Assembly (NCBI GenBank): GCA_965220745.1
Contig: CBDCQT010000007.1
Location: 256,001 to 320,000, forward strand
Source: Alphaproteobacteria bacterium
Lineage (GTDB): Bacteria > Pseudomonadota > Alphaproteobacteria > UBA828
DNA: 64,000 bases
Direction: 5' to 3'
The translations under genes and the position numbers were made by a program. Shown here piece by piece: positions 1 through 64,000 of the stretch. Below the pieces are notes generated by a model. It saw only the letters and a program-made list of their open reading frames with translations. It searched no databases and was not told the DNA's origin. Within the stretch, counting starts at the first letter, position 1, and each line of letters opens with the position of its first letter.

Positions 1-1186
1 CGGCGGTGGTCTCTTCCGGTAGCCGCCCACGCTGGTCGCGCATCTTGCTGGCGAGCTGCCAGCAGCGCGTGATCACCTCGTTGATCCGCCCCATGCCCTG
101 GCTGTCGGAGCCGAACATCGAGACCGAGCCGATATCGTGCAGCACGTCCTCGGCGGCGATGGTGCCGTGGCGCACCCGGCTCTCGGCGAAGGCCACGTCC
201 TCCGGCAGGTCGAAGCGCAGCAGGTGGCAAGCCATGGTCATGTCGAGCTGCTCGTCGAAGACGTTGACCGTGTAGGGGTTGGTCGGATTGGTCGAGGACG
301 GCAGGCAGTGCGGCTCGCCGTTGCAGCGGATGATGTCGGGTGCATGGCCGCCGCCGGAGCCTTCCGTGTGATACATGTGGATGGTGCGGCCTGCGATCGC
401 CGCCATCGTGTCCTCGTAGAAGCCCGATTCGTTCAGCGTGTCGGTGTGGATCTGGACAGGGAAGTCATGCTCGGCCGAGGCGCGCAGGCAGGCGTCGATG
501 GTGGCCGGCATGGCGCCGTAGTCCTCGTGGATCTTGACGCCGATGATGGCGCCGTCGAGGTGCTCTGCGACGGTCGCGGGATCGTGGGACGAGCCGCGGC
601 CGAAGAAGCCGAAATTGATCGGCCACGCCTCCGACGCCTCATGCATGCGGTAGGTGTTCCAGGGACCACCGCAGTCGATGGCGAAGAGCGGCCCCATGGT
701 GCCGCCGATCATGGTGGTGAGGCCGCTGGCCAGCGCGTGGTTGCACTGCTCCGCCGACATCCAGTGGACGTGCACGTCGATGCCGCCTGGCGTCACGATG
801 AGGCCGCCGGCCGGGTAGTAGGTGGTGTTGGGGCCGCAGACGAGATTGGGGTCCACGCCGTCTTGCGTGTTGGGATTGCCAGCCTTGCCGACGCCCGCGA
901 TCTTGCCGTCCTTGATGCCAATGTCGGCCTTCACCAGGCCGAGCACGGGATCGATGACGGTGGCGTTCTCCACCAGCATGTCGATGGCGCCGTCGGCGGC
1001 TGAGGTGTGGGCGTCGTAGGACATGCCGTCCCGCATCACCCGGCCAGCGCCGGTCCAGCATTCGTCGCCATAAGAGGTGTGGTCGTGCTCGATCTCGCCG
1101 ATCAGCGAGGTATCGCCGAGCCTGATCTTGTCGCCCTTGGTCGGCCCGTAGTAGCGGGCATAGGTCTCGCGCGCGATCTTCACCAT
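1..1186 (-). CDS. ureC: Urease alpha subunit (divergent); C-terminus runs off the window start
   Basis: Manual translation from ATG 1186: [26 protein letters not shown]...GGIDVHVH...VKIHEDYG...[11 protein letters not shown]...[13 protein letters not shown]...PSSTNPT...GSDSQGMGR. All six Ni-ligand positions are present. Absent from the ORF track because there is no stop in the window. Confidence 0.93.
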
Positions 1187-1190
1187 CTGC

Positions 1191-1886
1191 CTACGCTCCC
1201 CGGAATCCGCCCGCCTTGGCGCGGGCGATCGCCTGCTCCTTGACCGCAGGCGCGTCGATCATGCCCTCGGTGAGGGAATTGAAGCCGCTGACCCGGCCGC
1301 GGCCGCCGAACTCCACCAGCGCCACCTCCTTCTGTTGGCCCGGCTCGAAGCGGACGGCGGTGCCGGACGGGATGTCGAGACGCATGCCGAAAGTCGCCTG
1401 CCGGTCGAATTCGAGCGCCCGGTTGACTTCGAAGAAGTGGAAGTGGCTGCCGATCTGCACCGGGCGATCGCCGGTGTTGGTGACGGTGACCGAGCCGGTT
1501 CTCCGGCCTGCGTTCAGCTCGATTTCCTCGTCCGGCGTGATGATCTCGCCGGCACGAGGGGCGGGCGCGGTCTCGGCCTTACCTGGGCGGATCGGCTGAT
1601 GCACCGTGATGAGCTTGGTGCCGTCAGGGAACATCGCCTCGACGTGGATCACCGGAACCAGCTCGGGCACGCCGGGCAAGACGTCGTCCGACGTGAGGAT
1701 CTCCGCGCCGTAGCCCATGAGATCCTTGAGCGAGCGGCCCTCGCGGGCGCACATCAGGAGCTCGTCGCAGATATAGGCGAGGGCCTCAGGGTGACTCAGC
1801 TTGATGCCGCGGCGCCTGTGCTCGCGCGCGAGCTGGGCGGCCGTGAAGATGGTGAGCCGCTCCTTCTCCGTCGGATTGAGGTTCAT
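1191..1886 (-). CDS. ureAB: Fused urease gamma/beta subunit
   Basis: [11 protein letters not shown]...[14 protein letters not shown] (gamma) continuous with [21 protein letters not shown]...[14 protein letters not shown] (beta); GGAG upstream of ATG 1886. Confidence 0.93.
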
Positions 1887-2011
1887 CGGCCGTCGTCTCC
1901 CTTTTGCGTCCCGTGACCAGAGTAGTCGCCGGACCGCGCGGAAAACAGCCGAATTTGCCGCCACTCCGGGCTTGCATAGACTCGGGCGTTCGCCAGGAGG
2001 GAGCCCGGTCA

Positions 2012-3025
2012 ATGATCGCCAACGCCAGCCGCCAGATCGTCCTCGCCGCCCGCCCGGAAGGGGCGCCGAAGGAGACAGATTTCCGCCTCGTCGAGGCGCC
2101 GGTGCCCGAGCCGGCAGAGGGCGAGCTGCTGGTTCGGACGATCTGGCTCTCCCTCGACCCCTACATGCGGCTCAGGATGGGCACGGACCTGCGCTACTAC
2201 CCGCCGATTCCGCTCGGCGACGCGATCGTGGGTGGTGCGGTCAGCCGCGTGGTGGAGAGCCGTCATCAGGGCTTCGCGCCCGGCGACATCATCGACGACT
2301 ACACGGGCTGGCAGGACTACGCCATCGCGCAAGGTGCCAGCGCGCGCAAGGTAGACCCGGCGCTGGGGCCGCTCTCCACCGCCATCGGCATCCTCGGCAT
2401 GCCGGGGCTCACCGCCTATCTCGGGCTGGTCAAGGTCGGCCGCCCCGCGCCGGGCGATACGGTCGTGATCTCGGCGGCGGCGGGCGCGGTCGGCGCGGTC
2501 GCGGGCCAGGTGGCGAAGATCGCTGGCTGCCGGGTGGTCGGCATCGCGGGCGGGGCGGAGAAGCTGCGTTACCTCACACAAGAGCTCGGGTTCGACGAGG
2601 CCATCGACCGCCACACGGACGACCTGCCGGGCGCCCTTGCCCAAGCCTGCCCGGACGGCATCGACGTCTACTTCGAGAACGTCGGCGGGCCCATCGGCGA
2701 TGCGATCTATCCCCTGCTCGCCCACGGCGCGCGCGTGGTGATCTGCGGCGGCATCTCCCACTACAACGCGACCGAGCCACCCAGGGTCGCGAGCCACCTC
2801 GCGCCCATCCTCTTCACCGAGACTGAGGTGAAGGGCTTCAACATCTTCTCCTACGGCGCACAGTACGAGCACGCGCGCAAGCGCCTCGCCCGTTGGCTCG
2901 CCGACGGCCGCCTCGCCTTCAAGGAGGACATCGTGGAGGGGCTGGAAAACGCGCCGCTCGCGTTTCAGCGCCTCTTCGACGGGCGCAACTTCGGCAAGCT
3001 GCTGGTCAGAGTCTCGGAGGAATAA
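2012..3025 (+). CDS. NADP-dependent oxidoreductase, MDR/prostaglandin reductase-like (CurA/YncB family)
   Basis: [44 protein letters not shown]; GGAGG RBS before ATG 2012. Confidence 0.9.
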
Positions 3026-3045
3026 CCCGCCTACGACTACGGGCG

Positions 3046-3720
3046 CTACTCGTGGCCGTGGACGTGATCCTGGCCGACGCGGATGCAGACCGGCACGGGC
3101 CGGTCTCTGTCGGGGTCCGGGGGTGAATCGTACATGTGCTCCAGCTCTTCGAGCACGACGGCGGTGATGTAGGGTATCGGCAGGTCCATGGCCTCGGTCA
3201 CCGGCACCCAGCCAAGGTCGAGCAGCTCACCGTTGCCGCCGAGGGTGCCCACCGTGTCCTCGGCGCGCGCCAGGAAGAACCGGGCATTGAAGCGGCGCGG
3301 CAGCCCTGGCGGCGTCACCGCGCGGTAGATGTAATCCAGCCTGTCCAGCGCGGGCGCCACTCCGGTGGCGTGGAAGGCCTGCCACTCGGGCCTGACGCGG
3401 CCGTTCGCCGCCAGCGCCTGGAGCCCGAGCGCGAGTCCGGTCTCCTCGAAGGTCTCGCGCACGGCCGCGGCGGCCAGCGAGCGGGCGCGCCCCGGTGTGC
3501 ATGCGCGCGCAAGCCGCGCGGCGACCGCCGGCTTGAGCTCCGTTGCCGGGCGCACCCAGCGGTCGCAGGGCTCGACGCCGCCGCCGGGAAACACGTACTG
3601 ATCCGGCATGAAAACACTGCGGCGGGGGCGGCGGCCCATCAGGACCTCGGGCCCATTCGCCCCGTCGTGCACCAGGACCAGCGTGGCGGCGTCTTTCGGT
3701 CGGGGACTCCGACGGTTCAC
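3046..3720 (-). CDS. NUDIX hydrolase
   Basis: DAATLVL...YVFPGGGV...AAVRETFEETG Nudix box, RRFNARFF; start uncertain (GTG 3720). Confidence 0.85.
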   Translation of the reverse strand: MNRRSPRPKDAATLVLVHDGANGPEVLMGRRPRRSVFMPDQYVFPGGGVEPCDRWVRPATELKPAVAARLARACTPGRARSLAAAAVRETFEETGLALGLQALAANGRVRPEWQAFHATGVAPALDRLDYIYRAVTPPGLPRRFNARFFLARAEDTVGTLGGNGELLDLGWVPVTEAMDLPIPYITAVVLEELEHMYDSPPDPDRDRPVPVCIRVGQDHVHGHE

Positions 3721-3950
3721 GTCATATTCGCTCCGTAGCGCGGCGGCGCATCTTACGCGCAAGCGCCAGCAATGCCGATGGTGGATCGGCGTCTCACTAG
3801 CCTAGCGGCGAACATTGCGCCCCGGCGGCGTTTCCGTTACCTCTCAAGGCTGTGCGGAAGGACCAAGGCACGGCGGGCCGGCATGGACGAGAGCGGCATG
3901 GCGGGCACGGTTGCTGACCCCGCCGGCGGCCCGGCGGTGAAGGTGCGCGC

Positions 3951-4865
3951 ATGACGGTTGCCGCGCGCCGGGAGCCGCAATTCACCCACCGCGCGAGCAT
4001 CTTCGCCGACCGGCACTTCAAGTGGCTGGTGATCGCGCCGGCAATCATCGTGCTCCTGCTGATCGGCCTCTATCCGCTGGTTCACACCGCCATCGTCAGC
4101 TTCCAGGATATCACCATGCTGGCCGAGGACACCTCCTGGTCCGGCGGCAAGCACTACGCGGCGCTCTTCTCTGACACGCGGCTCTGGGAATCGATCGGCC
4201 ACACCTTCCTGATCCTAGCCATCGCGCTCCCCATCGAGCTGGTTCTGGGCCTGCTGATGGCGCAGCTCTTCCTCGAAAAGATGCCGCTCAAGCAGGTATT
4301 CATCGCGCTCCTGATCATCCCGACCGTGATCTCGCCGATCGTCGCGGGCTCCACCTGGCGGCTGATGTTCGACAACCAGTACGGGCCGATCAACCAGATC
4401 ATCGGCTGGTTCTCGTCGGACCCTGTGGCGATCCTCTGGCTCTCACGGCCGGAATGGGTCTATCCGGCGATCCTGGTCTGCGAGGTGTGGCAGTGGACGC
4501 CGTTCATGTTCCTGATTCTGCTGGCCGCGCTCTCCAACGTCGACCGCAGCCTGATCGAGGCGGCTGAGATCGACGGCGCCTCGTTCTGGAAGATCTTCTT
4601 CAAGATCACGCTTCCGGTGATCAAGCCGGTGCTGATCATCGCCATCCTGATCCGCGCGCTCGATCTCTTCCGCATCTTCGACATCATCTGGGCGATGACC
4701 AAAGGCGGACCCGGTACGATGACCGAGACGATCTCGATTTACACCTACATCCGGGCCTTCAAGGAGTTCGAGACGAGCTATGCGGGCGCGATCGCCTTCC
4801 TGGTAATCATTCTGCTTTCGATCATCGTCATATTCGCGCTCAAGCGGGTGGAGATCGCCCGATGA
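3951..4865 (+). CDS. Carbohydrate ABC transporter permease (CUT1)
   Basis: Hydrophobic helices, EVWQWTPF, EAAEIDGA (EAA loop), TKGGPG. Confidence 0.92.
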   Translation: MTVAARREPQFTHRASIFADRHFKWLVIAPAIIVLLLIGLYPLVHTAIVSFQDITMLAEDTSWSGGKHYAALFSDTRLWESIGHTFLILAIALPIELVLGLLMAQLFLEKMPLKQVFIALLIIPTVISPIVAGSTWRLMFDNQYGPINQIIGWFSSDPVAILWLSRPEWVYPAILVCEVWQWTPFMFLILLAALSNVDRSLIEAAEIDGASFWKIFFKITLPVIKPVLIIAILIRALDLFRIFDIIWAMTKGGPGTMTETISIYTYIRAFKEFETSYAGAIAFLVIILLSIIVIFALKRVEIAR

Positions 4866-5737
4866 CGGCGGCCGACACACCCACCCCTCAGCCGAGCAGT
4901 CGGTGGCCGCGCTGGCTCACCCGCGAGCGCCGGCGTATGGCCTGGCGCTTCCTGATCGCGCTGGTGGTGCTGGTGTTCTTCCTCTTCCCGGTCTACTGGC
5001 TCTTCATCACCTCGATCAAATCAGCAGGCGACATCTTCGCCCGCCCGCCGGTCTGGTTCCCCGAGCAACCCAGCTTTCGCATCTTCGGGGTGCTGTTCAA
5101 GGATGGCGACGTCTGGGCCATCTACAACAGCTTGATCATCGCCAGCGTCTCGACTGTTGCCGCCATGATCCTCGGCACCGCGGCCGCCTACTCCCTCGCG
5201 CGCTTCAAGACCGGCGGACAGAACCTCGCGATCTGGATCATCTCGCAGCGGATGATCCCGCCCATCGTCATCGTCTTCCCGATCTTCCTGCTGTTCGTCT
5301 GGTTCGGCTGGATCGACAGCTACGTCGGGCTGATCCTGCTCTATATCGCGTTCAACCTGCCCTACGTGATCTGGATGATGCGCGGCTACATCGAGGACAT
5401 TCCGGTCGAGGTGGAGGAGAGCGCGCTGACCGACGGCTGCTCGCGCTGGCAGGCGCTGCGCAAGATCGTCTTCCCCATGGCGCGCACCGGCATCTTCGCG
5501 ACGGCGGTGTTCACCTTCATCTTCGCGTGGAACGAGTTCGTCTTCGCACTGATCCTGACCCGCACGGAGGTGCTTACCTTCCCCGTGCTGGTCACCCATT
5601 ATTACGGCGCCCAGTCGACCTTCTGGTCGAAGATCGCGGCGCTCTCGGTGCTCGGCACGCTCCCGGTGTTCTTCGCGGTGGCGACGCTGCAGCGCTTCCT
5701 GGTGCGCGGTATCACCATGGGCGCGGTCAAGGGGTAG
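4862..5737 (+). CDS. Carbohydrate ABC transporter permease (CUT1)
   Basis: EESALTDG loop, FIFAWNEF, GITMGAVKG C-terminus; ATGA overlap with the upstream permease. Confidence 0.92.
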   Translation: MTAADTPTPQPSSRWPRWLTRERRRMAWRFLIALVVLVFFLFPVYWLFITSIKSAGDIFARPPVWFPEQPSFRIFGVLFKDGDVWAIYNSLIIASVSTVAAMILGTAAAYSLARFKTGGQNLAIWIISQRMIPPIVIVFPIFLLFVWFGWIDSYVGLILLYIAFNLPYVIWMMRGYIEDIPVEVEESALTDGCSRWQALRKIVFPMARTGIFATAVFTFIFAWNEFVFALILTRTEVLTFPVLVTHYYGAQSTFWSKIAALSVLGTLPVFFAVATLQRFLVRGITMGAVKG

Positions 5738-5747
5738 GAGGAGCGCG

Positions 5748-6845
5748 ATGGCCGGAGTCAGGCTGCGCGGCGTGCACAAGCGTTTCGGCAAGGTCCATGC
5801 CGTGCGCGGGGTGGACATCGAGATTCCCGACCGCGCGTTCACCGTGCTGGTCGGGCCGTCCGGCTGCGGCAAGAGCACGCTGCTCCGCATGATCGCCGGC
5901 CTGGAAGAGGTAACCGAAGGCACGGTGGAGATTGACGGTGAGATGGTCAACGACGTCCGGCCCAAGGACCGGGACGTCGCCATGGTGTTTCAGAACTATG
6001 CACTCTACCCGCACATGTCGGTGTTCGAGAACGTGGCCTTCGGGCTCAGGATGCGGAACGCGCCCAGTGCCGAGATTCGCCCGCGGGTGGAGCGGGCGGC
6101 GGCGATGCTGGGGATCGCGGACCTGCTCGAGCGCCAGCCGCGCCAGCTCTCCGGCGGTCAGCGCCAGCGGGTCGCCATGGGCCGCGCTCTGGTGCGGGAC
6201 GCGAAGCTCTATCTCTTCGACGAGCCGCTCAGCAACCTCGACGCCCAGCTGCGCGACGAGATGCGCACCGAGATCAAGCGGCTGCATCAGGAGATGCGGC
6301 GCACCATGATTTACGTCACCCACGATCAGGTGGAGGCGATGACCCTCGCCGACCGCATCGTGCTGCTGCGCGAGGGCGAGATCGAGCAGGAGGGCCCGCC
6401 GCTGGAGCTCTACGAGCAGCCGCAGACCCGCTTCGTCGCGGGCTTCATCGGCTCGCCGGCGATGAACTTCACCCCGGCACGGATCGAGGCGGCGGACGGC
6501 GCGCTCGCGGTTCGGGCCGGAGAGCACGCCTTCGCTCTGCCGCCCGCGCGGGCCGAGCGCCACGCGGGCGACGGCGGGCGCGAGGTGCTGCTCGGTATCA
6601 GGCCCGAGCACATGTACCGGGCCGAGGGCGAGGCGGCCCGGCCCGACTGCGCCAGACTCGAGACGACGGTCGAGATTGTCGAGCCCATGGGCGCCAACAC
6701 GCTCGTCAACTTCCACCTGGGCGAGACCTCGATGCTCGTGCGCCTCGACGGCTCCGCCGGCGAGCAGCCGGGGGATTCACTCCCGCTCGACCTGGACATG
6801 AGCCGGGCCGTCCTCGTCGATCCCGAGAGCGAACGGGTGATCTGA
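5748..6845 (+). CDS. MalK/UgpC-type ABC ATP-binding protein
   Basis: GPSGCGKS, VFQNYALYPHM, LSGGQRQR, FDEPLSNLDA, YVTHDQVEA, TOBE-like C-terminus. Confidence 0.95.
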   Translation: MAGVRLRGVHKRFGKVHAVRGVDIEIPDRAFTVLVGPSGCGKSTLLRMIAGLEEVTEGTVEIDGEMVNDVRPKDRDVAMVFQNYALYPHMSVFENVAFGLRMRNAPSAEIRPRVERAAAMLGIADLLERQPRQLSGGQRQRVAMGRALVRDAKLYLFDEPLSNLDAQLRDEMRTEIKRLHQEMRRTMIYVTHDQVEAMTLADRIVLLREGEIEQEGPPLELYEQPQTRFVAGFIGSPAMNFTPARIEAADGALAVRAGEHAFALPPARAERHAGDGGREVLLGIRPEHMYRAEGEAARPDCARLETTVEIVEPMGANTLVNFHLGETSMLVRLDGSAGEQPGDSLPLDLDMSRAVLVDPESERVI

Positions 6846-6856
6846 AGTCGTCTGAG

Positions 6857-7732
6857 TTAACCGGTGGCGGACAGCGTACCGATGCCGGCAATCACGATGG
6901 CGACGCCCAGCCACTGAAGCGGCACCACCGGCTCGCGCAGGAAGATCCGCGCCAGAATGATCGTCACCACCGAATAGGCCGAGCTTGTGACGATGGCGAA
7001 CTCCCCGTTCTCCAGCGCGAGCCCGGCGTAGACGAAGACGTAGCCGAGCGTATCCACGAGCGCGATAAAGAGAATCAGCGGCCATGCGCGGAGCGGCATA
7101 TGCGGTAGCCTGCGCATGACCAGGAAGCCCGCCCCGAGCGCGACAGCGCCGACAATCCGTCCCGAGAGCAGCGTGAGCGGGAGGCCGTAGCGCTCGATCG
7201 CTTCGTCGGCGGCGAGCAGGGCGACGGCGAAGAGCACCGCCGAGCCGAGCGCCATTAGAGCGGCGCGCCGTATCACCGCCGGTGCGTATTCCGGCTTGTC
7301 GCCGCCGTCAACGCGCGAGACCGCGAGCGCCACCAGCCAGACCCCGCCGATCGTGGCTGCCATCGCGATCCAGTGGATGATCTCTGGTCGGGCGCCGAAG
7401 GCGACCGTTATCGGCACCGCGAACGCCGGGTAGCTGGAGACCATGGGCGAGCCGAGCGAGACCGGGCCGCGGGTCAGCGCCTCGAACAGCATAAGCGTTG
7501 CCAGCATTGTGGCGACGCCGTTGAGGGCCAGCAGCCAGAGCCCGGACAGCTCCCAGACCAGCGTCTCGCCGCTCACCACGATGTAGAGCCCGACCGCGAG
7601 GCTGCCGACCAGCATCATGCCGAACAGCCCCTGCGGCACGCCGATCGCGCGGCCAAGGAAGCGTGCCGTGAAGTCGCCGACGCCCCAGCTCGCGGCGGCG
7701 CCTGCGCCCATGAGCGCCGAGCCGGCGATCAT
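6857..7732 (-). CDS. DMT/EamA family transporter
   Basis: About ten hydrophobic segments, GPVSLGSP, ILARIFLREPV. Confidence 0.82.
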   Translation of the reverse strand: MIAGSALMGAGAAASWGVGDFTARFLGRAIGVPQGLFGMMLVGSLAVGLYIVVSGETLVWELSGLWLLALNGVATMLATLMLFEALTRGPVSLGSPMVSSYPAFAVPITVAFGARPEIIHWIAMAATIGGVWLVALAVSRVDGGDKPEYAPAVIRRAALMALGSAVLFAVALLAADEAIERYGLPLTLLSGRIVGAVALGAGFLVMRRLPHMPLRAWPLILFIALVDTLGYVFVYAGLALENGEFAIVTSSAYSVVTIILARIFLREPVVPLQWLGVAIVIAGIGTLSATG

Positions 7733-7802
7733 TGCGTACCCGATCCGCCCGCGCCGACTGGATGGCGAGAGGCCACCGCGCTCTCGTTCGTAACCGTGGC
7801 GC

Positions 7803-8483
7803 TCAGGACTCGCCGATCTCGCCCAGAATTTCGTCGGCCGGGATGACACGCGCGTAGCCGCGCCGCAGCGTTTTCAGCTCCGCCTCGTGCAGCTCCCGGT
7901 TGTCGGTCGCGGTCACGTCACTGCCGAAGATGACCTTGTAGTCGCGAAAGAAGGCGTCCCGGGCGGTCGCGCCGCAGCAGTAATTGGTCATGCAGCCCGT
8001 GATGATCACCGTGTCCACGTCGCAGCCGCGCAAGTAAGTGTGCAGGTCCGTATCGAAGAAGGCGCTGTAGCGGTGCTTCTGGATGACCTTCTCGCCCGGC
8101 TCCGGCGCGATCTCGTGATAGGTGGGCACGTCTTCGGCGCCGATTCGGAGCGCGCCGTCCTTGATCGGCCGGTTGAGCGGCACATCCCACATCAATCCCT
8201 TGTCCCGGCCCGTGGCGTCGTGGGCGTGCTCGGTGAAGATGACGGGGATGCCGAGGGTGCGGCATCGCTCGATCAGCGCCTTGACGCGGGGCAGGATCCG
8301 CAGGTTTTCCGGGGTCCACATGCGCGCGCCCTCGGCGACGAATCCTTCCTGGAGGTCGATCACCAGCAGCGCCGTCTTGCCCGCATCGATGGGAAAGTCG
8401 GGGTTGGACGCTTCGTATTGATCGGCTGCGCGCTCGAGGATTTCCGCCTCGCCCGGAAATGCCCGATCGGCCCTGTCCGCCAT
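7803..8483 (-). CDS. Isochorismatase-family cysteine hydrolase
   Basis: TALLVIDLQ, KHRYSAF, GCMTNYCC (D-K-C triad); GGAGG RBS. Confidence 0.9.
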   Translation of the reverse strand: MADRADRAFPGEAEILERAADQYEASNPDFPIDAGKTALLVIDLQEGFVAEGARMWTPENLRILPRVKALIERCRTLGIPVIFTEHAHDATGRDKGLMWDVPLNRPIKDGALRIGAEDVPTYHEIAPEPGEKVIQKHRYSAFFDTDLHTYLRGCDVDTVIITGCMTNYCCGATARDAFFRDYKVIFGSDVTATDNRELHEAELKTLRRGYARVIPADEILGEIGES

Positions 8484-8697
8484 GCCTCCCTCCTCGCCGT
8501 TCTTCCTGAAGTCCGCCGGCTTTCGGGCCGGCTCGCGTGCGGGAGAGCGGAGAATACCCCAGATCGCCGGCGCCGCCGACGCTCCGACAGGCCGCGGCGC
8601 TCGCACCCACAAGCGCCGATACGGCGATCATGTTATGCCCAACCGATGTACGATGGCGGGGCGCCGCAGGCGCGCGACTTTGCCAAGGGTGACGGAC

Positions 8698-9531
8698 ATG
8701 CACATCGCCTGCTTGACCTTTGACTTCGACGCCGTCTCGGGCTTCATCGCTCAGGGCATGCGCTCGCCGACGCCGATCAGCCGGGGCGAGTTCGGGCTGG
8801 TCGGCACCGAGCGCATCCTGGCTTTGCTCAAGCGGCACGACATCCGGGCGACCTGGTTCATCCCAGGTCACACCATCGAGACCTATCCCGAGATGTCGGT
8901 TCGCGTCGCGGTGGCGGGGCACGAGATCGGCCATCACGGCTGGACCCACATGACGCCGGTCACCATGTCGCGCGACGAGGAGGAGGCGGGGCTCCAGCGC
9001 GGCACCGACGCCATCGTCAAGCTCTGCGGGCTGAAACCCAGAGGCTACCGCTCACCGGCCTGGGACCTGAGCGAGAACACGGTCGATCTCCTAGTTTCGC
9101 GTGGCTTCCTCTACGAGAGCAGCATGATGGGGAACGACTACACCCCCTATTTCGCGCGCACGGGCGACGTGATCGCGCTCGAGGAACCCATGCAGTTCGG
9201 GCCCGAGACCAGCCTGGTCGAGATGCCGATCAGCTGGACGCTGGACGACTACCCGCACTTCGAGTTCGTGCAGAACCAGCGCTACCGCATCCAGGGCCTG
9301 ATGCCGGCCGGCGGCGTGCTGCAGAACTGGGTGGACGACTTCGACTACATGACCCGCACGATGGAATGGGGCGTGCTCACCTACACCTGCCACCCGCTCG
9401 TGATCGGCCGCGGCCACCGCATGATGATGCTGGAGCGACTAATCGAGGCGCTGCAGGGTCTGGGCGCGGTCTTCATGACGATGGAGGACGCCGCGAACGC
9501 CTGGCTGGAGCGCACCGCGCCCTCAGGCTGA
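8698..9531 (+). CDS. Polysaccharide deacetylase family (CE4, PuuE/HpPgdA-like)
   Basis: TFDFD, ATWFIPG, HEIGHHGWTH, GYRSPAW, YTCHP. Confidence 0.87.
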   Translation: MHIACLTFDFDAVSGFIAQGMRSPTPISRGEFGLVGTERILALLKRHDIRATWFIPGHTIETYPEMSVRVAVAGHEIGHHGWTHMTPVTMSRDEEEAGLQRGTDAIVKLCGLKPRGYRSPAWDLSENTVDLLVSRGFLYESSMMGNDYTPYFARTGDVIALEEPMQFGPETSLVEMPISWTLDDYPHFEFVQNQRYRIQGLMPAGGVLQNWVDDFDYMTRTMEWGVLTYTCHPLVIGRGHRMMMLERLIEALQGLGAVFMTMEDAANAWLERTAPSG

Positions 9532-11118
9532 GCTGCGGATCATCTCCGCCACCTTCTCGCCGATCATGACGCAGGTCGCCAGCGGATTGCCGCTGACGAT
9601 GGTCGGCATGATCGACGCGTCCGCGACATGGAGGTTCTCGACCCCCCGCACGCGCAGGCGGTGGTCGACCACTGCCTGATCGTCCTGGCCCATTTTGCAG
9701 GTGCCGACCGGGTGGTATCCGCTGAGCGAGTTCTCGCGCAGGTAGGCGCGCCACTCGTCGTCGGTCTGCACGTCGCTCGACGGGCGGTAGTCGCCGGCGA
9801 TGGAGCGGGCGAGCGGCTCGGTCTGGAACAGCTTACGCTGCAGCTTGGCGCCCGCGAGCAGAAGCTCGAGGTCGCGCTCGTCGGCGAAGAGGTTGGGCTG
9901 AATCGTCGAATGCACGAGCGGGTCGGCGGAGCGGAGCCCGACCCGCCCTCGGGAGTAGGGCCTGAGCAGGTTGATCAGGCCCGTGACCGCAGGCCGGTCG
10001 AAGAGCACGGGCCCGTCCGCCGACAGATCGTAGCCGGCGGGCGTGAACATGTATTGAAGGTCGGAGCGGCCCTCGCTCATGTCGTGGCGCAGGAAGGCGG
10101 TGACTTGAGAGTGTGGCGTTGACGCCGGGCCGGAGCCCGCGAGCAGCCACTGCGCACCGTATATCAGCCCGCCGATGGGTCCCATCAGTGTGTTGTAGGT
10201 CGGAACGCTGGCAAAGCAGGTCTGCGCAAGGCCTGGATGATCCTGCAGGTTCTCGCCCACGCCCGGCAGGTCGTGGATCACCGGAATGTCGAGCCCGCGC
10301 AAGCGCGCCGCTGGGCCCACGCCGGAGAGCATGAGGAGCTGCGGCGAGGCATAGGTGCCGGCGCACACGATCACCGCGCGCGCCGCCTCCGCCCGCTCGG
10401 TGCGGTCCCGGCGGGTGTACTCGACCCCGGTGGCGCGCCTGCCGTCGAACAGCACGCGCCGGATGTGGGCGTGTGTCAGCACCCGCAGTTTCCGCCGCCG
10501 CATCGCCGGCCTGAGGTAAGCGCGCCCGGTGCTGTGCCGCCGCCCCCTGCGCTGGGTGGCGGGCACGTAGCCGACCCCAGCCTGCGGCGGCGTGTTAACA
10601 TCGGCCACGCGCTTGATTCCCAAGTTGACGCAGGCCTGAAGATAGTCGTGCGAGAGCGGGTGCAGAGTGCGGATGTTGGAGACCGAAAGCGGGCCGCCCG
10701 AGCCGTGATAGGCATCGGCGCCGTTCTCGTTGTTTTCCGAGCGCTTGAAGTAGGGCAGCACGCTCTCGAAATCCCAGCCCTCGCAGCCGAGTGCGGCCCA
10801 GCCGTCGTAGTCCTCCGGTTGCCCTCGCAGGTAGGACATGCCGTTGATAGCGCTGGTGCCGCCCAGCACCTTGCCGCGCGGCATGTAGTCCTCGCGCCCG
10901 TCGCGCGTCGGGTCGGGCTCGGCCTTAAACCCCCAGTCGTAGCGTGGATTGGACAGCGCCAGGACAAGTCCGGCGGCGGGCATCGAGACGGCGATGCTCC
11001 GGTCCGAGCCGCCGGCCTCCAGCACCAGCACGCGGCTGCGCCCGTCCTCGGTCAGGCGGTTGGCGACGACGCTGCCGGTCGTCCCCGCGCCCGCGACGAT
11101 GTAATCCCACGTCACCAT
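9523..11118 (-). CDS. GMC oxidoreductase (choline dehydrogenase-like)
   Basis: DYIVAGAGTTG, RGKVLGGTSAINGM, VGENLQDH, YHPVGTCKMG, VADASIMP; true start 11118, not the 924-aa ORF start. Confidence 0.92.
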   Translation of the reverse strand: MVTWDYIVAGAGTTGSVVANRLTEDGRSRVLVLEAGGSDRSIAVSMPAAGLVLALSNPRYDWGFKAEPDPTRDGREDYMPRGKVLGGTSAINGMSYLRGQPEDYDGWAALGCEGWDFESVLPYFKRSENNENGADAYHGSGGPLSVSNIRTLHPLSHDYLQACVNLGIKRVADVNTPPQAGVGYVPATQRRGRRHSTGRAYLRPAMRRRKLRVLTHAHIRRVLFDGRRATGVEYTRRDRTERAEAARAVIVCAGTYASPQLLMLSGVGPAARLRGLDIPVIHDLPGVGENLQDHPGLAQTCFASVPTYNTLMGPIGGLIYGAQWLLAGSGPASTPHSQVTAFLRHDMSEGRSDLQYMFTPAGYDLSADGPVLFDRPAVTGLINLLRPYSRGRVGLRSADPLVHSTIQPNLFADERDLELLLAGAKLQRKLFQTEPLARSIAGDYRPSSDVQTDDEWRAYLRENSLSGYHPVGTCKMGQDDQAVVDHRLRVRGVENLHVADASIMPTIVSGNPLATCVMIGEKVAEMIRSSA

Positions 11119-11292
11119 CGCCTCCTCACGATCCACGCGCCCGCCCGATTTGCACGCGCGCCTCCCCGAAATTGGAGACTGCGGGCCCCGGCATTTGAGC
11201 ATAGGGTACTCCGGTTGCATCCCTCCACGCAGGCGAATCCGGCGATCGTGTCCGGCGGGGGCGGGACGGCTATCGGATGGCAGGGAACCGGC

Positions 11293-12876
11293 ATGGACGA
11301 TCACACCGTCGCGGTCGATGCGGCCCAGACGCCGACGGCGCTGACCTTCGCCGAGGTCTTCAATGTCGCGGTGCCGTTCATCGACCGGCACGTCGCGGAA
11401 GGTCGCGGCGCCAAGGTGGCGATCCGCGATGCGCAGGGCGACGTGACCTATGCCGAACTCGCCGCCGCTGTGAACCGCGCGGGCAACGCGCTTGCTGCAC
11501 TGGGTCTCGGCCCCGGCGACCGCGTGCTGATGGTGGTAAAGGACTGCCCCGCGTTCTTCTATCTGTTCTGGGGCGCGATCAAGGCGGGGTTTGTGCCGGT
11601 CCCGCTCAACACCCTGCTGCGCGCGCCCGACTACCGCTTCGTTATCGAGAACTCGCGCGCTGCCTGCATCGCCTGGTCGCCGGAGTTCGCCGGCGAGGTC
11701 GAGCCGGCGCTGGCCGAGGCCGCGCACCGGCCGGCGCACGCGCTGCCCACGGAAGGGGAGGGCGACAGCTTTGCGGACCGCCTCGCGGCAGCGTCGGATG
11801 CGTTGCCGCCGGCGCCGGCTGCCGCCGACGACCCGGCCTTCTGGCTCTACACGTCGGGATCGACCGGCACGCCCAAGGGCGGCGTGCACCGCCACCGCGA
11901 CATGGTGGTGACCAGCCAGCATTTCGGGGTCGACACGCTCGGCATCACGGCGGACGACAGCCACTTCTCCGCCGCCAAGCTGTTCTTTGCCTACGGGCTC
12001 GGCAACGCCATGACCTTTCCGCTCTGGACCGGCGGCACGGCGGTGCTCCTCGATGCCCGGCCGACGCCGGAGACCACGTTCGCCACCATCGAAACGTTCC
12101 GGCCGACGATCTACTACGGCGTGCCGACGCTTTATGCCGCGCAACTGCAAGCGCTGGAGAGCGCGTCGCCGGACCTCTCCGGTCTGCGCCTCTGCGTCTC
12201 GGCCGGCGAGCCGCTGCCGGCGGCGATCCTCGAGCGCTGGCGCGCCTCCACGGGGTTCGACATCGTGGATGGGATCGGCACGACCGAGATTCTGCACATC
12301 TTCATCTCCAACCGCCCCGGTGCGGTGGTGCCGGGAACGAGTGGGACGCCCGTGCCCGGCTATGAGGCGCGCCTCGTTGACGACGAGGGGCGCGACGTGG
12401 CGTTAGGCGAAACCGGCAACCTGCTAATTCGCGGGCGGTCCCTCATAGCCGAGTACTGGGGCGAACCCGAGCGCACGGCGGCGGCCTTCGAGGGCGAGTG
12501 GCTCAGGACCGGCGACACCTACAGCATCGACGAGAATGGCTGCTACGTCTGCTGCGGGCGCTCGGACGACATGCTCAAGGTCGGCGGTATCTGGGTCTCG
12601 CCGGTGGAGATCGAGGCCCGCCTGATCGCCCATCCGGCGGTGCTCGAAGCCGCCGTGGTGGGCCGCGCCGACGATGACGGGCTGATCAAGCCCGAAGCCT
12701 GGATCGTGCTCGCCGAGGAGCAGACGGCGGACGAGAATCTGAGCGAGGCGCTGGTGGCCCACTGCAAGGCGGGGCTCGCGCGCTACAAGTATCCGCGCTG
12801 GCTCCGCTACGTCGACGCGTTGCCCAAGACCGCGACCGGCAAGATCCAGCGCTACAAGCTGCGCGGCGGCGGTTAG
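11293..12876 (+). CDS. Benzoate-CoA ligase family (aromatic acyl-CoA synthetase)
   Basis: YTSGSTGTPKG, AKLFFAYGLGN, DGIGTTEILHIF, LPKTATGKIQR. Confidence 0.9.
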   Translation: MDDHTVAVDAAQTPTALTFAEVFNVAVPFIDRHVAEGRGAKVAIRDAQGDVTYAELAAAVNRAGNALAALGLGPGDRVLMVVKDCPAFFYLFWGAIKAGFVPVPLNTLLRAPDYRFVIENSRAACIAWSPEFAGEVEPALAEAAHRPAHALPTEGEGDSFADRLAAASDALPPAPAAADDPAFWLYTSGSTGTPKGGVHRHRDMVVTSQHFGVDTLGITADDSHFSAAKLFFAYGLGNAMTFPLWTGGTAVLLDARPTPETTFATIETFRPTIYYGVPTLYAAQLQALESASPDLSGLRLCVSAGEPLPAAILERWRASTGFDIVDGIGTTEILHIFISNRPGAVVPGTSGTPVPGYEARLVDDEGRDVALGETGNLLIRGRSLIAEYWGEPERTAAAFEGEWLRTGDTYSIDENGCYVCCGRSDDMLKVGGIWVSPVEIEARLIAHPAVLEAAVVGRADDDGLIKPEAWIVLAEEQTADENLSEALVAHCKAGLARYKYPRWLRYVDALPKTATGKIQRYKLRGGG

Positions 12877-12988
12877 CCCCCAACTTTCCGTTCCCGTCCT
12901 CCAGTGCCCAACCAAACGTTTGTTTTATTTCTGTCTCCCGGCTAGAATCGCGGGGACGGAACGCGGTTTGCGGCGGGGACGAGTTGTC

Positions 12989-14083
12989 ATGAACGAGATC
13001 AAGTTCGGAACGGTCATTTCGGCGGTCGGCGAGCCCGGCGCGTCTGATGCGGATCAGTACGTCGAAGCTCTGGTCGACGCGGACCATGTCGCGGGGCTCG
13101 GCTACGACGCGTTCTGGGTGATCGAGCACCACTTCTCGGATTACTTCCCGACGCCGAGCCCGCTGGTGCTGCTGTCCCACCTCGCCGGACGATATCCCGA
13201 CATGGACCTCGGCACCTGCGTCCTGGTGCTGCCCTGGTACAGCCCGCTCAGGCTCGCGGGCGAGATCGCCATGCTCAGCCAGTTGAGCCGAGGCACGCTG
13301 CATATCGGTTTCGGGCGCGGCCTTGCGCGGCTCGAATACGATGCTTTCGGCGTTTCCATGACCGAGACCCGCGCGCGCTTCCGTGAGTGCCGCGAGGTCA
13401 TCGGCAAAGCGCTCGCCGGCGGCTCATTCATCTATGGCGGCGAGTTCTTCGACATCGAGCGGCCGATCGAGCTCAGGCCCAAGTCCATGCAGGAGCGCAT
13501 CAACCTCTACGGCGCGACCAGCAGTCCCGAGAGCGCCGGCATCATGGCCGAGCTCGACCTGCCCATGATCCGGGTCTCGAACTTCCCGATGCACTTCCAC
13601 AGCAACGACTTCGCTCGCTGGGACGAGGAGACCCGCCAGCGCGGCGGCTCCACCGATGTCTCCCGGCCGATCCTGATCCACGCGGTGCTGGCGGACACCG
13701 ACGAGGAGGCGGACGCGCTCGCCAAGGAGCATCTCTCGCGCTACTTCGTGAAGGTGGTCGAGCACTACGAGGCCGACGCCGACCCGTGGAAGGAGCTGGA
13801 GGAGTTCAAGGCCTTCAGCAAGTTCATGGCCACCTCGAAGAAGCTGACCAATCCCGACAATCTGGGGCCGTGGCTCGACCTCCAGCTCGTCGGCCGGGCC
13901 GAGACCGTGTGTGAGCGGCTCCAGGCCTACGTCGACCTCGGCTTCGACCACTTCATCCTGCAAAACGTGACCTACGGCATGCCGCGCGCCTACCGCCACG
14001 AGATGTGGGAGCGCTTCGCCCGCGACGTGGTTCCCCACTTCGCGGCTCAGCCCGCGCCCATGCAGAGGGCAAGTACCGGGTAG
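12989..14083 (+). CDS. LLM-class (luciferase-like) flavin-dependent monooxygenase
   Basis: FWVIEHHFS, PLRLAGEIAML, GFGRG, FARDVVPHF. Confidence 0.88.
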   Translation: MNEIKFGTVISAVGEPGASDADQYVEALVDADHVAGLGYDAFWVIEHHFSDYFPTPSPLVLLSHLAGRYPDMDLGTCVLVLPWYSPLRLAGEIAMLSQLSRGTLHIGFGRGLARLEYDAFGVSMTETRARFRECREVIGKALAGGSFIYGGEFFDIERPIELRPKSMQERINLYGATSSPESAGIMAELDLPMIRVSNFPMHFHSNDFARWDEETRQRGGSTDVSRPILIHAVLADTDEEADALAKEHLSRYFVKVVEHYEADADPWKELEEFKAFSKFMATSKKLTNPDNLGPWLDLQLVGRAETVCERLQAYVDLGFDHFILQNVTYGMPRAYRHEMWERFARDVVPHFAAQPAPMQRASTG

Positions 14084-14096
14084 CGCCCGCCTCTTC

Positions 14097-14909
14097 TCAT
14101 ACCGGCCGGGCTTCCCGAAGCACGCCGCCGCGGCGCAGCACGCCGACATGGCGGGCGAGCCCGGTATCGTTGTCGGTCTCGACCAGGACAGCGCAGAGGG
14201 TGGCTTCGCCGTCGGCGGGCGCCGCGCGGGGGCCGGGGCGTTTCCGCGTGAAGCGAGCAAGCGGCGCGTCGATGGCGAGCCCAATGATCGATTCGTAGCT
14301 GCCGCACATGCCGACGTCCGAGATGTAAGCCGTCCCCTTGGGCAGGATGCGGTGATCGGCGGTCGGCACGTGGGTGTGGGTGCCTACCGCCAGCGACACC
14401 CGGCCGTCGGCGAGGTAGGCGAGCGCCTGCTTCTCGCTGGTCGCCTCACCGTGGACGTCGAGCACGATGGCGTCCACCGACTGCCCGAGGCGGTGCTCCT
14501 GCAGCGTCTCCTCGACGCAGGCGAAGGGCTCGCCGATGGGGTCCATGAAGAGCTGCGTGAGCACCTGGAAGACGAAGACGGCGCGGCCGTCGCGCGTGTG
14601 CAGCAACGCGCCGGCGCTCCCCGGCGTGCCCTTCGGGTAGTTGCGTGCGCGGACCAGTCGCCGGTCGGTCTCGATGTAGCTCTCGGTCCCGCGCTGGTCC
14701 CAGGCGTGGTTGCCGAGGGTGATCACGTCGGCGCCCACCTGATAGAGGGACTTGCAGATATCGGCAGTGATGCCGAAGCCGCCGGCGGCGTTCTCGCCGT
14801 TCACGATCACTAGGTCGAGAGCGAGCTCTTCGCGCAGGCCCGGCAGGTGTTCCGTCAGGATGTCGCGGCCGGGGCGGCCGACAACATCGCCGCAAAACAG
14901 GATGCGCAT
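14097..14909 (-). CDS. ymdB: YmdB-like metallophosphoesterase (TIGR00282)
   Basis: GDVVGRPG, NGENAAGG, TLGNH, DVHGEATSEK, GTHTHVPTAD. Confidence 0.93.
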   Translation of the reverse strand: MRILFCGDVVGRPGRDILTEHLPGLREELALDLVIVNGENAAGGFGITADICKSLYQVGADVITLGNHAWDQRGTESYIETDRRLVRARNYPKGTPGSAGALLHTRDGRAVFVFQVLTQLFMDPIGEPFACVEETLQEHRLGQSVDAIVLDVHGEATSEKQALAYLADGRVSLAVGTHTHVPTADHRILPKGTAYISDVGMCGSYESIIGLAIDAPLARFTRKRPGPRAAPADGEATLCAVLVETDNDTGLARHVGVLRRGGVLREARPV

Positions 14910-14934
14910 CGTCCCGATCCCCTCGCGCCCGCGA

Positions 14935-15534
14935 TCAGGCCGCGCGCGGGGCGATCGGCATGGCGCCCCGCTCGGTCACGATCCAGTCCAGCGGCTCGTC
15001 GTGCTCGGTGCGGGGCAGGCCCTGCACGAGCTGCTCGGTATAGGCGAGGCCCACGGCAATGATGGGGCGCATCTGACGCAGCGCCCTCAGCGAGCGATCG
15101 TAGTAGCCACCGCCGTAGCCCAGGCGGTAGCCGTCCCGGTCGTAGGCGAGCAACGGCACCAGCAAGTGAGTCGGCTGGGCAGGCGCGGCGTCCTCCGTGG
15201 GCTCCGGGATGCGGAACGGCCCCCGCGAGAGCGCGGCGCCCGGTGTCCAGACGCGGAACCGGAGCGCCTCGCCCTTGCCGACCACAGCGGGCAGGCAGCA
15301 GACGAAGCCCGCGCCGACGAGCCGCGCCAACAGGGGCATGGCGTCGATCTCGTCCCGGATCGCCCAGTAGCCGGAGATCACCGCGCCCGCAGGCGTGGGA
15401 ACTGCGGCGAGATAGTGGTTGGCGGCCCGCACGCCTGCGCCCGGCCCCGCCGCCCGTCGCGCGGAGTGCCGCCGCGCCAGCGCATACTCGCGCAGCGCCT
15501 GCTTGCGGTCATGGATAGCAGCGCTCTGAGACAC
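14935..15534 (-). CDS. ygfA: 5-formyltetrahydrofolate cyclo-ligase
   Basis: LLVPLLAYD..GYRLGYGGGYYDR, EHDEPLDWIVTE; lies downstream of 6S RNA; start approximate. Confidence 0.92.
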   Translation of the reverse strand: MSQSAAIHDRKQALREYALARRHSARRAAGPGAGVRAANHYLAAVPTPAGAVISGYWAIRDEIDAMPLLARLVGAGFVCCLPAVVGKGEALRFRVWTPGAALSRGPFRIPEPTEDAAPAQPTHLLVPLLAYDRDGYRLGYGGGYYDRSLRALRQMRPIIAVGLAYTEQLVQGLPRTEHDEPLDWIVTERGAMPIAPRAA

Positions 15535-15558
15535 GGCCGGCCCCCGCGACAAGGAAAA

Positions 15559-15720
15559 GGACGGCCCCGCCTGAACCGTCGCACCCAGAGCTTCCTCCAG
15601 GCCGAAGAGACCAGGTGGGCGCCGTGTTGCCGAGACCGCGGCCCCAGCAGGGACAGCTCCCGAGAAGCGAAAATTGACCGCGGGAAACAGTCGGTGCGAC
15701 TAATCCGGCAGTAACCGTCC
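15559..15720 (-). ncRNA. ssrS: 6S RNA
   Basis: Lies between zapA and ygfA. Closing stem GGACGG/CCGTCC, inner stem GTCGCACC/GGTGCGAC, and motifs GGAGCTGTCCCTG and GGCGCCCACCT as recalled for alphaproteobacterial 6S; about 160 nt. Confidence 0.88.
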
Positions 15721-15730
15721 GAAAGGAAAT

Positions 15731-16084
15731 CTAATCCTTCTCCAGACGGCCGGCAATGTTCTCGATCCGCTCGGCAAGCGCGTCCACGAGCGGCGCGAAC
15801 TTGGCCTCGAGCGCCGCCTCGGCATCCACGCGGGCCCTGCGCTCGGCGATCCTTGCCTGCGACTGCAGACGGTCGAGCTCGTCATAGGCGTCGGCCAATT
15901 CGTCGGCGACGACCAGGCTGGCCATGAGCAGGAGCCGAACCTCGCCGACCCGGCCCACAGTCTCCTCCAGCTCCTGCGCCCGCTTGTCGACGTAGGCCGC
16001 GAGCTTTGAGACATGATCTTCCTGGCCGTCGTCGCAGGAGACCGGGTAGCGCCGCCCGCCGATAGTGACCGCGACCTCGCCCAT
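15731..16084 (-). CDS. zapA: Cell division protein ZapA
   Basis: VTIGGRRYPVSCDDGQE, RLLLMASLVVADEL. Confidence 0.9.
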   Translation of the reverse strand: MGEVAVTIGGRRYPVSCDDGQEDHVSKLAAYVDKRAQELEETVGRVGEVRLLLMASLVVADELADAYDELDRLQSQARIAERRARVDAEAALEAKFAPLVDALAERIENIAGRLEKD

Positions 16085-16092
16085 GGCCCGCC

Positions 16093-16404
16093 CTAGACTC
16101 CGAGGATCCCGCGGAGCGAGCCGATCGCGTCGTCGAGCCGCTCGGCCACCGCTTCGTTGGCCTGACGCGTGGTGGCCTGGCGTTCCGTGGCCTCCGTGAG
16201 CGCCCGCGTTAGCCGCGCCCGCTCCACTCTGAGAGACTCGAGATCGACGCGCAGCGAATCCCGCTCGCGCTCGACGGCGGCGAATTCGCTTGCTAACGCC
16301 GGCGCGTGCGCGCGCTGCGTCGCTAAATCGCCATTTGCGAGCGCCTGGTCCAGCCGCGCCACGGCCTGCTCGAGCCGGTCGCTCGCCTTCTTCAGCTCCG
16401 ACAT
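16093..16404 (-). CDS. Coiled-coil protein upstream of zapA (DUF4164-like)
   Basis: Heptad pattern, RLDDAIGSLRGIL C-terminus, conserved position. Confidence 0.7.
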   Translation of the reverse strand: MSELKKASDRLEQAVARLDQALANGDLATQRAHAPALASEFAAVERERDSLRVDLESLRVERARLTRALTEATERQATTRQANEAVAERLDDAIGSLRGILGV

Positions 16405-16526
16405 GAAAAATGCGCTGTTGTTCTTGTTGCGGGCTGCAAAAAACGATCCCCCACCCGCTGCCGAAACACTAGAGCGCTCGCCTACGAGCGTCAACGCTTT
16501 GCGCGCAGAACCGGCGTTCGTGGGGC

Positions 16527-18011
16527 TCAGTTGAGGTAGCGCCGCTGCAGGTGGGCCTTGAAGACCTCGGTGCCGAGCGGTGCGCCGGTGGCGCGTTCGA
16601 ACAGCACCGGACCCTCGTAGCGGGAGGCGAGGCCGTGAACGTTGGCCCTGAGCCACCCGAACAGGGGCGAGAAATCGCCGCGCTCGATGGCGGGCCACAG
16701 CTCAGGCTCACTCCGTGCCGCGGCGTCGAAGAATTGCGCCGCCATCAACGCGCCGATGGTGTAGCTCGGGAAGTAGCCGAGTTCGCCGACGGACCAATGG
16801 ATGTCCTGCAGGCAACCCTGCGCGTCGTTTTTCGGCCTGATCCCGAGCAGGGCCTCGTGAATCTCGGCCCAGGCGCCGGGGATCTCGTCGCAGGCCAGAT
16901 CGTCCGCGATCAGGGCACGCTCCAACCGGTAGCGCAGCATGATATGGGCGGGGTACGTCACTTCGTCGGAGTCCACCCTGATGTAGCCAGGCTCCACGCG
17001 GATCGCCTGCCGATAGAGTGCCTCCTCGTTCGCCGAGGCTCCATCGCCGTCGAGATGTTCGTGGAGCAGCGGCGCGAGGAAGCGCATGAAGGGCCGGCTG
17101 CGGCAGGCCTGCATCTCGATCAGCAGCGACTGGCTCTCGTGCAGCGCCATGCCGCCCGCCTGGCCCACCGGCTGGTATCGCCACGCCTCCGGCAGGCCTG
17201 CTTCGTAGAGCGCGTGGCCGGTCTCGTGCAGCACCCCCATGAGGCCGGAAAGGACGTCCGCCTCGTCGTAGCGGGTGGTGATGCGGATATCTCCGGCGCT
17301 GCCACCACAGAAGGGGTGAAGGCTGACGTCGAGGCGCCCGTGGTCGAAGTCGAAGCCCAGTGCCGTCATCAGACGCCTGGCGAGGGCCTGCTGCGCGTCC
17401 ACGGGGCCGCTCACCCGCCGCGGAGCGCTCGCGCTCGCCTGCGCCTCCTGCACACGCCCGAGGAACTCGGGAAGGAAGCCCGCGAGGTCGTCGAAAAGCG
17501 GGTCGATGGTGGCGCAGCGCAGCCCCGGCTCGTAGGAATCCACCAGTCCGTCATAGGGCGCGCATCCGAGTATCTCGCCCAGCGCCGCCGCCTTCTCGCG
17601 AACGAGCCCGAGAAGCGGCGCGAAGGCCGCTGCAAAGGCGGCAAAGTCGCTCGCCGGCCGGGCCTCACGCCATACCATCTCGCAGTGTGACGAAGCCTCG
17701 CTCAACCCTTGCACCAGATCGGCCGATAGCGCCGCCGCCTGGCGCCAGCGCCGGCGCATCCGGGCGAGGTTGGCCCGCTGCCAGTCGTCGAGGGCTTCGT
17801 CGTTGGCCTCGGCCTCGTCCAGCAGGTCGGGAACGCGGGTATCCGTCAGCAACTCGTGGCGGATCAACGCGAGCTCGGCGAGCTGTGCCGCACGCGGCTC
17901 CGCGCCGCCCGGCGGCATCATCGTCGCCCAGTCCCAGTGCAGTATCCCGGCCGCACCGCCGAGCAGGCCGAGGCGGCGGAAGCGGGCCTCCAGCGCGGCG
18001 TAGGCGCTCAA
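16527..18011 (-). CDS. Carboxypeptidase M32 (Taq)
   Basis: HPF, DIRITTR, HETGHALYE, HESQS, GCLQDIHW, GYFPSY. Confidence 0.95.
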   Translation of the reverse strand: MSAYAALEARFRRLGLLGGAAGILHWDWATMMPPGGAEPRAAQLAELALIRHELLTDTRVPDLLDEAEANDEALDDWQRANLARMRRRWRQAAALSADLVQGLSEASSHCEMVWREARPASDFAAFAAAFAPLLGLVREKAAALGEILGCAPYDGLVDSYEPGLRCATIDPLFDDLAGFLPEFLGRVQEAQASASAPRRVSGPVDAQQALARRLMTALGFDFDHGRLDVSLHPFCGGSAGDIRITTRYDEADVLSGLMGVLHETGHALYEAGLPEAWRYQPVGQAGGMALHESQSLLIEMQACRSRPFMRFLAPLLHEHLDGDGASANEEALYRQAIRVEPGYIRVDSDEVTYPAHIMLRYRLERALIADDLACDEIPGAWAEIHEALLGIRPKNDAQGCLQDIHWSVGELGYFPSYTIGALMAAQFFDAAARSEPELWPAIERGDFSPLFGWLRANVHGLASRYEGPVLFERATGAPLGTEVFKAHLQRRYLN

Positions 18012-18763
18012 GCCGCGTCCTCGTCTTCGTCCTCGTATTCGCGGGGGCCGCGCCGCATATAGATCGCGTAGATCACGGCGAGGCCGATCGCGAGCGCATA
18101 CCAGATCACGATGTACTGCATGTGCTCGCTGCGCAGCTCGACCTTGGTCTGCCCGCCGATGGGCAGGCCGCCCGGATTGGGGGCGGGGCCCGCGTCCACC
18201 AGATAGGACGGCGCGGGTATGCCCACCTCGGCCGCGAGCGCCTCCGTATCGGTCCAGAACCAGATGTTGTTCTCGGGCTCGTTGTCGGGCGTGAACCAGC
18301 CGGCCCGCCCACTCGGCACGACGACACCTTCGAGGCGAAACGTGTCCTCGATTTGGCCCTCGAGCCGGGTCTCGGGCTCCTTGTTGTCGAGCGGCACCCA
18401 GCCGCGGTTGACCAGCACCGCCGGGCCGTCCGCGCGCTCGAACGGGGTGATGATCTGGTAGCCCACCCGGCGGTCGAAGGTGCGCGCGGCGAGGAACATC
18501 TCCGCCTCGTGGCGAAATTGCCCCTCCAGCCAGACCCGGCGGTAGGCGTAGGGCGTTGGATCATCGAGCTCGGCGGGCAGCATTACCGCCTCGGCCTGAA
18601 ACTGAGCGCGGCGCTCCTCGTTGAGATCGGTCTTCCACATCAGGCGATGCACCTGCCATGAGCCGAGCGCGAGCAGGATGATGATGCCCGGGATTGCGAA
18701 CCAGGTGGCCCGCCTGCGGGCACGGTCAGATGGTGCCCGACGCCGGGCCCGGTCATCACTCAC
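18008..18763 (-). CDS. surf1: SURF1 family oxidase assembly protein
   Basis: LGSWQVHRL.WK, VLVNRGWVP, HMQYIVIWY. Confidence 0.9.
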   Translation of the reverse strand: MSDDRARRRAPSDRARRRATWFAIPGIIILLALGSWQVHRLMWKTDLNEERRAQFQAEAVMLPAELDDPTPYAYRRVWLEGQFRHEAEMFLAARTFDRRVGYQIITPFERADGPAVLVNRGWVPLDNKEPETRLEGQIEDTFRLEGVVVPSGRAGWFTPDNEPENNIWFWTDTEALAAEVGIPAPSYLVDAGPAPNPGGLPIGGQTKVELRSEHMQYIVIWYALAIGLAVIYAIYMRRGPREYEDEDEDAA

Positions 18764-19133
18764 CAAAGCCGGCCGCTCTGTGCCTGTACTGAAGCGCGAT
18801 CAGGAGCGCCTTGGCGGGCCGCAGCAATGCAAGGCTCAAGATGATGATCGCCGGCAGCCAGAGCACCGCATGGAGCCAGTAGGGCGGCGCGTGGGTGAAC
18901 TCCAGCCAGAACGCGAGCGCGACGACGATGCCGCCCACGATAAACATGACGAAGACGGCCGGCCCGTCGGCGCTGTCATGCTGCGAAAGCTCGAACTGGC
19001 ACGCGCCACAGCGCTCGGCGACCCGCAGGTAGCCTCTGAACAGCTTGCCGCGTCCGCACCGGGGGCAGCGGAAGAGCAGGCCGGCCTTCAGGACCGAGAC
19101 CGGCGGATAGTAGGTCCCATTCCCATCCGCCAT
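18756..19133 (-). CDS. DUF983 family protein
   Basis: CPRCGRGKLF..C..C, DSADGPA; position in cox operon. Confidence 0.85.
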   Translation of the reverse strand: MADGNGTYYPPVSVLKAGLLFRCPRCGRGKLFRGYLRVAERCGACQFELSQHDSADGPAVFVMFIVGGIVVALAFWLEFTHAPPYWLHAVLWLPAIIILSLALLRPAKALLIALQYRHRAAGFGE

Positions 19134-19143
19134 GTCGTCTCGA

Positions 19144-19947
19144 TCAACCGCCCCACCAGTAGACCCAGATGAACAGGAACAGCCACACCACGTCGACGAA
19201 GTGCCAGTACCACGCCGCGGCCTCCAGCCCGATGTGCTGGTCCGGCTTGAACTGCTTCTTCAGCGCCCGGTAGAGGCAGACCGCGAGGAAGATGGCGCCG
19301 ACGGTGACGTGGAAGCCGTGGAAGCCCGTCGCCATGAAGAAGGTGGAGGGATAGATGCCATCGCGGAAGCCGAAGGCCGCGTGGGCGTATTCGTATCCCT
19401 GGACGCCGATGAAGGCGACGCCGAGCGCCACGGTGAGCGCGAGCCCGTAGACCAGCTGCTGCTGGTTGCCGTGGCGGAGCGCGTGATGCGCCCAGGTCAC
19501 GGTGGCGCCGGAGGTCAGCAGCAGCAGCGTGTTCACGAAGGGCAGCCGCCACGCTGGAATGACCTCGACTCCTGGCGGCGGCCACGTGTTGGCGATGACG
19601 TCGGGCGGCATGATCGAGGCGTTGAAGAACGCCCAGAAGAACGCCGCGAAGAACATCACCTCGGACGCGATGAAGAGCACCATGCCGAAGCGCAGGCCCC
19701 GTTGGACCACCTGCGTGTGCTCGTTCTCGACCAGCGCCTCGCGGATCACGTCGCGCCACCAGAAGTACATGGTGAACAGCACCACGATCCCGCCGATGGT
19801 CATCAGCCAGAGCTGGCCGGTGTGCATGAAGATGACCACGCCGCCGAGTCCCAGACCGCCGCCGCCCAAGGCGCCGATGACCGGCCACGGGCTCGGCTTC
19901 ACCATGTGGTACTCGTGGTTTGCGGTCCCGTGTGCGCTATCCGCCAT
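19144..19947 (-). CDS. coxC: Cytochrome c oxidase subunit III
   Basis: PSPWP, LFIASEVMFF, ATGFHGFHV, AWYWHFVDVVW. Confidence 0.97.
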   Translation of the reverse strand: MADSAHGTANHEYHMVKPSPWPVIGALGGGGLGLGGVVIFMHTGQLWLMTIGGIVVLFTMYFWWRDVIREALVENEHTQVVQRGLRFGMVLFIASEVMFFAAFFWAFFNASIMPPDVIANTWPPPGVEVIPAWRLPFVNTLLLLTSGATVTWAHHALRHGNQQQLVYGLALTVALGVAFIGVQGYEYAHAAFGFRDGIYPSTFFMATGFHGFHVTVGAIFLAVCLYRALKKQFKPDQHIGLEAAAWYWHFVDVVWLFLFIWVYWWGG

Positions 19948-20593
19948 AACTAAGCTCGCTCCCTGGTTTGGGGCCCGCCGCTTCAGGGCGCGGATCGCCG
20001 GCCGTATCGTCCGTCAGCACGGCTTCCGTTACGCCCTCTCCGCGCGCGAAGAACGTGTAGGACAAGGTGATCGTGGTCACGTCGTCGAGCCTGCGATCCT
20101 CAACGATGTCCGGGTCCACGAAGAAGGACACCGGAAAGTCGGCGCGCTCGCCCGGCGCCAGCGTCTGCTCCTCGAAGCAGAAGCACTCGATCTTGTTGAA
20201 GTAGGCACCGGCCTTCACCGGTGTCACGTTGAAGGTCGAGGTGCCGATGAGCGACCGGTCCGACTGGTTCACGGCGTTGTAGAACGCCATGGCCATCTCG
20301 CCGACGCGCACCTTGATCTCGCGCTGCTCTGGCTTGAAGTGCCACGGCAGGTCGCGCGCGGTATCGGCGTTGAAGCGGACGGTGACCACCCGCTCGCCGA
20401 TCGTAACGGGCGCTTCCTCGGCCACCTGGGTGGTGCCGCCGAAGCCCGTGACCTGGCAGAAGAGCTTGTAGAGCGGTACCGCGCCGAAGGCGAGGCCCAC
20501 CATGCCGCACACGACGCCGCCCAGGATGAGCGCGGTCGCGGTGCGGCGCCGGCTCGCGCGCTTGCCGGGGGCGTCGGGCATATCGGTTGCCAT
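19937..20593 (-). CDS. ctaG: Cox11/CtaG copper assembly protein
   Basis: VPLYKLFCQVTG, YFNKIECFCF, ITLSYTFF. Confidence 0.95.
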   Translation of the reverse strand: MATDMPDAPGKRASRRRTATALILGGVVCGMVGLAFGAVPLYKLFCQVTGFGGTTQVAEEAPVTIGERVVTVRFNADTARDLPWHFKPEQREIKVRVGEMAMAFYNAVNQSDRSLIGTSTFNVTPVKAGAYFNKIECFCFEEQTLAPGERADFPVSFFVDPDIVEDRRLDDVTTITLSYTFFARGEGVTEAVLTDDTAGDPRPEAAGPKPGSELSYGG

Positions 20594-20594
20594 C

Positions 20595-20729
20595 CTACTC
20601 GCCCCCCATCCTGACGATGGTAATGAGGTAGAACAGGATCGCGAGCGCGAGCAGCGCGCCGCCGAGCGCGAAGTTGCGAATCTTGCGCCGGCGCTCGCTG
20701 TCCCGGTCTTTCACGACGCCATCCTTCAT
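20595..20729 (-). CDS. Small single-TM protein between ctaB and ctaG (CoxF-like), 44 aa
   Basis: MKDGVVKDRDSERRRKIRNFALGGALLALAILFYLITIVRMGGE; ATGA overlap with ctaB; usual position in alphaproteobacterial cox operons. Confidence 0.75.
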   Translation of the reverse strand: MKDGVVKDRDSERRRKIRNFALGGALLALAILFYLITIVRMGGE

Positions 20730-21643
20730 GGCACGACCGGAACCGGCCACGCGTGGTCCGCGAGCAGCAGCGCGAAGAGCGCGAAGAGATAGATGATCGA
20801 CGTGCCGAAGAGCCGCTTCGCAGCGGCCGGGCTGTGATCCACGAGGACGCGGAAGGCGCCGGCCGCAAGCAGGACACCCGCCACCAGCGCGCCGATGGCG
20901 TAGACCGCACCCGCCGCCCCGGTCACGCAGGGCGCCAGGCTCACGGGCACGAGGAGTAGCGTGTAGGCCACGATCTGGCGGCGCGTGCTGCGATCGCCCG
21001 AAACCACCGGCAGCATCGGCACGTCGGCGGCCTCGTAGTCCGACGAGCGGACCAGCGCGAGCGCCCAGAAATGCGGCGGGGTCCAGAGGAAGATGATGCC
21101 GAACAGCGCGACGGCCGTGAGGTCGATGCCGCCGGTCACCGCCGCCCAGCCGATCATCGGCGGGAAGGCGCCAGCGGCACCGCCGATCACGATGTTCTGC
21201 GGTGTGCGCCGCTTCAGCCACATCGTGTAGATGCAGACGTAGAAGAAGATCGTGAACGCGAGCAGGCCAGCCGCGACCCAATTGACCGCGAGCCCCATCA
21301 GCGCGGTCGCGCCTACAGAGAGCACGATGCCGAGGCCAAGTGCGGCACCCGGCTCGACCCGCCCGGCCGGCACCGGCCGAGTGCGCGTGCGTATCATCAC
21401 GGCGTCGATGTCGCGGTCGTACCACATGTTGATAGCGGCAGAGCCGCCGGCGCCGATAGCGATACAGAGCACCGCCACCGCCGCGATCACCGGATGAATG
21501 GTGCCGGGCGCGATGATGAGCCCGACCGCGCCGGTGAAGACCACGAGGGACATCACCCTGGGCTTCAGCAGCGCAAACGTATCGCCGAGCGCGACCGGCG
21601 CCGCGCTTTCCGCGACCGCTACTCTCGCCGCCGGCTCGCTCAT
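20726..21643 (-). CDS. ctaB: Heme o synthase (protoheme IX farnesyltransferase)
   Basis: LLKPRVMSL, DRDIDAVM.RT..RP, LKRRTPQNIVIGG, WTPPHFWAL. Confidence 0.96.
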   Translation of the reverse strand: MSEPAARVAVAESAAPVALGDTFALLKPRVMSLVVFTGAVGLIIAPGTIHPVIAAVAVLCIAIGAGGSAAINMWYDRDIDAVMIRTRTRPVPAGRVEPGAALGLGIVLSVGATALMGLAVNWVAAGLLAFTIFFYVCIYTMWLKRRTPQNIVIGGAAGAFPPMIGWAAVTGGIDLTAVALFGIIFLWTPPHFWALALVRSSDYEAADVPMLPVVSGDRSTRRQIVAYTLLLVPVSLAPCVTGAAGAVYAIGALVAGVLLAAGAFRVLVDHSPAAAKRLFGTSIIYLFALFALLLADHAWPVPVVP

Positions 21644-21664
21644 CGTACTAGATCCCGCTCCGGC

Positions 21665-23263
21665 CTAGCGGACGCGGGGCAGCTCCTCATGGGTATGGAA
21701 GGGCGCCGGCGAAGGCACCGTCCATTCGAGGGTGCGCGCGCCCTCGCCCCACGGGTTGGCGGCGCACTTCTTACCCCAGAAGAGCGTGTAGATGAGGATG
21801 TAGATGAACAGGATCAACCCGGCGGTCGAGATGTAGGCGCCGATCGAGGAGATCAGGTTCCAGCCGGCGTAGGCGTCCGGATAGTCGGGGATGCGGCGCG
21901 GCATGCCCGAGACGCCGGAGAAGTGCATCGGGAAGAAGGTGAGGTTCACGCCGATGAAAGTGATCCAGAAGTGGATCTTGCCCAGCGTCTCCGGATACTG
22001 GCGGCCGCACATCTTGCCGATCCAGTAGTAGAACGCGCCGAAGGCCATGAACACGGCGCCGAGCGAGAGCACGTAGTGGAAGTGCCCGACCACGTAGTAG
22101 GTGTCGTGCAGCGCGCTATCGAGGCCGGCATTGGCGAGCACGACTCCGGTCACCCCGCCAACCGTGAACAGGAAGATGAAGCCGAAGGCCCACAGCATGG
22201 GCGTCTTGAACTCGATCGAGCCACCCCACATGGTGGCGATCCAGCTGAAGATCTTGATGCCCGTAGGCACCGCGATGACCATCGTCGCGCCGATGAAATA
22301 GGCCCGCGTGTCGACGTCCATACCCACCGTGAACATGTGGTGCGCCCACACGACGAAGCCGATGAAGCCGATGGCGACCATGGCGTAGGCCATGCCGAGG
22401 TAGCCGAAGACCGGCTTGTTGGAGAAGGTGGAGACGATGTGGCTCACGATGCCGAAGGCCGGCAGGATCAGGATGTAGACCTCCGGGTGCCCGAAGAACC
22501 AGAAGAGATGCTGGTAGAGGATCGGGTCGCCGCCGCCGGCCGCGTCGAAGAAGGCAGTGCCGAAGTTGCGGTCCGTCAGCAGCATCGTGATGGCGCCCGC
22601 CAGCACCGGCAGCGAGAGCAGCAGCAGGAAGGCGGTCACCAGCACCGACCAGACGAAGAGCGGCAGCTTGTGCATCGTCATGCCCGGCGCGCGCATGTTG
22701 AGAATGGTGGTGATGAAATTGATGGCGCCGAGGATCGACGACGCGCCCGCGAGATGCAGCGCGAAGATGCCGAGGTCCATGGCCGGGCCCGCGTGGCCCG
22801 AGGTCGATAACGGCGCGTAGACCGTCCAGCCCGCTCCAACGCCCGGTCCAGGTCCCCCGTCCACGAACATCGAAGTCACAAGGAGGGCGCCGGACGGCAC
22901 CAGCAGCCAGAAGCTGATGTTGTTCATGCGCGGGAACGCCATGTCCGGCGCCCCGATCATCAACGGCACGAACCAGTTGCCGAAGCCGCCGATGAAGGCC
23001 GGCATGATCATGAAGAACACCATGATCAGCCCGTGGCCGGTCACGAAGACGTTGAAGGTGTGAGAATCGGCAAAGATCTGCATGCCCGGCTCGGCCAGCT
23101 CCATCCGCATGAAGATGGAGAGCACCGCGCCCACGATGCCGAACACCACCGCAAAGGCGATGTACATCGTGCCGATGTCTTTGTGGTTGGTGGAGTAGAG
23201 CCACCGCGTGATGCCCCGCGGCATGTGATCGTGCGCTGCGTGGGCGTGGGCGTGGTCCGCCAT
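21665..23263 (-). CDS. ctaD: Cytochrome c oxidase subunit I (A1 type)
   Basis: [28 protein letters not shown]. Confidence 0.98.
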
Positions 23264-23278
23264 GGCCTCTCTCCTTCC

Positions 23279-24130
23279 TCAGCGCGCCTTGGGCGCGCTG
23301 GCGTCGAGCGCGGCAACCTCGGTCGGGCTGTCGTTCGCCGATGCGTATTCTTCTCGCGCGAATTCCACCCAGGCGTCGAACTCCTCCTGCGACACTGCTT
23401 CGATCATGATCGGCATGAAGCCGTGCAGCGTGCCGCAGAGTTCCGAGCATTGCCCGTAATAGGTGCCCTCGCGGTTGATCTGGAACCAGGTCTCGTTGAC
23501 CCGGCCGGGCACGGAATCCATTTTGACGCCGAACGCCGGGATGGCCCAGGAGTGGATCACGTCGTCGGCCGTGGTCAGCAGCCTGATCTTGGCGCCCACC
23601 GGCAGCACCACCGCCTCGTCGGTCGCGAGCAGGCGAGGCTGCCCCTCCTCCAGCTCATCCTCCTCCAGCATGATCGCGTCGAAGGTGAAGTCGCCATGGT
23701 CGGGATATTCGTAGGACCAGTACCACTGGTGGCCGATCGCCTTCAGCGTCATGTCGGCTTCTGCGACCTTGTCGGTGAAGTAGAGCAGCCGGAACGAGGG
23801 CACAGCGATCACCAGCAGGATGATGACCGGCACCACGGTCCAGATCACCTCCAGCATGGTGTTGTGGGTGGTCTTTGACGGCACCGGGTTCCGTTTCTTG
23901 TTGTAGCGGATCACGATCCAGGCCATCAGGCCGAACACGAAGGCCGTGATGATGACGATGATGATCGTCACCATGAGGTTGAAATCGACGATGCGCTCCA
24001 TGGAGGGCGAGAGGGCGGTCTGAAAGTCGACCTCCCAATCGGTCGGCTGCTGCGCCACTGCCGCTCCGGCGGCGCCAAGCGCGCCGGCGAGACCGGCGAC
24101 CGATGCGCCCAGTTTCGCGAGATGCCTCAC
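23279..24130 (-). CDS. ctaC: Cytochrome c oxidase subunit II
   Basis: HQWYWSYEY, DVIHSW, CuA motif CSELCGTLHGFM. Confidence 0.97.
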   Translation of the reverse strand: MRHLAKLGASVAGLAGALGAAGAAVAQQPTDWEVDFQTALSPSMERIVDFNLMVTIIIVIITAFVFGLMAWIVIRYNKKRNPVPSKTTHNTMLEVIWTVVPVIILLVIAVPSFRLLYFTDKVAEADMTLKAIGHQWYWSYEYPDHGDFTFDAIMLEEDELEEGQPRLLATDEAVVLPVGAKIRLLTTADDVIHSWAIPAFGVKMDSVPGRVNETWFQINREGTYYGQCSELCGTLHGFMPIMIEAVSQEEFDAWVEFAREEYASANDSPTEVAALDASAPKAR

Positions 24131-24443
24131 TACTCAACCTCCACTCGATCGTCGGATTTCGCCTGATCGCCCGCCTTCTCCGGTGCCGTGGCTTGGCACC
24201 GAAGGCGCGAACGCAAGGCGGCCCGGACCCCCTCACGCGAAACGGCGCGGCGCGGCCATCGGCGCGCCGCCGCCATTACACGAGCCGCCTGCGTCCTACC
24301 ATGCACCCCACCGTTTTTGAAGCCCCTCATTGACGGCGAGCGGCGCTCTCGCCGATCCTTGGGGCGTTCGGGATGGACGCCACGCCCCGGCGGCCCCATA
24401 TGTTCTCTGCGCACTGGCGCGGGACAAGCGAAGGACGAGCGAC

Positions 24444-25877
24444 ATGAGCCGCGAAACCGTCACCGACGAGATCTTCTTCAATCGCGCCGGCCTCGACCGG
24501 CCGCGCACGGAGGGGATCGTCGCGGACGCACTCAAGGGCGCCGATGACGGCGAGCTTTTCCTCGAATATTGCCAGAGCGAGAGCTTCGCCTTCGACGACG
24601 GCCGGCTCAAGAGCGCGAGCTTCGACACAAGCCAAGGCTTCGGGCTGCGCGCCGTCGCCGGCGAGACCACCGCTTACGCCCACGCCGGCGAGCTCGGCGA
24701 GGACGCGCTGAAACGGGCGGCAGCCACGGTCAAGGCGGTGCGGCACGGCCACGGGGGGACCATGGCGCAGGCCCCGTCGCAGACCAACCGCTCCCTCTAC
24801 GTGGACGACAACCCGCTGGACGGCACGCCCTTCGACGACAAGGTCGCGCTGCTGGCGGAGATCGACGCGTACGCGCGCGCGAAGGAGCCGAGAGTGCGCC
24901 AGGTGATGGCGTCGCTGCTCGGCTCCTGGCAGGCGGTGGAGATCGTCCGTGCAGACGGTAGCCGTGCCTGCGACGTGCGCCCGCTGGTGCGCCTCAACGT
25001 CGCCGTCATGGTTGGCGAGGGGGAGCGGCAGGAGACCGGCTCCCATGGCGTCGGCGGGAGAGTGGTCTACGACGAGTTCCTCGCGCCCGAGCGCTGGCAG
25101 GCGCAGGTGGACGAAGCGCTCCGCCAAGCCCTGGTCAATCTCGAGTCCGTCGCGACGCCTGCCGGCGAGATGCCCGTAGTGCTCGGCCCCGGCTGGCCCG
25201 GCATCCTGCTGCACGAGGCCATCGGCCACGGCCTCGAAGGCGACTTCAACCGCAAGAAGACCAGCGCGTTCTCCGGCCTGCTCGGCGAGCGGGTCGCCTC
25301 ACCGGGTGTGACCGTGGTGGACGACGGCACCATCGACGACCGGCGTGGCTCGCTCACCGTGGACGACGAGGGCACGCCCACCGGCCGCACCGTGCTGATC
25401 GAGGACGGCATCCTGCGCGGCTACCTGCAGGACCGCATGAACGCCCGCCTGATGGACATGGAGCCCACCGGCAACGGCCGGCGCGAGAGCTATGCGCATG
25501 CGCCCATGCCGCGCATGACCAACACCTTCATGCTGGACGGCGCCGACGAGCCGGAAGAGATCATCGGCCGGGTGAAGAAGGGCATCTACGCCAAGAACTT
25601 CAGCGGCGGCCAGGTGGACATCACCTCGGGCAAGTTCGTGTTCTCGGCTGCCGAGGCCTACCTGATCGAGGACGGCAAGACGACCGCGCCGCTCAAAGGC
25701 GCGAGCCTGATCGGCAACGGCCCCGACGTACTGACGAGGGTCGCTGCCATCGGTAACGATTTCGCGCTCGACACCGGCATCGGCACCTGCGGCAAGAACG
25801 GCCAGGGCGTTCCGGTCGGTGTCGGCCTGCCCACGCTGCTGGTCGACCCCATCACCGTGGGCGGCACCGACGCTTAG
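24444..25877 (+). CDS. tldD: Metalloprotease TldD
   Basis: LHEAIGHGLEGDFNRK, PMPRMTNT, GTCGKNGQ; divergent from coxB. Confidence 0.95.
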   Translation: MSRETVTDEIFFNRAGLDRPRTEGIVADALKGADDGELFLEYCQSESFAFDDGRLKSASFDTSQGFGLRAVAGETTAYAHAGELGEDALKRAAATVKAVRHGHGGTMAQAPSQTNRSLYVDDNPLDGTPFDDKVALLAEIDAYARAKEPRVRQVMASLLGSWQAVEIVRADGSRACDVRPLVRLNVAVMVGEGERQETGSHGVGGRVVYDEFLAPERWQAQVDEALRQALVNLESVATPAGEMPVVLGPGWPGILLHEAIGHGLEGDFNRKKTSAFSGLLGERVASPGVTVVDDGTIDDRRGSLTVDDEGTPTGRTVLIEDGILRGYLQDRMNARLMDMEPTGNGRRESYAHAPMPRMTNTFMLDGADEPEEIIGRVKKGIYAKNFSGGQVDITSGKFVFSAAEAYLIEDGKTTAPLKGASLIGNGPDVLTRVAAIGNDFALDTGIGTCGKNGQGVPVGVGLPTLLVDPITVGGTDA

Positions 25878-26051
25878 AGCGTTTCCGTCTTGCACGGAAA
25901 CGCTCTCTCACCTTATCGCTCACGGCAGCCGGCCGTCTCGCGAGTCCGCGCGCCTATGGGCGCGACGGCCGGCGCCTGCGCGGGCGCGCCGCAGCAGCGG
26001 CGGGCCGCAGCTGCGGCCTTTCGCGCGTCCGTCAAAGTCGGACGCGCTCTA
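25875..26051. repeat. Structured intergenic element with TAGAGCG...CGCTCTA inverted ends (family B; BRU-RS/CIR-like)
   Basis: The terminal inverted repeats contain the stop codons of tldD and xseA. Hairpins AGAGCGTTTCCGT/ACGGAAACGCTCT and GCGCGTCCG..CGGACGCGC; related copy at 56296-56446. Confidence 0.75.
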
Positions 26052-27530
26052 AAGCAGCGATCCCTGCCCGTCGTCGTCCTCGTCCCGCGTGGTCTTGCGG
26101 GGCTTGGGCTTGCCGGCGGCGCGTGCGGCGGCACGGCCATCTTGGAATTCGAGGGATAGCGCGGCGCCAGACTTCACCTCCTGAGCGCTGATGAGCGGAC
26201 GCTCGCGCTCATCGCGCACCACCGCGTAGCCGCGCGCGAGCACGCCCCGGTAGGAATAGCTCTCCAGCAGGCGTGCCGCGGTCTCGACCCGCCCGGCCCG
26301 CTCGCTCAAGGCCGCCCGCCCGGCATGGCGCAGCCGCCCGGCCAATTGATCCGTACCCCGGCGTTCCCATTCGATGCGGGCGGCGGGGTGCCCGGCCGCG
26401 AGGCGCCCGGCGGCGTGCGTGAGCTGCTGACGCTTGAGCGTGAGGAGTTGGCGCGGCTTGAGCGGCCTGAGCCGGTCCACGGCCTGGTGCTCCGCCGTGA
26501 GCCGGCCCCGCGCCCCGCGGGCGAGCCGCTCCGACCAGTCGTCGAGCCGCTGGCCCGCGATCGTGAGCCGGTCCCGCGCCGCCGGCAGGCCGCGCCCGAG
26601 CCCGTCGATCCGCGCGCGCCGCTCTGCGATCTGCCGGCGGAGCGATGCGCCCAGCCGATGCTCCAGAGACTGCGTGCGCTCCAGCAGGTCGGCGCGCACC
26701 GGCACCGCCATCTCGGCGGCGGCAGTCGGCGTCGGCGCCCGGCGGTCGGCGGCGAGGTCGATCAGTGTCACGTCGGTCTCGTGACCCACGGCGGCGATTA
26801 GGGGGATTTCACTCGCGGCCGCAGCACGCACCACGACTTCTTCGTTGAAGGCCCAGAGGTCCTCCAGGCTGCCGCCGCCGCGGGCGACGATCAACACGTC
26901 GGGCCGTGGCACCGCCCCGCCTGCGTCGAGGCGGCTGAAGCCCTCGATGGCGGCGGCGATCTCCTCTGCCGCGCCGGCACCCTGCACCGTAACCGGCCAG
27001 ATCAGCACCCGGCGGGGGAAGCGGTCTTCGATACGGTGCAGGATGTCGCGAATCACGGCGCCCGTGGGCGAGGTCACGACTCCTACCGTCTCCGGCAGGT
27101 ACGGCAGGTCGCGCTTGCGCGCCTCGTCGAACAGGCCCTCGGCGGCGAGTTCCTTCTTGCGCGCCTCAAGCAGCGCGAGCAGCGCGCCGGCGCCGGAAAG
27201 CTCCAGCCGCTCCACCACGATCTGGTAGCGCGAGCGCCCCGGATAGGTGCTGATCTTGCCGGTGGCGACGACCTCGAGCCCGTCTTCCGGCGCGATCCCG
27301 AGCCTGCCGGCGACGCCGCGCCAGCAGACGGCGTCGAGCACCGCGTCCGCGTCCTTGAGCGCGAAGTAGAGATGGCCTGACGCGGCGCGCTTGAAGCCCG
27401 AGACCTCGCCCCGCACGCTGACCCAGGCGAACTCGCCCTCGACCACGCGCTTGAGCGCCTGCGAGAGCTCGCCGACCGTGAGGACCGGCCGGTTGCTGCC
27501 GTTAGCGAGGGTGGTGTCCGCCTCCGTCAT
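26049..27530 (-). CDS. xseA: Exodeoxyribonuclease VII large subunit
   Basis: SGHLYFALKD, VVTSPTGAVIRDI, ARGGGSLEDLWAFN, GHETD, APTPTAAAE. Confidence 0.95.
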   Translation of the reverse strand: MTEADTTLANGSNRPVLTVGELSQALKRVVEGEFAWVSVRGEVSGFKRAASGHLYFALKDADAVLDAVCWRGVAGRLGIAPEDGLEVVATGKISTYPGRSRYQIVVERLELSGAGALLALLEARKKELAAEGLFDEARKRDLPYLPETVGVVTSPTGAVIRDILHRIEDRFPRRVLIWPVTVQGAGAAEEIAAAIEGFSRLDAGGAVPRPDVLIVARGGGSLEDLWAFNEEVVVRAAAASEIPLIAAVGHETDVTLIDLAADRRAPTPTAAAEMAVPVRADLLERTQSLEHRLGASLRRQIAERRARIDGLGRGLPAARDRLTIAGQRLDDWSERLARGARGRLTAEHQAVDRLRPLKPRQLLTLKRQQLTHAAGRLAAGHPAARIEWERRGTDQLAGRLRHAGRAALSERAGRVETAARLLESYSYRGVLARGYAVVRDERERPLISAQEVKSGAALSLEFQDGRAAARAAGKPKPRKTTRDEDDDGQGSLL

Positions 27531-27552
27531 CGCCTGCCGGCGTGCGCCGCCC

Positions 27553-28368
27553 TCAAGGAGCAAAGAAGGCGAGGGTGCGGGATTCGATGCTCTGGCGCGG
27601 GCGCGCGCCCGCCGGCGCGTTGGGATCGGCGAAGGCCGTGTGCGCGGTGAACCGCGCCCGGCCGTCGGCAAGCGAATCGTAGGTCTTGAAGATCAGCGCT
27701 TCGTCCGGGCCCATGTCAGAAAAGTAGAACCAGCGATGGCCGGGATCGTGGCTGAGCTGCATCACCTCGCCGATGCGGTGGGTGTAGACCAGATCGGTCA
27801 GCACGAAGTCCCCCTCGTCGATGCTCTGGGCATCGCAGATCGCGAGCGGCATGTCCTGCACCGGGCCCGCGATCGGCCGCCACATCTGCACCACGGCGAA
27901 GCGGTGCTGCAACAAGGCTTCGGCGCGGTCTGCCGGCAGCAGGTCGCGCACCCGCTGCGGTGCCGAGCGGGGGGTGTAGTCGTTGTGCGCCACGTGCACC
28001 GGCTCGCGCACCTTCCGCTCGCTCCGCAGCGTGTCGTCGGCGACGCGGATGGTGTGGTCGAAGACCAGCACCTCGGCGGCGCCGCTCGCCTGCTTTACCA
28101 GGCGCTCGACCTCCGGGCTGTAGACCGCTTCGATCTCGTCGCTGTCGTAGAAGTCCGAGACCGCGCTGCCCTCGGTGTTGAAGGTGAAGCCCTCGCGCTC
28201 CAGATCGAGGGCATCCGCCGTCGGCCGGGCGTCGCGGATCGTGACCTCGACCTCCCGGTACTCGGCGTTGCGCTGCGCCGGCTTGCTGCCCGGATTGGTG
28301 AGGTAAGTGACCGGCTTCTCGTCCGTGGGAAGGATGTAGTTGATCGAGGCGTGGACGGCTCCAGACAT
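27553..28368 (-). CDS. CmcJ/NvfI-family putative Fe/2OG-type oxidoreductase
   Basis: IRDAR, VFDHTIR, AHNDYT, PLAICDA, FTAHTAF, RQSIESR. Confidence 0.75.
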   Translation of the reverse strand: MSGAVHASINYILPTDEKPVTYLTNPGSKPAQRNAEYREVEVTIRDARPTADALDLEREGFTFNTEGSAVSDFYDSDEIEAVYSPEVERLVKQASGAAEVLVFDHTIRVADDTLRSERKVREPVHVAHNDYTPRSAPQRVRDLLPADRAEALLQHRFAVVQMWRPIAGPVQDMPLAICDAQSIDEGDFVLTDLVYTHRIGEVMQLSHDPGHRWFYFSDMGPDEALIFKTYDSLADGRARFTAHTAFADPNAPAGARPRQSIESRTLAFFAP

Positions 28369-28472
28369 GGCGATGCTCTCTCAGGCTGAGACGTGCTGCG
28401 GGGCTGGTGACAATTTAGACGGAAGTGCGCCGCCGGCAACACCGGTGTGGTTCAGTTGCGTTGCTCTTCGCT

Positions 28473-30494
28473 TCAGACGGCGGCGATCTCGACCTCGACG
28501 CCGTGCACGCAGGTGCTCTCGCCCATGTCCGACTTGATGCCGGGGTTGAGCACGTTGACGTTGGCTCTGGTGCCCTCCTGGCGCGGCCAGCGGCCCTTGG
28601 GGCTGAGCGCGACGCCTTGCGGGATCATCTCGGCGATGGCGAGATCGAGTTCCAGGCTGCCGGTTTCGTTGCTGAGCCGCACCCGCTGGCCTTCGGCGAG
28701 CCCGAGGGCCTGGGCGTCCGCCGGATGCAGCGTCACCGTCGCCTCGCCCATGCGCTCGGCGATGCGCCCGTCGTTGGCGTAGGAATCGTTCATCAGCCAG
28801 GGCGAGGCCGGCGTCAGCAGACGCAGCCGGCCGCTCTCCGGCTTCGGGTCGGCGTCGGCGAGCGGCAGACGGGGATGGCCGTCCGCCTCGGCGCGGTCCG
28901 AAGCGATCTCGATCTTGCCGCTCGGCGTCGGGAAGGCGAGGTCCGGGAACTGGATGATCGGCTGGGTGGTCGGAAACACGGTGCCGGTCTTCTTGAAGTC
29001 GTCGAAGGAGCCCTCGACACCCACCTGGCCCATGATCCGCGCGATGATCGTCGCATCGTCTTCGTAAAGTTCGGGGTCGGCGTAGCCCATGGCGCGGGAG
29101 AGGCGCCGAAATATCTCCTGGTTGGGGAGAGAGTCGCCGAGCGGCTCCTGCAGCTTGGCCTGGGCGGAGAAGGAGAGGTTGAAGTAGCCCGAGACCAGAT
29201 CGTCGAATTCGAGGAACGACGCCGCCGGCAGCACGTAATCGGCATAGTCGGCGGTGTCGGTCTGGAAGATGTCCAGGACCACGGTGAAGAGGTCTTCCCG
29301 CATGAGCGCGCGGCGGAACCGCGCCTGCTCGGGGCTGGAGGCTGCCGGGTTGATGTTCCAGCAGAGGAAGGCCTGGATGTCCGCCGGGTCCTCGAGCCTT
29401 GCGGCAAGCTCCATCTGGCTGAAGCTCGGCGGGCTCTGGCTCAGCGCGGTGCCCGACAAATAGTCGCCGTCCACGCCCTTCCGCCCGCTGCCGTTGAGAT
29501 AGAGCATGCCCGCGCCGGGCTTGCCGAAGTTGCCGGTGACCGCCGGCAGCAGCGCGCAGGCGCGCATCACGTTGCCGCCCATCGCCTGGCGTTGCAGCCC
29601 CTGGCCGAGCCAGAGCAGCGCGGGCCCTGCACCATAAATCCGCGCCGCCTCCCCGATTTGCGCCGCCGGCACGCCGGTGCGGGCCTCGCCCCAGGCCGGC
29701 GTGCGGGGGGCGATGGCGGGCTCAAGCTCGTCCCAGCCAAGTGTGTGGGCATCGAGGAAGGCGTGGTCGATCAGCCCGTCGCGGACCAGCACGTGAACCA
29801 TGGCGAAGGCCAGCGCCGCGTCGCTGCCAGGGAAGGGCTGGAGGTGCATGTCAGCCTGCTCGGCGGTCGGGTGACGCACCGGGTCGATCACGATCACCGT
29901 GCCCGGCGCCTCCTTCAGCCAGTGCTTGTGCTGATGGGGCGCCGAGGCGGACGGGTTCGCGCCCCAGACGACGATACAGTTGGAGTCCTTTGCGGTGCGT
30001 GGGTCGAAGCCGATCACCGAGGTGCCGATCGCGTAGTCCAGCGCCACGTGACCGGCCATGTTGCACACCGTGTCGGGCTCCACCTCGCGGGCGCCGAGGC
30101 GGCCCAGGAAGCGCATCGGGAAGGTGTTGGCGATCAGCGAGCAGGTTCCGGTGTAGTGCGCGTGCACGATCTTCTCAGCGCCGTCGCCCGCGGCGATCGC
30201 CTTGAAGCGCGCGGCGATATCCGCGATGGCCTCGTCCCACGAGACCGGCTCGAAGCGCCCTTCGCCCTTGGCGCCGGCGCGCCTGAGCGGCGTCCGCAGC
30301 CGCACCTCTAGGTCGCGGAAGACACCGTTGTAGGCCAGCGCGCACTTGCCGCAGAGCGCGCCCCGGCTCACCGGGTGGTCGGGGTCGCCGAGCACGCGGG
30401 TGATCGCTCCGTCGCGCTTGATCGCGACGATGCCGCAGGCGTCGTAGCAATCGCGCGGGCAGGTGGTCTTGAGGACTTCCTTCTCGCCTGGCAT
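28473..30494 (-). CDS. Molybdopterin (Mo-bisPGD) oxidoreductase with N-terminal 4Fe-4S cluster
   Basis: CPRDCYDACG...GALCGK, VWGANP, TDTADYADYVLPA, C-terminal LHPADA; no obvious Tat signal. Confidence 0.88.
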   Translation of the reverse strand: MPGEKEVLKTTCPRDCYDACGIVAIKRDGAITRVLGDPDHPVSRGALCGKCALAYNGVFRDLEVRLRTPLRRAGAKGEGRFEPVSWDEAIADIAARFKAIAAGDGAEKIVHAHYTGTCSLIANTFPMRFLGRLGAREVEPDTVCNMAGHVALDYAIGTSVIGFDPRTAKDSNCIVVWGANPSASAPHQHKHWLKEAPGTVIVIDPVRHPTAEQADMHLQPFPGSDAALAFAMVHVLVRDGLIDHAFLDAHTLGWDELEPAIAPRTPAWGEARTGVPAAQIGEAARIYGAGPALLWLGQGLQRQAMGGNVMRACALLPAVTGNFGKPGAGMLYLNGSGRKGVDGDYLSGTALSQSPPSFSQMELAARLEDPADIQAFLCWNINPAASSPEQARFRRALMREDLFTVVLDIFQTDTADYADYVLPAASFLEFDDLVSGYFNLSFSAQAKLQEPLGDSLPNQEIFRRLSRAMGYADPELYEDDATIIARIMGQVGVEGSFDDFKKTGTVFPTTQPIIQFPDLAFPTPSGKIEIASDRAEADGHPRLPLADADPKPESGRLRLLTPASPWLMNDSYANDGRIAERMGEATVTLHPADAQALGLAEGQRVRLSNETGSLELDLAIAEMIPQGVALSPKGRWPRQEGTRANVNVLNPGIKSDMGESTCVHGVEVEIAAV

Positions 30495-30573
30495 GGCGGC
30501 CTCCGGGATGCGTTCCGAGCCTCAACCTAACCCGGCACACGCGGCCCCGGAAGCCTGTGCCGAGAATTCGGGG

Positions 30574-32529
30574 TCAGAGCGCGAGCGCGGCGCGGTGGCC
30601 GTCGTGGATGGCCGAGGCGGCGTCGCGCGGCAGCAGGCAGTCGCCGATGAGCGTGACCGGGACCCCGGCCTCCGCCAGATCGTCCGCAAGCTCGTCCCGC
30701 ACCGCGCGCGGCGTGGCATACGTGAGCAGCGCGACATCCTCGATAACCGTCTCGGCGCTGCTGATCACATGGCGGCAGGTGACCCGGTCTCCCATGCGCG
30801 CCACCGGCTCGGTGAGCCGGCGCACGTCGATGCCGAGCAGCGCCAGCCTGCGCTCGACCCCCATGCGCGACATCAGGTTCACGAAGCGCGCGTTCTCCGC
30901 CGCCGGGGTCAGCAGGACGACGCGCGAGAAGCGCTGCGCCAGAAGCTCCACCGCGCCGTAGACGGCGGGCGTTTGGTCCATGTCGAGCAGCACGGCGGTG
31001 CCTGGCGACGGCGGGTCGTCGCTCTCGGCGAGGTCCGCAACGGCCTGGCGCAGATCGACCGCGTCCGCGGCTTCGGCGAGCGCCGGCGGCCAGCGCATCT
31101 GGGAGCCGGTGGCGAGGATCACCGCGTCCGGCTCGCACGCCGTCACGGCCTGAGCGCTGGCGGTCTCGCCCCAGCGGAACGCGGCACCCGCCTCCGCCGC
31201 CTTGCGGTGCTGGAAATCGGCGGTCGTCGCCACCTCTGCCCGGCCCGGTAGGAGCGCCTCAATGCGTGCCGCGCCGCCCGGCCCGGCGCCCGCCGAGAAC
31301 ACGGTGACCGCATGGCCGCGTGCCGCCGCAACCCACGCTGCCTCCAGCCCAGCAAGCCCGGCACCGACCACCGCCACGCGCTTGCGCTTGTCGGCCGGCG
31401 GCGGCTGCCACCCGGACTCCTCTGCGCTCGCCAGCACCGGATTCTGGAAGCAGCGGATGGGTTTGCCCGCGTGAATCTCGCCCCAGCAATAGTTGCAGAA
31501 GGTGCAGGCGCGGATGTCGCCGGCGCGGCCGGCCTCCGTCTTGCGCGGCCAATCGGCGTCCGATATCAACAGCCGGCTGAAGCCGACCATGTCGCAGGCG
31601 CCCTCGGCAAGTGCCGTCTCTGCCGCTTCGGCGGATTCGATCCGGCCGAGGCCGATCACCGGGAGCCCGCCGCCGGCCGCGCGGAGCCGCGTGTGGAGCG
31701 GCAGGAACGGCCGGGGCGGGTAATGCATGTCGGGCAGATGGGTATCGAACGCGGGACCGAAGGCGCCCTGGCTGAAGGAGAGGTAGTCGAGCACGCCCTC
31801 GGCGGCAGCGACGCGAGCGATGCGCTCGGCTTCGTCGGGCTCGATCCCGCCCGGCACCCGCTCGTCCGCCGGCAGCTTGATCCCGACGATGAAGTCGTCG
31901 CCGCAAGCGGCGCGGACCGCCGCCATCACCTCGCGCATGAAGCGGGTGCGGCCCTCGAAGCTGCCGCCGTAGCCGTCCGTCCGGTCGTTGCAGGCGGGCG
32001 AGAGGAACTGCGCGATCAGGTATCCGTGCGCGCCGTGCAGCTCGACCCCGCTGAAGCCCGCGCGCTTCAGCCGCTCCGCGCTCTCCGCATAGCCGGCGAC
32101 GATGCCCGCAATCTCGTCTTCGGCCAGCGGCTTGGCGCTGTTCCAGTAGAGCGCCTCGGGCTGCGAGGACGCGCTGCGCGGCACGGACTCGAGGCCCCAG
32201 AGCTGCTGGCGGCCGATGTGGCCGAGCTGGCCGACCAGCCGGCAGCCGTGGCGTTCCACCGCCTCGGCCCAACGCGAGAGCCCGCCCAGGTTGGCTTCGT
32301 CGTGGATGCTCACCAGGATCGGCGCGCCGCTGCTGGTGGGATGGACGTTCATCAGCTCGGTCACGATCATCGCGGTGCCGCCGCGCGCCCGGGCCGCGTG
32401 GTAGGCGATCAGGCGATCCGTCACCGCGCGGTCCTTGCCGAGGCCGGTGACGGTGGCGGCATGGACGATGCGGTTGCGCAACTCGCGGGCGCCCACGGTG
32501 ATCGGGCTGAACAGGGTGTCGAAGGCCAT
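30574..32529 (-). CDS. NADH:flavin oxidoreductase (OYE barrel + 4Fe-4S + FAD domain; DCR/TMADH-like)
   Basis: LRNRIV, ELHGAHGYLIAQFLSP, RTDGYGGS, CTFCNYC...C, VVGAGLAGLEAA. Confidence 0.9.
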   Translation of the reverse strand: MAFDTLFSPITVGARELRNRIVHAATVTGLGKDRAVTDRLIAYHAARARGGTAMIVTELMNVHPTSSGAPILVSIHDEANLGGLSRWAEAVERHGCRLVGQLGHIGRQQLWGLESVPRSASSQPEALYWNSAKPLAEDEIAGIVAGYAESAERLKRAGFSGVELHGAHGYLIAQFLSPACNDRTDGYGGSFEGRTRFMREVMAAVRAACGDDFIVGIKLPADERVPGGIEPDEAERIARVAAAEGVLDYLSFSQGAFGPAFDTHLPDMHYPPRPFLPLHTRLRAAGGGLPVIGLGRIESAEAAETALAEGACDMVGFSRLLISDADWPRKTEAGRAGDIRACTFCNYCWGEIHAGKPIRCFQNPVLASAEESGWQPPPADKRKRVAVVGAGLAGLEAAWVAAARGHAVTVFSAGAGPGGAARIEALLPGRAEVATTADFQHRKAAEAGAAFRWGETASAQAVTACEPDAVILATGSQMRWPPALAEAADAVDLRQAVADLAESDDPPSPGTAVLLDMDQTPAVYGAVELLAQRFSRVVLLTPAAENARFVNLMSRMGVERRLALLGIDVRRLTEPVARMGDRVTCRHVISSAETVIEDVALLTYATPRAVRDELADDLAEAGVPVTLIGDCLLPRDAASAIHDGHRAALAL

Positions 32530-32599
32530 GGCGGGTTCCGTGCTGAAGGCTGCGGGCGGCGCAGTCTAGGTCAGTCGCCGCCTGGATGCAGGGGGGAGC

Positions 32600-34222
32600 A
32601 TGGCGGACGAGCATGATTTCGTCGTGATCGGCGGCGGCACCGCCGGCTGCGTGCTGGCCAACCGGCTTACCGCCGATCCGAAGACCAGCGTGGCCCTGCT
32701 GGAGGCGGGCGGCGAGGCCCGCCATCCCTTCATCCACATCCCGCTGATGGCGGGGCTCGTCTACTTCATGCGCTCGATCAACTGGAGCTACGAGACCGAG
32801 CCGGAGCCCCATCTCGACGGCCGCCGCATCCCCTGGCCGCGCGGCAAGGTGCTGGGCGGCACGTCCGCCATCAACGGCATGATGTACATGCGCGGCAACT
32901 GCCGGGATTATGACGGCTGGCGTCAGCTCGGCCTCGACGGCTGGGACTACGAGAGCGTGCTGCCCTACTTCAAGCGGGCCGAGGGGCACGGCTCCCGCCG
33001 CGACGCCTATCACGGCACCGACGGCCCGCTCTGCGTCAACCGCGCCGCCTCGAAGAACCCGCTCTACGGCGTCTTCCTCGAGGCCTGCGACGCGCTGGGC
33101 CTGCCGCGCAACGACGACTTCAACGGCGCGGTGCAGGAAGGCATGGGCCGGCAGGATTTTTGCGTCGACGGCGGGCGTCGCGTGAACACCGGCCATGCCT
33201 TCATCCTGCCGGTGCGCGAGCGGCCAAACCTGCGCATCGTGCTCCGCGCCCATGTCGAGCGGCTGCTCTTCGAGGGCCGGCGCTGCGTGGGCGTGGCCTA
33301 CCGCCGGGGCGGGCAACGGCACGAGATTCGTGCGCGGCGGGAGGTGATCCTCTGTGCCGGCACGATCAACTCGCCCCAGCTGCTGCAGCTCTCGGGTGTG
33401 GGCGCGCCGGATCACCTCGGCCCCCTCGGCATCGATGTTGTGGTTGAGAGCCCCGATGTCGGGCGCAACCTGCAGGACCACGCCGGCGTCTACGTGCAAT
33501 ACGCCTGCACGCAGCCGGTCGCGCTCTACGGCCTGCTGCGGCCGGACCGGGCGGCGATGGCCTGCCTCTGCGCCTACCTCTTCGGCACCGGCCCCGGCAC
33601 CTCCATCGCGCTGGAAGGCGGCGGCTTCGCGCGCAGCCGCGACGGGCTCGACGCGCCGGATCTCCAGGTCACCTTCATCCCCGGCCTCACCCTGGACGTG
33701 ACCCGCAAGAAGCAGGGCCGGCACGGCTTCCTCACCCACTGCTACCAGCTCCGGCCCGAGAGCCGCGGAGAGGTTCGCATCGCCGCAGCCGATGCATCCC
33801 GGCCGCCGGCGATCCACGCCAACACGCTCAGCGCCGAGACCGATCGCCGGGTGATGCGCGACGCGGTTCGCTTCGCGCGGCGGATCATGGCCCAGGCGCC
33901 GTTCGACCCCTACCGCGGCCACGAGATCGCACCCGGCGAGCGCGCGCAGGCAGACGACGAGATCGATGCCTGGATCAGGGCCAATCTCACCACTGTCTGG
34001 CACCCCGTCGGCACCTGCCGCATGGGCCAGGACGAGCGCGCCGTGCTGGACGCGGAGCTGCGCCTGCGCGGCGCGGAGGGGCTGCGGGTGGTCGATGCCT
34101 CGGTCATGCCGGTCATCACCAGCAGCAACACCGCCGCTCCCACCATCATGATCGCGGAGAAGGCGGCCGACATGATCCTGGGCAAACCGCCGCTCCCCGC
34201 CGAAGCCCCGGCAGGCGCCTGA
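32600..34222 (+). CDS. GMC oxidoreductase (choline dehydrogenase-like)
   Basis: GGGTAGCVLANRL, RGKVLGGTSAINGM, GRNLQDH, WHPVGTCRMG, SSNTAAPTIMIAEK. Confidence 0.93.
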   Translation: MADEHDFVVIGGGTAGCVLANRLTADPKTSVALLEAGGEARHPFIHIPLMAGLVYFMRSINWSYETEPEPHLDGRRIPWPRGKVLGGTSAINGMMYMRGNCRDYDGWRQLGLDGWDYESVLPYFKRAEGHGSRRDAYHGTDGPLCVNRAASKNPLYGVFLEACDALGLPRNDDFNGAVQEGMGRQDFCVDGGRRVNTGHAFILPVRERPNLRIVLRAHVERLLFEGRRCVGVAYRRGGQRHEIRARREVILCAGTINSPQLLQLSGVGAPDHLGPLGIDVVVESPDVGRNLQDHAGVYVQYACTQPVALYGLLRPDRAAMACLCAYLFGTGPGTSIALEGGGFARSRDGLDAPDLQVTFIPGLTLDVTRKKQGRHGFLTHCYQLRPESRGEVRIAAADASRPPAIHANTLSAETDRRVMRDAVRFARRIMAQAPFDPYRGHEIAPGERAQADDEIDAWIRANLTTVWHPVGTCRMGQDERAVLDAELRLRGAEGLRVVDASVMPVITSSNTAAPTIMIAEKAADMILGKPPLPAEAPAGA

Positions 34223-34369
34223 ACGCCACGCCGCACGTGGCCTTAGCCAGCGGTGCGGACGCACCGTTCTCCTCTCTTCATGCCCGGACTTGCCCCGACC
34301 ATTCACGTCGCCCGCGCCGCGCGGCAACCCAACGAGGAGTCTGCCATGATGGGGGCCGAGCCGGAGGCT

Positions 34370-34455
34370 CGGAGCGCGCAACTGCGCGCCGCGCCGAATG
34401 GCGCGTAGCCAAGCGAACGGAGTGAGCGCCCGGCGCCTGAGGGAAATGTAAGAGC
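34370..34455. repeat. Structured repeat family A, stand-alone copy
   Basis: 85 bp with 8 differences from 52511-52594; twin GC hairpins plus core GCGCCCGGCGnnTGAGGGAAATGwAAGAG; abuts the livM stop codon. Confidence 0.85.
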
Positions 34456-35520
34456 TTAGGACTGACGCCTGAGCGCGCCCTCGGCGGTGATGTCGCTCTT
34501 GAACGGCCAGTAGAGCTCGGCGTTCCGGGTGATCCCGCTGCGGCGGAAGATGATGATCAGCATCATCACCACGCCCACCACCACCCAGGTGCTGCTGGTG
34601 GGGAGCACGAAGCCGTCCTTGCCGAACATCCCGCTCTCCAGGTTCTTGAGCAGGTCGATCACCACGGTCAGCACCACGACGCCGACGACGGCGCCGGAGA
34701 GGCTTTGCATGCCCCCGATCACCAGCATCGCTAGCGTGATCAGCGTCAGGTTCAGGAAGAAGGTGTCGACCGTGAGCATCCCCAGGAAGTGGCCGAAGAG
34801 GCCACCCGCCATGCCACAGAAGAACGCGCTGATCACGAAGGCGAGCAGGCGCTGGCCTATGACGTTGACTCCGGCCGCCTTCGCCGCGACCTCATCGTCT
34901 CGCGACGCCCTTAGCGCGAGGCCGAATTTGGAGCGTGAATAGAAGAAGGCCGCGAAGATCGTGACCACCGCATAGCAGTAGGCGACCCAGGGCGTGGTCG
35001 TCTGTGGCAGTCCGATCACCGAGCTCGCGCCCGAGGTCCAGGTGCTCCAGCGCAGATAAACCGAATAGATGATCATCAGGAAGGCGAAGGTGCCGATGGA
35101 TGCGGCAATTCCCGATAATCGCATCAGCGCAATGCCCGCGATCAGGGCCACGAAGGCGCTCAAGAGCCCCGCCAGGAAGATCGCAAGCACGAAATGATGG
35201 CTGTTGTCCAACAGATAACCCGGCAGCCCCGGCATGAACATCTCGCGGGTGTAGGGACAGCAGGTCTGCCAGCCGGTGGCGTAGGCGCCGATCATCATGA
35301 AGCCGATGTGGCCGAACGACATGATCCCGGAGTTGCCAATGAACATGTAGAGCGCCACCACGATCACGATGCGGATCAGGCCCTCGGTCAGCGTCCGGGC
35401 CAGGATCCTGTCGTCGAGCGCGACCACGATCGCCGTGATGACGAGCAGCCCGATGCACAGGTTGACCACCGGCCAGAAGTGCCGGATGCGCTGCATGAGC
35501 GGGGTGGTGGCGTCGATCAT
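34456..35520 (-). CDS. Branched-chain amino acid-type ABC permease (LivM-like)
   Basis: SFGHIGF, FGLALRASRDDEVAA.AAG, VIGGMQSLSG. Confidence 0.9.
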   Translation of the reverse strand: MIDATTPLMQRIRHFWPVVNLCIGLLVITAIVVALDDRILARTLTEGLIRIVIVVALYMFIGNSGIMSFGHIGFMMIGAYATGWQTCCPYTREMFMPGLPGYLLDNSHHFVLAIFLAGLLSAFVALIAGIALMRLSGIAASIGTFAFLMIIYSVYLRWSTWTSGASSVIGLPQTTTPWVAYCYAVVTIFAAFFYSRSKFGLALRASRDDEVAAKAAGVNVIGQRLLAFVISAFFCGMAGGLFGHFLGMLTVDTFFLNLTLITLAMLVIGGMQSLSGAVVGVVVLTVVIDLLKNLESGMFGKDGFVLPTSSTWVVVGVVMMLIIIFRRSGITRNAELYWPFKSDITAEGALRRQS

Positions 35521-36437
35521 CACACCCGCTCTTTGAACGCCCTGGTTGGCACCAGCCCCTGGGGCCGGGCCAGCAGAATCACCACCACCAGGCCGAACAC
35601 GAAGGCGTCGCGGAAGCCCCGCATGCCCTCGGGCAGGATCGCGATCAGCACGGTCGAGAAGATCCCCACAACGTAGCCGCCGACCACGGCGCCGATCAGG
35701 CTGCCCATGCCGCCGATCACCGTGGCGATAAAGGCGTAGAGCATCAGGAAGACGCCGCCGCGGAAGCTCAGGATGCCGGTCTGCGTGTGGTACATCAGCG
35801 CCATGATGCCAGCGAGCGCGCCCGAGATGACGAAGGCGAGCGCGATCACCCGGGTCGCGTTGACCCCGAGCATCCGCGCCATCCTGAAGTCCTCGGCCGC
35901 GGCCCGCATCTCCACGCCGATCGGCGTGCGCCTCAGGAAGATCGTGAGCAGGATAAGCAGGATCCAGGTCACCGCCACGATCACGAGCTGCAGGATCGGC
36001 ACCTGCACCTTGTCCGAGAGCGGGATCACGCCGGTGAGCTCAGGCCACAAGCCAACCGCCTTCGGCCGCCCGCTGTAAATCATGATGATGAGGTTCTGGA
36101 TCGAAAAGCTGAGCGCCACTGAGGCGATCATCAGCACCGCAGGCGGCGCCGTCTGAATGTGCCGGAAGAGCAGGAAGTAGGAGGCGAGCGCCCAAACGAC
36201 CACCACGCCCACCACGCAGATGATCAGCGCCACCGGGTGGAAGTCGAGGATCAGCGGGACCGCGACGACCGCCGTCGCCGGCACGATCAGCGAGAACCCG
36301 CCCACCGTAATGAAGTCGCCGTGGGCGAAGTTGATCAGCCTGAGCACGCCGAAGAGCAGCCCGATACCCAAAGCGCCAAGGGCGTAGAAGCTCCCCAGGC
36401 TCAGGCTGGAGATGATGACCTGGACGACGACTTCCAT
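35520..36437 (-). CDS. Branched-chain amino acid-type ABC permease (LivH-like)
   Basis: INFAHGDF, GVEMRAAAED, IGGMGSLIGA, RPQGL. Confidence 0.92.
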   Translation of the reverse strand: MEVVVQVIISSLSLGSFYALGALGIGLLFGVLRLINFAHGDFITVGGFSLIVPATAVVAVPLILDFHPVALIICVVGVVVVWALASYFLLFRHIQTAPPAVLMIASVALSFSIQNLIIMIYSGRPKAVGLWPELTGVIPLSDKVQVPILQLVIVAVTWILLILLTIFLRRTPIGVEMRAAAEDFRMARMLGVNATRVIALAFVISGALAGIMALMYHTQTGILSFRGGVFLMLYAFIATVIGGMGSLIGAVVGGYVVGIFSTVLIAILPEGMRGFRDAFVFGLVVVILLARPQGLVPTRAFKERV

Positions 36438-37192
36438 CAGAAGGTCGCCTCGCCGGCGTGCTCCACACCTTCGGTGAAGCCGAAGTAGGCCTGGCGCACC
36501 TTCTCGCCGTCCTGCAGGTCCGCGGCGTCGCCTTCCAGCTGAATCTCGCCGCTGCGCAGCACGTAGATACGGTCCGCCGCCTTGATCGCGCGCTCCGAGC
36601 TCTGCTCGACGATCAGCAGCGTGAGTCCCCGGGATTCCCTCAGTTCAAGCAACACCTCGTAGACCCGGTCCACCAGGTTGGGCGCGAGCCCGAGCGAGGG
36701 CTCGTCGATGGTCATGATTCTGGGGTTGGTCAGAAGCGCCCGGCCGATCACCAGCATCTGCTGCTCGCCGCCGGAGAGCTTGCCCGCAGCCCCCCTGCGC
36801 CGCTCCGCCAGAACCGGGAAGAGCTCCAGCACCCGCTTGAAATCTGTCTCGATCTCGGCCCGGTCGCGGCGCATCCGGGTGCCGAGCCGCAGGTTCTCCT
36901 CGACGCTCAGCGTGGTGAAGACGTGCCGGCCTTCCGGCACCTGGGAGATGCCGTGCCGCGCCACCGCCTCCGGTGTGAGGCCGACGATGGACTGACCGTC
37001 GAAGTTGATCGTGCCCTGGGATGGCCGCAGGACGCCCGAGATGGTGAGCAGCGTCGTCGACTTGCCGGCGCCGTTGGGGCCGACGACACAGACGATCTCG
37101 CCCTCGCTGACGCCGATGGAGACGCCGCGCACGGCCGGAACCCGGCCATAGTGCACGTAGATGTCTTCGACTGAGAGCAGCATCCGCGTCAC
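36437..37192 (-). CDS. ABC ATP-binding protein (LivF-like)
   Basis: GPNGAGKS, VPEGRHVF, LSGGEQQML, DEPSLGLAP. Confidence 0.93.
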   Translation of the reverse strand: MTRMLLSVEDIYVHYGRVPAVRGVSIGVSEGEIVCVVGPNGAGKSTTLLTISGVLRPSQGTINFDGQSIVGLTPEAVARHGISQVPEGRHVFTTLSVEENLRLGTRMRRDRAEIETDFKRVLELFPVLAERRRGAAGKLSGGEQQMLVIGRALLTNPRIMTIDEPSLGLAPNLVDRVYEVLLELRESRGLTLLIVEQSSERAIKAADRIYVLRSGEIQLEGDAADLQDGEKVRQAYFGFTEGVEHAGEATF

Positions 37193-37944
37193 TCGTGGCC
37201 GAGGTAGGCGGCGATGACCGCTTCGTTGCTCTGTACCTCGGCAGGCGTGCCCCGCGCGATGGTGCGGCCGCTGTCAAGCACGTGGATTCGCTCGCAGACG
37301 CCCATGATGACCCGCATGTTGTGCTCGATCAGCAGCACGCCGCAGCCGAAGCGCTCCGGTATTTCGCGCACAAGGTGCATCACGTCGTCGCATTCGAGGT
37401 CGGACATCCCGGCCGCGGGTTCGTCCAGCAGGACAAAAGTGGGGTTCATCGCCAGCGCGCGGGCGATGCCGACCCGGCGCTCGTCGGTATAGGGCAGCAC
37501 GCCCGCCGGGTCTTGAGCCTGATCGGCGAGGCCGATCCACTCAAGAATCTCCATTGCCTGCGTATGCGCCTTGCGGCGGGAGAGGCCGAGGCTCACGCCG
37601 GCGACTTCGACGTTCTCGCTTACCGGCATGTCGCGGAAGAGGCGCCCAGCTTGGAAGGTGCGGGCCACGCCGTGTCGCCTGATCCAATGGGGCGTAAGCC
37701 TGGAGATCACCTTGCCGCCGAGCAGCACCTCGCCAGCGGCCGGCACCTGGAAGCCGGTCATGGCGTTGACGAGCGTCGTCTTGCCGGCGCCGTTGGGGCC
37801 GATGAGGCCTAGGATCTCGCCCTGGTGCAGGGTCTCGTCCACGCTGTCGACAGCGGTGAGGCCTTCGAAGCGGACCGTGACGCCGCGCGCTTCCAGCGTA
37901 TGGCCGTTCTGCGCTTCCGCCTTGGATCCGGCGTCTTCTGACAC
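37189..37944 (-). CDS. ABC ATP-binding protein (LivG-like)
   Basis: GPNGAGKT, GVARTFQ, LLDEPAAG, IEHNM, AYLG; GTG start at 37944 inferred. Confidence 0.9.
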   Translation of the reverse strand: MSEDAGSKAEAQNGHTLEARGVTVRFEGLTAVDSVDETLHQGEILGLIGPNGAGKTTLVNAMTGFQVPAAGEVLLGGKVISRLTPHWIRRHGVARTFQAGRLFRDMPVSENVEVAGVSLGLSRRKAHTQAMEILEWIGLADQAQDPAGVLPYTDERRVGIARALAMNPTFVLLDEPAAGMSDLECDDVMHLVREIPERFGCGVLLIEHNMRVIMGVCERIHVLDSGRTIARGTPAEVQSNEAVIAAYLGHE

Positions 37945-38083
37945 CAGCCACCCCCCGTTGCCCAAACCACTCCACGCGCCGCCGCGCGGACGATGCGGCC
38001 GCACGGGCGCCCGCACAGCCGCAGTTCCCTCGTTAGCTACCGAACGCCGGGTCGCGAATCAACGGGGAATTCGCATGGCGTTC

Positions 38084-38220
38084 TCGATCGGGCCTATGAA
38101 ATTCACTTGACCTTTTCGTCTGCGTTCGATCGGGCCTGTGACCGGCCCTGCAATCGGGCTTGCAAAAGCCGACGCCGCATTGACAATGCGTCGGTTTAGG
38201 GGGCTCGGCATTCCGCCGAG
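38084..38220. promoter_or_regulatory. Divergent control region of the Liv-type ABC system
   Basis: Direct repeat TCGATCGGGCCTRTGA at 38084 and 38126. Imperfect palindrome GCCGACGCCGCATT-GAC-AATGCGTCGGT (38168-38195) overlaps a candidate TTGCAA-16-GACAAT promoter. Confidence 0.45.
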
Positions 38221-38264
38221 TGCTTGGCACTTGCCATGAGACATTGAGAGGGAGGTCACTTCGG

Positions 38265-39482
38265 ATGAGAAAACTTGCATCAATCGCTGCGGCCGGCGCA
38301 CTTGCGCTGGGCGCGGTATCGGCCGCGCCGGCGGTGGCGGACGACCACGAGGTCGTCTTCGGCTTCGCCGCGTCGTATTCGGGCTGGATGCAGGCCTATA
38401 GCGGGCCCTCGACCAACGCCGCGTTGATCGCGATCGACGACTGGAACGCCAAGGGCGGCCTCCTCGGCAAGCAGATCAGGCCGGTCTTCGCCGACGCTAA
38501 GACCGAGCGCGCAGAAGGCGCCAAGGCCGGGATCTCCGTCATCAACGATGGCGCCATCGCCATGGCGGTGGACTGCGACTACGACTTCGGCGCGCCCGCC
38601 GCGCTGCAGGCGCAGAACGCAGGCCTGATTTCGATCTTCCTGTGTGCGGAGAGCGTGCTCGCCGGCATCCAGGGAATCGGCAAGTACTCGTTCTCGAGCT
38701 CGATCCTCGCCGCGGTGCAGGGTGCCACGATCGCCGAGTGGGGTTACAAGGTGAAGGGCTGGCGCACAGCCTACCTCCTGCTCGACGACATTCTCGAGTA
38801 CAACAAGGGCATCTGCTACGGCTTCGACTGGATGTGGCGCGAAGTGCTCGGCGGCGAGGTCGTCGGCCACGACGTCTACCAGAACGACGATCCCAGCATT
38901 CAGGCGCAAGTCGACCGCATCAGGGCGCTGCCCGAAGAGCCCGACATCATCGAGAACTGCAGCTACATTCCCGGCGGGGCGAGCGCGATCAAGCAGATCC
39001 GCGCGGCAGGTATCACTGCCCCCATCGGCGGCGGCAGTTCCATGACGGGCGTCTACTGGCAGGATTCAGTGCCTGGTCTCTCCGGCCACTTCGTGCCCGA
39101 GCAGGCCTCGATCTATGGCGACGATCCGCGCCCGGCGGTGCAGGAGTTCCTCAAGAAGTACGAAGCCAAGTTCGGCGAGCCCGTGAACAACCAGTACGCC
39201 TTCCCTGGCTACGTGGTCTTCGAGATGTGGGCCAAGGCCGTCGAGAAGGCCGGCACCTTCGATTCCGACGCCGTCGTTGAGGCGCTGGAGAGCTTCCGCG
39301 AGGAGCCGGTGCTGGTCGGCACGCGCACCTTCACGGACCAGCTCCACCATCAGAACTTCGCGCCGTACCTGATTGTGGAGACCACCAACAATCAGCCGGC
39401 GGTCATCGACTCCTGGACCATTTCGGAGCCGGTGCCCATGGATGTGCTGTTCGGCAAGCGTTACGAGTACATCGCCCGCTGA
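38265..39482 (+). CDS. ABC substrate-binding protein (LivJ/Peripla_BP_6-like)
   Basis: Signal peptide MRKLASIAAAGALALG...AVA, WNAKGGLLGKQI, KAVEKAGTFD; GGAGG RBS. Confidence 0.9.
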   Translation: MRKLASIAAAGALALGAVSAAPAVADDHEVVFGFAASYSGWMQAYSGPSTNAALIAIDDWNAKGGLLGKQIRPVFADAKTERAEGAKAGISVINDGAIAMAVDCDYDFGAPAALQAQNAGLISIFLCAESVLAGIQGIGKYSFSSSILAAVQGATIAEWGYKVKGWRTAYLLLDDILEYNKGICYGFDWMWREVLGGEVVGHDVYQNDDPSIQAQVDRIRALPEEPDIIENCSYIPGGASAIKQIRAAGITAPIGGGSSMTGVYWQDSVPGLSGHFVPEQASIYGDDPRPAVQEFLKKYEAKFGEPVNNQYAFPGYVVFEMWAKAVEKAGTFDSDAVVEALESFREEPVLVGTRTFTDQLHHQNFAPYLIVETTNNQPAVIDSWTISEPVPMDVLFGKRYEYIAR

Positions 39483-39578
39483 ACGAGCGTGGAACGATAG
39501 CGCCCGCTAGGCGGGTGTAACGACGGGAGGGGGCTGCGGCGCCAGCGTTTTAGCCTCGCTCCTCCGCGTTGAGACCAT

Positions 39579-39610
39579 CGCCCCGTCCGGGCAACCGGGC
39601 GGGGCGTTTC
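39579..39610 (+). terminator. Probable intrinsic terminator downstream of the SBP gene
   Basis: CGCCCCGTCCGG-GCAA-CCGGGCGGGGCG followed by TTTCCTT. Confidence 0.55.
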
Positions 39611-39677
39611 CTTGCCGTGCGCTTGGGCGAACGCGTGCTATCGTCGGCTCGGAAAGACTCGGGTTCGGAGAGTATCG

Positions 39678-40793
39678 ATGGCGCCGGTCTACTACCACAC
39701 GGGCCGATTCCCACCCGAGGGACGCCTGGATTGGCCTGCGCTGATTCCGTTCATCGGTCCCGCGGCGGCCGCGGTGGCGCGCTACGACGGAACGCTCGCT
39801 GCCATTCCGAATCCACGTATCTTGCTGGCTCCCTTGATGACTCGAGAGGCAGTGCTCTCCTCTCGCATTGAAGGTACCCAAGCGACGATGGGTGAAGTCC
39901 TCGGGTTCGAGGCCGGACAGGAGCCCGATTCGCCCGCACGTCGTGACGATATTTGGGAGGTGCTCAACTACCGTGCCGCGATGCGACGGGCGGAAGAGAT
40001 GTTGGGGAAGCTGCCGCTGTCACAACGAGTGATCCGCGAAGCGCATTCCGTGCTGCTTTCCAGGGTACGCGGCGAGGGCAAGTTGCCGGGCGAGTACCGG
40101 AAGACTCCGAACTGGATCGGAGCACCTGGCTGCTCCCTTGAAGAGGCCAAGTTTGTTCCCATCGGAGCGGATAGGCTTCCAGACGCAATGAGCGCGTGGG
40201 AACGATACATCCATCAGGAGTCCCCCGACCGGCTGATCAAGCTCGCAATCCTGCACGCCGAATTCGAGGCTCTGCATCCGTTCCTCGACGGTAATGGGCG
40301 GCTCGGGCGGATGCTGGTGCCGTTGCTGCTTTGGCAAGACGGGCTTATCCGAGAGCCGACGTTCTACATTAGCGCTTACTTCGAGGCTCACCGCGACGGC
40401 TATTACGATAGTCTGCTCGCCGTCTCTCGCGACGATGATTGGACCGGATGGTGCAGATTTTTCTTGGAAGCCGTGCGATTGCAGGCCGAGGACAACCTGA
40501 TCAAGGCGAAGGGCATCATTTCCCTTTACGAGGACTTGAAGCGTCGCGTGCCGGAACTGACCCGTTCTCGCTACGCGATCCACTCGTTGGACTGGATTTT
40601 CGGGCACCCGATATTCAGAACTTCCGACTTCGCGGCCGGGACCGGCATGTCCGGAAGAACAGCGCGGCGAATTCTGGACGCTCTGTGCGAAGGCGACGTT
40701 CTTCAGGTCTTAGTCCCTAGTAGCGGCCGTCGAACGTCCGTTCTCGCGTTCCCCGACCTCCTGAGCCTCACGGATAGCGAGGCGGAGATTTGA
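39678..40793 (+). CDS. Fic family protein (Fic_N/DUF4172 + Fic + C-terminal wHTH-like)
   Basis: EAVLSSRIEGT, PGEYR, HPFLDGNGRLGR canonical Fic motif; somewhat lower GC than the flanks. Confidence 0.92.
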   Translation: MAPVYYHTGRFPPEGRLDWPALIPFIGPAAAAVARYDGTLAAIPNPRILLAPLMTREAVLSSRIEGTQATMGEVLGFEAGQEPDSPARRDDIWEVLNYRAAMRRAEEMLGKLPLSQRVIREAHSVLLSRVRGEGKLPGEYRKTPNWIGAPGCSLEEAKFVPIGADRLPDAMSAWERYIHQESPDRLIKLAILHAEFEALHPFLDGNGRLGRMLVPLLLWQDGLIREPTFYISAYFEAHRDGYYDSLLAVSRDDDWTGWCRFFLEAVRLQAEDNLIKAKGIISLYEDLKRRVPELTRSRYAIHSLDWIFGHPIFRTSDFAAGTGMSGRTARRILDALCEGDVLQVLVPSSGRRTSVLAFPDLLSLTDSEAEI

Positions 40794-40885
40794 CGGTCAT
40801 CCATGACCAACAACACTCATTGTTGGTCACTTTTTAGAAAAGGTGTCCAACAACCGAATTTTCCGGCCACAGGTGACCGACAAAT
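40789..40885. repeat. Array of alternating TGACCAACAA-like half-sites downstream of fic
   Basis: TGACCAACAA 40804, TTGTTGGTCA 40820, TGTCCAACAA 40844, TGACCGACAA 40874, plus degenerate inverted copies near 40789 and 40860. Confidence 0.55.
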
Positions 40886-41035
40886 TGGGGTCTTTCGGCG
40901 GCTCCTTTCATTCCAACGGAATGGCGCTACCTCATCACAAGGACGGAGCGCCATCAAACGCGAGCACGACATCCGGTTGTCACCCCCGCGCCGCTTTGCG
41001 ATGATCGGGACGAGCCCGGCGGCTCAAGGATTGGT

Positions 41036-41620
41036 GTGATGAACAGTGGCGGCGAGCAAGGCGCGGGCCCCTATCTGGAGGGGCAGTTGCTGGTCGCCAT
41101 GCCGACGATGGCGGACCCGCGTTTCGCGCACACCGTCATCTACATGTGCGCCCATTCGGAAGACGGCGCGATGGGCCTCGTCGTCAACAAGCTCCTCGAA
41201 TCGCTCAGCTTCTCGGACCTGCTCGAACAGCTTGAAATCGAGCCCGCGCACGAGAGCAAGCCCATCCCGGTGCATTTCGGCGGCCCGGTCGAGGCCGCGC
41301 GCGGCTTCGTCCTCCACTCCACCGACTACACTCACGAAGCCACCATGCAAGTGGATGACGGCTTCTCGCTTACCGCCACCATCGATGTTCTGAAGGCCAT
41401 GGCAGAGGGCCGCGGCCCGCGCCTCAGCATGCTGGCTTTGGGCTATGCGGGCTGGGCGCCGGGCCAGCTCGACCGCGAGATGCAGGAGAACGGCTGGCTC
41501 ACCGTGCCGGCGGACGAAGAGCTGGTCTTCGACGAGGCCCAAGACGCCAAGTGGGAGCGTGCCGTCGGCCGCCTCGGGTTCGACCCCGGCAACCTCTCAG
41601 GCTTCGCTGGCAGGGCCTAA
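41036..41620 (+). CDS. YqgE/AlgH family protein
   Basis: GQLLVAMP.M.DPRF, GAMGLVVN, GGPV, LGYAGWAPGQL. Confidence 0.93.
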   Translation: MMNSGGEQGAGPYLEGQLLVAMPTMADPRFAHTVIYMCAHSEDGAMGLVVNKLLESLSFSDLLEQLEIEPAHESKPIPVHFGGPVEAARGFVLHSTDYTHEATMQVDDGFSLTATIDVLKAMAEGRGPRLSMLALGYAGWAPGQLDREMQENGWLTVPADEELVFDEAQDAKWERAVGRLGFDPGNLSGFAGRA

Positions 41621-41639
41621 TCCCGACTACTCGCCACGC

Positions 41640-42224
41640 TCACGGCTTGCGCGGCGCAATCGTCGCGTAAAGCAGGTGATCCTGCCACTGGCCTGCGATC
41701 TTGAGGTAGGCGCGCGCGTACCCCTCGCAGCGGAACCCGGTCTTCTCCAGCAGCTTTCGGCTGGCGGTGTTCTTCGGCATGCACGCGGCCTCGACCCGGT
41801 GCAGGCCCAGCGGCCCGAAGCAATGGCCGAGCAGGCCGGTGAGCGCCTCGCTCATGTGGCCATGCCGCGCATGGGGCCGTCCGATCCAGTAGCCGACGCT
41901 GCAGGACTGCGCCGCGCCACGCTGCACGTTGCTGAGAGTCATCCCGCCGAGCAGCGCGTCGTCCCTGCGGCGGAACAGAAAGAAGGCGTAGCCCAGATCG
42001 TCCTGGCCGTCGCGCAATTGGCGGCGGATGCGGCGGCGAAAGGTGCTGCGGGTCAGCGCGTCGCTCGGCCAGGTCGGCTCCCACGGGCTCAGGAACTCGC
42101 GCGAGAGCGCCCGGAGCTCGGCCCAGGCCCGCCAATCCCGCATCTGCGGCGGCCGGAGGTAGAGCGAGCGCGTCTCCACCGTCGCCTCGCGCGTGGAATC
42201 GTTGGCGGGGCGGAGGAACGCCAT
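41640..42224 (-). CDS. rimJ: RimJ-like GNAT N-acetyltransferase
   Basis: FLSPWEPTW, VGYWIG, LHRVEAAC.P.N..S, WQDHLLYA. Confidence 0.85.
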   Translation of the reverse strand: MAFLRPANDSTREATVETRSLYLRPPQMRDWRAWAELRALSREFLSPWEPTWPSDALTRSTFRRRIRRQLRDGQDDLGYAFFLFRRRDDALLGGMTLSNVQRGAAQSCSVGYWIGRPHARHGHMSEALTGLLGHCFGPLGLHRVEAACMPKNTASRKLLEKTGFRCEGYARAYLKIAGQWQDHLLYATIAPRKP

Positions 42225-42523
42225 CAGCCGGGCACCCTGATCCTGAACGCGTAGGTGCCGGCATCCTCTTGCCAGCCCTTGAGCTCGAACGGCGTGGTCT
42301 CGCAGAAGTGCTTGAAGTCGATCACCGCGGCCGGGTCAGTCGCGAGCACCTCCAGCGTCGCGCCGGGGGCGAGGCGCTTCAATGCCTTTCGCGCCTTGAG
42401 CACCGGCAGCGGGCACATCAAGCCGCGCACGTCGAGGGTCTCGTCCGCACCGGGCCGAACATCGGGCACGGCATCCGGCGGCCGTCCGATCGGCTCAGGC
42501 GAAGCGGGCGGCGATCGAGTCAT
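42224..42523 (-). CDS. tusA: Sulfurtransferase TusA family protein
   Basis: LDVRGLMCPLPVLK, VLATDP...DF; TGATG coupling to rimJ; start uncertain. Confidence 0.82.
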   Translation of the reverse strand: MTRSPPASPEPIGRPPDAVPDVRPGADETLDVRGLMCPLPVLKARKALKRLAPGATLEVLATDPAAVIDFKHFCETTPFELKGWQEDAGTYAFRIRVPG

Positions 42524-43754
42524 GACCTTCGAGCCTTGCGATGGGGCCGAGCGCGGCCACCGTGGGGCGGCCACCCTGCAGGATGCGGCACGCGGTGCGC
42601 TGTACCGCCTCGCGGTCGACTGCATCGACGCGCTCGATCAGCTCGGCGATCGTGAGCGGCCGGCCGAACAGAAGGATATGGCGGCCCAGTCGCTCCGCCC
42701 GCGCCTGGGTACTCTCGAGGGACATCAGCAGCCCGGCCTTGAGCTGGGCGCGGGCGCGGGCCACTTCCTCGTCGCCCACCGTGGCGCACGCGTTGACCAG
42801 CTCGTCCGCCATCACCGGGATCAGCTCCGCAAGCTCGTCCTCGCCGGCGCCGGCATAAACGCCGAAGATGCCGCCGTCGGCGTAGCTGGAGGCGAAGGTG
42901 AAGACCGAGTAGGCCAGGCCGCGCCGCTCCCGGATTTCCTGGAAGAGCCGCGACGACATGCCGCCGCCGAGCAAAGTCGACATCACCTGCAGCGCGTAGA
43001 AATCGTCGTCGTCGTAGGCGAGGCCGTCGAAGCCGATGAGCAGGTGCGCCTGCTCCAGATCGCGCGCGATGCGGCAATCGCCGCCGCTATAGACCGCAAC
43101 CGCAGGCGCCGGCACCGGGCCTTCCGGCAGCGCGGTGAAGGCTGCTTCCGCCGCCGCGACCAGCGCGTCGTGATCGACCCGTCCCGAGCCGACCAGCACC
43201 ATGCGCTGCGCCCGGTAATGCGCGTCCATGTAGGCCGCGAGCGCCTCCCGCGAATAGGAGCCTACGCGCTCGGGCGGGCCCAGGATCGTTCGGCCGATAG
43301 GCTGGTCCGGATAGGCGGTCTCCTGAAAGCGGTCGAACACGAGATCGTCCGGCGTGTCGTTGACTTGGGCTATCTCCTGAATCACCACCGCACGCTCGCG
43401 CTCCAACTCCTCCTCATCGAAGGTCGAGTGCTGGAGGATGTCCGCCAACAGGTCGAGCGCCAGCGGCACGTCCTCCTTCATCACCTTGGCGTAATAGGCG
43501 GTGGTCTCACGCGAGGTGTAGGCGTTGAGATGGCCGCCCACCGCCTCGATCTCCTCGGCGATGTCGCGCGCGCTCCGCCGCTCGGTGCCCTTGAAGGCCA
43601 TGTGCTCCAGCAGGTGCGAGAGCCCGTTGGTCTCTTCCGTCTCGCAGCGCGCGCCGACATCGACCCAGAGCCCGACCGAGGCCGTCTCCACGTGGTCCAC
43701 GGGATCGCTGACCACCCTGAGTCCGTTGGCGAGCGGCGTTATCTGTACGCTCAC
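42495..43754 (-). CDS. M16 family (pitrilysin/MPP-like) zinc peptidase
   Basis: HLLEHMAFKGT, LNAYTSRE, LGGGMSSRLFQEIRE. Confidence 0.93.
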   Translation of the reverse strand: MSVQITPLANGLRVVSDPVDHVETASVGLWVDVGARCETEETNGLSHLLEHMAFKGTERRSARDIAEEIEAVGGHLNAYTSRETTAYYAKVMKEDVPLALDLLADILQHSTFDEEELERERAVVIQEIAQVNDTPDDLVFDRFQETAYPDQPIGRTILGPPERVGSYSREALAAYMDAHYRAQRMVLVGSGRVDHDALVAAAEAAFTALPEGPVPAPAVAVYSGGDCRIARDLEQAHLLIGFDGLAYDDDDFYALQVMSTLLGGGMSSRLFQEIRERRGLAYSVFTFASSYADGGIFGVYAGAGEDELAELIPVMADELVNACATVGDEEVARARAQLKAGLLMSLESTQARAERLGRHILLFGRPLTIAELIERVDAVDREAVQRTACRILQGGRPTVAALGPIARLEGHDSIAARFA

Positions 43755-45166
43755 GCCACGCACTCCCGCTGCGGCGCGTGGACCCGGTCGCGGATGAAGC
43801 GCGTGAGCAGGGCCGCATCCACGGGCAGCTCAGTCACCCTTTCCGGCTTCGCCGCGAGCGCCGCAAGCCTGGGCGGCAGGGCCGGGGACACGCCGATGGC
43901 GCGCTCGATGGCGTCGGGGAACTTGGCGGCGTGCGCGGTCGCCAGGCTCACCATCGGCGCCGCGCCGGCGCCGTGGAAGCGGGCGGCGTGGACGCCTGCC
44001 GCGCTGTGCGGGTCGATCATGCGCCCGCTTTCGCGCCACACCTTCGCGATGGTGGCGAGGCAGGCATCGTCGTCGGCGCGCGCGGCGGCGAAGACGGCCT
44101 TGGCCTGCGCCAGCCGGGCGCCGCGTAGGGTGAATTCGCCGTGCTCGGCAAGCTCGGCCATCAGCGCGCACACGGCGGCGCCGTCGCGGCCCGAGAGGTC
44201 AGACAGCAGCCGCTCGAAGTTGCTCGCCACCTGAATGTCCATGCTGGGGCTCAGCGTCCTGTGGACCGTCCCCTTGCGGTAAAGGCCAGTCTCGAAGAAG
44301 CGGGCGAGAATGTCGTTCCGATTTGTGGCGACCACGAGGCGTTCGATCGGCACGCCCATCTGCTGCGCCGCGTAGCCCGCATAGACGTTGCCGAAGTTGC
44401 CGGTGGGCACGGTGAAGGAGACCGCGCGGCCCGGCGCGCCTAGGGCGAGCGCTGCATAGACGTAGTAGGCGGTCTGCGCCGCGACACGCGCCCAGTTGAT
44501 CGAGTTGACTGCCGCGAGCCCGATCTCGTCGCGAAGCGCGAGGTCCGCGAAGAGCGCCTTCACCAGCGCTTGGCAGTCGTCGAAGGTGCCGGCGATGGCG
44601 ACGTTGTGGACGTTGGGCTCGGCGGCGCACGTCATCTGGCGGCGCTGCATCTCGGAGACCCGGCCCGCCGGGTGGAGCACGACCACCGAAAGCGCCTCGC
44701 GGCCGCGGAAGGCCTCGATTGCCGCAGCCCCCGTGTCGCCCGAGGTGGCGGCGAGGATCGTCGCCGTCCGCCCGCGCTTCGCCAGCACGGCGTCCAGCAG
44801 GCGTGCCACCATCTGCAGCGCAAAGTCCTTGAAGGCGAGGGTCGGCCCGTGGAACAGCTCCAGCAGCCATTGGTCGGGGCCGAGCTGCACCAGCGGCGCC
44901 GTCGCGGGGTGATCGAAGCCGGCGTAGCTCTCAACCGCGATGGCATTGAGCTGCTTGCGTGAGAAGGCGCGCCCGGTGAACTCGGCCATGACGGCGGCGG
45001 CGACCTCCGCATAGGGCTGGCCGCAGAGCGCCGTGAGCGCATTGTTGTCGAGGGACGGCCAGCGCTCAGGGATGTAGAGGCCGCCGTCGCGGGCGAGGCC
45101 CTGGAGCAGGGCGTGTTCGAACGAGACCGTCTGCCCACCGGTCTGCCGCGTGCTGATGTAGCGCAA
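43751..45166 (-). CDS. thrC: Threonine synthase
   Basis: MRYISTR, ELFHGPTLAFKD, ATSGDTG, NSINWAR, VPTGNFGN, SPSMDIQ. Confidence 0.96.
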   Translation of the reverse strand: MRYISTRQTGGQTVSFEHALLQGLARDGGLYIPERWPSLDNNALTALCGQPYAEVAAAVMAEFTGRAFSRKQLNAIAVESYAGFDHPATAPLVQLGPDQWLLELFHGPTLAFKDFALQMVARLLDAVLAKRGRTATILAATSGDTGAAAIEAFRGREALSVVVLHPAGRVSEMQRRQMTCAAEPNVHNVAIAGTFDDCQALVKALFADLALRDEIGLAAVNSINWARVAAQTAYYVYAALALGAPGRAVSFTVPTGNFGNVYAGYAAQQMGVPIERLVVATNRNDILARFFETGLYRKGTVHRTLSPSMDIQVASNFERLLSDLSGRDGAAVCALMAELAEHGEFTLRGARLAQAKAVFAAARADDDACLATIAKVWRESGRMIDPHSAAGVHAARFHGAGAAPMVSLATAHAAKFPDAIERAIGVSPALPPRLAALAAKPERVTELPVDAALLTRFIRDRVHAPQRECVA

Positions 45167-45369
45167 GCCGCGCTCTCCGTGCTGGTGCGCCCTCGTCCCG
45201 CCCTGGCCAGACTATACGCGCCCGCTGCCGGCCGGCAAGGAAGGGCCGGCTTGGCAGGGAATTTCGCCATTTGGCCGGGGCGCCCGAGGGTTGTACGCTG
45301 CGCCCGCGGCCTGGGGCGGCCACTGAGCCGGCCAGCGGCGCGCATGAGCGATTCAAGGGAGACACACAC

Positions 45370-46974
45370 ATGCTTCGATCGTTGCGAACGGTGGCCCTGG
45401 CAGGCGCCGCCACGGTGGCCGGCGCCGCGTTGGCGTTGGGCGCTCTCGACACCAAACCCGCCAAGGCCGAAAGCGGTGGCACGCTGATCTGGTCGATCCC
45501 GGCGGCGATGAGCCTGTTCGATCCGCCGCAGTCCTGCGGCTGGCTCACCAAGAACGCCACCCACATGATCTTCGACGGCCTGGTCGAGCTTGAGCTCGGC
45601 AAGCCGGAGAAGGGCTGGGCGACGCTCCGGCCGGCTCTCGCCGAGTCCTGGACCGTCTCCGAGGACGGCAAGACCTACACCTTCAACCTGCGCAAGGGCG
45701 TGAAGTTCCACGACGGCACGCCGTTCAACGCCGAGGTGGCGAAGTGGAACTACGACCGCTTCTCCAACCCCGACGCGCCGCAGTACAACGAGGTGGCCAA
45801 CGCCTACCTGAACTTCTATGCGCGCTGGATCGAGTCCACTCGCGCGGTCGACGAGAACACCTTCGAGATCGTTCTCACCCAGCCGCACTACGAGTGGCTG
45901 CAGATCGGCCAGTCCTCCTGCGGGCAGCCCGAGATGATCAGCCCGACCGCGTGGGAGATTCACGGCGATCAAGACATCGCGCTCCACCCGGTCGGCACCG
46001 GGCCGTTCAAGTTCGTCGAGCGTGAGATCGACGTGATGGTCGTGCTCGAGCGCAACGACGACTACTACGGCGAGCCGGCCAAGCTCGACTACATGGTCTA
46101 TCGCCAGATCACCGACCCGGCGACGCGCATCGCGGCGCTCAGGGCCGGCGAGATCAACATGGTCACCGAGCCCACCTGGGACGAGATCGAGAACCTGGTG
46201 GACGAGGGCTTCCAGCTCCTGCTGCAGCCCAACGTGCCCTCGGTCTGGTACGCCGCATTCAACATGAAGCACCCGGCGCTTCAGGACGTGCGCGTGCGCA
46301 AGGCGATCAACATGGCGATCGACCGTGAGGGCGTGGCCCGCGAAGTGCTGAGAGGCACCGGCAAGGCCGAGCACGGCATGCTGTCCGCCGGCACCTTCGC
46401 CTACGATCCCGACTACAACCCCTATCCCTACGACCCCGAGGGCGCGAAGGCGCTGCTGGCCGAGGCCGGCTACGGGGACGGCGGGCTGGAGCTCACCTTC
46501 GAGATCTTCGACTACGGCTGGAACGAGGCCTGGGAGAAGTGGATGCAGCGCGACCTCAAGAAGGTCGGCATCGACCTCAAGCTGAACAAGCTGGAGTGGA
46601 TGACCTATCTCGGCAAGTGGCTCCAGGGCATGCCCGAGACCGTGGCGATGAACAGCATGGGCTGGGGCTGGTCGGTACCTTACTGGACCGCCCACGCCAC
46701 CCGTTGCGACCATCATCCGCCGAACGGCATCAATGGCGGCTGGTACTGCAACGAGAAGGTCGATGCGCTCTATCAGCAGGCGATCCAGACCGAGGATCAG
46801 GCTGAGGCCACGAAGCTCTATCGCGAGGCCAACCGCATCATCATGGAAGAGGACGTCGCCTTCGTGCCGGTGTTCAGCTACCACAATCCGATCGTTCTGG
46901 CGCCCAACGTGAAGGGCTTCGTGAACGGTCAGGAGAACTGGTACGACTACACCCTGCCCTGGGTTGAGGAGTAG
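45370..46974 (+). CDS. Peptide/nickel-family ABC substrate-binding protein (SBP family 5)
   Basis: Signal peptide, PALAESWTVSEDGKTYTFNLRKGVKFHDGTPFNA, PVGTGPFK. Confidence 0.93.
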   Translation: MLRSLRTVALAGAATVAGAALALGALDTKPAKAESGGTLIWSIPAAMSLFDPPQSCGWLTKNATHMIFDGLVELELGKPEKGWATLRPALAESWTVSEDGKTYTFNLRKGVKFHDGTPFNAEVAKWNYDRFSNPDAPQYNEVANAYLNFYARWIESTRAVDENTFEIVLTQPHYEWLQIGQSSCGQPEMISPTAWEIHGDQDIALHPVGTGPFKFVEREIDVMVVLERNDDYYGEPAKLDYMVYRQITDPATRIAALRAGEINMVTEPTWDEIENLVDEGFQLLLQPNVPSVWYAAFNMKHPALQDVRVRKAINMAIDREGVAREVLRGTGKAEHGMLSAGTFAYDPDYNPYPYDPEGAKALLAEAGYGDGGLELTFEIFDYGWNEAWEKWMQRDLKKVGIDLKLNKLEWMTYLGKWLQGMPETVAMNSMGWGWSVPYWTAHATRCDHHPPNGINGGWYCNEKVDALYQQAIQTEDQAEATKLYREANRIIMEEDVAFVPVFSYHNPIVLAPNVKGFVNGQENWYDYTLPWVEE

Positions 46975-46996
46975 GGATCGCGGATAGCAGCGAGTG

Positions 46997-47023
46997 GGCC
47001 GCCGGGCGCAACGCCCGGCGGCC
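46997..47023 (+). terminator. GC-rich stem-loop after the SBP gene (mRNA stabiliser or weak terminator)
   Basis: Perfect 12-bp stem GGCCGCCGGGCG-CAA-CGCCCGGCGGCC, no U-tract. Confidence 0.5.
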
Positions 47024-47108
47024 GGCTGCTTGTGCGACATCCGACCAGACGGGATCGTAACCCTTTGCATCACGGTCCCCCATTTCGCATGAAATGCGGC
47101 TCTAGAAA

Positions 47109-47220
47109 CCCCCACCTCACCCCGGCCCTCTCCGCCCCCAGGGGCGGAGAGGGAGAGTTGGCGTTGCCGCTTACGTACCCCCTCCGCCCTCTGGGGGGAG
47201 GGGGACAGGGGGAGGTGGGT
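47109..47220. repeat. Double-hairpin palindromic element (family D; RIME/CIR-like CCCTCTCC...GGAGAGGG type)
   Basis: Outer CCCACCTC/GAGGTGGG; inner perfect CCCTCTCCGCCCC-CA-GGGGCGGAGAGGG; second degenerate inner hairpin. Confidence 0.7.
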
Positions 47221-47339
47221 ACGGGCCGCCCTGATTCCGCTGGGGTCGCAGGGTGCTCCAGTGGCGGAGGGCTGCGCCGCAGCGACCGAGTGTCCGTTAG
47301 CGTGATTGTTCGCTTGCCGATGGGAGGCGCCGCCGCTCC

Positions 47340-48308
47340 ATGACGCGGTTCATCGTCATGCGCCTCCTCACGATCGTCCCGATCATGTTCGGGGTGTCGT
47401 TCTTCGTCTTCATCCTGGCCCACCTCGCGCCGGGCGACGTCACCACGACGCTGACGGGGCCTTATGCGACCGAGGAGACGCGCGAGCAGATCCGCGAATC
47501 CCTCGGCCTCAACGAGCCCATCCCGGTCCAGTACGGCAAGTGGCTGAGCCACATCCTCCAAGGCGAGTTTGGCAAGTCCATCGCCAACCGGCGCATGGTC
47601 GCCGAACTGATCTTCCCGAAGTTCGCGAACTCCCTGATCCTGGCGCTGACCAGCGCGGCACTGGCCTACGTCATCGGACTCTTCGCCGGCATCTTCGCGG
47701 CCTCCAGGCCCTACGGCTATTTCGACCGATTTACCATCGCCGGCACCCTCATGTTCGGCAGCATTCCGCCCTACTGGTTCGGGCTGCTGCTGGTGCTGCT
47801 GTTCTCGCTGACCTGGCGCTGGCTGCCGGCGACCGGCATGACCAAGATCGTGGGCGGCGGCGGGCCGATCGACGTGATTCTGCATCTGATCCTGCCAACC
47901 ATCGCCGCGGGCGCCGCGCCCGCGGCCATCATCGCGCGCACCGTGCGCGCGACCATGCTCGAGATCCTGAGCCAGAACTACATCAAGGTCGCCCGCGCCA
48001 AGGGCATCCGGCGCGGCGTGATCCTGCGCAAGCACGCGCTCCGCAACGCGCTGCCGCCGATTGCCACGATCTGCGGCCTGCAGCTGGGCTACCTGCTGGG
48101 CGGCGTGCTCTTCGTCGAGGTGATCTTCGCCTGGCCCGGTATCGGCTATCAGCTCTGGCAGGCGATCCAGGCGCGCGACATCCCCACCATCCAGGGCGCC
48201 TCGCTGATCATCGGGGTCGCCTTCGTGCTGGTGAACCTCGCAGTCGACGTGTTCAACGCATACACCGACCCGAAGATCCGCATCTCCGAGGGAGTGCGCT
48301 CGCGATGA
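47340..48308 (+). CDS. DppB-like ABC permease
   Basis: LGLNEPIPVQY, YIKVARAKG, KHALRNAL, VEVIFAWPGIG. Confidence 0.93.
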   Translation: MTRFIVMRLLTIVPIMFGVSFFVFILAHLAPGDVTTTLTGPYATEETREQIRESLGLNEPIPVQYGKWLSHILQGEFGKSIANRRMVAELIFPKFANSLILALTSAALAYVIGLFAGIFAASRPYGYFDRFTIAGTLMFGSIPPYWFGLLLVLLFSLTWRWLPATGMTKIVGGGGPIDVILHLILPTIAAGAAPAAIIARTVRATMLEILSQNYIKVARAKGIRRGVILRKHALRNALPPIATICGLQLGYLLGGVLFVEVIFAWPGIGYQLWQAIQARDIPTIQGASLIIGVAFVLVNLAVDVFNAYTDPKIRISEGVRSR

Positions 48309-49231
48309 CCGACGCGCCGGGCCTCCACGGCCAGTCGATGCGGCAGCGCTCAGCGGCCGAGCTCCGGCGCGAGAACCTCCACATCATGTGGCGGACGCTG
48401 ACGCTCGCCTGGCATGCTTATGCCAAGGACAAGGCCGCGGTGGGCGCGCTGATCTTCATGATCATCGTGGTGCTGATCGCGATCTTCGCGCCCTACATCA
48501 GCCCGCACGACCCGACCGAGGCGGTCGGCACCCGCGGCGGCCTGCCGGGGACCGACGGCCTCCTCCTTGGCGGCGACATGGATGGCCGCGACATGCTCTC
48601 CCGCCTCTTCTGGGGGGGGCGGGTGTCGCTGCTCATCGGCGTCGTGCCGACCGTGGCGGCTACCTTCATCGCCGTCGTGCTCGGCCTCTTCGCCGGCTAC
48701 ATCGGCGGCTGGGCTGACCAGGTGGTGATGCGCATCCTCGATGTCTTCTTCGCCTTTCCGCTGGTGCTGCTCGCCATCGTCATCGCCGGCATCCTGGACC
48801 CCGGCGTCGCCACGCTGATCCTCTCCATCACCGTGGCGCTCGTGCCCTACATCGCGCGCCTGGTGCGAACCACCACGGTCTCGGTCAAGCAGGAGCCCTA
48901 TATCGAGGCCGCGCGCGCCGGCGGCGCCACCACACCCACCATCCTCACCCGCTATATCCTGCCCAACATGCTGGCGCCGGTGATCGTCTACTCGACCACG
49001 CTGATCGGGCTCATGATGGTGGTGGGCTCCGGCCTCTCCTTCCTCGGCCTCGGCATCCAGCCGCCGGACGCCGACTGGGGCACGATGGTCTCCGACGGCC
49101 GCGCGGTGCTGAAGAGGGCGCCGCACGCGACCGCCTTCCCCGGCTTCGTCATCGTCATTGTGTCGCTCGCCTTCTCCTTCATCGGCGACGGCCTGCGCGA
49201 TGCGCTCGACCCGCGCGCCAGGGTGCGCTGA
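48305..49231 (+). CDS. DppC-like ABC permease
   Basis: GRDMLSR, YIEAARAGG, ILPN, LSFLGLG, GDGLRDALDPR; ATGA overlap. Confidence 0.93.
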   Translation: MTDAPGLHGQSMRQRSAAELRRENLHIMWRTLTLAWHAYAKDKAAVGALIFMIIVVLIAIFAPYISPHDPTEAVGTRGGLPGTDGLLLGGDMDGRDMLSRLFWGGRVSLLIGVVPTVAATFIAVVLGLFAGYIGGWADQVVMRILDVFFAFPLVLLAIVIAGILDPGVATLILSITVALVPYIARLVRTTTVSVKQEPYIEAARAGGATTPTILTRYILPNMLAPVIVYSTTLIGLMMVVGSGLSFLGLGIQPPDADWGTMVSDGRAVLKRAPHATAFPGFVIVIVSLAFSFIGDGLRDALDPRARVR

Positions 49232-49242
49232 GGGGTGGCATC

Positions 49243-50253
49243 GTGAGCGAGCCGGTTCTCAGCGTGCGCGGCCTCAAGACCCACTTTCGCCTGCGCACCG
49301 GCACGTTGAAGGCGGTGGACGGCCTCTCCTTCGAGCTTCAGGCCGGGCGCGTGCTCTGCATCGTGGGCGAATCCGGCTCCGGCAAGAGCGTGACCGCGCA
49401 GTCGATCATGCGCCTGATCGAGCTGCCGGGGCGGATCGTCGACGGCGACATCTCGTTCCGCGACCAGGACCTGCTGGCGCTCACCGAGCACGAGATGGAG
49501 GACCTGCGCGGCAACCGCATCGGCATGATCTTTCAGGACCCGATGACCTCGCTCAACCCGGTCTTCACCATCGGCGAGCAGATCGTCGAGACCATCATCG
49601 CGCACACCGGGGCGAGCAAGGAGGAGGCCCGCGCCCGCGCGGTGGAGCTGATGCGCCTCGTCGGCATCCCCGAGCCCGAGGGCAGGCTCACCGATTACCC
49701 GCACCAGTTCTCGGGCGGCATGCGCCAGCGCGTGCTGATCGCCATCGCCATCGCCTGCGAGCCCGACATCCTCATCGCGGACGAGCCGACCACCGCGCTC
49801 GACGTCACCATCCAGGCGCAGATCCTGCGCCTGCTCTCGGACATCCAGAAGAAGCTCGGCAGCGCCATGATCCTCATCACCCACGATCTCGGCGTGGTCT
49901 CGGCCATGGCCGACGAGGTGCTGGTGATGTATTCCGGGCGGATGGTCGAATACGGCGACGTGAAGACCATCTTCCGCAACCCCCGGCACCCGTACACCCT
50001 CGGCCTGCTGGATTCGATCATCAAGCTCGACGATTCCCGCGAGTCCGAGCTGCGCTCGATCTCCGGCCTGCCGCCGATTCCCATCGACCCGCCGCCGGGC
50101 TGCGCCTTCCGCGACCGCTGCGTGAAGGCGATGGACATCTGCGGCACCCAGGACCCGCCCTGGGTCGAGACCGCGACCGGCTCCACTGCCGTCTGCCACG
50201 CCGTCGAGGCGGAGGAGGGCGCCGCTGGGGCCGGGCAGGGGGCCGCGCCATGA
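49243..50253 (+). CDS. DppD-like ABC ATP-binding protein
   Basis: [39 protein letters not shown]. Confidence 0.94.
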
Positions 50254-51269
50254 GCGACATCACCACCGGCGGCGGCGCCGGCCGCGGCGCGAACGGCGGC
50301 GAAGGCCCTCTCCTCTCGGTCGAGGGGCTGGTCAAGCACTTCAAGCTCGACCCCAAGGGCCTGTTCGACGCGCCGCCGATCCTGCGTGCGGTGGACGGCG
50401 TCGACTTCGACGTGATGCGGGGCGAGACCCTCGGCCTCGTCGGCGAATCCGGCTGCGGCAAGTCGACGACAGCGCGCCTCGTCCTGCGGCTGATCGAGCC
50501 CACCGCAGGCTCGGTCACCCTCGACGACGTGGACGTGCTGGCGTGCTCCAAGAAGGAGCTGCTGGCGCTCAGGCGCGAGATGCAGATCGTCTTCCAGGAC
50601 CCGCTCAGCTCGCTCAACCCGCGCATGTCGATCGGCAACCAGATCGCCGAGCCGCTCCGCTTCCACGGCATCGGCGACAAGGTGGACCGCTTCGACCGCG
50701 CCCGCGAGTTCCTGGAGGTCGTGGGCCTCAGCTCGGACTATTACGACCGCCTGCCGCACGAGTTCTCCGGCGGGCAGAACCAGCGCGTCGCCATCGCGCG
50801 CGCGCTCATCCTGCAGCCCAAGCTGCTGATCCTCGACGAGCCGGTCTCCGCCCTCGACGTCTCGATCCGCGCCCAGATCCTGCGACTCCTGATCGACCTG
50901 CAGGGGCGCTTCCAGCTCACCTACGTCTTCATCTCCCACGACCTCTCGGTGGTGAAGCGCTTCTGCAACCGCACCGCCGTGCTCTACCTCGGCCGCATCG
51001 TGGAGATTGCAGAGAGCGAGAGCCTCTACCGCGAGCCGCTGCACCCCTACTCCCAGGCGCTGATCAGCGCGATCCCGGAGGCCAACCCCGACGGCCCCCG
51101 CGCGGATTCCCTCGGCGGGCTCGAGGGCGACGTGCCGAGCCCGATCAGCCCGCCCACCGGCTGCCCCTTCCACACCCGCTGCCCGCACCGGATGCCCGAA
51201 TGCTCCGAGCAGACCCCGGTGCTCAAGGAAGTCAAGCCCGGCCACCAGGTCGCCTGCTTCCTGCACTGA
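50250..51269 (+). CDS. DppF-like ABC ATP-binding protein
   Basis: [39 protein letters not shown]. Confidence 0.94.
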
Positions 51270-51288
51270 GCCCGGCCCGGGCCGTCAG

Positions 51289-51535
51289 GCCCGGACGGCG
51301 CGATAGCGCCGCGCGCGAAGCGCGGAGCCAAGCGAGCGGAGCGAGCGCCCGGCGATTGAGGGAAATGAAAGAGGCAGGTCCGGAGCGCGCGACCGCGCGC
51401 CGCGCCGAAGGCGCGTAGCGTCGCGCGTTCACGCGCGCGGAGCGCACGATCGAACGGAGTTCGCGCCCGGCGCCTGAGGGAAGTGAAAGAGTCAGCGTCC
51501 GGCGACTGAGGGAAATGAAAGAGTCAGCGCCCGCG
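51289..51535. repeat. Family A composite repeat block, left of the DUF3486 gene
   Basis: Core copies at 51345-51373, 51463-51491 and 51495-51523; 34-bp exact match of 51376-51409 to 52506-52539. Confidence 0.85.
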
Positions 51536-51537
51536 CC

Positions 51538-52326
51538 TCACTCCGGCCCGAGGGACAGGATCGATGTGGGACTGGTGCGAAACACCCGCGGCGCGATTTC
51601 CGTCCAGGATTCATAGCAATTATCCGGACTCAAGTGAGATTCGCCGGGATCAGCTGGGATCGATGGGTATAGGCGAGCTTCGGCGGGGTTCCACGGGTCC
51701 ACCGGCACCGACGTGACGGTGCGGGGAGCAGGCGGGGGTGGCGGGGGCCTGCCCTCCACCTCCGCACGGATGATGGCGACGGCCTCCGGCGAGAGCCCGC
51801 CCTGGCCCTTGGCCCGGCCGGCGCCCTGCGCCGCCTTCTCTGCCGCCCGCTCCCGGTCTTTGCGGAGCTTGTCGGTGCCTTCGATGCGCTTGAGGGTGAG
51901 GGCGAGGCGGGCGAGCTCCTCCGTCGAGACGGGCTCTTCCCGCGCGCTGAGACGAGCCATGGTGGCGAGCGCCATGGTCCGCAGGGTCTCGATCAGCACG
52001 AGCCCCGCCTGGCCCTCCGGGCGCTCGCCCAGCGCATCCACCCACGCCTTGATGGTGCGGTCGGTCTCCTGCTGCTGGCGGATCAAGTCGCGCATGTTCT
52101 TGGCGTAGCGGCCGACGGCCGAGCGCGAGCATGTCTCGCCTTCGGCTCGGATGCGGGCGGTGATCTCGTCGATGGTGGCGCCGTCCGCGATGGCCCGATC
52201 GACGGCCTCGCGGAGCTTGGCCGGCAGGCGGTCGATGGAGGAGCGGCCGAACGTCCCGGCCGTTGTGCTCTTGGGGGGTTCGTTTTGCATGGCGTGGCAG
52301 TGCTCGCTGGATGGTTCCTGGCTCAT
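51538..52326 (-). CDS. Phage Mu gp27-like (DUF3486) HTH protein with Pro-rich C-terminal extension
   Basis: RSSIDRLP..LRE....I.DG.TIDEI...I......SRSAVGRY and GGLSPEAVAIIR match the recalled DUF3486 pattern; no other phage genes nearby. Confidence 0.7.
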   Translation of the reverse strand: MSQEPSSEHCHAMQNEPPKSTTAGTFGRSSIDRLPAKLREAVDRAIADGATIDEITARIRAEGETCSRSAVGRYAKNMRDLIRQQQETDRTIKAWVDALGERPEGQAGLVLIETLRTMALATMARLSAREEPVSTEELARLALTLKRIEGTDKLRKDRERAAEKAAQGAGRAKGQGGLSPEAVAIIRAEVEGRPPPPPPAPRTVTSVPVDPWNPAEARLYPSIPADPGESHLSPDNCYESWTEIAPRVFRTSPTSILSLGPE

Positions 52327-52436
52327 CCCGCGATGCTGCCCCACGCCGCCCCTCCCTGTGCACCGCACCATGGTCCGGGGCACGCTACCGGCAACCGACG
52401 AGGCGTTTGCCCATAGAGGGACCGGGCTGCGCAGCG

Positions 52437-52636
52437 GCCCGGACGGCGCGACTGCGCCGCGCGCGCCAGCGAACTAAGCGTCTGCCAAGAAGAAGGCCGG
52501 ACCGTAGGTCCGGAGCGCGCGACCGCGCGCCGCGCCGAATGGCGCGTAGGCAAGCGAACGGAGTGAGCGCCCGCCGTCGAGGGAAATGAAAAAGCTCGCG
52601 CCCGGCGATTGAGGGAACTGAAAATGCTCGCGTCCG
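52437..52636. repeat. Family A composite repeat block, right of the DUF3486 gene
   Basis: GCCCGGACGGCGCGA..GCGCCGCGCGCG start shared with 51289; core copies at 52567-52594 and 52598-52626; same orientation as the left block. Confidence 0.85.
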
Positions 52637-52637
52637 C

Positions 52638-52669
52638 TTGCCGACAAGTCAGACTGGTCGTATAGTCTG
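52638..52669 (+). promoter_or_regulatory. Sigma70 promoter and palindromic operator of the TA operon
   Basis: TTGCCG (52638)-17 bp-TATAGT (52661); inverted repeat CAGACT-N8-AGTCTG overlapping the -10. Confidence 0.65.
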
Positions 52670-52692
52670 GTCTAATTGATGCGGAGGCGGCG

Positions 52693-52935
52693 ATGGATCG
52701 GATCGGTGCCTACGAGGCCAAGACGCACCTGCCTCGCTTGCTCGACCGCGTCGCGCGGGGCGAGAGCCTGACCATCACGCGCCACGGCAAGCCCGTCGCG
52801 CGGCTGGTACCCGTGGCGGGCGACCGCGAGCGGGCAAGGGAAGCCGCCGCCCGCATCGTCGAACGCCGCCGTCACCTCAAGCAGGTGCCCTTGGCGGACC
52901 TGCTGGCGACGATCCACGAGGGACACCGCTATTGA
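52693..52935 (+). CDS. Phd/YefM family antitoxin
   Basis: IGAYEAKTHLPRLLDRV..GE...ITRHGKPVARLVP; GGAGG RBS. Confidence 0.92.
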   Translation: MDRIGAYEAKTHLPRLLDRVARGESLTITRHGKPVARLVPVAGDRERAREAAARIVERRRHLKQVPLADLLATIHEGHRY

Positions 52936-53357
52936 CGACCATCGTCATCGACAACTCGGTGTTCCTTTCCTGGTGCCTGGGAGACGAGGGCGACCCCAGA
53001 GCGGCCCGCGCCATGCAGCGGGTCGCGGAGGAGGGCGGCGTCGTCCCCCGGATCTGGTGGTACGAGTTGCGCAACGCGCTGCTGATGAACGAGCGCTGGG
53101 GCCGCATCAGCCCGCAGCAGGTCTCGGATACCCTCGATGACAGTCTGGCGCTGGGTATCGCCATCGACGACGAGCACGATGGATCGCTGCTTCTCGAGCT
53201 GGCTCGCCAGCAGGAGCTCTCCGTCTACGACGCCGCCTATCTGGAGGTCGCCTTCCGCCGCAGCCTTCCGCTGGCAACGCTCGACCGCCGTCTCCACGAG
53301 GCAGCCCTGGCGATCGGGGTCGCCACCGACGGCCCCCGCCGACCGCCCCCTGCCTGA
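52932..53357 (+). CDS. vapC: VapC PIN-domain toxin
   Basis: IVIDNS, YELRNAL, LSVYDAAYL, LATLDRRL; 4-nt overlap with the antitoxin. Confidence 0.9.
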   Translation: MTTIVIDNSVFLSWCLGDEGDPRAARAMQRVAEEGGVVPRIWWYELRNALLMNERWGRISPQQVSDTLDDSLALGIAIDDEHDGSLLLELARQQELSVYDAAYLEVAFRRSLPLATLDRRLHEAALAIGVATDGPRRPPPA

Positions 53358-53430
53358 TGTGGCCTGAGACGGCAATGACCTGACAGTTCGGTTCGCTGCC
53401 GCGCAGCCGCCGAGCCCCCGCCCGTTCCCC

Positions 53431-53464
53431 ACTTCGTCATGCGCGGACTTGTTCCGCGCATCCA
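53431..53464 (+). repeat. CGTC-tagged palindrome (family C), left of GIY-YIG
   Basis: ACTT-CGTC-ATGCGCGGA-CTTGT-TCCGCGCAT-CCA. Confidence 0.8.
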
Positions 53465-53478
53465 TATTCGACGCAGGC

Positions 53479-53773
53479 TCACGGCAGGGTTTCGTAGTGG
53501 TCGTCCCAATCGGGGTTATGCGCGACGATGAGATCGACCTTCCAGGCGTGCGACCAGTGCTTCATGGTCCCGTTCCCGCTGGATGGCTGCGGCGATTTCG
53601 TCATGGCGCTCCGCGTAGACGAGCCGGGTCAGACGGTACCGCTTGGTGAACCCTTCAACCAGGCCTTCGCGGTGTTCCCACGCCCTGCGCGCGATATCGC
53701 TGGTGACACCGAGATAGAGCGTGCCGTTGGTTCGGTTGGTCGTGATGTAGACCCAGCCCCCGCCCTTTCTCAT
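53479..53773 (-). pseudogene. Short GIY-YIG nuclease (UPF0213-like) with a +1 frameshift
   Basis: MRKGGGWVYITTNRTNGTLYLGVTSD..RR..EH...AIQRER, then an extra G at 53569-53571; the shifted frame continues TMKHWSHAWKVDLIVAHNPDWDDHYETLP*. Confidence 0.85.
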
Positions 53774-53792
53774 GCTCCCATGCTGCAACCCG

Positions 53793-53844
53793 TGGATGCC
53801 CGGAACACCCCCGGACTTGATCCGGGGGCCGGGCATGACGAAGT
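53793..53844 (-). repeat. CGTC-tagged palindrome (family C), right of GIY-YIG, inverted, with a nested hairpin
   Basis: Reverse complement ACTT-CGTC-ATGCCCGG-[CCCCCGGATCAAGTCCGGGGG]-TGTTCCGGGCATCCA. Confidence 0.8.
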
Positions 53845-54354
53845 AAGGAGCTGGCCTCAGCGCGGTCGCGTGAGTCCCTATGTCTGCGAACGGGCGTTCG
53901 ATACGAGAGGGGCACGTAGCCAAGCGAGTGTCGCGTCCACGCAAGCGTTACCATGTTCAACGTTCAGAGATCGGCGGGTAGTAAGTCCACGCAGAACCCA
54001 CCGGTCCTCACAGGGCAAGTACAATTGCGCTAAAGGATCCGCTCAGGTTTACTTGGAAGCACGCGGCAGACGAGCTATAGCGGCCCCAACTGATCCCAGT
54101 TGCCACGGCGCAAACCAGTGTTTCAAGTTAGTGGAAAATTAGAGAAGTGTGCTGACAATCTTTCCTTAGTGCTACCCGGAACTAACTTTCCCAGCGGCGC
54201 CAACACTACTAATGCCGACCAAAGGTCAGTCCAAGAAACTCTTTTGTTACCGCCCGAGCGCGCGTGCGTACGGAAGCGGCAACGCTAGAGACAGCTGAAC
54301 ATCTATAGACGGCTCCTCTTCAGACATTGGCCGCGTTGTCATGGGATGCTTCAG

Positions 54355-55401
54355 CTACGAGCCCCGCGAAACAAGTTTGAGCAGGCTCTGCAGAAAGGAC
54401 TCGATCGTTTCCTTATCCGCAGTTGGACGCGCTACCTGTCCGGCTGTTCTCGCCTTCTCTTTCTCCGGCACGTAATTTCTCTCTGTCTGCGTGAGTAACA
54501 ATATCACTTGCCCGATAGACGACTTGTCATTCGAAAGAAGAGCCAACCGCACCGCCAGATATTTTGCCTCGATGTTGGTAAGTTCATTCTGAAAATACTT
54601 GATCTCTCGCAGGCTATTGCTGTAAAGACGCAAGAAAAAGTAAGCCAAAACCTCAACCGCTATGACCAAAGAGATTAGTGGGACAAACTGTTCTGTAAAG
54701 GCCAGCGCGCTGCCTCCAGAATGCCCTTTTGTCACGACATAATACGCGAGTATCGCCATGCCCAATAGTGCTACGAATATTCCTATGACGAGATTTACAT
54801 TTCCCCGACGGAATAAGCTTTCTAACTCATTTTGTAGTCGACGTGTCGTAGTAGAGTACTCACTGTTTAGTTCATTTATCAGCTCTAATGTTGTCCGATC
54901 CTCCTCTACAGCTTCACGAATATCATTCAGAAACTGCTCCGTTGCAGTCTGCTCTATAGCACGCCGCAAACGATTCACATATTCTGTCTTTTCGACTTCC
55001 GAAATATCGTGGCGAGGAGTTTCTTGAAGTTTGAGTTGCTCTTCTAAATCTAACAGCTTACTCTGTACGTGCGAGTCTGTCGCTGCAATCTTCGTGTCCA
55101 ACCTCTGAATTCTGTTTGCTAATTGCCGGTATGAGGCGGTTACGCTTCCGAGTTCTGATTCCGTAGAATCTTGTCTCCTAAATCCAATTTGGAGGTAATA
55201 CATCAGCATACCGACACCGGACAAAGAAAATAGACCCAATGCAATTACCATCATAACATTGGGGATCAAGCCCGAGGTTACATAACCAATTTCTGCACCA
55301 AGCGCGTACGTTAATAGTATCAGGAGTAGTCCCAGTAATGCGGGAATACCAAGAATTAAAATACGAAAGCGTCGTTGCAGATAGTGAGATTTGTCAGTCA
55401 T
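54355..55401 (-). CDS. AT-rich hypothetical membrane protein (2TM - coiled coil - 2TM)
   Basis: 348-aa ORF in clearly AT-richer DNA; two hydrophobic pairs flank a long charged helical region. Confidence 0.75.
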   Translation of the reverse strand: MTDKSHYLQRRFRILILGIPALLGLLLILLTYALGAEIGYVTSGLIPNVMMVIALGLFSLSGVGMLMYYLQIGFRRQDSTESELGSVTASYRQLANRIQRLDTKIAATDSHVQSKLLDLEEQLKLQETPRHDISEVEKTEYVNRLRRAIEQTATEQFLNDIREAVEEDRTTLELINELNSEYSTTTRRLQNELESLFRRGNVNLVIGIFVALLGMAILAYYVVTKGHSGGSALAFTEQFVPLISLVIAVEVLAYFFLRLYSNSLREIKYFQNELTNIEAKYLAVRLALLSNDKSSIGQVILLLTQTERNYVPEKEKARTAGQVARPTADKETIESFLQSLLKLVSRGS

Positions 55402-55506
55402 TATTCATCAACCAATCAATTTCGATTAGGAAAGTATCGTCCGAGGGTAAGCATTGAGAGTGGGGTAGGTGTCTTTTGACCCCAACCTTAAGCTCACCTC
55501 CACCCC

Positions 55507-56295
55507 CTACTCCCTATACCCCGCATCCGTCTGATCCAGCATGCGCATGAAGGCCTGGAACTCCAGCGCGCCGATGTCGCCCACGTGAGTGGAGAAGTCG
55601 TCGATCTCGCGGAGCGACTTCTCGCACACCTCTTCCGGCACATGCACCAGGCTTGAGTTCATCGCGAGGGCGTCCACCTGCGTCTTGCAGGCGGTCTCGA
55701 GGCGATGCAGGTAGAGGAAGGCCTCGGGGATCGTCCGCGCCACCGTCACCAGCCCGTGGTTGCGCAGGATGAGCGCGCGGTTCCGGCCGAGGTCGCGCAC
55801 CAGCCGCGCCTTCTCGGCCTCGCTCACGATCGCGCCTTCGTACTCGTGATAGCCCACCATGCCGTGGAAGAGCGTCGCGTCCAGGCTGATCGGCAGCAGC
55901 CCGCATTCCAGCGCCGCCACCGCCATGCCCGCCGGCGAGTGCGTGTGCATGACGCAGTGCGCGTCCGGCGCGCCGGCGTGGATCGCGCCGTGGATGGCGT
56001 AGCCGGCCGCGTTCACCGACCACTCGCTCTCGCCCACGATCTCGCCCTCCAGCGTGATCTTGACCAGGTTCGCCGCCGTCACCTCGCCGTAGCGCAGCCC
56101 GTAGGGGTTGATGAGGAAGTGCCGCTCCGGCCCCGGCACGCGCACGGTGAGGTGGCCGTAGATCGACTCGTTCCAGCCGAAATGCTCGACCAGCCGGTAG
56201 GCGGCGGCGAGCTGCACGCGAAGCTCGGCTTCGCTCGGCACCAGCTGGATGGTCTCGAACTTCGCCGTGGCAGCCTCGGCTGTGGATGTGCTCAT
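55507..56295 (-). CDS. Class II aldolase/adducin family protein
   Basis: LRVQLAAAYRL, GHLTVR, INPYGL, IHGAIH, CVMHTHS, LILRNHG. Confidence 0.92.
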   Translation of the reverse strand: MSTSTAEAATAKFETIQLVPSEAELRVQLAAAYRLVEHFGWNESIYGHLTVRVPGPERHFLINPYGLRYGEVTAANLVKITLEGEIVGESEWSVNAAGYAIHGAIHAGAPDAHCVMHTHSPAGMAVAALECGLLPISLDATLFHGMVGYHEYEGAIVSEAEKARLVRDLGRNRALILRNHGLVTVARTIPEAFLYLHRLETACKTQVDALAMNSSLVHVPEEVCEKSLREIDDFSTHVGDIGALEFQAFMRMLDQTDAGYRE

Positions 56296-56446
56296 CGCTC
56301 TCTCCCCTTTGTCGCTCACGGCAGCCGGCCTACGGCCGGCGCCTCCGCGTCGCGCGGCCACGCGCGCCGGGGCGCGCGATGTGCGCCGCTTTCGCGGCGG
56401 GCCGCGGTCGCAGCCTGTCGCGCGTCCGCCAAAGACGGACGCGCTA
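56296..56446. repeat. Family B element filling the hydratase-aldolase intergenic space
   Basis: CGCTCTCTC.CCTT..TCGCTCACGGCAGCCGGCC ... GCGGCGGGCCGC ... TCGCGCGTCCG.CAAAG.CGGACGCGCT shared with 25901-26048. Confidence 0.8.
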
Positions 56447-57253
56447 CCCCTCGAAGTGTACCTCGGCCTGGCCGATGGGGCCGAACTCGGCGGTCACGGT
56501 GTCGCCCGGCTGGCACTGCACCACGTCGGCCGCGCTGCCGGTGGTGACCACGTGGCCGGTCTCCAGCGTGAGCCCGCGCGCGCTCAGGTGGTTCGCCAGC
56601 CAGACCATGACGTTCCACGGATCGCCCAGCACGTTGGCGCCCGCGCCCTCGCTCACCACCTCGCCGTTCACGCGCACGATCACCGGCTGGCCCGCGAGGT
56701 CGTGGTCGAGCCCGCCCGCCGCCGCCGGCCCGAGGCAGAGCATGCAGCCGATGGCGTTGTCGCCGATCAGGTCCGGCGCCTTCATGGAGAGCCAGTCGGC
56801 GTAACGGGAATCCGGCACCTCGATGGCTGGGTGCACGCTCGCCACCGCCGCCCGCACCTCCTCCCGCGTGTAGGGCGCGGCCCGCGGGGCGAGCGCGCTC
56901 GCCATCACGAAGTCGAACTCCGCCTCGATCGCGTAGAAGTTCACCGTGTTCGCGGGCACGCGAAGCGGGCTCCCGCCCACGTGGTCCGCGAAGAGGCGGC
57001 CGGAGAACGGCGCGTCCACGCCGAAGCGCGCCTGCACCTGCGCGTTGGTGGCGCCGATCTTGTAGCCCGCGAGCGCGAGGCCGGCCGTCGCCGCGAGCCC
57101 GTCCTGCACCGCGTAGGCGTCTTCCAGCGTGCCGGGCCGGCAGTCCGCCGGCAGCGCGTCCATCTGCGTGCGTTCTTGCCAGGCCTCCCACAGGAGCGCG
57201 CCGCCTCTAGCCATGTCTTTCGCGCGCGTCCCGCGCGACGCCTCTCGGCCCAT
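56444..57253 (-). CDS. 2-keto-4-pentenoate hydratase-like (FAH superfamily)
   Basis: DAYAVQ, GYKIGAT, IEAEF, PAIEVPDSR, DN, VLGDP, WLANHL, VVTTGS; AAGGAG RBS before ATG 57253. Confidence 0.85.
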   Translation of the reverse strand: MGREASRGTRAKDMARGGALLWEAWQERTQMDALPADCRPGTLEDAYAVQDGLAATAGLALAGYKIGATNAQVQARFGVDAPFSGRLFADHVGGSPLRVPANTVNFYAIEAEFDFVMASALAPRAAPYTREEVRAAVASVHPAIEVPDSRYADWLSMKAPDLIGDNAIGCMLCLGPAAAGGLDHDLAGQPVIVRVNGEVVSEGAGANVLGDPWNVMVWLANHLSARGLTLETGHVVTTGSAADVVQCQPGDTVTAEFGPIGQAEVHFEG

Positions 57254-57282
57254 TCCCGCTCTCCTTGCCGCGTTACCTATTG

Positions 57283-58032
57283 TCACTCCGCCGCGCGCTG
57301 GGTACCGCCAGCCGCCATCAGGTCCACGAAATTCCGGAAGAGCCGGCTGCCGTTGGCGCGCAGCGTCTCCTCTTCGCGCACCGCGTCCGCCACCATGCGC
57401 GCGAAGGCGCCCTCGCCCTGATCCCGCTCCAGCGCGGCGATGTATTCCGGGAAGGCCTCCGTCGCCTGCACCAGCGCCGCATCCACCTCCATGTGGAACT
57501 GCACGCCGTAGGCACGCGGCGCGAGCCGATAGGCCTGCACCGCGCAGGCCTCGGAGGTGGCGAGCAGCACCGCCTGCCGCGGCATCGCGGTCACCGCGTT
57601 CAGGTGCCACTGCATGGTGAGCGGCGCGGCCGGCAACCCGGCGAAGAGCGGGTCGGCGCGGCCCGCCTCGGTCAGCGCGAAGTCGACGATGCCGACCTCG
57701 GCCTCGGCCAGCGGCTCGACGGTGCCGCCATGCGCGTCCGCCAGCAGCTGACAGCCGAGGCAGACGCCGAGCACCGGCATGCCCTCCGCCACCGCGTCGC
57801 GCAGCAAGGCCTTCTCGGTGCCAAGCCAGGGATGAAGGTGCTCCTCGTCCGCCTGCTGCGGCCCGCCCATGGCGAGCACCGCGTCGTAGTCCTCGAGTGC
57901 AGGAAAGGGTTCGCCCTGCCAGGGGTCGCAGGCACGCCATTCGATGCCCGCCTGCTCCATGACCTCGCCGAAGAAGCCCGGCTGGTCGATCTCCGAATGC
58001 CGGATGACCAGCACCCGGCGGGGCGCCGCCAT
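57283..58032 (-). CDS. Type 1 glutamine amidotransferase-like protein
   Basis: MGGPQ, LGVCLGCQLLA, QWH, GVQFHME (Cys-His-Glu triad). Confidence 0.88.
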   Translation of the reverse strand: MAAPRRVLVIRHSEIDQPGFFGEVMEQAGIEWRACDPWQGEPFPALEDYDAVLAMGGPQQADEEHLHPWLGTEKALLRDAVAEGMPVLGVCLGCQLLADAHGGTVEPLAEAEVGIVDFALTEAGRADPLFAGLPAAPLTMQWHLNAVTAMPRQAVLLATSEACAVQAYRLAPRAYGVQFHMEVDAALVQATEAFPEYIAALERDQGEGAFARMVADAVREEETLRANGSRLFRNFVDLMAAGGTQRAAE

Positions 58033-58035
58033 GCC

Positions 58036-59178
58036 CTACCAGAGCCGGTCGGAGGCCAGTGCCGCGCCCTCGGCGAGCGCGCCCAGCTTGGCGTAGACGA
58101 TCTCCGAATCCACCCGGCCGAAGCCCGCAAAGGTGCCGAAGCCGCAGTCGCCCCCCGCCAGCACGCGCTCGCGGCCCACGATGTCGGCGAAGCGGCAGAT
58201 GCGCTCCGCCACCAGCGCCGGGTGCTCGACGAAGTTCGAGACCGAATCGATCACGCCGGGGATCAGCACCTTGTCCTCCGGCAGGCCGCGCTCCTGGAAC
58301 ACGGCCCACTCGTGGGCGTGGCGCGGGTTCGCCGCCTCAAATGAAATTGCCTGCGGCTTCGCCTTCATCACCGTGTCGTAGATCGTATCCAGCGCGATGT
58401 CGCAGACGTGGGGCCCCTCGTAGTTGCCCCAGCAGAGGTGCAGCCGCGCGGCCTCGGCGGGCACATTCTCAAGCGAGGCGTTCAGCACCTCGATATTGCG
58501 CTCGGCCACGGCGACGAACTCCGCGTCGCTCTTGTCCTTGTGGATGCTGTGCCGGGTCATGGCGAGGTCGGGGCAGTCGAGCTGGATCACCAGGCCCGCC
58601 GCGTGGATCGCCTCGTACTCGGGTCTCATCATCTCGCAGAGCACGTCCAGGTAGGCGTCCTCGCTCGGGTAGTACTGGTTGGGCTGGAAGAACGCGATGA
58701 CGCCGGGCGAGGCTGCGTTCATGAAGCCCTCGACCGCGCCGGCCGCCTCCAGCGCCGCGGCCATGTTGGCGAGGTCCTTCCTGAGCGGCGCCTCGTCCTT
58801 GATGCTGATCTCGCCGACACAGGGCGCGCGCCTCACCTGCGGCGCCTCGCCCATGGCGGCCACGCGCTGCACGTAGGCCGGGAACATCTCCATGTCCCGC
58901 GGCATCTTGCGCTCGCTGTCGCCCGCGAAGCCGTGCAGCCGCTCCGTGACGTAAGTGGAGTAGCCGCTCTTGCTCATCTCGCCGTCGGAGACGATGTCGA
59001 CGCCTGCGTCCACCTGCCGGCGCACGACGTCCGCCACGGCGCTCACCATGCAGGCGTCGAAGGCGCCCTGGTCGGTGAGCGTCTCGTTCTCCTTGGCGAG
59101 CAGCATGTCGGAGACATCCTGCGGCCTCGGCAGGGAGCCCACATGCGTGGTGAGAATGCGTTCGGTGCTGAGCTTCAT
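58036..59178 (-). CDS. Cobalamin-independent methionine synthase II family (single-barrel MetE-like / epoxyalkane:CoM transferase-like)
   Basis: ILTTHVGSLPRP, SDGE, QLDCP, LHLCWGN, FEAANPRH, DCGFGT (Zn ligands). Confidence 0.88.
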   Translation of the reverse strand: MKLSTERILTTHVGSLPRPQDVSDMLLAKENETLTDQGAFDACMVSAVADVVRRQVDAGVDIVSDGEMSKSGYSTYVTERLHGFAGDSERKMPRDMEMFPAYVQRVAAMGEAPQVRRAPCVGEISIKDEAPLRKDLANMAAALEAAGAVEGFMNAASPGVIAFFQPNQYYPSEDAYLDVLCEMMRPEYEAIHAAGLVIQLDCPDLAMTRHSIHKDKSDAEFVAVAERNIEVLNASLENVPAEAARLHLCWGNYEGPHVCDIALDTIYDTVMKAKPQAISFEAANPRHAHEWAVFQERGLPEDKVLIPGVIDSVSNFVEHPALVAERICRFADIVGRERVLAGGDCGFGTFAGFGRVDSEIVYAKLGALAEGAALASDRLW

Positions 59179-59351
59179 GCCGTCCTCCCTCCGTCCCTGT
59201 AACGGGACGGCCAACACGCCGGGACTATACGCGCTCGCCGGGTCTGCTGCGACCGCTCATGCCGGAGGCGGCATGTCGTCGCTGGGACGCTTGACCGGAA
59301 TCCGGGGCGGGCGTAACCCATCGCCAGCAGACGGCGGAACTCAGGCGCATC

Positions 59352-60512
59352 ATGGACGAGCAGCAACAACCTCTCGCGGAGAGCGACGAGAAGGGCGCCT
59401 TCCGCTTCTACGACAACCGCCAGAAGTACCTGCTATTCGTCAACACCTGCAGCGAGAAGTGGGTGGTCTCCGAACGCGCCGGGATGGAGCTCGGCCTGGT
59501 CCACCCCCGGCCGCCGGCGCTCCGGGTGTTCGACGCCGGCATGGGCGACGGCACCGTGCTCTCCGGGGTCATGCGGAACATGCACCGGCGCTTCCCGACG
59601 ATGCCGTTCTACGTCGTCGGCAAGGAAATCTCGGTGGAGGACGTGCGCCTCTGCCTGGAGAAAATGCCCGACCGGTTGTTCGAGCATCCGGCGACGGTGC
59701 TGGTGGTCACCAACATGCACTACTCGGAGGCGCCATCGCTTCAGCCCCGCTCGATGCAGGCGGCGGCCACGCTGAACTGGATCGAGACGCCGCTATCCGG
59801 CAACACCTCCCACGAGTTCCACGAGCAGATCGCGGCGCTCCAGCCCACTCTGGCCGACACCTGGCGCGTGCGGCCGAGCCCGAAGACCGGCAATCCCCTC
59901 TACGTCCGGGCGTCGGTGCTGGTGCTCTATCGGGAAGACCACAAGTTCCTGCTCGACCCGGTGATCCCGCGCCCCGGCCGCGCCAGCGACGGCTACGACC
60001 TGGTTCTCGCCTCCCAGCCCTACCGGGCGCGCATGCCGGTCGACTTCAAGGTGAAGCGGGTGCTGGCCCCGCTCGCCCGCAGTCTGGCGCCGGGCGGCAG
60101 GCTGCTCTGCATCCAGTCCCACGGCGGCGATCCGGGGCTCGAGATCGTCCGTAAGATCTGGCCCGACGAGCAGCCCTTCCAGACCGACCGCCACCTGCTG
60201 CTCAAGGCGCTCAAGGAGGAGATCGGCAAGAGCCGGCGCGATCTCAGGTACAACGCCTACTCCGACAAGCGCGCGATCTTCCGCTACGACATGCACACGC
60301 TGCCGACCGAGATCGAAGGCTCCAGCATCGGCACGTCCACGCTGTTCGCCGCCTGGAACGCGGCGATCTACGTCGCGCAGATCGAGGACGCGCGGCTGGA
60401 GGGCGTGGTCGCCGACGGCTCCTATCTGGACGCCACGCGCAATGTGCTCAGCGAATACGGCGGGCTCTGGTTCTACGACGAATCCTTCGTCGTCTCCCGC
60501 CGCCGCGACTGA
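59352..60512 (+). CDS. Hypothetical protein with class I SAM-dependent methyltransferase-like motifs
   Basis: LRVFDAGMGDGTV (motif I-like), VGKEIS, YDLVLASQ, LAPGGRL; host-like codon usage. Confidence 0.6.
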   Translation: MDEQQQPLAESDEKGAFRFYDNRQKYLLFVNTCSEKWVVSERAGMELGLVHPRPPALRVFDAGMGDGTVLSGVMRNMHRRFPTMPFYVVGKEISVEDVRLCLEKMPDRLFEHPATVLVVTNMHYSEAPSLQPRSMQAAATLNWIETPLSGNTSHEFHEQIAALQPTLADTWRVRPSPKTGNPLYVRASVLVLYREDHKFLLDPVIPRPGRASDGYDLVLASQPYRARMPVDFKVKRVLAPLARSLAPGGRLLCIQSHGGDPGLEIVRKIWPDEQPFQTDRHLLLKALKEEIGKSRRDLRYNAYSDKRAIFRYDMHTLPTEIEGSSIGTSTLFAAWNAAIYVAQIEDARLEGVVADGSYLDATRNVLSEYGGLWFYDESFVVSRRRD

Positions 60513-60537
60513 GGGCGCCGCCGGCCGCGCCGCCGGC

Positions 60538-61323
60538 TCACGTTCCGCCCGTGGCGACGTCGTTGGCGGGCGGTTCATAGAATGAGAAGTCCCGCGCGCC
60601 GAAGTCGCTCACCGTGGTGTCCTCCAGGCGGATGACGCCGCCGCCGTAACGCGTCAGGTCCATGACGGTCGCGCCTCCGACCGCCCTGAGCCTCACATCG
60701 CCGAAGCGCGCGACTCCCGCGATCTCCATCAGGTCGATCAGGTCTTCGCCGTGCATGAAGTCCGTGATCGTGTCGGCCCCGTGATGCGGCTCGAACACGA
60801 ACACATCGGCGCCGGCACCGCCTGTGAGCGTGTCGTCGCCCTCGCCGCCCGCCAGCCAGTCGTCGCCGTTGCCGCCGACGAGAACGTCGTCGCCCGCGCC
60901 GCCGAAGAGGTCGTCGTCATCCTCGCCGCCGGCGAGCTCGTCATCGCCGTCCTCCGGTGAGTGCTCGCCGCTGCCGCCGATGAGGGTATCGTCTCCGGCG
61001 CCGCCCCAGAGGGTGTCGTAGCCCATGTCGCCGATGAGCACGTCGGCGCCTGCGCCGGCGACGATGAGGTCATTGCCGTCGCCCCCGCTCAGGACTTCGG
61101 CACGCGCGCTCCCGAAGAGAATATCATCGCCCTTCCCGCCCGCGACGACCCCGGGATCGCCTCCGCCCGTGCTGTCCTCTTGGTGGGCGGGGCCGCGCGG
61201 AGTGTCGTCCGCCACGATCTCGGCGAGCAGCGCCATGCCGATGAGCCCGGCGAAGACCGGCCACACCGCCGCCGAGACGCCGGCTCGTTCGGCCTTCGCT
61301 CTGCTTTGCCCACTGCTGCCCAT
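60538..61323 (-). CDS. RTX/hemolysin-type calcium-binding repeat protein
   Basis: Multiple GGxGxDxLx nonapeptides, GGAGADVFVF, DTITDF..GEDLIDL type I secretion-style C-terminus. Confidence 0.85.
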   Translation of the reverse strand: MGSSGQSRAKAERAGVSAAVWPVFAGLIGMALLAEIVADDTPRGPAHQEDSTGGGDPGVVAGGKGDDILFGSARAEVLSGGDGNDLIVAGAGADVLIGDMGYDTLWGGAGDDTLIGGSGEHSPEDGDDELAGGEDDDDLFGGAGDDVLVGGNGDDWLAGGEGDDTLTGGAGADVFVFEPHHGADTITDFMHGEDLIDLMEIAGVARFGDVRLRAVGGATVMDLTRYGGGVIRLEDTTVSDFGARDFSFYEPPANDVATGGT

Positions 61324-61464
61324 GAAGTATTGGACGCGTAGGCCGGCGCCGAATCCCAATACCGTTTTCCTGGGTCCTCCATAGGATCGGAAGCGACCGG
61401 CATAGAGCCTCCTACGAGCGGGACATACCGAGCGTCGCTGCGGCGTGTCGGCGGCGCTGCGGTC

Positions 61465-61585
61465 TCACATGCCGTCGATTGGAGCCCCGTTGGCGGGCGG
61501 CTCGTAGAACACGAAGTCCGCCGCGTCGAAATCCTCGGCGGCGGCAGCACCCTCCAGCCGGATCGGGCCGCCGCCGCACGAGAGC
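61465..61585 (-). pseudogene. Orphan C-terminal fragment of a second RTX protein
   Basis: GGGPIRLEGAAAAEDFDAADFVFYEPPANGAPIDGM* parallels GGGVIRLEDTTVSDFGARDFSFYEPPANDVATGGT* of the neighbouring gene. Confidence 0.6.
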
Positions 61586-61671
61586 GTTTCGCCTGCGCAA
61601 ATTCCTGCAACGTCGCGCGGCAACGCGGGTGTATCCTCCGCTCGGATTCGCCGCCCCGAAGGGCTCCCGCC

Positions 61672-62058
61672 ATGTCCTCTCCTGCCGTCGCCCAAGCTCC
61701 CTCACGCCACGCGGAGGCGGAGTGGGCCGCGCGTGTCGAGCTCGCCGCTCTGTTCCGCGAGGCGATCGCCGACCACGACATCGTCGTCTCGCACCACCAC
61801 GGTTACTACGCCCTCGGCCGCTCGGCGGCGGAGGCCTTCTTCCGGGCGTGCTACCTGCGCCAGGCGTGCTCGGTGCAGGTGAAGGCGTCGGCAACCGCGG
61901 CGGGCGCGGGCGAGCACTTGCGCGAGATGGACCCGCAGCGAGTCGCGATGATCGAGGACCAGATGCGCGCCTCCGCCCACTACCGCTACGACGGCAGCAC
62001 AGAGTGGGCCGCCCTCATGCGCAAGCTGGAGCGCACCTGCCCCGACTACCGGACGTGA
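61672..62058 (+). pseudogene. Internally deleted class II aldolase/adducin gene
   Basis: N-terminal EWAARVELAALFR joined in frame to C-terminal HG...AEAFF...LRQACSVQV...EWAALMRKLE..PDY; the central HTH zinc-binding region is absent. Confidence 0.65.
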
Positions 62059-62158
62059 GTGCTCAGCCGAGGGCGCAGATTGCGGCCTAGAGTCCTGTTT
62101 CTGAAGTTCGCACGACTTCAGGTTGGCCGTGTGGACTCCCCAGCTCGGCCACCTCTCT

Positions 62159-62188
62159 CGTCATGCCCGGACTTGTTCCGGGCATCCA
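62159..62188 (+). repeat. CGTC-tagged palindrome (family C), solo copy
   Basis: CGTC-ATGCCCGGA-CTTGT-TCCGGGCAT-CCA. Confidence 0.8.
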
Positions 62189-62302
62189 TGAGGGCCCGGG
62201 AACAGCGCGGATCGATGGCAGCGTAGCGATGTGGAAAGCACCTGCTCCCGGCCCGGCGCCAAATGGCTTCCATGTAAGTGTAGCCACCAAACATTCTGGA
62301 GG

Positions 62303-63280
62303 CTATTTGCGTGGCTTGGACTGAAATTTGTTCCAACGCAACCGCAGCGCCTCGATATGCGGATGCGCTTGAAGATGTGCAAGCGAAGAGCAACTTATTC
62401 TCAGCTGACCTAAGTCAAGACCTGGTATTGTAGCGACGCTCAGGCTGTCGGGCTCTATGCCAACAATGTCAGCGTCGAACATGCGATGATGCGTGGCACA
62501 AAGAACGATACCATTTCTAGGATCATCTGTACCCTGCTCTGCCTTTGGCACAATATGGGCTACGTCGAGAGCCACCTCAATATCGAGTCCACAAAACGCG
62601 CATTGCGTACCTTGTCTCTCAAGAACACTGCTTCTAAACTCTCGGGATCGCTCTTGTTCCTTAACTTCTCTAAGTCGTGCTACTGGCGTCCTCGACAAAG
62701 GATAAAATCCTTTCTCTTCCTTTTTTCCACCCACACTTTTACTAGACAATAATCTAGAAATGAATACGTCCTCATTTCCATATTTCGACTGCGCTATTCT
62801 GTCAGGGCCTAAACGCATCGTCTGGCCACGCATATAATAGTTGGGCTTGAAATCGAAATCAGCAACGAAATCCTCCCAATCGTATGATATCAGTTCTCCC
62901 TGCAGCAGCACAATAATAGGAAACCTCTGTTCACTTCAAATATGTTCGCTAAGATCATAGCACATGTCTGAGGTCTTGTGGATAGCTTGACCACAATACT
63001 GAAAATCTACACTCTCGAGAAGCATCAAGTAATCTCCGGTTATCATTTTGGAAAGCACCTTTTGTGCTCCCGAAGGAATGCCCCATATTTGGAATCCAGT
63101 AGGTGCCAGTTCTGTACATTTCCTTTGAATGTCAAACTGCTCATAAGAGCTCAGGTGCGTCACATATTCTTCGATGTGTTCAAACTTGAAACGCTTAAGG
63201 CCATCCGTCGGTGTTCCCAGACTGCGAGGAAAATCCCTCCGGGAAAGTTTCTCGCCAATGTGCTGATAATAGATTGTCAT
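62303..63280 (-). pseudogene. AT-rich HNH endonuclease interrupted by a single in-frame TGA (62936-62938)
   Basis: GAGGAG RBS and ATG 63280; reads ...SEHI*SEQRFPIIVLLQGE... in one frame; C-terminal CAFCG, AHIVP, DDPRNGIVLCATHH.MFD. Confidence 0.82.
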
Positions 63281-63315
63281 AGTGGTCTCCTCGCAAACAA
63301 CGCAAAGGCGCCCCC

Positions 63316-64000
63316 CTACCCCGCAATCGACGTGCCGCCGTCCACCACAAAACTCTGGCCGGTGGTCCAGCGGCCGGCGTCGGAGGCCAGGTAGACCGCG
63401 ATGCCCGCGATGTCGTCGGGCTCGCCGAGCCGACGCAGCGGCGTGCGCGCGATCCGCTCCGCCGCGCGCGCCTCGTCCTCCCAGAGCGCCCGCGCGAAGT
63501 CCGTGCGCACCAGCCCCGGCGTGATGGCGTTGACCCGGATGTTGTGCGGCCCGAGCTCCACCGCGAGGTTGCGCACGAGCTGCAGGTCCGCCGCCTTGGA
63601 GATGCAGTAGGCGCCGATGATGGCGGAGCCGATGGTGCCCCCGATCGAGGAGACGTAGATGATCGCGCCGTCCTTCCGCTCCCGCATCTCGTCCGCCACC
63701 AGCTGCGCGAGCCACAGGTTGGACTGCACGTTGGTCGCCATGATCTTGGCGAAGGCCTCGTCCGAGATGTCGGCGAACGAGCCGTAGTGCGGGTTGATCG
63801 CGGCGTTGGCGACGACGATGTCGATGGGCCCCCAGGCCCGGCGGGTCTCGTCCACCAGGCGTTCCAGCTCGGGCTTGCGCCCGACGTTGCAGGCGAGGCC
63901 GAGGACGGCGAGCCCCTCGTCGGCCAGCTCCCGCTCGGCCGCCGCAACGCGGCCTTCGTCCCGGCTGGAGACGACCACCCTTGCCCCGTGCTGCGCCAGC
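63316..64000 (-). CDS. SDR family oxidoreductase (DHRS4-like); N-terminus outside the window
   Basis: VVVSSR, DIVVANAA.NP, YCISK, NAITPGLVRTDF, VVDGG. Confidence 0.9.
   Translation of the reverse strand, partial: LAQHGARVVVSSRDEGRVAAAERELADEGLAVLGLACNVGRKPELERLVDETRRAWGPIDIVVANAAINPHYGSFADISDEAFAKIMATNVQSNLWLAQLVADEMRERKDGAIIYVSSIGGTIGSAIIGAYCISKAADLQLVRNLAVELGPHNIRVNAITPGLVRTDFARALWEDEARAAERIARTPLRRLGEPDDIAGIAVYLASDAGRWTTGQSFVVDGGTSIAG

Follow-up and report, generated by a model that had tools for sequence, protein, structure and literature searches.

The window analyzed here is a 64,000-nucleotide stretch of a marine alphaproteobacterial genome (G000:C7:256001-320000), and it begins inside a gene for a urease alpha subunit. 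The complete ureC gene occupies G000:C7:255480-257186 and encodes 569 amino acids. Its open reading frame contributes 395 residues to the window and then runs off the window start, whereas the 3′ part of the gene, codons 396-569, lies before that start at G000:C7:255480-256000. The features at this end of the window are as follows.

2..1186, minus strand: ureC (urease alpha subunit), codons 1-395 of 569, from the ORF and the full-length translation.
1191..1886, minus strand: ureAB, fused urease gamma/beta subunit, 231 aa, from the translation and a match to NF009671.
1887..2011, 125 bp, no strand: intergenic region between ureAB and the divergent NADPH oxidoreductase gene, from gene positions only.
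2012-3025, plus strand: NADPH oxidoreductase gene, divergent from ureAB.

The partner gamma and beta subunits are encoded beside ureC as the ureAB fusion, whose stop codon lies 4 nt before the ureC start. Its product matches the NF009671 model ("bifunctional urease subunit gamma/beta") with 340 bits against a cut-off of 243, covering the full-length model from residue 1, and a GGGAG ribosome-binding site precedes the ATG. On the other side of ureC, 10 bases downstream and outside the window, ureD encodes a protein of 285 residues. Despite a clear match to the Pfam UreD family (PF01774, E 3.5e-36), this protein had no match in NCBIfam. Farther along the same strand are genes for an OmpR-type response regulator and then a histidine kinase, and the divergent side of ureAB carries the NADPH oxidoreductase gene, a Nudix gene, and a sugar-type ABC transporter.

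From gene positions only, the 125-bp region at 1887..2011 is presumed to be the promoter region of the ureAB-ureC-ureD unit. A consensus scan of L007 9700-14300 returned no sigma-70-like sites and no terminators, and inspection of the 125-bp region by eye gave no clean GG-N10-GC match of the kind expected for a sigma-54 site. Likewise, Rfam searches at the gathering threshold revealed no riboswitch or RNA leader in L007, in the loci of five relatives, or in the two other urease loci. The matches that did appear in those loci were one tRNA and "5_ureB_sRNA", the latter positioned antisense inside ureC. We rejected the 5_ureB_sRNA matches as regulators and attribute them to resemblance to the coding sequence of H. 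pylori ureB.

The protein encoded by this gene, hereafter C7 UreC, belongs to the urease family (EC 3.5.1.5) by its profile scores, its fold, and its metal ligands. It scores 730.8 bits against TIGR01792 (cut-off 680) and 783.3 bits against NF009686 (cut-off 354), and it does not reach the thresholds of three narrower equivalogs, NF009685, NF009834, and NF010591. Ureases in the PDB match it at E values of 1e-178 to 1e-185 with 48-52% identity. HMMER alignments to the jack bean enzyme (3la4, E 3.9e-185) and the H. pylori enzyme (8hc1, E 3.3e-183), along with 19 canonical-clade sequences, form the basis of the residue-by-residue comparison given below.

An AlphaFold2 model built from a 58-sequence alignment has a mean pLDDT of 90.4 and a pTM of 0.94, and it has the urease fold, in which a TIM-barrel amidohydrolase is combined with a beta domain and a helix-turn-helix flap. 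Foldseek superimposes this model on the ureases of K. aerogenes, H. pylori, jack bean, and S. pasteurii with TM scores of 0.95-0.96 and an rmsd of 1.7 A, and the next fold class, allantoinase/hydantoinase, follows at a TM score of 0.46. The weakest blocks of the model are residues 41-60 (pLDDT 71-74), 271-280 (a glycine-rich loop, pLDDT 60), 361-370, and 461-470. Because confidence is low at 271-280 and 41-60, the model says little about the changed segments located there. C7 UreC is a well-conserved and correctly annotatable urease.

An original prediction, made by reading the DNA alone, proposed that this protein retains the nickel ligands of ureases but has a remodelled substrate pocket that may serve a different substrate. 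The statement on the ligands holds. All six of them (H139, H141, K218, H247, H273, and D361) align with their jack bean equivalents (H407, H409, K490, H519, H545, and D633), and the counterparts of jack bean H492, D494, G550, C592, H593, R609, and M637 are also identical. The catalytic and urea-binding set H220, D222, H321, R337, C320, A169, and G278 is present.

The reported differences are equally real, since every motif and substitution quoted in the prediction is found in the translation. The canonical counterparts (FGGGK, GGGTGPA.GT.ATT.TP, HEDWG, EH(L/M)DMLMVCHHL, and SDSQAMGR) are seen in the jack bean and H. pylori alignments. In jack bean numbering, the changes are V314W, F315T, G317A, K319R, W495Y, A549S, H585Q, L589T, V591A, H594L, and A636G. 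One loop is indeed four residues shorter than in the jack bean and H. pylori enzymes and the 19 canonical-clade sequences. This deletion removes 3+1 residues around jack bean 437-445, and the loop Ala (A440) still stands opposite an Ala.

Whether these differences amount to a remodelled pocket can be judged against a published description of the urease active site. According to PMC7433671, the residues that enclose the K. aerogenes pocket are A167, H219, E220, D221, G277, C319, H320, R336, A363, and M364. Urea is bound through a His side chain and through the backbone carbonyl groups at two Ala residues and a Gly, and an Asp-His-Arg lock positions the flap (PMC7433671). Nine of the ten pocket residues listed there are identical in C7 UreC. 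The tenth, Ala363(KAU), is a backbone contact that becomes Gly364; in the S. pasteurii enzyme, the C-beta of the corresponding Ala contacts the Ni(2)-side water (PMC7433671).

The claim that the altered segments line the urea pocket is therefore correct only in part. Only two of the changes touch residues on the list in PMC7433671: the loop Ala remains an Ala, and Ala363(KAU) has become Gly. In contrast, the Trp of HEDW and the second His of CHH are only neighbors of pocket residues, and FGGGK is absent from that list. A remodelled pocket thus overstates differences that are themselves genuine, because nine of ten pocket residues and all six nickel ligands are unchanged. As judged from the alignments, the departures from canonical ureases appear to be second-shell residues and flap neighbors, with the first shell kept. 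The H312 and H321 variants of the K. aerogenes enzyme reportedly stay active, although this carries no weight in our reading.

To place these changes in an evolutionary context, related sequences were collected. Among the best 120 matches listed by a word-indexed search, one was at 99% identity and 18 clusters were at 75-85%, followed by matches at 69% or below. A scan of species genomes yielded 77 loci, and a search of cluster representatives contributed only distant or fragmentary ones. The pooled sequences numbered 231, of which 225 were distinct, and 19 low-quality or distant representatives stand outside the clade counts. The tree comprises 74 rows, dereplicated at 90% after a length and two-motif filter that removed 23/231, and was obtained with the IQ-TREE "quick" search with SH-aLRT values only and without bootstraps. 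The remaining distinct sequences were assigned to clades of this 74-row tree for the counts, and the count of 39 for the clade that contains C7 UreC (its own clade) includes L089, which is the same gene as L023 with an earlier start.

In this tree, a canonical clade (10 rows) is separate from a short-loop superclade (56 rows, SH-aLRT 95). Within the superclade, inside a 54-row clade (SH-aLRT 99), a C3-type clade of 19 rows is sister to a 35-row clade (SH-aLRT 99). We have named the latter "HEDx" for a loop of 17 residues combined with a residue other than Trp behind HED. The own clade of C7 UreC has 9 rows (SH-aLRT 99) and is nested in the HEDx clade. Four features distinguish these groups, with counts as follows.

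Loop length: 17 in 39/39 of the own clade; 17 in 35/36 of the rest of the 35-row clade; 18 in 100/100 C3-type; 18 in 3/3 C12-type; 21 in 18/19 canonical.
Residue 364: Gly in 39/39 of the own clade; Gly in 36/36 of the rest of the 35-row clade; Gly in 100/100 C3-type; Gly in 3/3 C12-type; Ala in 19/19 canonical.
Residue 223: Tyr in 39/39 of the own clade; Y20/F13/L3 in the rest of the 35-row clade; Trp in 100/100 C3-type; Trp in 3/3 C12-type; Trp in 19/19 canonical.
Residue 322: Leu in 38/39 of the own clade; R10/H8/A4/Q3/N3 and others in the rest of the 35-row clade; His in 100/100 C3-type; Asn in 3/3 C12-type; His in 18/19 canonical.

The own clade also carries W44 in 37/39, A47 in 39/39, and R49 in 38/39 sequences. 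It preserves H139, H141, K218, H220, D222, H247, H273, G278, H321, R337, R339, D361, and M365 in all 39, and C320 and A169 in 38 of the 39. The single-member cluster P0010, which belongs to this clade, has Val in place of Glu221.

Viewed in this manner, the five differences cited in the prediction fall into two groups. The changes from HEDW to HEDY, CHH to CHL, and GGGK to GAGR are clade-specific and fixed, with each present in 38-39 of the 39 sequences. In contrast, the shortened loop and SDSQG are also found in 100/100 ordinary-looking C3-type ureases, which have fused gamma/beta subunits and otherwise canonical motifs. Residues Q313, A319, S277, and W142 do not serve as marks of an altered pocket because these positions vary inside the own clade (313 G26/Q11/A1/H1; 319 S22/A16/Y1; 277 G22/S12/A5; 142 F27/W11/Y1). 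In the sister lineages that make up the rest of the 35-row clade, the flap Cys is replaced by Ala, Val, or Ile in 34/36 sequences, and CHH is found in 18/19 canonical sequences.

A broader measure comes from 237 columns at which the C3-type and canonical representatives are conserved and agree with one another. Ten of these (47, 49, 127, 199, 209, 223, 237, 322, 375, and 465) are changed and fixed in the own clade, which is a modest remodelling. Two of the ten adjoin pocket residues: 223 follows Asp222, and 322 follows His321.

These observations bear on an alternative reading in which C7 UreC would be a nickel amidohydrolase that prefers an N-substituted urea, ureido acid, small amide, or carbamate, such that the three ureases of this genome divide substrates among themselves. 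We consider this unlikely. The ten fixed columns and the two that flank pocket residues lend it some credence, as do the diversification of the flap across sister lineages and the Ala-to-Gly change, which would remove a methyl group from the Ni(2) side of the pocket (PMC7433671). However, two flanking sites among ten is a weak enrichment over a rough chance expectation of ~0.8, and the urea-contact positions are all either kept or changed as they are in the ordinary-looking C3-type clade. The free variation at the cited "pocket" positions 313, 319, and 277 within the own clade also argues against a shift in substrate.

The gene itself is under strong purifying selection. Compared with nine genus relatives, which are 93-100% identical and have no indels, ureC yields dN/dS values of 0.023-0.095, and the corresponding values for ureAB among genus relatives are 0.10-0.26. 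Contigs from RNA libraries labelled sponge or marine metagenome match ureC at 92-99% identity, the longest being 1,427 nt, although such contigs reveal nothing about strand and could stem from carried-over DNA. Bins in ureD are at depth 0 in this coverage, where contig gaps and short "joints" are uninformative.

It is hardly credible, given these data, that C7 UreC is a non-catalytic or decaying paralogue left by duplication or transfer. Such a history could account for the lack of a full accessory set in cis and for a TIGR01792 score that is the lowest among the three paralogues of this genome (730.8 versus 747.7 and 810.9). Nevertheless, the frame is intact and free of indels in 9/9 genus loci with dN/dS at 0.02-0.10, the catalytic residues are kept in 39/39 sequences, and the sequence is present in RNA libraries.

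The prediction had also described the protein as a urease paralogue and suggested a search for a second, canonical urease in the genome. The description as a paralogue is right: the genome has three strong Urease_alpha matches of three different types.

C7: ureAB-ureC-ureD; own-clade (HEDY) type.
C3: ureF-ureAB-ureC, followed by a cytosine-deaminase-like amidohydrolase gene; canonical pocket and flap motifs with an 18-residue loop.
C12: ureA-ureB-ureC-ureE-ureF-ureG-ureD; long-branch enzyme with its own oddities.

Genes for ureide- or hydantoin-type hydrolases are located beside both the C3 and C12 loci. The same three alpha types occur in all five relatives with complete chromosomes, and the trio is found in 17/20 other genomes of the genus. 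The C7 type is likewise found in 17/20, and the three genomes from which it is absent are 92%, 67%, and 62% complete. In other genera of the family, 2/4 genomes have the C7 type. Among genomes whose genes are ~80% identical, G002 and G003 carry all three types, G004 and G005 carry two, and G001 (a 2.4-Mb MAG) carries only the C7 type. The retention of three types across the genus and beyond is more easily explained if their functions differ.

Such co-retention (17/20 other genus genomes, the five complete relatives, G002, and G003) would fit a division of substrates, and the hydrolase genes beside the other two urease loci point in the same direction. So do six UrtA-like binding proteins in the genome, none of which exceeds the urea-specific cut-off. 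The UrtA search in this genome gave 31 matches with none above the cut-off (best 432.8 versus 492.75), and it says nothing firm about urea uptake. Against a shifted substrate stand the lack of any transporter, regulator, or pathway gene conserved beside the cluster in five relatives, the absence of a riboswitch in the loci searched, and the existence of two genomes in which an HEDx-type enzyme is the only urease.

In those two genomes, G056 and G058, the sole urease alpha subunit comes from the HEDx clade and is accompanied by all of the accessory genes. The 3.9-Mb chromosome of G056, which is complete, carries ureD-G-F-E beside ureC, and an arginase-family gene is located nearby. An enzyme that is the only urease and is accompanied by all of its helpers is most simply a urease.

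Genetic context supplies few other clues. A Pfam survey of 36 flanking ORFs of L020, L021, and L023 gave no conserved transporter or pathway gene, and nothing consistent emerged from Pfam among 43 ORFs of seven wider-clade loci. Some loci do have recognizable neighbors. L020 and L023 each have a downstream gene for ornithine cyclodeaminase, and in L021 and L023 a member of the isochorismatase family is encoded ~5 kb upstream. Family-5 binding proteins are encoded in four of the seven wider-clade loci, directly after ureC in L034 and L035 and several kb upstream in L030 and L031. L030 also has a gene of the arginase family, and L044 encodes a UrtA-like protein. The proposal of a different substrate thus gained no positive support from conserved neighbors or RNA leaders. 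A shifted substrate range for the C7 enzyme stays a minority reading, kept in play by the long retention of the three types and by the varied flap of the sister lineages.

A bolder version of the same idea, which seems quite unlikely to us, extends to the entire HEDY/F/L clade. These enzymes would represent a radiation of nickel amidohydrolases in which the lid has been freed from the CHH constraint and retuned beyond free urea. Candidate substrates could then include N-methylurea, N-carbamoyl amino acids, and other ureido compounds, and these could be derived from host creatine or creatinine or from the breakdown of pyrimidines or hydantoins. Our literature search returned no paper on the own clade, no assay of any of its members, no report on the role of the HEDW Trp, and no biochemical study of the C3-type clade.

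The accessory genes are distributed over several loci. The original suggestion was to look for ureDEFG next to ureC, and here ureD does adjoin ureC but ureE, ureF, and ureG are located elsewhere in the genome, at C3 and C12. Specifically, UreD is encoded at C7 and C12, UreF at C3 and C12, and UreE and UreG only at C12. The UreF at C3 matches PF01730 with an E value of 4.9e-33. The same pattern holds for the genus, in that ureD directly follows ureC in 9/9 loci (69-93% identity), and ureE, ureF, and ureG were not found within 8 kb of ureC in any of the nine. This genome has a single ureG, whereas the five complete-chromosome relatives carry an orphan second ureG.

More distant relatives keep these genes together. 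Ten loci at 79-84% identity have the gene order ureE-ureF-ureAB-ureC-ureD-ureG. A ureG gene follows ureD in eight of the ten, and the other two contigs stop at ureD. Similarly, ureF precedes ureAB in eight of the nine that reach upstream, with L025 lacking ureF. In L020, Pfam matched UreE_N, UreF, UreD, and cobW/UreG. The UreF at C3 is nearer to the UreF proteins of HEDx-type clusters (47-53%) than to those of C3-type clusters (36-45%). Because of this kinship, the two fused-type ureases at C7 and C3 appear to share one split helper set, and helpers from C3 and C12 are assumed to act in trans on the C7 urease.

The scattered helpers prompt consideration of another metal or another route of maturation. 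In this very improbable scenario, full nickel-insertion machinery would be dispensable, as in the Helicobacter mustelae iron urease UreA2B2. The loss of ureE, ureF, and ureG near the gene in 9/9 genus loci, despite their presence in ~80% relatives, would be accounted for, as would the absence from this genome of the orphan second ureG of the five relatives. The iron urease (3qga) is also structurally as close to the C7 model as the nickel enzymes are. Yet the ligand set is unchanged, nothing in the analysis pointed to iron, the genome encodes UreF, UreE, and UreG at its other urease loci, and ureD, a clear Pfam match, is positioned directly behind ureC in 9/9 genus loci.

The residues that contact UreD have also been kept. 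Three switch regions of H. pylori UreB are bound by UreD (sequences GAGGGHAP and FADSRIR), and an acidic residue is located in the nickel tunnel (PMC10121161). The counterparts in C7 UreC are GSGGGHAP and FAESRVR with both Arg residues, and the tunnel position again holds an acidic residue.

Taken together, these findings lead us to favor, with a probability of roughly two in three, the view that the C7 unit is a functional ureAB-ureC-ureD cluster encoding a predicted nickel urease isozyme of an uncharacterised subfamily with an altered lid. On the residues it retains, the enzyme is most likely still urea-splitting and not a new kind of enzyme. Two nickel ions would be bound via carbamylated Lys218, H139, H141, H247, H273, and D361, and urea would be hydrolyzed by the usual bridging-hydroxide mechanism. 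Maturation would draw on the scattered helpers, namely the cluster's own ureD, the ureF beside the C3 urease, and the ureE and ureG of the C12 cluster. The Trp-to-Tyr change beside Asp222 and the His-to-Leu change beside catalytic His321, both of which adjoin members of the Asp-His-Arg lock, may tune flap gating, pH dependence, or affinity while leaving the reaction as it is. Under this view, the three ureases of the organism would be isozymes used under different conditions. The diversification of the flap in sister lineages counts against so plain an isozyme interpretation.

The changes in C7 UreC are less notable than the setting in which they occur. What stands out more is that one genome contains three urease types, two of them from subfamilies for which no biochemical study was found, and that the nickel helpers are distributed over these loci. 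Should the three be isozymes, they would make a natural set for finding out which residues of the second shell and the flap govern affinity and pH behavior. The ureC gene is widely used as a marker of urea use in marine and host-associated microbes, and inferences based on ureC would need revision if the substrates differ. If the radiation of HEDY/F/L enzymes were true, each "urease" would take a different ureide, and many marine "ureC" reads would not report urea use.

Several known systems can be compared with the C7 cluster. The canonical nickel ureases (K. aerogenes UreABC, S. pasteurii, H. pylori UreAB, and jack bean) have the same fold, ligands, flap lock, and flap Cys. They also have in common with C7 the substrate-binding His and the UreD-contact switch loops, and their UreD/E/F/G helpers are found in the clusters of C7 relatives. 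The C7 enzyme differs in its loop of 17 residues instead of 21, in SDSQG for SDSQA, HEDY for HEDW, and CHL for CHH, and in W-T-G-A-G-R for (K/V)-F-G-G-G-K. It also has a gamma/beta fusion; H. pylori has one as well, but no close kinship between the two was shown.

The C3-type ureases (NF009671 plus NF009686), which have the gene order ureE-ureF-ureAB-ureC-ureG-ureD, are closer. Members were found in Aminobacter, Labrys, Hyphomicrobium, Methylophaga, Mesorhizobium, and the Pseudomonas syringae group, and the present genome contains one as its second urease. A C3-type enzyme is the only urease of Hyphomicrobium sp. GJ21 and of Methylophaga sulfidovorans DSM 11578. Members of this sister clade resemble C7 in their fused ureAB, shortened loop, SDSQGMGR, and 62-66% identity. 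Unlike C7, they have HEDWG in 100/100, CHH in 99-100/100, GGGK in 100/100, and a loop of 18 residues instead of 17. In addition, ureG precedes ureD in C3-type clusters, whereas ureD precedes ureG in the C7 clade.

Brucella offers a precedent for several urease clusters in one alphaproteobacterial genome. Of its ure1 and ure2 clusters, only one gives measurable urease activity, and the other is transcribed and linked to transport (PMC2868824, PMC2492869). The present genome differs in having three clusters, two of which are of the fused type with split helpers, and the C7 cluster lacks transporter genes.

Finally, the H. mustelae iron urease UreA2B2 (3qga) matches the C7 model as well as the nickel enzymes do. 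UreA2B2 is a second urease that is encoded without accessory genes of its own. In contrast to that system, the C7 cluster has an adjacent and conserved ureD, and its relatives possess the whole helper set.

The sole complete urease cluster in the genome under study (G000) lies on contig C12, where the genes are arranged as ureA-B-C-E-F-G-D.

G000:C12:393999-395696 (7997-9703 of locus L008), minus strand: urease alpha subunit gene of the C12 cluster

The product of this gene carries an odd set of motifs, namely DIHPHF, HEDWS, IHADTLNE, GGGNAPD, CHNL, QGRAR and SDSQGVGR. Asn replaces His within GGGNAPD, which corresponds to the glycine loop that contacts UreD. The protein sits on a long branch (1.06) of the urease alpha tree, and the same motifs are found again in paralogues of two relatives. 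On either side of the cluster are caprolactamase/hydantoinase-like HyuA/HyuB genes and a D-hydantoinase.

Another urease locus of the same genome, on contig C3, is of the fused type.

G000:C3:134664-139106 (6665-11107 of locus L009), plus strand: second fused-type urease locus, ureF-ureAB-ureC

This locus is without ureD, ureE and ureG. Judged by sequence comparison, its UreF more closely resembles UreF proteins from clusters of HEDx-type ureases (those with a residue other than Trp after HED) than those from C3-type clusters. A cytosine-deaminase-like amidohydrolase gene directly follows ureC, and upstream are a D-aminoacylase-like amidohydrolase, an MFS transporter and an aminotransferase.

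Five close relatives (G006-G010) possess a second ureG that adjoins no urease gene and scores 235-243 bits, above the TIGR00101 cut-off.

G006:C1:676703-677293 (4998-5642 of locus L102), with equivalents in G007-G010: stand-alone second ureG

In G006 it is flanked by an acyl-CoA dehydrogenase-like gene and, on the other side, by a molybdenum hydroxylase. This stand-alone second ureG is absent from the genome under study, whose synteny with the relatives breaks immediately beside its position.

UrtA-like proteins and an isochorismatase-family hydrolase are also encoded in this genome.

C12:708297-709373; C3:44023-45147; C7:46780-47826: UrtA-like periplasmic binding proteins (examples of six)
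Window 7803-8612, minus strand: isochorismatase-family hydrolase

The six UrtA-like proteins score 185-433 bits, and none reaches the urea-specific cut-off (492.75). The highest scorer adjoins a stretch of contig C12 (706-708 kb) with two weak matches to amidohydrolases. The isochorismatase-family hydrolase weakly resembles the biuret amidohydrolase BiuH (65 bits) and RutB (63 bits), both far below the respective cut-offs. At two loci of relatives (L021 and L023), the region upstream of the urease cluster also holds isochorismatase-family genes, at a distance of approximately 5 kb.

An Rfam match was noted inside ureC of the window itself.

Window 736-980 (12736-12980 of locus L007), plus strand: '5_ureB_sRNA' match, antisense within ureC

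It recurs at the same ureC position in five relatives (46.7-61.7 bits). It probably stems from the conserved coding sequence behind the H. pylori model rather than from an sRNA here.

Separately, eight urease-alpha-like proteins (representatives P0127-P0144; 37-50% identity) form a deep clade. They keep every metal ligand, yet carry HED(L/V/H/Y/T/M)(G/A); their loops range from 10 to 17 residues in length, their flaps diverge strongly, and in the tree they fall outside canonical and also outside short-loop ureases.
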